DNA of 46,945 nucleotides from Perkinsus chesapeaki ATCC PRA-425. Its lineage: Eukaryota; Protista; Perkinsozoa. Of the stretch, positions 1 through 46,945 are shown piece by piece; position 1 is the stretch's first letter; every line of letters begins with the position of its first letter. A program made the translations under genes and the position numbers. The stretch spans positions 1-46,945 of the forward strand of contig JAAPAO010000250.1 in assembly GCA_013115145.1 (NCBI GenBank), written 5' to 3'. The notes beneath the pieces were generated by a model. The model did no database searches. It was given only the letters and a program-made list of their open reading frames with translations, and was not told where the DNA came from.

Positions 1-1552
1 GCTGGCATAGAACAGCGGTATTGGCGTAGCTGATGGACAAATCTTGAGGGGCGGCGTTGCTTCATGCAGGGTCTCACATAATCATCCCACGGCGGTGAAG
101 CATACTGGGCGGTCTATTACGATGCATTAAGGCACATATCCACAGGGCCACGTCCACACACATTATAACATCGGCTAAATACCGGCGCAATGTTTCAAGC
201 CACGGCACTTGAGTCGGTGACCTTGCTGTATGAACTCATCGGTCCAAGCTTCAGTCATGATGGCATCGAGATGCTCCAAAGTGGCTCCTTGCAAGCCATC
301 CCACAAAGCATCGTAGCTGACAATCACCGTCGGTGTAGGGATTGGGGGCGGTAGACACCTTCGCCGATCTTCCACTTGTAAGGTACCGTCAGATATTTTA
401 TCAGAAGTGACATGACGGAGCTTGGCGAAGTAAGTGCCGAGCGTTGCAGGACCTACGGGGGCTTCCGAGAGGTCAGCAGGTCTGCCATAGCCCCCACCTC
501 GGTGGGTCAGCCCCTCGAGCGCCATCGTGGCTGCTTCTACCACAAACTGCATGTGCTCGCTGATGGCGGCTAAACGTATGCCGCGAATATCTTCCTTGTG
601 CTTTTGAGGAGAGCAATGAGCGTCGGGCTTGGAAGATACAACTCGGAGTAGTCTGTCGGAGAGATACGGCTCACCATCAGAGGACCGTCTCTGGGTAAAG
701 CTTGTGCTGCACTCCAGGCATCGGACCTCTCGAAGGAGATCTGCCCTGGACTGTTGGCCAAAATGATCTGAGGGGACGTGAGGGGCAGCTGGGGAAATCA
801 AAGGCATCACTTCGAGATCGGCCGATGTGAAGGGGAACATCGATGCTTCGGAGGTGTCGGCGTCATTGCCCGGATACTGGATGTAGTGGGACAGTATCTT
901 GGTAACATAATGGCGACCTCGACAACAAAGCCAACCTATCTCACCTACATCTCGCCCGATCCTCTTCAACTCCTCCGCGTGGATATCATCGACCTCTGGA
1001 CTGGACAGAGTCTGACACAGTTGTCTTTGACAGTTGCAGCAATGACATGTGTTTTCCACCCATTTGATGAAGTTATATGTAGCAAACAGTACTCCTGTGA
1101 TGCAATGTGCTGTTGCGTTGTGCCGCAGCGGTGAGGGCGGCGGCGGTGGGGGCAGTTGCATAATACCAGCAATATGCAACTGATACCCAGTCTCCCGTAG
1201 CTCCTCGTTCTCTAAGCGGCGAGGCTTGCACCTTCAAGAATCGATCGATGAGCCCACCTATAGCTTCTATCACCACGCCCCGACTTAGACGGAGAGCGTG
1301 CGACAATTTATCAGAGTCCTCGGGATGGCTTCCAGCGTCTTCCACAATACGAAGGTAACTGCAAGTACAGGTTGGCCAGCGGGCACATTCATAGGCCGAC
1401 TCAGCCCAGGTCAGCTGTTCCTCCAGGCCAGGAAGCCACAGTGTAGAACAATCAAGAGCATCAGGCAGCACCCATCCGATAGCCAAGTGAGTTAGGAATA
1501 GGAAAACATATTGCGAAGAGAGAAAGGGGGGCAGCATAGAGAAGTCTACCAC
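1..1552 (-). mobile_element. Possible degenerate gag/LINE-ORF1-like retroelement relic (frameshifted ORFs 1073..1552 and 175..1179)
   Basis: Two long intron-free overlapping ORFs in an otherwise intron-dense window. Just past the 175 stop, in a shifted frame, are broken Cys-knuckle-like strings (RCYNVCGRG..DMC, RPVCFT, LKICP). No RT domain in the window; family assignment is inference. Confidence 0.3.
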
Positions 1553-1817
1553 TCAACCCATTGGGACTAAACACGCAACTCGATCACTGTGCAAGCCTAA
1601 AAATTCAAAGGCAAGTTAATGGTGACTAGAGAGATCTGAACGCTTGTGGTGTACAAGCCATCATGAAGATGGGAGAGCTTGAGATAGGGAGAGCTCAGAT
1701 CCTACGGCCGGATGCATAGACCGCAGGGCAAGGCCCCCAGTTGAAGAGGCGGTTGGAATAGCCGCATTGTCATGATAATGTACTGTTATGTAATGTACTT
1801 CTACCTAGTAGGTAGGA

Positions 1818-3827
1818 TTAGATCTTAGGGGATACTATCTGATGAGGAGAACAACCGCTGGATAAATAAACAAGATACGGCCGGAGAGTTACCAATTTGT
1901 TCTCAATTTCTCCCAAGAAGATAATCTCTCCCTGAGTCGGCAAGACGCATGCCACTTCCTGCGCAAACTTCGGTTTCTGTCCGAGTGCACACGAATACCT
2001 GCCAAATCCACGTAGACTCGTAGAGCACTAACAAGTGCAGCGGATACTTACTCGATTCCACCGATGAGAAGAGACACTCGACCGCTCTTGTGAACTCGAA
2101 GACTGCCGATTTTACCGTCGGGGACTTCGTTGAAGGTCGCAACCTCCGAGGCGGAACTGGAGATAGCTGAAATAGAGCAAACGGATATTGTATTGGGTTG
2201 CAGAGATGCAAAAGCATTTATGGATTATGGCCGAGCGCCATTTCATTCAACCACACGCTGGAATGGTCTAGTTGGTTATGACGACTGCCTAACACGCAGT
2301 AGGTCCCGAGTTCGATTCTCGGTTCCAGTATTTTTACGATATCTCACAACATCTGTCTCACCTTTATCCTTGCTTTTCTCGGCCTCCTCGTCATCCATTA
2401 TAACTCTAGGGAATGTGGTGGGCAGTTGCACCTACGAAATCTGCAATGAAGGCAACGGGTAGGACGGTGAATAAGAAAGCCCTGCCGGAGCCAATATCGC
2501 ACCACGAAGAATTGATCCTCTTTCACAGCGCTTCCTTCTTCTTCTGCTTGGGAAGTCATCTTGCGGTTCAAAAAAAGATGAGACGCACCACTTGATCTGA
2601 GATGACCAGATGCCTGCGTATCAAGGCTGCATTGCTAACTCCTGCTCTACGGTGGCAGCCGCTGCCTCAAGAAGGACTGGCCTTTTGCCCTTCGGTCTGT
2701 CGGTGGCGTGGGATGTCTCGGCACTGTAGCCGCTTGCTTGTAGTATATCAGGGGAAATGCGGAGGGTTGAGTAGTAGGGCACTGATAGAGGGGGGTATCT
2801 GAAGAGCAGTTGTGAAACCAGTGTGACGGGAATCACGACCTACTCCTGGATGTCATCAACAGCCGTGCCAAAGGCAACGTCATCGAGGGGCCTTTCTAGG
2901 AGAGGCCCAATACGCTTACGCTTCTCTTCTTTGAACTAAGTGTTATAACAATACGGAATGTCTAGTCGAGAACCGGATTACAGGGAAATCATCCTGGAGG
3001 ACATCCTTAGCTAAGCGCAGACCAGGAGCCGAAATTGACCGGCTTGAGGAGGAGACCGCTGTTACGCCTGAGCGAGAAACAGTGACATTTGGGAACCATT
3101 AAACAACACAGGTTGATATCCTAGACGACAGAAAAGGCTCATACAAGCTGATGACGAAAGACCATCCGTTCCTCACATTGACTGATTTGTACATTTAAAA
3201 AGAAGCGCCCGATGTGGATGGGTCCAAGCTCAGCACCAAACACTGCCTTACGTGTGTTGCCTTTCATCTTATCCTTCCGCTTTCTCTCAGCAGACTCCTT
3301 CATAGCATTCATCAGTATCACTTTAACACTGGTCGGCATCGGTTCCTCACCTTCGTCTCTTCTTGCCGCTGCCATCTCCCTAGCGACCTTCCCGATGGCC
3401 TTCGCCAGCATCGGTTCGTCACTTCCAACAGTGCGAGCATCAGGGCGCTTTGGAGCGAATTTAGACGAGGATAGCCCACTCGACTTGGGGCGGAAAGGTG
3501 ACCTGTGCAGGACAATTGAGCGATCGCCCTCTGAGGTCCTACTCGTTTCCACCGAACATTGAACGTGTCGACTCCCTTTTAAACGAAGCCAGCCTCTCTA
3601 CTGGTAGTATCGGACGCACTCTAACCTGACAGCCATCACCTAGTCCTTATTAGAATTAACGGTATTCCTACAGGCCCATGACGCGGACGCTGGTCCTGTG
3701 CAGGTGCCTCAATTTTTACCGATTTCCTCGTCGAGCTGGAGGAGGATATGGGTTCATTCGGCTCTGCAAACTTCCTAAGCCTTCGCTGCTTTGCAGGGCT
3801 CCCTCCCGGTTTGAGTGAAGATGACAT
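1818..3827 (-). CDS. POLR3D: RNA polymerase III subunit RPC4 (RPC53/POLR3D), multi-exon
   Basis: Hand-spliced 3' exons give VQLPTTFPRV...DK|AISSSASEVATFNEVPDGKIGSLRVHKSGRVSLLIGGIE|YSCALGQKPKFAQEVACVLPTQGEIIFLGEIENKL|IVSPKI*. This matches the RPC4 C-terminal domain pattern (QLP; GxIGxLxVxKSGxVxLxIG; FxQEV; LGxIxxKLxxSP). Phases are consistent at GT-AG introns 2167..2361 and the next two. Probable ATG at 3827 (MSSSLKPGG..RKFAEPN); middle exons not fully resolved. Confidence 0.82.
2257..2330 (+). tRNA. trnV-AAC: tRNA-Val(AAC)
   Basis: GCTGGAA/TTCCAGT acceptor stem, D arm GTCTAGTTGGTTATGAC, anticodon arm ACTGC-CT AAC AC-GCAGT (AAC at 2291-2293), T arm CCGAG-TTCGATT-CTCGG, followed by TTTTT. Confidence 0.96.
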
Positions 3828-4014
3828 GTCCAACCGAGTAGAGGACTAGTGAGAAGATGGAAGAGGTTTTCCTGGTCTTTGATGGTTAATAACGCAAACA
3901 AGTCGAATTTACCGATATCGTAACATCATATTCGTCATTGAAAGTAATGGTGATATGCAACATGAAATCCCTTTGGGAATGAATGCTTCCGTCGGCCTCA
4001 ACTCAGCTGGCGTC

Positions 4015-5564
4015 TCAACTCGCTGCTGCTCTATACAAAGAGGCTGTCAGCTGTAGTTCCTGAACAAACACGGCGACTTGAGGAATGCTACTAATATAGC
4101 AGCTCCGATGTAGTCTAGCTGGTTAGGATATCTGGCTTTCACCCAGACGACCCGGGTTCGAGTCCCGGCATCGGAAGTATTTTCATCACGCTCAATTTAA
4201 GTCCCGATTCAGTATAACCTCTATTCTTACCTTGAGTCGTCTATTCTTTTCGGCTTCCAATTGCTTCCTCTCGAACTCCATTGCAACTGATCTCTCCCAG
4301 GACCTAAAGCATCCGCCATGTTACGATAAGCTCCAATACTGCATAATATTCAGCTATTAATATCTCTACTCGCTACCTTTCACTTCGCTCTTTCATCGCA
4401 TCTTCCATTTCCTTGACCTTCAACAACTGTTTTATCTCCGCACGGTCCTCTCGCTGGTCAGCCCTAAGTGCTTCATCAGCCAAAGCCTAACACCAGCTCC
4501 AATTCAAACCAAAGCCAGTGCCGAGCCCACTCCCCACTCGTTCTCTTTCGGCGATTTCCCTTTGAATTGCCTTCTCTCGTCGCTCGTCATAACTTTTAGC
4601 ATGTTGTTCTAGCTCAGCTTTCTTGGCACGCATCTTCCTCTCACGCTTGAATCTCACCGACTCCAAGTTTTCCTGGGAAGTAAAAGATCGACAATAATAC
4701 TGTGTCACGTCGATAAGTGTATAAGACGTTCAACAAACGTTAGCTTCAAAAACTGAGTTGTAATCGAAGCTAAGCGTAGTATCGGAGACTTGATGACACA
4801 GCCAACCTCACCTTGAGCTCCCGGTCTTGTATCGATTTCCTATATGCTTCGATGCCCTCTCGCAGTTTAGTCTCGTGTTTCCTTCGCCATTCTGTAAGGT
4901 CCTTCTGGGCCTCATGTTCGATCCTCTTCTTGCTCAACTGCACACTAGACTCAATATCATCGCCCCTTCAACACGGCCGCACCTTCTCCTCCCTCCTCAT
5001 GTTCCACAGTATACGACTCTCCAGCGCCTTCAACTCCCGAATCTCCCGCCCTGAGCAATTCCCAGTCGTAACAGATAAAAATCTACAATCCCCGCGGGAG
5101 GCATACGTGTCTCCTCGAGAGTTCGCCGCCAGTTGTCCTCTTCTTTGCCGCGTATTTGACCCCTTGCCGAGAGCCTCACTGTCGAGCCTGGCGAAGCCAT
5201 GCGATCTTCAACAGAAGATTCACAGCGTTCCTTACTCCTCGCCGATAAAGGCCGACTGCTCCTAGGCGCCGAAGAAGCCCCAGAAGGTCGAGCCTTCCCC
5301 GGTAAGCTCAACCTTAAGGATGCAGCGGAGGCTGAGATACGGCGTGTCTGTGTGGATAAGGTGATGTATGCCTCACCTGTTGCCTTGGGAGCGGAGGAGG
5401 CAGTTCTGATTGCTGGTGACAGCGATCTTGCGCCAACCACCTTCGGCCGAGAGCCTACAAGATTTAATGTGATGGGGAATACAGATCTCCAAATACTTTC
5501 TTTTTTCGCTTCCTTAACGGACGAGCTCGGTGTAGGGGGATACGCAGCTGAGAAGTATCGATGA
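4015..5564 (-). CDS. Hypothetical coiled-coil protein, multi-exon (5' end may continue to ~7364)
   Basis: Charged helical exon peptides (GREIRELKALESRILWNMRREEK, KRIEHEAQKDLTEWRRKHETKLREG, LEAEKNRRLK|ELQLTASLYRAAAS*). Last intron 4060..4230 has GTAAGA...CAG in phase 0. Confidence 0.6.
4104..4176 (+). tRNA. trnE-TTC: tRNA-Glu(TTC)
   Basis: TCCGATG/CATCGGA acceptor stem, anticodon arm TCTGG-CT TTC AC-CCAGA (TTC at 4138-4140), T arm CCGGG-TTCGAGT-CCCGG, TTTT a few nt downstream. Confidence 0.96.
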
Positions 5565-5688
5565 GGAAACCACGAGTCTTTTAGTAGACCCTACAAGCCT
5601 TGGCAGACTTCAGCGAAGTCTCAGTACTCTTGCTGACGCCTTCAGACGATAGTGCTCCCTTGGTTGAGCCCGACCTGAACAAGTCCTA

Positions 5689-7364
5689 CTAACCGACCGT
5701 GCCTATGCGCACTCTACCCCTGTGGACGGCCCTGAGCCACTGGCTTTGCTTTAGCACTGCCGGGTGTAGCCATCTGCTGCCGATCGCTAGGAGGAGGTGA
5801 ACGTCTCGATAGGGGAGTGAACCCTGTGAGCCGCCACAAGGTACCACAGACCATCGAGGGTTCGAGCTCACCGGAGGCCGCCTTCTTGGTGTGTTTATGA
5901 GTCTTTGCAGGGGAAGCAGGTGGTGCTGTATCCCTAGTTGTGGAGGAGGAGGAGACCTTCCTCTGTCCCGGAATGCCAAGGACCGTACTTGTTATTCGGA
6001 CAGAGGCCGCTGAAGCAGGAAGTAATATCGCACCGCTGACGAGTAAATTCACCAAAGACAATTCACGAAAATTGAATTCGTTCTCATGTTCTAATACAAA
6101 CGACAGAAATTCAAGTAGATTGTGAATCTCCGCGAGTTCTCTATCAAACGAGACCAATATTTCACTGTGTCATTTTGTATACGGTGTTTCCCACCGAATC
6201 ACTGCTTACGTTGGAGCTTCTCTGTTCCCGGCTTAGTCTGTCTTCGGCCACGAGATGACGCTGAAGGGCTCGAGAAAGGCTGGGAAGCAAGGAAATGCTC
6301 AACAGGTAGGGTTCTCGTCACGTCACCTTAGAACAGCCCGCTCGTTTGTCCCCACTAGCGAGGCAATAACCCACAACATGGCTCAGCCAACGGGCCAGTG
6401 CCTTACTAGCAACAAAGGTACCAGAAACAATCTAAAAACAAGGTTCACCCTAGAAGACAAGGGAACTCCTAACCTCGTTTTGAAAGGGTGCTGTATCGAC
6501 CAGAGCCGCCAATAAGCGGACTGTCTTGTCTGACACCTTGTCCTTATCAAAGAAAACCAATTTCTGTAGTAGGCTACTCGCACTGGTGGTAGCAAACACA
6601 TGCTCACGGGCAGCCTTCCAGTACTCTTGTGGCGCTGATGAGAACCAAGTCGGTGCATTTAACGGAAGCTTCTCACCGTCCGAGCTCCCAACAATACCAC
6701 CAGTGCTGCTCCTCCTCTTGGGTTTGATGCCCAATGCCAGACAGATGCCTCGAGCTACTGACAAAACCCCTTCTGGTGGCGATGGAAGGTTGCGCAGTTC
6801 GGCAAAATCGCCTGAACAGGAGTCTCTTCGCTCCGCTGCTGCCCGTTAATTTCTCACGCCTTGTCAGAGTGCTGAGTGCGGCCATGGCTTCTTCGACGGT
6901 AACATACTTACCCATCTGCTCCCTCGTTTCATCTCGCTCCTAGGAGAACAGAAAATGGCACAACTCGCCTTGGTCCCCGGTTCCATCCCGGCAGCGGGCA
7001 TTTTTCCAACCAGACCCACCTCTTGGATCTTATCCTTCTGGAAGTCCCCAACCGGATGCTGCTCCGGTACATAAGAGTTGATAATTGACCCAAGCGAGCT
7101 AAGTAGGGATAATACAGCTAGAGGTGTCAGAATGAATCGGCACTACTTTCTATCGAGGACTGGGCTCAATGTCTGTATGAACTGAGGCGAATCCGGGACG
7201 TCAACTGCCTCAGTTGTCGCTGCAATGTGTTCTGCTGACTGCTGCATTAGTATGCGTAATTGCGACTGCAGTGAGCCGGATTTGTATTGGGTAACACGAT
7301 ACGAGGAGACACAGTCACACATTGACGGGATAATGTTCAACAACAATGGCATGCTATCGCCCAT
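5689..7364 (-). CDS. Hypothetical multi-exon protein with a dynein-heavy-chain stalk/MTBD-like segment
   Basis: ORF fragments 6673..6915, 6450..6764 and 5714..6157. The peptide YWKAAREHV..SLLQKLVFFDKDKV SDKTVRLLAALVDTAPF resembles the dynein stalk-head pattern W..AK..L....FL..L..FDKD.I. No AAA motifs seen. May join the downstream coiled-coil gene. Confidence 0.4.
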
Positions 7365-7427
7365 CGGCCCTTATCCGGACACCGCGATCTCACTAGCCTG
7401 ATTGATGACGACAGGAATCGGGGCTCC

Positions 7428-7890
7428 TCACGAAGACGGCGGATGGGCTACCTTGAGCCCGAGGGCTTGCCTAGCCAAATCGAGGAAAGTATCGATGTCC
7501 ACTTTGATAGGTATCTCAAGTGCCTCTGCTGATTCCCCTATAGCAAAGGTGCCATCTATTAGCTCCTCTTGCCTTGCTGAACATGCCAGAGCCTTCAAAG
7601 CTGAACGACACTGAGGAAAGACCGGAGTAAATATACAAGAGACAATCAGCAGCCAACCAACTTGTTCCCGCGTGATGGTGCCTTGCTTGAGAAGGTCAGC
7701 CATATGGAAGACAGATTCGATCTCCTTCATATCGAATAGTCCTCCAGCTTCAGCTCCTTCATTAATTCTACGGTCTAGTTGCTGTGCCATGAATGCCATA
7801 ACTCCCTCCCTGCCACCCTCCGGTTTATGGAAGGCTACTGAGGCTAGGAGGTCGTTGAGGAGTTCTGGGATACGATGTTTGGCAAGATAC
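7428..7890 (-). CDS. EFCAB10: EFCAB10-like protein (RIIa/Dpy30-like N-terminal helix plus EF-hand); 5' exon not located
   Basis: YLAKHRIPELLNDLLASVAFHKP...FDMKEIESVFHMADLLKQGTITREQ|CRSALKAL with a 51-nt GT-AG intron at 7611..7661. Matches the YLxKHxIxEL..L.FH.P plus EF-hand layout. Confidence 0.65.
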
Positions 7891-8920
7891 CTACCGCAAG
7901 GGGGTTATAGTATATTATTGGTACGACGGTCGTCGATTGAACCGTGTCGTAGATTGTTTATGATTTTCTGACACATGTAGACTATCGATGATACACGAAA
8001 GCATCCCAGAATGGATTCCTCACCACTACGAAGACATCCCTGCCAGACGCTCTCGCAGTAGTTTGTCTTGAACAAATTCAAGAATTTCACCTCCTACAGT
8101 GAAATACCCTGATTGTCCCCATCAATCACTACTCCAATCGTAGGACCCAACGAGATACTACCATCGCGTAACTTATACTTTATCTGTTAGGCACCGATCT
8201 GGTGCGGTGAACTCAGGGTGTAGCAAGCAGGGTAGTCTGTTGTGATGATCTACTACGTTATTATTATAGCTCCTACTAGCTACATACTAGCTCTCAGAGC
8301 TGAGCTCTGGGTATAGTCGATTAAAGCCAGTTCGTCATGTATATAGGTTCTATGGCGTCTAACGATGTACACTCTTCTAGCTTGACCGGTAGTGGTATAT
8401 ATAAAACCCGTGTTGGATGTAGCAGTATTAGCCAGCTGTAGCCGAACGTAAACTGCATTATACTGACACATTCGCGAAGAATAGAATGTCCGCACAAGAT
8501 CTAATCGCCATATCCTATATAAGTTAGGGCATGTACGGTAGTGAGGGGCATTCTAAAACCTCGTTGACAGCTGTTAGGCGACTATAACTACTCAAGGACT
8601 TGGGTGAAAAAACGGAGGTTCGGGAGGTTGAGCAGGAATCCTGTTGCAAGTGACCAGTAAGAACTGGCTTATGAATAGCCAGTCTCTCAGTTAGAGTCCA
8701 CTATGATAAGAAGTTGGAGTAACCACATGGAAGTAACCGCATTGCAAGTGGCCCTGAACGTTTGGCTATGGGAACGCTCTATTCATGTAGCTATATGAAA
8801 GTAGGGCCACTACCACCACCACTCTAATGCAATAGTGCAACACCGACCATTGGTATTAGAAGCAATGAGCTACAGCAGTTAGACAGACACTGTTATAGAA
8901 CAGTATAAACTTCAAAGTCC

Positions 8921-9130
8921 ATTCAATACTTACTCTCGACATTCCATGAATTCCGGGTTCTTTTCGAGGTCAGTCTTCGATAGATAGATCTCTTGGGACA
9001 TTATTAAGGTAAATGTGAAACTATAACATCAATCAATTTGCAAATAACTCAATTTCATAATGATGGAAGGCAATAATCACATAAACGCATAAAAAGTATA
9101 AGTCAACTTCATCATCAACAATATTATATA
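8921..9130 (+). repeat. Direct repeat copy 1 (~210 bp); on the - strand it carries an ATG exon MSQEIYLSKTDLEKNPEFMECR (8934..9001) followed by a GTAAGT donor
   Basis: Near-identical to 13260..13468 (8 substitutions and 1 indel by eye). Confidence 0.9.
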
Positions 9131-9377
9131 CAACGGTACATGGTAGTAGCGCATGATACCAAATACATGATATTTAAATTTTAAGATCGAAAAAACCGTA
9201 GTTGATAAGAATTTAGCGCGCAGTGTATAAATCAGTCAGCCACCTCTCACGACTTGAGTCTGCGCTGTTGATTATTCTTCAACAAGCCTAAATCGAGGAG
9301 CAGATGGGACTTCATGGACATAGCGTACTCCGTAGAGGTAGAGTACTACGATAGTACAGTAAGCTAAAAAGTGTCTG

Positions 9378-9674
9378 CAGGGTGTCCCGGAAAATGTGTT
9401 ATTTGAAATAACTTTTTTGTTTGGGCGAATATTTCGATATTTCGGCGCCTTCTGAATCTGACCTCTTCCATTGAAGCTGTTTTTTGGGGAATTATGAAAT
9501 GTAAATCTCTCGCCAACCCCATCAAATATCATCATGGCCCATGATGATATTTGATGGGGCCCATGATTCATGGGTCTTACACCGATAGAAAGCCACCCTT
9601 AAGAGCTTTCGAAAGTCGCGCGTGTCGTTGAGAGATTCGCCCTCCTGAGAAAGTTATTCAGAAAAGCACATTTT
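9378..9674. mobile_element. Tc1/mariner-type MITE relic
   Basis: Left end CAGGGTGTCCCGGAAAATGTGTTATTTGAAATAACTTT is a mariner-like TIR start. A degenerate inverted copy AAAGTTATTCAGAAAAGCACATTTT lies at 9650..9674 (outermost part missing). No transposase. Confidence 0.5.
9517..9559. repeat. 43-nt palindrome (21-bp arms, 1-nt spacer)
   Basis: CCCCATCAAATATCATCATGG-C-CCATGATGATATTTGATGGGG, followed immediately by a 7-bp-arm palindrome at 9560..9574. Confidence 0.95.
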
Positions 9675-10695
9675 TTTGTAGTAAGCTGATGTAGTATCGT
9701 AATGATACTCTCCTTGCTCGCCATCGCGAAAAACGAGCGGGTAAGCGGGAGCATTTTGCTCCATACCTCTAAAGAAGAGTCTCCATTAGTAAGACGTCAC
9801 GAGTATACATTAGTAGCTTGAATCAATGGAGATTTTTCCAGAGTCAACGGTGTCGTATGAAGGTAGAGCCGATAAGGAGTAACAGCATGAAGCTCAAGAT
9901 ATGGGATGTTAGGTAGGTTGGATACAATAATTGTATTGAGAAATATTCTCATATGTCCCTGTGGGATAAACCGTGCTGTGTCGTCCGTGCAACGTCTTGG
10001 CGAACAACTTTGAGCTTCTAAGGTTCCTAATGAAGCTGGCTAGGGTGGTTCATGTTGCGTTTAACTCCAGGTTCGTTCAAGTCTTCTACATTTTGCATAA
10101 ATGTCACTCCACTGGAATATTCTTCATCTGCTCCTGCGGGATGCGTCTCCATCACCCGCGGCAAAGTTTATTCTGTCGGCACTAAAGTAGAACTACTCGG
10201 CTTGATCGCCTCCACAGTTACTCAACTGGGTCTGAAAACTCGCTCTTCAAACCTGTAGTGTTTTTCAGAATGAACGAACACATATGGCTCGATAATACCG
10301 CAAGATCAGAGAAGCCTACGAGGAGGACAGGGTGTTCGGCGGCGCTTGGATGGCGCATACCGTTTTCCGGCCTCAAATCTCCAGGCCTTCGGCTCTCACC
10401 AAAGACAACCGATTCAGGCTGAATCATTCAGCTAGAGTTTTCGAGCCCTTGAAAAATCCGCTGCGCGCGTCCGGCGCTAGTAGTGTCACGCTACATAGAG
10501 ATATCATATTGTGCGTTGTGAGTCCACTACGACTATGTCGCACGCGTACGAAACGGGCTTCGATTGCATTCTTCCAGCTAACGGACAATCAGCGCATAAG
10601 CTGATTGTGTGATGGTGTGTCTCAGTACGACTATATGGTATAGTCTGTATCCTCTTATTGTAAGAGTCTTATACCAGGATTTTCCAACTTCTACG

Positions 10696-22057: not shown

Positions 22058-23469
22058 ATGGCCGGAACAGAATCACCATCCCCGCTGAATGACCAAAGGG
22101 GTCTGTTGGTAGAAGCAACCTTGCCATCATCCAGTCCAAGGCCTCGTATAGTTGCTATTGACGTGATGCGTGGTGGAGTAATGGCACTCATGCTGGTGAG
22201 AACGACGACCTCCTTTTGCATCCATGTCATTATCAGATTGTAGATGTATGTGGTAAAGTTATGCCTAGTATTGGTCATGCTAAATGGAACGGCTTCCATC
22301 TGGCTGATATAGTCATGCCTGGCTTCATATTCGTAAGAACGTTTCCCGCACTCCGCGTAAAACCAGAAAAAGAGCCGATTGCCTCTTTCCACTCCAAGCC
22401 CCTCGGTTTCTATCCTTCCCCACTTTAGCGCTTTGCAGCGTCCCATCTGTGAGCTCAGGTCGTCGGAGCCAGCATAGGAGTAGCGTCATCTCCCCCCTCG
22501 TCCTCTAGAGTGGTATCCCGCTTCTTTAAGCTCTTCGCCTTGGGGGTACTCATCCAGGGACGGTGGATACCACAGGTAGGGTTAGTTCCTCTTCAAACTG
22601 CTGCCCCATGCTGTTGCATTCAGATTGGCACTCTCACTGTCGGTTTGGATCTCTACACCGTCCGAATTCTCGGTATCCTTCAGCGAATCGCTATATGCTA
22701 TGTATCCGGTATTGGCCTTCAGAAGCTGGTCCTCCCCGTCCCTGAGGGCAACACCGTGGCGATTGTCTGTAAACGTTACCGCAGGGTCTTTTCTCTAGGA
22801 TGCCTCTCCGTCGTAGTCAACTGGTTACTAATGCTCATTGGCCCCCAACCTGACGGGTGCCCTCGAGGTTCGCTAACACCGGAGTGCAACACTGCCTCCT
22901 ATATTGACCGGCTCATCCTTGGCGATGAGCATATGTACAATCCTATATATGATCCAGAGGGCATCCTCAGTACCTTGCCCACAGTGGCCACAGTAGTGCT
23001 TGGTATGGCCTGTGGGAGCCTGATTAAGTCACAGCCTTCCCACCATGAGCTACTCTGGCTTATACTGTACGGTGCTCTCTTGTCTGTAGCTGGAACAAGC
23101 CTCGGTCTGGTCGTGCCAATCAACAAAGCCCTGTGGACCCCCTCCTACTCCCTTATAACTGCGGGCATCTGTATTGCCTCCGTCGGCCTCCTTGCCCTTG
23201 GGGTAGCCGACAGGGCGATGATGGGTCCCTTAAAGTGGCTTGGTATGAATGCCATCCTCTTCTTTTGCCTGAGTGACTGTAGTGGGCTGTTCTCCTGCCT
23301 ACTGGGGAGTGTCTATTGGGCAGATCCCCAGACTGGCAACTTCCTCTATGTGCTCTCCAAAGGGTATACCCTACCCGCGGTCATGCTCATTTACACCATA
23401 CTGGAACTCGCTCTGTGGATACTCATTTGCCGTTGGCTTTTTAATAAAAGGATTTTTATAACGATATGA
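22058..23469 (+). CDS. HGSNAT: Heparan-alpha-glucosaminide N-acetyltransferase (HGSNAT/NagX family), multi-exon
   Basis: Motifs RIVAIDVMRG, HAKWNGFHLADIVMPGFIF, GILQRIA, CNTASYIDRLILG, DPEGILSTL, PINKALWTPSY, GMNAI; many TM segments. Confidence 0.9.
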
Positions 23470-23601
23470 TTCTATGTAAAATTACTGTACCTTTCTCCTT
23501 TTCTTTTAAGCAATGGTTTGTGTTTGTCACCAGCCGTATGATCGTAAAAAACAAACTGCGGAGCCGAAACGACTCGCTGCCCTTGGTTGTCCGTCCTGTG
23601 A

Positions 23602-25238
23602 ATGTCGGAGCTCGATAACTCGCCACAGTCCGAGGAGAATGAGGAAACATCTGAAGCAGGGTCACTGCTTGACATCATCTCCAATGGAAAAGAGGAATCT
23701 TCAAGCGAGGTTGATGATGGTGATGAGTACAATGAAGAAGAGGATGATGATGACTATGATGATTCTGGAAGTGGGTTCACATTTACTAATTCATATTATA
23801 GACATACAGTACTCGATTTATACGGCAACTTACTAACACATAAGAAGGACTTAAGCATTCTCGGCCTTGGACTATAAGCTCACATAGGCGTCATGCCGAA
23901 CGCGAACGGTTTGACAGTCGATTTATTTCAGAATAAAATGCGTAACCTAGACGATGGATACTGTTACAGTGTTACTGTTGTTCATGGATAGTCCGTAGCT
24001 ATTAAGAGCTATTGTATGACAGGCTCCTCTGGAGAATATACCGGCAGTGTATCAAGCGATAGGTCAGCATCATCATCTTCAACAGGAAAAGAGGAGCTAG
24101 CTGAAGCCTTTGCTGGTGCACAGGAGGCGGAGAACACCATCAAGGAGGCTGGTAGAGCGGAAACTCATCGGAGTGCCCACTACCACCTCTTCAGAGCGTG
24201 CGCTGTCCACGGCGTTAGAGAGGCTTCGTGCCATGCAAGAACGAGCGGTCACTGCAGAGGAAACCTTGGACAAGTTCAAAACAGAAATGGAAAATGTGAC
24301 CTCTAAAATATCTTAGGTCTCAGAGCTAAGATATGTTTAGGAACGCTTGGACCGGGAACGGGAGACCCAGGGTCACTTGGAGGAACTTCGGAAGGCGAGA
24401 GAGGCTGAGGAGAGGGCGCGAGCAGAGGTAAGTGAATCCCCAGTGAGAACCCAGTAAAGTGTTTCAGGTGGAGGAGTTGGCAGCTTCACAGAAGTCATCT
24501 GGTGACGCTGAAGAAGATAAGCGCAACGCAGAAGTGCTGCGTCGGCGAGTGGAGGAATGGGAGGCTTGGTGAGCGGAAGGGGGTACACGAGTGGGGAGAA
24601 GCGGCGCTGTGGTTTTAGGTACCGCCAGAACTATGAGCATTCCTTAGGAGTGGTACAGACCAAGATTGAAAGTTTAAAGGCCACCTGGGACAAGTCGCTC
24701 CGAGATCTAGGGGGGAGCTCGCTGGCAGATCTCGAAAGGGTGATGGAAGATGCCCGAAGGTCGGTGCTGTTATGAGGCGGTACGACTGTTATCCTCCAAT
24801 GTAGATCGGAGAAGCTGATGGCTGGAAGACACGGTCGAAGAGTGACGGATTCGGAGGCATGCCTGGCGACTCTCAATGACTTCAAAATGCAACTGGTTTT
24901 GCGGTGAGCTCATTTCCCTGTCACTTATAAAAGGAGCGGTATCGGCTGTTGCTCTTCAGGCATGGAAGCTTGACAAAGGCATGGAGTCGCAGTCTCGATG
25001 TGGAAGGGGAAGGCAGGATACCTTTCACCAAGTTCTGTCGAACGGCCCGAGAGGTTAGTGGACTAGTGTCATATTACTTGTAGTTCTCTGTGAATGCCAC
25101 CACTGCTGATGGCCACTGGTCAGTCGTTATTGGTAGTGTTGTGTAAACTCAAAGCGTGACATGCAGAGGTTCACGGGTTTTGTGGTTAAGGAGTGCCGTT
25201 TGGGAAACAACAAGATTAGGATCGAACTCGAGTGCTAA
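23602..25238 (+). CDS. Hypothetical acidic/coiled-coil protein, multi-exon
   Basis: Acidic start MSELDNSPQSEE. Exon peptides ERALSTALERLRAMQERAVTAEETLDKFK and IESLKATWDKSLRDL, GT-AG boundaries, TAA at 25236-25238. Confidence 0.5.
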
Positions 25239-25285
25239 GCGAACCTTCTTCGTGAACCTTTCGTCGGATTGATGATATCGCAGAA

Positions 25286-25358
25286 TAGTCCCGGCGAGGG
25301 TCGAACTCACGACCTATGGCTCATAAGACCATCGCTCTAACCACTGAGCTACAGGACC
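25286..25358 (-). tRNA. trnI-TAT: tRNA-Ile(TAT), identical to 18784..18856
   Basis: Reverse complement is 73/73 identical to the + strand copy. Confidence 0.95.
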
Positions 25359-25399
25359 AACTATTATATTAAGTTAACAATATTTCAGTGCATCTTTCA

Positions 25400-27622
25400 C
25401 TAAGTGTTTCCAAGTGATTAAATTGAGCCGCGGACTGTCGTACTAGCGGGCTATCTCAGATCGGCCATCCCTCGGACCACTCAAACTCATCAACTAGTAT
25501 CATGACCCTACCCATCACTCCCGCTTTTAGATTGGATTCGCCGGCAGTGTTCAACAACTATGGCGTCAGTTAGACTTCCGAAAGACGGGCTTCATTAGCC
25601 TCTCCTCTCTTGATGAGGTATCCGGCCACAAGGTTCAACGCTTCCGCCAAGCTCTTATTGACAAGTAAGCGCTCGAGCTCCCCGGGTTCTCACGATTGTC
25701 GCGCAGGTTTGGAAGCTTGCCAGAGGGCTGGGGCGCCGCCTTGGATACCACTGCGGCTGGCGTAGTTGAGACATCCCAGTTTTCTCAGCGTTGCCGTGAA
25801 AGCCTTGAAATGAGTGATGGAAGGTATGATGCTGTGTTAGGTTACAGCGATGTTGATGATCTATAATGTAGGGAGATAGCTTCCGTACTGGACCTGGAGA
25901 AGAGCGGGGTGGTGACACTAGAGGACCTGGACCCTCCGGCATTCGAAAAATGGTTGCGTGATCCTGCTGTTGGTCGGGCCTCGGTAAGAGCACTGTAGTA
26001 CCAAATTTCCTATAGATGTGCATTTGTCAGGGACGTGTACCCTTTAAGCTTTTCCAGCGATTGGCACGGCATAGTCGGATCGACCCAGCGGAAATGAAGC
26101 CCGAAGCCTTCTCTCCGTCCAGGGGCCCTATCAAGCTGTTGGCTCAGCTACGAAGAGACTACGGTATCCACTAAACGGTCATCAAAGGTCTCAGTGTTCA
26201 TCAGGCACTCTCGGCCGAGCCTGGTCTACGGTCATCGACCCTCAAGCCCGAGGGTGCATCCCGTTTCTCGAGTTTGCCAGATTCTATCGAGCAGTGGGTC
26301 AGAGGGGGCCGGTTAAGAAACTGTGGCTGCGACTCGGAGGTAGGGACTGTGCGAGGCGCTGATGTTAAGATTCCTTGTACTCAGCGGGGGCTGGACCACT
26401 CCGACTTGAACATATCGACCCCGACGCTGCAGCTCTGATAGAAGATTTCAAAGGAGCTCTCCGACGGACAACAGGCTCCCTGGGGACCGCGGTAAGCGAG
26501 GAAACGCCTACCAATTGATGAAGTGCCTTGCCTTAGTGGCGCAAAATTATCGATCCCAAGGAGATCGGTAGAGTGACATGGGTGCAGTGGCACCAAACTC
26601 TGCGTCCTGCTCGGGGCAGTTGCTCTCTCCCAGCCAGATTTAACGATGCGGAGGTCAGACTGCCATGCGGAATGCTATAATGAATCCATCAGATTCGTGA
26701 ACTTTTTAACCTGTTTGACCCGGAAGGGTGCGGCTATATAACTCTCGAAGATGTGGACCGTGAAGAGTTCCAGGACGGCATTCGATCGAGGCAGCCTTCC
26801 TTCAGTAAGGGGACATAATCGCCAATGGCAACTGTTAGCGCTCTCGGCAGGTGTTCAGGCCTCCGACTACCACGCAAAAACTGTCAATTTCTTGTCTGCG
26901 ACTTCGATTTCCCCACCACTGGCCCTCGACGATGAGCACGAGATGTACCCAGTTGAGATCTTAAAACATATTTTGATAGAGAAGTTCGGCAGTGTTGCGA
27001 GGGTATCGTGCTGCTCATCAACTTAGCAGCTTTTGAGCGGACTTCTTTTATTAGGCCTGGATACAATGCCTCGACAGCAGCGGTGCAATGAAGGTGGAAT
27101 ATCTTCCCTTCTGTGGGGTATTGACCGCACTTGGGTTCCCAGGTAGGGTATATGGATCGCCTGAGCTATCAGAGAGGTTACTCAGGCAAACTCAAGCAAT
27201 TGTGGGTGGACATAGGGGAGCTTAAAGACGCCAGCATCTGTCTACAAGCTGTTGATCCGGGGGTCACGCGTCGACCTAAGATACGTCGCCGAGCTCTCTT
27301 GTGGTTTCAGGCTTTTGAACTCATCATGAGATTCCGGCAAGGTGTCCGAATAAAGCATGGGCTTCTCGCGAAGGCGGTAGGTCGCTCCTAATGGTATGTA
27401 CCCACATGTTCCCCTCAGTGGGCCGCATGCCTCAACCCAGATGATCAGGGCCGAGTCAGCCCGGATGTATTTGTCGATCAGTGTGCTAGTTCTGAGCTCC
27501 TCGACAACTTCAATGCATCTGATGCTAACCTACTCCTTGGTATGTTGCGCTTGGACAGCACTGAGAGCCTCGCCATCACGGAAGTAGCCGTGACCTCCTA
27601 CTGCCCCGGTGATGAGCGCTAA
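25400..27622 (+). CDS. EF-hand-like repeat protein, multi-exon (ends approximate)
   Basis: Repeated units GFAGSVQQLWRQLDFRKTGFISLSSLDE, FNLFDPEGCGYITLEDVD, ILIEKFGSVAR|AW..CLD, LWVDIGELKDASICLQAVDP. Confidence 0.5.
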
Positions 27623-27745
27623 TTCCTCTCAGTTGGACCCTCGAGCGATGGACTCCTTCAAAGAGTGGCGACAAAAGCTTCAAGGCTGACATGTTCAACC
27701 ATTTATCAACAACCGTTGTGCGTCAGGGAGTTGTCGAGTTTAAAG

Positions 27746-27808
27746 TGCAACATGCCGGGATCGAACCCGAGATCTCCCGAACTACGATAGCGCAAACCAC
27801 GAAAATGC
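27746..27808 (-). pseudogene. tRNA-Gly-like relic retaining a B box, upstream of and antisense to dyskerin
   Basis: GCATTTTCGTGGTT...CGGGAGATCTCGGGTTCGATCCCGGCATGTTGCA resembles the 5' and 3' ends of eukaryotic tRNA-Gly. Only 63 nt; D and anticodon arms lost. Confidence 0.4.
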
Positions 27809-27963
27809 AGAACAAAAATCGCTTCGCTCCGCCTTCGAATTCGCTTGCGTTCCCTTTTCGCTCTTCTTTGAAAGCAGCTCACCGGCGTGTGTGAGTTGCT
27901 ATATTAATATTGGATTATTATCTGGTGAGGTCTCCCCTCTTATTTAGTGTTGCTGCAACTAGT

Positions 27964-29994
27964 ATGGCTAAGACTAAGAAGGAGACTGCTGCCACCACCG
28001 CTGAGGTCACTACTGCTGATGCTCAGAAATCCACGGAATGCATGATAAAGCCTTCCAGCATTAGCCCTCCGATCGATACATCGAAGTGGCCCCTTTTGCT
28101 GAAGAACTATGACAGGCTAAATGTGCGTACCGGACACTATACTCCTTTGCCATTCGGCTGCTCCCCTCTTAATCGGTAAGGCCAACCGTGGTGGGTGACG
28201 CAGCTATATTGACACTCCTTATCGACTCCTTAACTATGTTGATAAGGAGCAATAGTCTCGGGACATCCCTATGTCTAGTAGAGTAGCTCTATAACGGTCA
28301 TATTGGTATTTTTGCAGCCCCCTCGACCAGCATTTGCTCTACGGTGTCTGTAACCTCGATAAGCCAGTGAACCCCTCCTCCCACGAGGTTGTTGCCTGGA
28401 TCAAACGCATCCTCAAATGTGAGAAGACTGGGCATTCCGGTACTCTGGATCCTAAGGTGAGATCTCTCCTTCCCACCTTTAGTCATTCGATGACGCTCCT
28501 CAGGTCTCCGGCTGCCTCCTTGTGTGCCTCAATAGGGCCACTCGTCTAGTTAAGGCTCAACAAGGCGCAGGAAAAGAGTAAGCAGTATGAGGAAGGATAT
28601 TCTTGTCATTGTATTCATAAGGTACGTCTGTGTCGTCCGCTTCCACGCTGATCCCGGTGGAGAGGCTGCCGTCACCCGCGCCTTGGACCAACTCACTGGT
28701 GCCCTTTTCCAGAGGCCTCCAGTCATCGCTGGTAGGTCTACGTCTCAACCTATCTAGTTGTGCACTGTGTTTTCTATAGCTGTAAAGCGTCAACTTCGTA
28801 TTCGTACCATTTACTGGTCTAAGCTCCTGGACTATGATGAAGAGAAGCACATGGCTGTCTTCCACGTCTCCTGCGAGGCTGGTAAGCCCCCCTCCTCCTC
28901 CTCCTTCTCCCCGCCACGCTTTATCATTGCCTCTAAGGTACCTATATCCGTACCCTTTGTGTCCACATGGGCCTCCTCCTCGGTGTTGGTGCCCATATGC
29001 AGGAGCTCAGACGTGTTAGATCTGGTAACCTCGGTGAGCAGGATCAGCTCGTCACCATGCACGATCTCCTCGATGCTCAGTAAGTCCTTTTGGTGATAGC
29101 CCCTTTATCGCACTTCCCATTGACAGATACGTCTATGAGAGCAGTAGGTCCGAGGAGTACCTCAGACGCACCATCATGCCTCTCGGTAGGCCCCTTCCAT
29201 CTGCTGCTCCTTGTCGACGCGTTGTTCTTTAGAGCGCATCCTCGTTACTTACCCCCGTATCGTGCTCAAGGACTCCGCAGTCAACGCTGTCTGCTACGGT
29301 GCCAAATTGATGGTCGTTGGTGTAAGCAACAGAAACCCATTACACTCAACAGTTATGTCGTCTCCCACAGGTCCTCCGGTTCGAGAACGGCATCGAGGTT
29401 GGCAAGGACTGTGTGTTGATGACCACCAAGGGCGAGGCTGTGGCCCTGGGCATTGCTCAGATGACTACCGCTGTCATCGCCAGTGTTGACCATGGTGAGA
29501 TCTCACCTGTGAATTGCCGGCCTGTGGCATTTTGCCTTCTGCTGCCTTTAGGTTGCGTGGCTACCATCAAGCGTGTCATCATGGAGCGTGATACCTACGA
29601 CTCTCGCTGGGGTTATGGTCCTAGAGCCTCCGAAAAGAAGAAGCTTATCCTCAACGGAAAGCTGGACGAGAAGGGAAGGCCCAACGAGAACACCCCTGAG
29701 GCCTGGTTGAAGCACGAGGGTATGGTCCCCAAGCTCACCGGCGCCCCCGCTGCTGAGAAACAGGAGAAGGAAGAGTCTCCCGATGAGGAGGAGGAAGTTC
29801 CCGTTAAGAAAGGTAAGGGTGTGATGATGGTAACGTTTGGATTGGTTTGGTGTTTAGAGAAGAAGAAGCATCATAAGAAGCGTGCTGCTGAGGAGGTTGA
29901 GGAAGCCGCCGAGGAGGAGGAGGAGGCATCTGATAAGAAGAAGAAAAAGAAGAAGTCAAAGCATCATCATCATAACGATGAGGATGAGGCTTAA
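27964..29994 (+). CDS. CBF5: Dyskerin / Cbf5, H/ACA snoRNP pseudouridine synthase, multi-exon
   Basis: [25 protein letters not shown]; [25 protein letters not shown]; catalytic GHSGTLDPK; [18 protein letters not shown]; [16 protein letters not shown]; Lys/Glu-rich tail. Confidence 0.98.
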
Positions 29995-30364
29995 GAACCC
30001 TTTGTGGTCTTCTTTTCCTTATTTGCGGCTCCAGTGTCGTCGCTAACGTAAACTTCATTACCTTAAGCAGCGGATATTCCTTTCACGTCAAGCCAAGAAC
30101 TAGTTCCACTTACTACATTTACTGGTACAGCAATAATAGTAGGAATACTGTTATATAAAGCAACATCATCATCATTGTAAGTAACATCAATCAACAACGG
30201 TCTATTAGAGGTGGTCTCATTTACCAATATCGTTGGTGACTAATGGCGATTATTGTTGACGGTTTCTTCAATGTTTGATGACATCAATCTGTGTTGCGTT
30301 GTTAAGTGTTAGTAGAGTAAAGGGTACATCCCAAGAAAGGAGGAGACGGCTGATTGATACAATA

Positions 30365-30594
30365 CAAGATAAAGCTTTATGATACTTTAGACATCCCAAG
30401 ATAAAGCTTTATGATACTTTAGACATCCCAAGATAAAGCTTTATGAGACTTTAGACATCCCAAGATAAAGCTTTATGAGACTTTAGACATCCTAAGATAT
30501 AGCTTTATGAGACTTTAGACATCCTAAGATAAAGCTTTATGAGACTTTAGACATCCTAAGATAAAGCTTTATGATACTTTAGACATCACAAGAT
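30365..30594. repeat. Minisatellite: 7 full copies of a 32-bp unit plus a partial copy
   Basis: Unit CAAGATAAAGCTTTATGA(T/G)ACTTTAGACATCC starts at 30365, 30397, 30429, 30461, 30493, 30525, 30557 and (partial) 30589. No spacers. Confidence 0.97.
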
Positions 30595-31494
30595 GAAATC
30601 ACGCAGCCGCTGATTCAGATGGTACTCCACCGACCCAGGACCAGCCTCCTCTAATCAGTTGATTGTAATATCGTATCAGTCCAGGTGAGATCAGCCGCCG
30701 GAGAATCTTTTATCGAATGTTATGAAGTAATCAATCTAAAGTTTGCTCTTGTCACGTTCCACCAGCTGCGCATTGTGACCAAATATGCCACACTTTCTCA
30801 GTATGAACATCCACAGAGCGCTCCAACTCGGAGCCTCCAACGCTAAATCCCGTATTAGGCATTTCCTGCCTGAAAACCCGCTCAGGAATTCAAAGCATGG
30901 TCAATGGAAAGCATTAGAGATTGTAAGCGTTGAGGACCCGCAGACAGGCTACGACTGAGAGTTAGAAGGCAGCCACTCAGTGCGGCATCGTGGGATGCTA
31001 TTAACGTCTTTAAAACATTCTCTCCGACGGGAAGCCCTAGTATATGGTGCTATCTGCAACAAACGTGCCGGGAGGTGGCTAGCATGGATGGAAGCTCGCA
31101 CCGTTTCAACTGAGTAAAGGCGGCTCCCTTGAATTCGCGCCCTGATTTATATGTTTTTTGAAGTGGAGCTTTTGGCCCTCTCGAATACTTTTCGATGCAG
31201 AGACCAGATTCACGACCGCCTTCTGAACTGATGACGAAACGTCGTTCTGGTGGCAACCCTTTGGATTTGGATCAATACAATGTATAGGAAGATGAGGGTT
31301 GATAATCCGCTTGTCACGGATATCGCGTCACTGACAGTGATGGTCACGATTCAAGAGTCATGTCGCAAGCTATTAGAACTGGTATTGAGGGTAGAGATTT
31401 TTCTGAGGACCATCGGCCGCGGCCGAGTCCTCAGGTTCTATACTGCCTCTATCCTTGCTGCTCTATAGTTGTCCTGTAACCTCCCCCTCGTTCC

Positions 31495-32640
31495 ATGGTA
31501 TCCATCTATCTTTATCATTTCATTGCCCTCCTAGTTGTACTCCCAATAAAGGGAAACTATCCCGTGGGAACGATTACATATAGGAATTACACTCAAGGAG
31601 ATGTATTCCGTAAGAGATACGATTATTTCTTCCAAGATTGCGCCGGCAATTTTTATACCTTTCCCTGTTATGTGGCAGTTGCGGGTGAGCACGTAAGATT
31701 TGATCCCCTATTGTAGGGGTCCTGCCTAATGACTTAATTCAAATTCCCTTGTTCAGGATGTCGTTGAATACGTCGGGCTCAAAGTGGAGAACGATTGGAT
31801 CGTTCTTGTCAAAGCTGATGTGGTAGGCATTCAGCGCATTGATGGAGCTTTGCCCTTCTTATCAACTTAACAATGAAGTCTTATTGGATTTGATTCATTC
31901 AATGCCCATTCGTTACTGTGCATTACATGCTTATCTTACTCTATTATCACTATTATGTTTCCCTGAAGATGCTCAAGTAGAGAGGAACCCATAACTTTTT
32001 TCAGAATAAAGTCGACGCCGCCAATGGTACTACTACGGAGCATATCCTGGAGTATGTCATTCAAACAACGGTAAAAGTCATTTCTAAGGAAGAATGGTTC
32101 GATTCCCGATATTCTCTCCATAGGAGTCTTTCAGGCCAAGGTCCCCAGTATTCGCGGGTTGTTTATACAAGACTACAACGTGCAAGAGTCAGACCCTGAA
32201 ATCTACAAGGACCTACACTTCAACTTGAATTGGCGTGAGCTCGGACAATGCCCGACGGGCATCACTTGCGTGGACGAGGTTCGGTGACGTTCTCTCCCTT
32301 AGATGTGGGAAGAATAGCCCTCTACAATTACGCTTACTAATGACAGTCCCCAAAAACAACTTCAAAGGCCATCACCTGTAGGGTAAGAAACAATCGGGCT
32401 TAAAGGCTGCTTTCGTGTGTAGATCCTAAGCTGGGCTTATGTACACCATATCACGACAGGACAGAATTGTCTTAGCCGTCACTGCCTGGACAAATCAACA
32501 AGTAGAGTATTATGTATACACGCCCTTTGTTCATGCGTGCTGTTGGGTAATAACCCGTTCCTTAGAGTTCACACATTGGTGTGAGTGGTACCCATCCTCT
32601 ACACATCTCTACTACAAAGATGAACTATTGCGTTGAACCA
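31495..32640 (+). CDS. Hypothetical secreted protein, multi-exon (3' end uncertain)
   Basis: Hydrophobic leader MVSIYLYHFIALLVVLPIKG, donor after ..VAVAGEH (GTAAG), later exon peptides such as DVVEYVGLKVENDWIVLVKADV and DYNVQESDPEIYKDLHFNLNW. Confidence 0.45.
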
Positions 32641-32742
32641 TTAACGGGAGAGAGATGTCATACTGTTGTTTCTCGAAAGTGTGATGTACATCAATGCTTG
32701 TCCTGCTTTACCAAGTATCCCTGAAGTTAACACTCTAAAGGG

Positions 32743-34984
32743 TTATAAGAAACATATCTCCGAGAACATGCGAGCTGCATTCACTTCTACTTTCTTCGGC
32801 TCCTCATCCGACTTTAATAGTAATTGATCACCGCAGACTTCTCTCATAGCAGAGTCAGCGTAGCTACCGGTACGTAGCGTAAAGGACACCTTAACAGCCC
32901 CACCATCAACGGGGTCAATATACACACTGCTGGCATGAGATGACAGCCTTCTGAAGCGATCCAGTGGGATGCCGCCTATTCCCCTGGAACGGACCAGCCT
33001 GGCCTTCAGCGGCTGGATGATTCCTCCATCGATCGCTGCTGGGAGGTCACCTTCATCGAGAAGATTGAGTGGAATAACAACATCTGCTAGAGTGAACTGC
33101 TCAGCGTCACGGGTGTCCTTCACAACAATCGGGGCCTCGGACTCGAAGGGGAGGACGATATCGCCGGGCGCGACAAGTGACGAGTGACTGATACGTCGGG
33201 AGGCTAGACCATTCCATATCCAACAGAGGCCAGTTGCAATGAAGCGCCTGAAGCAGATAACTCAGTCGATTAAATTCAAACAGGCAGATATATTTTACCG
33301 ATCAGCAGCACACGACAGGAAGGCCTCTTTCCATGAGGCCCCAGCAACCAGGTTCTGGACGATTTCAGTGGCCAAATGGAATCTCTCAGGAAGCAATGCC
33401 GCACAGACGATATAGTCCCCTCGAGAGAACCTAAGATACTGGCAGGGATGGACTAGACGAGGCACGTCCTCACGCATCGAAGGCTCTTGAAGCATCTTCG
33501 GTTTTTGCACTGCTTGGAGTGAATAATAAGCTGATCGCTTGATGGTAGTTCCCTGTTAAAGCAGCAAGACCGATGGTATGATCACGGCAACGAGGGTAGT
33601 CCAAGCTGTGGAGATCGAAGTAGTTCTGAAGAGACACTTCTTCGATAAGAGCACACTGAAGCATCACTGTACGTACAACGAATGGAAGCTCTTTGAAACT
33701 GGTTTGTCGAATGCCTCGTCGACCAACAATGGGAGGCTTCTCGGGTTTAGCTGGGGCGGGAAAGAACCCCTGAGAGTTTATATAATTGCCATTAGCAAAC
33801 GCTACCCCACAGCTTCCCCGGCGTGCTTGATATCCTCCAAATCGAAATGCCTCCCTTCCACCGCCGAGTTGTCTTCACAAGGCTTCGGGTCCTCCTCCCA
33901 TGCCGCAGGTCGAAGAGTAAGGTCATAGCGATACCCATTGCAACGGGAAGCAACAACCGGACGGTTATCAACTGATACATCGCCGATGTCGAATGTACCA
34001 CCGCTGCTTGTGGAGGATTCTGACCAGTCGTCGGAACATAAAGTGTGGATGTTGGTTTTACTATCAATAGTTGACTTTATGATTCTCCAACGTGGTAAGA
34101 TATGCTGCGACCACTCCCTTATCGGCAACGACACTCTTTGTGTGCAAAGGGCTGAGCGATGTGGGTTGTGGACTGCTCCCCAATGTAGCGATGCTGAGCT
34201 GAGGGGAGCTAGGGGATGGGAGATTCACCGAGGCTTACCGGTGCCCAGCAAGCACGGTAAAAACGCTTTCGAGATCCATGCCAGCTCGGGAAACTGTAAA
34301 GTGGACAAACTGCTGTTGGCTGGGAGACTATAGATAGGACGGTGAAGATGATAATCGGAATAGAGAGCTTACATGATGGCCAGTAGGAGGGAACTGCTCT
34401 CGAGGATCTATTGCATCTGGGTGGGACAGTGAGCTCTTCAATTTCACAACGCGACCATCTAACACATCTCGAATCTGACATAACTGATGTATTGCGTGAA
34501 CAAAGGGAACCTGCGGTTCACCGCTAGATCAGGTCCACTACAGAGCAGCAAGTCTTTGAGATTCTCGTCGGGTAAGAGCTCCCTAACAGCTAGCTCTCGT
34601 GACCAGCACGGCACCTATGATACAATGGGTGAGAGCGTAGCTAATAGCCGACCAAGGTACTGTGGCGTGCAGGAGCGGTAGCCTCTTCAACAGGGGCCCT
34701 GCTATGTTGAATCGCCTGTATAACACTGGCAGTTGCGAGGGGATCATCAATTAGATACCTTGAGGCTGCGTGGGAGAACTACTATGCAAGATGGTTCTCA
34801 GAGTAAGTATGCTATCCGCTATGATCAAGCACTTAAGGTGTACACGCGTCCGCCAACCAACTCGAGGAAAGGTTTTCATGCAGCTCCGACTCCGAGTCTC
34901 CCAGTTTATTATATAAGCCTCAACTGGCACCCTAGACTGACGTAGGCTCTGGAAGCTGCACGCTTCCCGAATCGTGTCGCGCAC
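32743..34984 (-). CDS. PUS7: Divergent TruD/PUS7-family protein, multi-exon (start uncertain)
   Basis: FVHFTV; SALCTQRVSL; IGDV..CNGYRYDLTLR; NYF; FTLADVVIPL; VSFTLRTGSYADSAMREV follow TruD motif order (HFTL; AVTTQRVS; GNxFxIxLR; NYFGxQRFG; VVLPL; FxLPxGSYATxxLRE). Confidence 0.7.
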
Positions 34985-35059
34985 TATCCGACACAGAACG
35001 CAATCAAGGCCTTATGAAACGTTGCGATGAGCTATGAATTAGAATAATGGTAATAATCA

Positions 35060-37780
35060 TCATGACATGGTGACAGTGAACACATCTCTTAATCGCAAGA
35101 GTACCTTCTGTGTTATTGGTGACCTGTTTGTGCTGCTCTCTGTCTTCGCCGCCTGCATTATCGTAGCATCACCGGTGGTCTTAAGTAGCTCGCTGACGTT
35201 CTTAGCTGTCACGTTGCCTGACATACGGCTAAATGACGGAGAGCTCCATCCACTGCCACCTTACCCATGCGTTTTTCGGTGATCTCCAACAAAGCCTTAG
35301 TGGCTTCAGCGCCGCATCCCGGAACCTGAAGGCTCCTGAAGGTCATTTAATGCCTTCCAGCTTTTACCTGTCTGACCATCGCTCCAGTAAGATCTCGGAC
35401 TGTTATGCCGACTGTCTTCGCACACGATGATCCGAATGCGTCGTACGTAGTGGAGTTATCTACAAAAGAGGTTTGGTGTTCCAACACAATGCATTTTACT
35501 CTCTTCGATTGTGCCTCCTTGTTGGCAGACTGCGCGGTGCATTTCAGCAAGCAGCCGAGCAGAGTGTCGAACCGATGCCGTTGTGATGGCCTGGATGATG
35601 ACGCTGCCTACTGTCAACCGTAGAAGTTGCCCACTCCGAATCCTCCAATTATTCTACTGTTGCAGAGAGCGCTGCGAAGGGTCGCGCTCGGCAGCGTTCT
35701 CATTCCACCGTGGCTGCGCTCCACATCGCCTTCTATGACGTAAAATATTCGGTTCAATGCGGTGGCCCTGAGGAACGACGAAATGATCATAAAGCCCACA
35801 GGATGAACCGGTATAGATTTTATATACTCAATTGCACTTCATAAAACAGCAAGGCGAGGGTAAGGGAGGAGCTTACGAAAGCGAAGAGCTATCGGCTATC
35901 CGGCGCATACAGGACCAATGACTGGGTTGAGTGTAAAGAAGACTCTATTATTATAACACGTTTAAAGAGGAGGCGATATGGAATATACCCTACTTGGACG
36001 CCAGGCGGTATTTCTGTTCATCATAGCGGCCATCGATTATTGAAGCACTCAAATCCTGCCAAGTCTTCCTCTCACCACCGATACCCATGATGAGCTCTCT
36101 TCCATCAGATGGTCTTTTCATCAACTGAATTGGCGGTGCATCACCACTGACCGGCAAGTGTGGGTATGCTTACCCACAGGAAGTCTGTAATTGGCAAGCT
36201 CCTTGACTCGACGTGAACACCCAGAGAAGTTAGCTCTTTTATTAAGGAACTTTCACGGACGTCCACAACCAGAACGGGCTCCCATGGACCGGATGGGATC
36301 ACAGCCGGTAGAGGGTCCTGTACAGGGTTCGGAAGTGGTTGCGTACCGGCATAGCGGAACTCGTCTAGATCTTTCTCGGGTACGGGAGCTCCGGTGTAGG
36401 AGAGTCTCCGGCGCCTCCTCGTATCAGAAGATTCGGTCCCTGTTGCAGTGCACCGTATAGAGCCGAGAGCTGCCAGCGGGAACTCGACAGAGGCCAGGAT
36501 GCGTTGGCCGAGGCTAAGCCCGGTGTCAGTGAGACGGTACTCTTTATCGACAGAAGAGTCCTAAAGTTCGATCCTCAGCTTGATTGCCGTATTGATTGGT
36601 TACAGATATTGTAAGCAGCTCTCGCTTTTCCAGGGATTTGAGTGTGGTAGTGCTGACTGTTATAGAAGTTGGAGATGCGCCTGCATCGTGGTCATCATTT
36701 GAGAAAGAACGAGCGACATGTTGAATGGAGGAGCAGCAAGCCTGAAGCTTGAACGTTGTGGCTGAAGGATTGTCAGTTTTACAGTTAGTTGTTTTCGGGT
36801 CAGACCTTCTTGATTTTCTCCAGTGAGTCCGTTGTAGCAAAGCTGCAGAGCGAGCAAGATACACCACTGGACGCTACCTGCAGTAGAACACCAGCATCTC
36901 AAGCGGCTGTGTGGTCTAGTGGTATGATTCGCGCTTCGGGTGCGCGAGGTCCCGGGTTCGATTCTCGGCTCAGCCCTTATCGTGTATATGCCGACACCAT
37001 AAGAGGGAATGCGGCCTGCCTGGTCTCCCAGACCTCATGGTGTCACCAAGATTATTCCCAACTGATACTCGGTGGAGCCTCTGTATACCACTCCACCCAC
37101 GTCACCAGTAGCCGGGCGATATTCTCTTTGCTTTCGTCTTGGTTGCTCCGCTGAGGCGTCTTCGGAACCCTCAGTAACATCAGTGCTAACAGTCGGAGCA
37201 TCACGCAGGAATTTCTCCGCTCGATTCCTGTCGAGAAGTGATCGTGCCAAAATGCGCCGATGATGTCTCACTTGATTGTTTTTCTCCATGTTAGCGATGA
37301 CCGTCTCGGTGAGGCAGAAGCCTCTTTTTCGGCAATGACTTGAGCGAAAACCTGACAGAGCTTCGACAGGAGTCGAGAAACTAAACTGTTTCACCTGGGC
37401 AAATGTACTGCCAACACCATCTAGCTGCTCAGCCTGCCACCCAGTGGTAATAGGCATTGGGTACCTGTAGTATCAAAGAAGCCCTTGAGCACTCAGACCT
37501 CACGCGCTTCGAAGGCATCCCTATCGAATTGTGAGAGATTTCGGACAAACCACAAGTTCTGAGTTAGAACTTCTGACTGTCTGAAATCTGCCAGGGCCAC
37601 GCCGACTTGGCTTCTTCCGTAAGATATTCGACAAAGCAGCTACTTCGTTAATGCTCTGATGATCCTTCCGTAAGATCGGACCAAATTAGTCTGACCTCTA
37701 CTCCTCGCGGAATCTCGTAATTCCTGAAATTTAACCATGAACATTTGATTCTCCGGATGGCAGGATGATGATGAAGTCAT
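35060..37780 (-). CDS. MUS81: Crossover junction endonuclease MUS81, multi-exon
   Basis: N-terminal HhH (RDSARSRG..SYGRIIRALTK|YPMPITTGWQAEQLDGVG); WH domain (EYRPATG|SVQWCILLAL); ERCC4 nuclease (LVVDVRE, VESRSLPITDFLW, ERKTWQDLSASIIDGRYDEQKYRL, RIFYVIEG); C-terminal HhH2 (KTVGITVRDLTGAMVRQV, PGCGAEATKALL). Confidence 0.93.
36905..36976 (+). tRNA. trnP-CGG: tRNA-Pro(CGG)
   Basis: GGCTGTG/CTCAGCC acceptor stem (one T-T mismatch), GTCTAGTGGTATGAT D arm, CGCGC-TT CGG GT-GCGCG anticodon arm (CGG at 36937-36939), CCGGG-TTCGATT-CTCGG T arm. Confidence 0.9.
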
Positions 37781-37946
37781 AGTCAATACGACAATTTACA
37801 TTACAAAACTCGCAGGTTCTATTACTGTACTCGCTTTCGACGGCACTCACTAACAACGCAACAAGCAGCAGAGCGACAACGGCAAAGGATGCGACAGCAA
37901 TAACTAGTGAAAAAATCGAGCAAAGTCGTCGAGGAAAATCAGATGA

Positions 37947-39474
37947 CTACTGTCTGGGCTTTTGAGGTTGCGACAAGACGGTGGCGACATATTCTAAGAC
38001 TAGCGGCTCCACCACACTCTCGATGAAGTTCTCAGGAATCTGAGAAAGAAATCGACTAAGACGGTCATGAGTTGTCTTACCGTTTTGATAGGCGGTCTCG
38101 ATGGCTGCCGGAGGCGACAGGCAATGACGATTGCTGTGACTACTAGGAGGACAGCCGAAGTGATGATCACTGGAGGAGTCAAGATATTCTTGGCAATCAG
38201 TGATGTCCTGAAACTGATCATCCATGAACGAGGAACAAATGACTGTCATCTCACGTCGATTCAGCTGGTGCCATCTGGTCGGTCAATTGTTCCGTTGTCA
38301 CTCTGAGAGAAGGAACAGCATCAGTACATCCGAAAACCCCAACCGTCTGCGCACCAGCTTGAGGTTGACGGAAGATTCTCTGTTACCTTCTGGAGCATCC
38401 TTTTTTCTGTAGGAAGAAGTTCATGTCAACAACTCCGGTATCATGACCATAAACCATGAGCAACTGCGGCACAAAAAATCTGCACGCATGTACATGACCA
38501 CAAAGCCTACCATTTTTGCGCTCGCAACATGGCCGTCATCGATGGTCGCCACATCCATCTCCATGGCAGACTCGTAGGCCTTATCGGAGGCTCTTCCGCT
38601 GCCGATGCCGACAGAAGAGCCGACTGCTCGAACCAATACGGGTTCGTGAGCACCAAAGAGCTTGTTGATCTGAATACGCAGACGTCTCACGTACTTGAAC
38701 TTGCTTTACAACTTACACCCTCGTGAGCAGCTGATGGCAATTCAGCGAATGATTCCGCCAAGCCGGCACTATTGCCGTCAGCATCGGCGAAGGCCAAACG
38801 GAGGACACCTTTATGGGGGTCGAAGAGATCAAAGATGGGATACATACTCCAGCTGGGTCTGAGAAGGGAAGGCCGCTGCCGCCTAAATTCAACCTTTCTC
38901 TCAAAACGGGAAAATTAAAATTCGTGGGAAGGTTCGGAAAGTATGAGCGCGGCAGCAGGGTAGCAGAGACAGTAATGTGACAGCACTATGAAAGCGGCAG
39001 CAGCAGTCGAAGAGCAGAAGTGTTCCGCAAACAACAACTTTTACGTGTCTCGAGGTGTAGGATCCTCCATAATACTTCCAAACAGGCTTGCAGTGGTTTC
39101 AAGCTTTTCGAAAGTGCCAGGATATTCGCTGGCCTGAGAAGGAGGAGGAGGTGCCGATCTTGTCTGTTGTCAGGAAGCACCTTCAAAAGTCGCAGATAGA
39201 CTATATGGTCAACAGCTTCCGTGGCATCTGGTACTTTAAAGAGTCTCATATCGAAAGCCCAGGCTATAGGTCGCATCTGAACAAATGTTTGAACGACACG
39301 CCCAGCCGAAAAGCCTACTCGAATCGATTGTCGATCCGAACTAGTAGAGATCGCCGACCCGATGGCCACCGCACGTCTGATGCCATAGTTCACGTAACTG
39401 TGTTGGGAAATGATAATCGATCAAACGATCGATACTTACATTCGGAAATCACCGTCAATGGTGATACCATCTAG
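37947..39474 (-). CDS. Hypothetical multi-exon protein
   Basis: Consecutive protein-like minus-strand ORFs (38986..39393, 38713..38904, 38421..38690, 37947..38249) separated by short gaps. No family recognised. Confidence 0.4.
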
Positions 39475-39617
39475 AGCGGTACGGCAGAGGTTCACTGCCT
39501 GATCTATCTCAGTGTGCAGCGTCTAGTGAGCAACAAACATCGACGTGCCAGGAACGAAGGACTCCTCCTCCTTGAAGAATCTTTCACCTGAACACCCGCC
39601 GCGGCGGCCTCGACCGT

Positions 39618-40058
39618 TCACCGATCCCCGACCTTCTTACAGTCGTTCGCCGTTCTCGGTAGCGAACGGATCAATCGGGACTCCGGGTCGGCACAATCCG
39701 GCGGCGGCGGCGCGGTTTCCATCCGAGGTATTCTGAGGACCACCACTTTGCCTCATCCCGTCCCAGCACCAGCTCACTCCTTCTCATCCATCTCCTCAAA
39801 ATCGAAAGGATTTTGAAACAACTCGTTCGCATAACCGAACAGAACTAACAGTGCTTCATGAAGCGTCTGAGTGAGCTGCTGCTCCACTTTAACCAACGCC
39901 AACTTTTCCTCATCAGAGATCTCCTCCGTCTGGTAGTCGCCGTACACCCCTTCAGTCGTCTCGTATTCTTCACTTGCGCCTGTCGACGACCGCACTGCCT
40001 CCTCAGACCGCGCCAATCGCGTAACTACAAGCGCGTAGGACACCACCCGGAGGAGCAT
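39618..40058 (-). CDS. Small hypothetical protein with a signal-peptide-like N-terminus
   Basis: ATG at 40058, MLLRVVSYALVVTRLARS, acidic body, GTGAG...CAG intron 39733..39777 in consistent phase. 3' end uncertain. Confidence 0.4.
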
Positions 40059-40149
40059 CGATCAGAACGATCAAACTGCTCCCACAGTAAGTCCCTACTC
40101 ACAACGACAACGCAACACCGTTGACACCATCAAAGCAGACACCATAATT

Positions 40150-42400
40150 TCACATGTACCCCTCAGAATGGCGACTCTTTAACAACCGTCGAGGAATGAT
40201 CGTCATCATCAGTCCACCAACTTGGTGGCAAGTCAGGATCAGTGAGACGAGTCTGCGACGGAAGGCCCCCGCTCGAAGCTGCCGGGACGAAGCTCGACGA
40301 ACTGCTGCTTTGGGCGCTATGCTCCGTTCGATGGTGACTGCTGCCTCGGCCCTCTACAACCTAACGGTCACAACTGGGGGAAGGAGCGCCTGGTGAGCTT
40401 GGGGGTACTTTCTGATGCAAAAGTTGTATAACTCGTTCTTGGCACAATAACAGCTCCAACGCTCGCTCTCTGTCGGCTGTAGGAGGTAGATGAAGAACGA
40501 TAAGTAGGGTCGAACTCACCAGCTGATAGATCATTGACGGTATCAATGTTGTCTGCTATTGATTTAACCATCTCAGCATGGACCAAAGGGGCTGGGCCTA
40601 GGTAAGACTTCAGTGCTCTCTTTTTTAATATATTTTTACGCCACCTCATCGCGTTAATAAATGATATATAAGAATAATATTTATAACGATCCTAAGGCTA
40701 CACTCCTTGCTACCGCCGCCGCCTACCCCGTCCTTCCGCCATCCCATCCTTCCCTCTCGATAGCTTTTCCTCTTTCTTATAAATGGCTATCTCGTTTTTA
40801 ACATCGTCTATACATTGCTGTAGAAACACCTGAACACGTTCCTTTATCCTCCCCTCCTCCTTACTCAGCCAACTTCAATTTCCGATCGCTGTTTTAACAG
40901 GCGGTTCTGAGTCTCTCTCAGTGTTCTCAATGCCAGCCTAAATCCAACACTAGCTCCCCACCATCCGACCTTCTCACCTCACCTATCACTGCTCACTTGC
41001 GCCCGGAGCTGCTCTATAGTCCGTCGATATCGTAATTCCCTCTCATACGCCCTATTGCTCATCCCAGCCTCGGCGCTGAAGCCCTGTCTACCCGCCGAAG
41101 CACCCTTCTGTGATGACTCGTCGTAATAGTCTGAGCCCGCCGTATCAAAGCCCTCCATTCGAGCCGCCTACCATCACAAGGATACCCATCTCCTCTGGCA
41201 TCACAGCCAGACGATGCAGCCGATACTCCACCACCTGTGCGAGGACCAGTACTACGCGAGACGTTCGGGTTAAGTCTACCATGAGTCGGCTGACGACGTG
41301 TCGATGGCCCCGACGATTCTTCCCGCTGCGTTAAGATATCTCTCAACCGTCCAACCTCTCTCCGTGTCGTAACCTGTCCCCACGCCTGCTCACCACTGCT
41401 TCTAATTAACCCACCAGTTCCTTCAGAAGGCTTTGTCTATCATCCTCCCTCGCTTCCAGGGACTCTACCAGTTTTTTATTATCTCCCTCCAGCTCCCTAT
41501 TCTTCTTATCAAAGGCCTATCACACCAGCACCACCACATCAACCCAGGCCTCCCACCCACCAGCACCACACTCACCTGAGCTAGGTCCTGGCTCGCTCGC
41601 AGCTCCGTGAGGACTTGCCGAAGCCTGAGCACCGGACCAAATGCTATACTTGGCGGTAATACTACTAACCGTTAGTACTGTGAACATGCCCTACTGCAGT
41701 AAAGAGAATGCATCATCAACTTAGATTGAGACTCTAGTCTCAATCGATAAACGACAACAGACTCACTGCCGGTCGAATGGAGTGTCGCTACGGAGCTACT
41801 CGAAGGTGTTACAAGCTTACTGCTTTGCCGATAAAGTGTCGGGCGGCGTGAAAACTTCGATTTTACCTCACGCGGTTCACAGATGACAACATCACCGTAT
41901 CAATGATACAAGGTCTGACACTTCAATCGATAGACAAACCTCTCCTTACCGCGCCTGTAGCTCCGCCGAGAAATTGCCTCGTTGTGCCTTCTGATGTTCC
42001 AGTTCCTTCGACACATCTTGCATTCGGGCTCTAAATGCCCTCATCAGATCCTTCTCCTGCAACCACCACCTCATCCCCCCTCCCTCCTGACCCCACCGAG
42101 GCGTACTTGATCCTGAAGCACCTTTGCCGTATTGCCCTGGATGCATTCTATCCCAGCCACCAGTGAATCATGCATATTCCTGACCAACGCCGATCTATGC
42201 CAACTTGGATTTCGGTTTCCTCTCTCGCCTCAAGACCGCCATCCTCGCCCTGAACTCGTCCTCAGCAGCCCCGCCCGGCCCCAGCCCGTGCAACTGTGAG
42301 ATTAAGTTTCGACCTCTTTCTTATCTGTTCTGTTTACTTGGTCCTCTAAAGCCTCTATTGTCTTCTTACTAGCGCTCTCCCGTTGCACAAATGCTCCCAG
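40150..42400 (-). CDS. Hypothetical coiled-coil protein, multi-exon
   Basis: Exon peptides WWLQEKDLMRAFRARMQDVSKELEHQKAQRGNFSAELQAR|GTAAG and MRWRKNILKKRALKSYLGP. Boundaries approximate. Confidence 0.35.
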
Positions 42401-43044
42401 TCGATACCTGCGCAAAAGGGAGACAGTTTTTGTGTTATAGAAATTAGCGGCCGCGTTAAAGCCACGTAAGCTTTTCCCGACTTCCCGAAAACGATCCAGA
42501 GGCTCTAGCGGAGCTTTGTCCTACTTTGTGGCGCGTGACGGAATTCTCTGTGCACTGTGGTGCTTTGGAAGAGATGATCTTTATCCGCACTGCAAAGGTC
42601 CCCCTGCTTCTCACCGGAACTGCTCCTCCAGTTGCCGACATTTCTCCTTTTCATCCTCCAATTGTCTCTGTAGTTCATAAATCATTGAATCCTTCTCATC
42701 ACCACCACCTGACCGCAGCAGTCTGCACAATGACCGCGGCGGTTATTTTCGTCAATAATTTGAACTAGTTGGCAGATGCATGCATAGGATGCCCTGCCGC
42801 CGCCGACTTCCAGTGACAGCTCTGCTACTCTCAGTTCAACCCCAACAGTTTCCTTTATATGCCATGCTAGCCCCGAATCAATCATCATCATCTCGAACAA
42901 GCACGGCCACCCAGTCGCTGAGATGAGAGTGACTAGCTAGCGTGCTCCAAGGCACAAAGTGCTAAGATACCCCCCTGGACGATGATGATGATGCTGCATC
43001 TTGCTTTTCTTCATTTATCCCCTTTCGCCTGAGCATCGTGTAAG

Positions 43045-43632
43045 ATGTTCCCAATTATATGGATTACGGCGATTCTCGCATCCGCCCTCAGGACGGCCCA
43101 GGCGATGAGCTGTGCCCATCTGTGCTCCACCGTCGATGAGTGCGAGAGCTCTCGGTATGGTTCCTACTGTAAGGGTTGGTCTGACACTGCAATCTGTCAT
43201 GGTCTACTCAGAAAATCTGATGGATCATTTTGTTACATTGACCCGCATGATAAGACCTGCTCTGGAGTCCCTGTAGAGTGTGTCTACAACGATTACGGTA
43301 TTGATAGTGTCGTGGAGCTGGCCAACTCTACCCAACAGTCATCACCACCCGCCGACGTTGACTCAGGAGGGCCTAGTCTGGAGGCTAGTGATAGGGCTGT
43401 AGTATCGGCCCGAAGGAGGAGGCTGACTGCCATTCCAGATGAGCTTGAAGATATGAGTGGTGATGGTATTGCTCCTGTATGGCCTTCCCGTAAGGAGGTC
43501 CCCAAGCCCGTCCCCACTGACGCCTCCCACACCATCAGCAACAACAAAAACAAGCGTCGTCGTCGTATTGCTGCTGTTGCCGATCTTCTATTAAGGGAAG
43601 GATCGCCAAGTAGTAAAGATGTAAATCTATGA
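43045..43632 (+). CDS. Intronless secreted cysteine-rich protein
   Basis: Signal-peptide-like MFPIIWITAILASALRTAQA, an 8-Cys domain (CAHLC..C..YGSYCKGW...ICHGL..FCY..C..VEC) and a low-complexity S/P/R-rich tail. Confidence 0.75.
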   Translation: MFPIIWITAILASALRTAQAMSCAHLCSTVDECESSRYGSYCKGWSDTAICHGLLRKSDGSFCYIDPHDKTCSGVPVECVYNDYGIDSVVELANSTQQSSPPADVDSGGPSLEASDRAVVSARRRRLTAIPDELEDMSGDGIAPVWPSRKEVPKPVPTDASHTISNNKNKRRRRIAAVADLLLREGSPSSKDVNL

Positions 43633-45912
43633 TTGATGATGATGATGGTGATGATGACGTAATGGCGTAATGTTATCGGTTGTTTGCCTTTAGCTCTTCC
43701 AGGCCCGGTCCATGATGCCAATGTATTTATTTTCATGCCCTCTGGTCAGTACTCTTGTTGCCATATCGACGTTTCCCTCTCAGAGAGTTTCAGCAGCAGC
43801 AGTATTCTGCAGCTTATTTCTATATCGTCGTTCAGCAACACTACTGACCGTTTTTGCTGTGATGAGAATGTATTCATTCTCATCAGAGGAGCATAGCTCC
43901 ATTGTTGACTTCAATAATAATGATAGCCTCACCTATTTCTGATTCATTTCCGACTTGAGTTGATTCCAAGACTGACGACTGCAGTTGTTGACTTCCTCCA
44001 GATGAGGCAGTTGGTATAATAGATAAACCGCCACCTAACCTACCTGATGGCCTCCATTTATATGTTAAACCTCCACTACTACAGCAGCAGGAGCTTAAGG
44101 GAGGCTCGTGAAGGCTAGCTCAACATCAGCTAGCCGGCTCAAGTCAATTATTATACTTGACCACCAAACCGCTTAGCAAGATTCGGCAAGTTTGTCCGCG
44201 CTTGGTTTACCACATAACATTTGTAGACGTCTCTGTGAAATGAGTAATATACCGTACCGATTGAGAAGACGGCCAGCGGCGCTCTGGAGTTCAGAAGTCG
44301 AACTCCGGAGCCCGGGTTTAGATTTTCGCTGTTGGCAGAATGTGATTCGACTGTCTGGACCGAGAGCAGTGATAATACTTATTCTTAGGGATCTGGACAG
44401 GTTACCATTTTATATTTTTTAACAGCTGAAACCATCACACCCGAAGAGGAAGGGGTAAAAATCGTGACTGAGACTAGGCTACACCACTCCCTCATTACCC
44501 CTATTCTGTAGCACTCTATTGGCTTCACCAACATTATCATAATCTCCCCCATGTCTCATAACAGCTCCCTGCATCCTTGCCAACGATGCTCCTGATGGGT
44601 TCATACCCGAATAATACCATAAACTGGCCTATACATTATTGACCAAACACAACCCTTCCAGCGATGACATGAAACTCATAACGAATAAGAAGACAACACA
44701 CAAATTAAAAGAACCCTTCACAGAGGTCGAGTGGCTATATGGAAGTATTGAGGATGCTTCCCAGCGCCGGTGCACCGCCCACCATTCCCGCCGCTCTCCA
44801 CCTTTTCCATATCAGATTCAGCAACGGAACTTGGTGTGATGACAGGCGTAAAGTGACGGCTGAGAAGAGAGCGATTATGACCCGTAGGCAAGGGGAAGCC
44901 CCCGCCCATCGTTAGATGATTGAGCGTTACAGTATCACAGTATTGGAGTAAGCTTTAAGTCCTGTGTTCATCAAATGCGTGGCAGCTCACAAAGACACTT
45001 TTGCTAACTGTAAACGCGAGAGATTGCCCCAGTCAGAGTATGTCACAGAGACGGCCCCTTTCCACGTGACCATGAGTTGATATCGTGAACTAGGCAGTGA
45101 ACTAGTAGCAGAAGGATAACCATCAATCTCTACATAGAAAATGGGGTCTCGATAAAAATTTCGGCTCTACAAGAACACCACGATGGAGCTACTATGCTCT
45201 GAACCATTCCAAATTATTCGTCTATCATTCGATTATTCGGTTATCAGTCCTGCCCTCCAATTCCCATAACCGTCCACCCTGCCAGTATAACCCTTTCACT
45301 ACCGTTCCCTTGCCAATAGTGCTACTCTACAATCACTCCTCAGCCCCCTCTCCACCTCCTCCTGTTCTGGGCCGAACAATGGCGACCAAACCACTGTGCT
45401 ATCATGAGACCATCTGTGGTACCTTTTGACAACCCATTCAACATATTTCTATAGCTCAACCGTATGAGTAAATGACAGTCGAGATTATACGCACCACCTC
45501 GAGAGACAATTCAAATGGACTGGAAACATATACACTTGATGGTAATATGTCGGAGGAGGGTTATAGGAACTTCGTGAAAGATAAAAGCATATTAACCAAG
45601 TCTCGAATACTGCTCACTCCGAAGAGATGGTCCATGAGGATGATTTAAAGAGAAAATGAAGAAGTGTGGTTATATACCACTACTGGCGGCAAGTGACCAA
45701 ATAAATAATGAAATAGTAAATAGCCGATAATGACGACGATGTTTGAGCGCAATAGTACGGAGTGGGCCATAAGGTTATGTAGCTTAGAACAATGGAAAGA
45801 ATCTCCGCTCCTCCCTTTTACACAAACCATCCAAGCACTAATATACCAATAATAAAGTCGATGATGGTAATAGTGCAAATCCACCAAGGATAAGACTTCC
45901 ATTGAGCTACCA

Positions 45913-45986
45913 GACGAATTAGTATAGCGGTTAAGGCAAGCGAATTAAAGGCCTAAGAAACCCAAGTTCGATCCCTTCATCTGTCA
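45913..45986 (+). pseudogene. Degenerate tRNA-like relic retaining A- and B-box-like motifs
   Basis: GACGAAT/ATCTGTC acceptor stem (6/7 pairs incl. one G-T), TAGTATAGCGGTTA A-box-like motif, AGTTCGATCC B-box-like motif, 74 nt. Anticodon and T stems do not pair. Confidence 0.45.
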
Positions 45987-46143
45987 TTTAATCCTACCAT
46001 GCTAGGAAGGATCTCTCGAACTCCTCGGCCCATCTGAGTCATACTAGCTGCCGACATAACACACATAATTGCAATCAGACCAGATAAAACCTACCAAACT
46101 CACCGAGGTCGAATATCTCAAAAGTCCTCAGCCGTAGACTTGT

Positions 46144-46945
46144 TTACATAGCGCGTAGCGGTGGTCTCACAGGAATTTTAACAACATACCGCAACTTGTT
46201 CATTCCCAATTCGGGTAGTAACCTTACCAAAGCCTCCGACAGACTATCCCCTATCCACCCGCACACAATACAAACCATGCCGGCGATGAACTCTGTCGTG
46301 CCTAACATCACTGATGTACATGAGCATAATACTAGCCCTACCAACAGCGACGCGTAACGTGTCAGCAGAACCTGGTAACCGCCAGACATCTGCTACCCAT
46401 GAGAACGCATTGGTCATGGGACGATATAACGGATGAAACGGTATGAGCTTTCGTAGACTGGACCACCAAGTGAAGGATCCTAAAGGGTGGGATGATACCG
46501 ATGATAACAAGTAGGAGCTTACCAACACTAAAGCTGATAATATTGCTAAGTAGAACCGCGGTCCATTGCCCCCATACTGCGACAGTGTTGCTGTCATAAT
46601 ACTGCATATTTGTTAAATGACTACTGATGATGATAGCATCCACTGATAGACTAGTTCTATTGTATCTATACTGTCCAATACCCCACCCTACTCCGTCATG
46701 TCAAGCTCTACTGGCAATAGGGAAGCAGAGACCACAACTACCACATCACAGCAATTTATGGGCGCGCGAGAAACTAAATGAGCGTTTTTGTGCACGCATG
46801 TGCAGAATGCTTTACCTAGTTATAAAACCTCACTACACTCCTGACCACTTTAATTGACTACAAACGGCTTTACCAGACTAGATAAGTGTATATTGGTTTT
46901 ACGTCTGAGTGGCGTGGGAAACGTTACACCGGTGCCGAGATGCCC
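46144..46945 (-). CDS. 3' part of a multi-pass membrane protein (runs off the window)
   Basis: Hydrophobic exon peptides (FYLAILSALVLVSSYLL; YASLLVGLVLCSCTSVMLG..AGMVCIVCGWIGDSL), stop at 46144. Confidence 0.35.

What the first reader, a model, noticed from the sequence alone, without database searches (positions are those of the whole stretch)
2167..2361. A Pol III-transcribed tRNA sits antisense inside an intron of the Pol III subunit gene RPC4: candidate autoregulatory circuit
Seen: an intact tRNA-Val(AAC) on + (2257..2330, with a TTTTT terminator) lies within a 195-nt GT-AG intron of a minus-strand gene whose neighbouring introns are ~55 nt. The spliced flanking exons read DK|AISS..GKIGSLRVHKSGRV, the RPC4/RPC53 signature. 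Established: RPC4 and RPC5 form the TFIIF-like termination/reinitiation heterodimer of Pol III, and in mammals the RPC5 gene Polr3e is modulated by an antisense Pol III-transcribed MIR in its intron through transcriptional interference. Inference: this would be an independent version using a real tRNA in the partner subunit, so that Pol III activity feeds back on synthesis or splicing of its own subunit.
Basis: partly seen in the sequence, partly recalled or inferred. Interest (0 to 1): 0.85.

Follow-up and report, generated by a model that had tools for sequence, protein, structure and literature searches.

The report
tRNA gene nested in RPC4 intron
An intact valine tRNA gene really does sit backwards inside a spliced intron of the RNA polymerase III subunit gene RPC4 in the shellfish parasite Perkinsus chesapeaki, but such nesting is commonplace in this tRNA-rich, gene-dense genome and the tRNA has decayed in a sister species, so it is most likely an ordinary nested gene, not a purpose-built feedback switch.

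Summary
tRNA-Val(AAC) lies at 2257-2330 (+) with a T5 run at 2331-2335, inside a 195-nt GT-AG intron (2167-2361) of a minus-strand gene. An RNA contig shows the intron spliced out at exactly these ends. The host is RPC4 (Pfam PF05132, 82 bits; matches yeast and human RPC4 chains in PDB).

The organism is Perkinsus chesapeaki. The same tRNA, 74/74 identical, sits in the orthologous intron in three P. olseni assemblies. In P. marinus it is a decayed relic that no tRNA model recognises.

The autoregulation idea is weakened by three points:
- P. marinus keeps RPC4 without the tRNA.
- On this same contig a tRNA-Ile lies antisense in an intron of an unrelated EF-hand gene and is equally conserved in P. 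olseni.
- The contig carries 5 tRNA genes and at least 6 tRNA relics in 47 kb, and about 70% of non-coding DNA in the annotated part is intron.

The scan's other readers noted antisense tRNA genes and relics in introns on many other contigs of this genome.

One new item: a spliced-leader-capped, polyadenylated RNA starts exactly at this intron's 3' splice site. So some crosstalk between the tRNA gene and the host transcript is possible but unproven.

Verdict: new member of a known kind, modest interest.

The parts
2257..2330 (+). tRNA-Val(AAC) gene, intact cloverleaf with internal A and B boxes
   Evidence: ARAGORN. Rfam RF00005 at 64.5 bits. It is 74/74 identical in P. olseni L008, L006 and L003.
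2331..2335 (+). T5 run, the Pol III terminator directly after the tRNA
   Evidence: Read from the sequence.
2167..2361 (-). 195-nt GT-AG spliceosomal intron of RPC4 that contains the antisense tRNA
   Evidence: RNA contig X2 record 6 joins 2166|2362 with no mismatches. The orthologous intron is 204 nt in P. olseni (L008 11508-11711) and about 172 nt in P. marinus.
2362..2427 (-). RPC4 exon upstream of the intron (...VQLPTTFPRVIMDDEEAEKSKDK)
   Evidence: RNA contigs X1 and X2. Matches PF05132 profile positions 7-36.
2052..2166 (-). RPC4 exon downstream of the intron (AISSS...GKIGSLRVHKSGRVSLLIGGIE)
   Evidence: RNA contigs X2 and X4. PF05132 at 35.7 bits, profile positions 60-97.
1592..3827 (-). 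RPC4 gene from the conserved start codon (ATG at 3827-3825) to the poly(A) site near 1592, with stop codon TAA at 1820-1818
   Evidence: PF05132 at 82.1 bits. PDB RPC4 chains. P. olseni gene models begin at the same MSS... start. The poly(A) tail is seen in X4 record 9.
2166..2168 (-). 3' splice site that is also used as a spliced-leader trans-splice acceptor
   Evidence: X4 record 9 carries 22 non-genomic letters that match the dinoflagellate/Perkinsus spliced leader. They are joined exactly at the exon start and the RNA runs on to a poly(A) tail. There is no SL-like sequence in the window. SL sequences are given in PMC3101222.
4104..4176 (+). tRNA-Glu(TTC) gene 277 bp upstream of the RPC4 start codon, antisense to RPC4 and to the upstream gene
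   Evidence: ARAGORN and Rfam at 67.7 bits. Found at the same place in P. olseni L003, L006, L008 and L009. It is a decayed relic in P. marinus.

Best explanation
This is an ordinary, functional tRNA-Val(AAC) gene nested antisense in an intron of RPC4. Pol III transcribes it from its internal A and B boxes and stops at the adjacent T5 run. The host pre-mRNA is transcribed across it by Pol II and the intron is removed normally.

The arrangement was inherited from the common ancestor of P. chesapeaki, P. olseni and P. marinus. The tRNA is kept by selection on its own function as a tRNA. That the host is a Pol III subunit is coincidence, in a genome where genes are tightly packed, tRNA genes are very numerous, and introns are the main non-coding space available.

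Any damping of RPC4 transcription by head-on Pol II/Pol III encounters would be a by-product, not a selected circuit.

Shown: the tRNA, the intron, its splicing, the host identity, the state in orthologues, and the control locus. Inferred: that the tRNA is expressed, and that the pairing with RPC4 is coincidental.
For: - The tRNA is intact and the intron is spliced.
- The tRNA is 74/74 identical between P. chesapeaki and P. olseni. The intron flanks are 50-57% identical, at the level of shuffled sequence, and the flanking exons are only 62-64% identical. Selection therefore acts on the tRNA itself.
- In P. marinus both the Val and the Glu tRNAs are decayed: 75-82% identity, broken stems, and the B box mutated in one scaffold. 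No tRNA call is made, yet RPC4 remains.
- Control: tRNA-Ile(TAT) at 25285-25359 lies antisense inside an EF-hand gene and is conserved between orthologous exons in P. olseni.
- The window carries 5 tRNA genes and at least 6 B-box relics in 47 kb.
- Annotated genes span about 85% of the first 17 kb, and about 70% of the non-coding sequence there is annotated intron.
- P. marinus has more than 500 copies of just five tRNA families (PMC3706591).
- In C. elegans 44% of tRNA genes are intronic, as expected by chance (PMC4999229).
Against: - Two antisense tRNA genes (Glu upstream, Val in an intron) bracket most of RPC4 and both are conserved in P. olseni.
- A spliced-leader-capped RNA begins exactly at this intron's acceptor, which hints that the tRNA perturbs the host transcription unit.
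- Yeast TFIIIB/tDNA complexes are strong Pol II roadblocks (PMC5052057), so some effect on RPC4 output is physically likely.
Confidence: 0.7

Rival explanations
1. Selected autoregulatory circuit. Pol III and TFIIIB/TFIIIC occupancy of the antisense tRNA-Val, and perhaps of the upstream tRNA-Glu, blocks or slows Pol II on RPC4. High Pol III activity would then lower synthesis of its own subunit, as the antisense MIR does for mouse Polr3e.
For: - The geometry matches Polr3e/MIR (PMC5358760).
- The tRNA is intact and conserved in position in P. chesapeaki and in three P. olseni assemblies.
- A second antisense tRNA is conserved 277 bp upstream of the start codon.
- A tDNA roadblock to Pol II is established in yeast.
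Against: - Both tRNAs have decayed in P. marinus while RPC4 persists.
- An unrelated gene shows the same conserved antisense intronic tRNA.
- The base rate of tRNA genes and relics in introns is very high.
- The full-length spliced message exists.
- There are no occupancy or perturbation data.
Confidence: 0.1
2. Incidental splitting of the transcription unit. The nucleosome-free, factor-bound tRNA gene acts as a roadblock and/or a cryptic divergent Pol II start site inside the intron. Some transcripts then lack the upstream 5' splice site, and the intron's acceptor receives the spliced leader instead. The result is a non-coding 3' fragment of RPC4 mRNA. This is a side effect with no regulatory role.
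For: - X4 record 9 reads spliced leader, then exon 2166..., then the last two exons, then poly(A), with no mismatches.
- This RNA has no in-frame ATG (from the sequence).
- The region upstream of the tRNA's 5' end faces the downstream RPC4 exons.
- There is no SL-like sequence in the window.
Against: - The evidence is a single contig at depth about 3 from an RT-PCR 454 metatranscriptome that may have been SL-primed.
- Low-level SL addition at internal acceptors may occur at any intron.
- It was not quantified against cis-splicing, and no tRNA-free long intron was examined as a control.
Confidence: 0.15
3. The tRNA copy is itself silent or a recent pseudogene, kept identical only by gene conversion with other family members. 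The intron merely stores it.
For: - P. olseni short contigs break inside or at the tRNA, so it is a multi-copy repeat.
- The acceptor stem starts with a G-U pair.
- P. marinus shows that this locus can decay.
Against: - It has perfect tRNA model scores, intact A and B boxes and a terminator.
- It is identical across species whose neutral DNA is saturated.
Confidence: 0.05

Closest known systems
Antisense MIR (a Pol III-transcribed SINE) in the first intron of mammalian Polr3e (RPC5), acting by transcriptional interference (Yeganeh et al. 2017, PMC5358760)
   Same: A Pol III-transcribed unit lies antisense in an intron of a gene for a Pol III subunit. RPC4 is the heterodimer partner of RPC5. 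The position is conserved among some related species.
   Different: Here the element is a genuine tRNA gene, not a SINE, and it sits in a late intron, not the first. It has decayed in one congener. There is no occupancy, Pol II pile-up or deletion evidence, and the genome is full of similar nestings in unrelated genes.
Intronic tRNA genes of Caenorhabditis (Sagi et al. 2016, PMC4999229)
   Same: A large share of tRNA genes lie in introns of protein-coding genes, on either strand. The host/tRNA pairing is conserved between species, and the intronic fraction matches chance expectation.
   Different: The lineage is different (Perkinsozoa). Typical introns are much shorter (about 45-70 nt), so a tRNA roughly triples intron size. 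No effect of the host promoter on the tRNA was tested here.
tDNA/TFIIIB roadblocks and insulators for Pol II in budding yeast (Roy et al. 2016, PMC5052057)
   Same: These provide the physical mechanism by which an occupied tRNA gene would hinder Pol II passing through, and by which the upstream tRNA-Glu could shield RPC4 from read-through.
   Different: Yeast tDNAs are intergenic, and no Pol II read-through was seen there. Here full-length spliced RPC4 mRNA shows that Pol II does get through.
tRNA-tail (B-box) relics in short Perkinsus introns, noted repeatedly by this scan on other contigs (AI notes, e.g. s1-218087, s1-230254)
   Same: Same genome, same theme of tRNA-derived sequence inside introns. 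The P. marinus orthologue of this intron is such a relic.
   Different: This locus holds a complete, intact gene in two species. It therefore shows the intact-to-relic path at one orthologous site. In P. marinus the B box is not specially preserved: it is mutated in one of the two scaffolds.

Membership tests
tRNA gene (Pol III type 2 promoter) | Cloverleaf that matches the tRNA covariance model, with an anticodon loop | tested here: met
   ARAGORN calls Val(AAC). Rfam RF00005 scores 64.5 bits against a 29-bit gathering threshold, covering model positions 1-71.
tRNA gene (Pol III type 2 promoter) | Internal A box and B box, and a downstream T-run terminator | tested here: met
   A box TGGTCTAGTTGG, B box GTTCGATTC, and T5 at 2331-2335.
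tRNA gene (Pol III type 2 promoter) | Actually transcribed and processed into mature tRNA | not testable with these tools
   The available runs are assembled cDNA contigs, which do not show small RNAs. The only support is indirect: 74/74 identity across species.
RPC4 / Rpc53 / POLR3D | C-terminal RNA_pol_Rpc4 domain (PF05132) above the curated threshold | tested here: met
   82.1 bits against a 26.5-bit cut-off, profile positions 1-143. The exon-by-exon hits are collinear.
RPC4 / Rpc53 / POLR3D | Sequence similarity to RPC4 chains in solved Pol III structures | tested here: met
   Yeast 5fj8_N and 7z0h_N at E about 2e-8, human 7a6h_N at E 1e-7.
Spliceosomal GT-AG intron | Removed from mRNA at exactly these borders | tested here: met
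   Joint 2166|2362, 195 nt skipped, CT..AC on the + strand, no mismatches.
Polr3e-type Pol III-on-Pol II interference circuit | A Pol III unit lies antisense within an intron of a Pol III subunit gene | tested here: met
Polr3e-type Pol III-on-Pol II interference circuit | The active element is conserved across the lineage | tested here: inconclusive
   The tRNA is intact in P. chesapeaki and in three P. olseni assemblies. It is a decayed relic in both P. marinus scaffolds. An unrelated host gene shows the same degree of conservation.
Polr3e-type Pol III-on-Pol II interference circuit | Pol III occupancy, Pol II accumulation upstream of the element, and host mRNA rising when the element is removed | not testable with these tools
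   No ChIP, NET-seq or genetic data were available. The only hint is one SL-capped truncated RNA.

The most novel reading that the evidence does not exclude
RPC4 in P. chesapeaki and P. olseni is bracketed by two conserved head-on tRNA genes. Pol III occupancy of the intronic tRNA-Val would divert part of RPC4 transcription into a non-coding, spliced-leader-capped 3' fragment. The ratio of full-length to truncated message would then report Pol III activity back onto the synthesis of its own subunit. This would be an independent, tRNA-based counterpart of the Polr3e/MIR loop, using trans-splicing as the read-out, and it would have been lost in P. marinus.
Probability: 0.1. Interest if true: 0.7.

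Novelty: new member of a known kind. Interest (0 to 1): 0.3.

Why it matters
If the pairing were functional, it would be a second, independently evolved case of Pol III regulating one of its own subunits through transcriptional interference, in a protist that uses spliced-leader trans-splicing.

On the evidence here it is better seen as a clean, RNA-verified example of how Perkinsus stores its very numerous tRNA genes in introns. It also gives a rare orthologous series: the gene is intact in two species and a decaying relic in a third. That series supports in-situ decay of intronic tRNA genes as the source of the many tRNA-tail relics seen in this genome's introns.

It also flags systematic gene-model fusions across tRNA-containing spacers in the public Perkinsus annotations.

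Tried and rejected
1. I wrote a script that looked for GT..AG pairs enclosing each tRNA or relic with open reading frames on both sides, to decide intron status without annotation. It 'found' an enclosing intron at 298 of 300 random positions, so I discarded it.

2. Looking up the 452-aa ORF at 18953-20308 as an exact product found nothing. A homology search was needed to reach the deposited 713-aa model.

3. Pfam scans of the open frames flanking tRNA-Pro (36905) gave nothing usable. That tRNA's context stays undetermined.

4. The 'genome contigs' collection holds prokaryotes only, so I did not use it. Orthologous loci came from exact-protein look-ups instead.

5. RNA runs indexed for this stretch are tiny 454 sets of about 5 Mb. 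They settled the splice junctions but cannot measure expression, tRNA transcription or isoform ratios.

6. I considered that the Pfam hit might be spurious because the deposited model is a 1041-aa fusion. I rejected this: the RPC4 part alone scores 82 bits, and P. olseni models start at the same conserved Met.

7. I considered independent insertion of the tRNA in each species. I rejected this because position and orientation are the same and a full-length relic is present in P. marinus.

Full report
**Observation**

ARAGORN finds five tRNA genes in the window, one of them tRNA-Val(AAC) at 2257-2330 on the + strand. Rfam's tRNA model scores it 64.5 bits against a threshold of 29. The sequence shows a normal A box, a B box (GTTCGATTC) and TTTTT at 2331-2335 directly after the discriminator base.

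**Host gene and intron**

The exons on the minus strand match Pfam RNA_pol_Rpc4 (PF05132) collinearly:
- exon 2362-2427 matches profile positions 7-36,
- exon 2052-2166 matches positions 60-97 at 35.7 bits,
- the next exon matches positions 101-138.

The RPC4 part of the deposited protein (P0001:690-1041) scores 82.1 bits over the whole profile. It also hits yeast Rpc53 and human POLR3D chains of solved Pol III structures.

Laying four small RNA runs on 1500-5500 gave spliced contigs with no mismatches. One joins 2166 to 2362, skipping exactly 195 nt with GT..AG ends on the minus strand. The intron is therefore real and is removed.

The same call verifies introns of 54, 53, 71, 43, 46 and 184 nt in this gene and a poly(A) site near 1592. 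The claim that neighbouring introns are about 55 nt is thus only partly true. The 184-nt intron (3067-3250) has no tRNA-like content.

**Organism and orthologues**

The window is the whole contig JAAPAO010000250.1 of GCA_013115145.1. A protein it encodes is named by NCBI as Perkinsus chesapeaki.

In P. olseni, three assemblies carry the same arrangement:
- L008 holds the complete orthologous intron (204 nt) with a tRNA-Val(AAC) that is 74/74 identical, antisense.
- L006 and L003 are short contigs that end at or inside that tRNA.

The intron flanks are only 50-57% identical, which is the level of shuffled sequence. The flanking exons are 62-64% identical. Selection, or homogenisation, therefore acts on the tRNA itself.

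In P. marinus, on two scaffolds (L001 and L004), ARAGORN finds no tRNA. Rfam finds no tRNA match even at E<=10. The orthologous intron holds a recognisable relic:
- It is 75-82% identical to the intact tRNA.
- The anticodon, T and acceptor stems are broken.
- The B box is intact in one scaffold and mutated at the invariant A58 position in the other.

RPC4 of P. olseni and P. marinus are closer to each other (about 70% in ungapped blocks) than either is to the window (61% and 50%). P. chesapeaki is therefore the outgroup. The tRNA-in-intron state is ancestral, and P. marinus lost it.

**A second tRNA at the same gene**

tRNA-Glu(TTC) at 4104-4176 (+) lies 277 bp upstream of the RPC4 start codon. 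It is antisense to RPC4 and to the upstream coiled-coil gene, whose unspliced reading frame stops 16 nt from it. It is present at the same place in four P. olseni assemblies. In P. marinus it is again a decayed relic.

The deposited models fuse the neighbouring gene to RPC4 across this spacer in P. chesapeaki and P. marinus and even more widely in one P. olseni assembly. Other P. olseni models start at the conserved MSS... methionine. I read the fusions as annotation artefacts.

**Base rate and control**

The window holds 5 tRNA genes and at least 6 orphan tRNA 3'-tail relics with perfect B boxes in 47 kb. In the annotated first 17 kb, genes span about 85% of the sequence and about 70% of the non-coding DNA is annotated intron. 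An intron is therefore the default home for a tRNA gene here.

With the annotation of 8953-31845:
- tRNA-Ile at 18784 is intergenic.
- tRNA-Ile at 25285-25359 (-) lies inside an EF-hand gene (23602-27689, +), antisense. No + frame is open across it.

In P. olseni the same tRNA-Ile lies between the orthologous exons. The tRNA is 97% identical and the exons 70-76%. An unrelated host gene therefore shows exactly the kind of conservation seen at RPC4. That removes conservation as an argument for a Pol III-specific circuit.

Supporting context from the literature and the scan:
- P. marinus has more than 500 copies of only five tRNA families (PMC3706591).
- In C. elegans 44% of 609 tRNA genes are intronic, as chance predicts, and host pairings are conserved (PMC4999229).
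- Other readers and follow-up agents of this scan noted antisense tRNA genes and tRNA-tail relics in introns on many other contigs of this genome. Those are unchecked AI notes, but they agree with what I verified in this window.

As a rough inference: if a few per cent of genes host a tRNA, and about 25 genes would have prompted the same story, then about one such coincidence is expected.

**A new observation at the site**

One contig (run X4, record 9, 506 nt, depth about 3, no mismatches) has this structure:
- It starts with 22 letters that are not in the window. They match the dinoflagellate/Perkinsus spliced leader (SL sequences in PMC3101222).
- These letters are joined exactly at the 3' splice site of the tRNA-bearing intron.
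- The contig continues through the last two verified introns to a poly(A) tail.

This is a mature, 5'-truncated RPC4 RNA. It has no in-frame ATG and so is presumably non-coding. It shows that some transcripts reach this acceptor without a usable upstream donor. Possible causes are:
- Pol II starting inside the intron next to the tRNA's upstream region,
- a roadblock or cleavage at the tRNA,
- simple competition of trans- with cis-splicing in an unusually long intron.

It is a single low-depth contig from an RT-PCR 454 metatranscriptome that may have been SL-primed. There is no tRNA-free control, so I treat it as a lead only.

**Mechanism and ranking**

Most likely (about 0.7): a functional tRNA gene is nested in an intron, kept for its own sake, with RPC4 as a coincidental host. 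Any interference would be a by-product.

Rivals:
- incidental splitting of the transcription unit by the tRNA gene, without regulatory use (about 0.15);
- a selected negative feedback like Polr3e/MIR (about 0.1);
- a silent copy kept by gene conversion (about 0.05).

The yeast evidence that TFIIIB-bound tDNAs stop Pol II (PMC5052057) makes some physical effect plausible. Against that, the full-length spliced mRNA shows read-through, and P. marinus shows the tRNA is dispensable.

**Comparison and novelty**

The anatomy resembles Polr3e/MIR (PMC5358760). The features that define that circuit as a circuit are occupancy, Pol II pile-up and the effect of deletion. None is testable here, and lineage-wide conservation is not met in P. 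marinus.

The locus fits the known class of intronic tRNA genes. I rate it a new member of a known kind, with interest about 0.3. Its main value is as an orthologous intact-to-relic series for the genome-wide tRNA-in-intron phenomenon, and for the spliced-leader lead.

Noticed in passing
window 4104-4176 (+): tRNA-Glu(TTC) lies 277 bp upstream of the RPC4 start codon and 16 nt beyond the unspliced stop of the upstream coiled-coil gene, antisense to both. It is conserved in four P. olseni assemblies and decayed in P. marinus. It may act as a Pol II roadblock or insulator between the two genes.
   Followed up: partly
window 18784-18856 (+) and 25285-25359 (-): Two near-identical tRNA-Ile(TAT) genes lie in inverted orientation 6.4 kb apart. 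One is intergenic and absent at the matching place in P. olseni L009. The other is antisense in an EF-hand gene intron and conserved in P. olseni. Dada DNA transposons of P. marinus are reported to target tRNA-Ile (PMC3706591). No transposase domain was found in the ORFs between the two genes.
   Followed up: partly
window 15300 (+), 15973, 16522, 17098, 27767 (-), 32096 (+): Six orphan tRNA 3'-tail relics, each a T arm with a perfect B box, some with an acceptor strand and a T run. Four of them lie inside one 781-aa gene (13475-18663, -), mostly in sense orientation.
   Followed up: partly
window 1818-7247 (-); L004 10001-12852; L008 10001-14008; L009 1-9686: Public gene models fuse RPC4 with its upstream and/or downstream neighbours, giving models of 1041, 471, 736 and 1962 aa. 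In P. chesapeaki and P. marinus the spacer holding the tRNA-Glu gene or its relic is treated as an intron. The models disagree between assemblies, so these are probably annotation artefacts.
   Followed up: partly
window 2782 joined to about 3802 (run X2, record 6): The RNA contig continues from 2782 into 16 letters that match exon 1 (3802-3817). That skips about 1 kb without GT-AG ends, and the two sites share microhomology. It is probably a reverse-transcriptase template switch or a chimera.
   Followed up: no
window 2640-2704, 2868-2905, 3302-3448 (runs X1, X3): Beside the perfectly matching contigs, the same runs hold contigs 88-95% identical to RPC4 exons. This points to a second haplotype, a paralogue or a closely related strain in those samples.
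   Followed up: no
L003 and L006 (whole contigs, 2.2 kb): Two P. olseni contigs begin about 100 nt before the tRNA-Glu gene and end inside or at tRNA-Val. These assemblies break at tRNA genes, which behave as repeats.
   Followed up: no
L008 17647-18327 (-): P. olseni has a tight cluster Ile(TAT)-Val(TAC)-Ile(TAT)-Val(TAC) about 3.6 kb beyond the RPC4-containing gene model. The P. chesapeaki contig ends before the matching place.
   Followed up: no
window 36905-36976 (+): tRNA-Pro(CGG) is flanked by long open frames on the minus strand (109 and 145 codons). It may be a third antisense intronic tRNA, but I could not obtain the annotation for this part of the contig.
   Followed up: partly
L001/L004 (P. 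marinus) against window and L008/L009: About 20 kb of syntenic P. marinus sequence, on two scaffolds, holds no intact tRNA gene. The P. chesapeaki and P. olseni regions hold several. P. marinus seems to have lost tRNA genes from this neighbourhood.
   Followed up: partly
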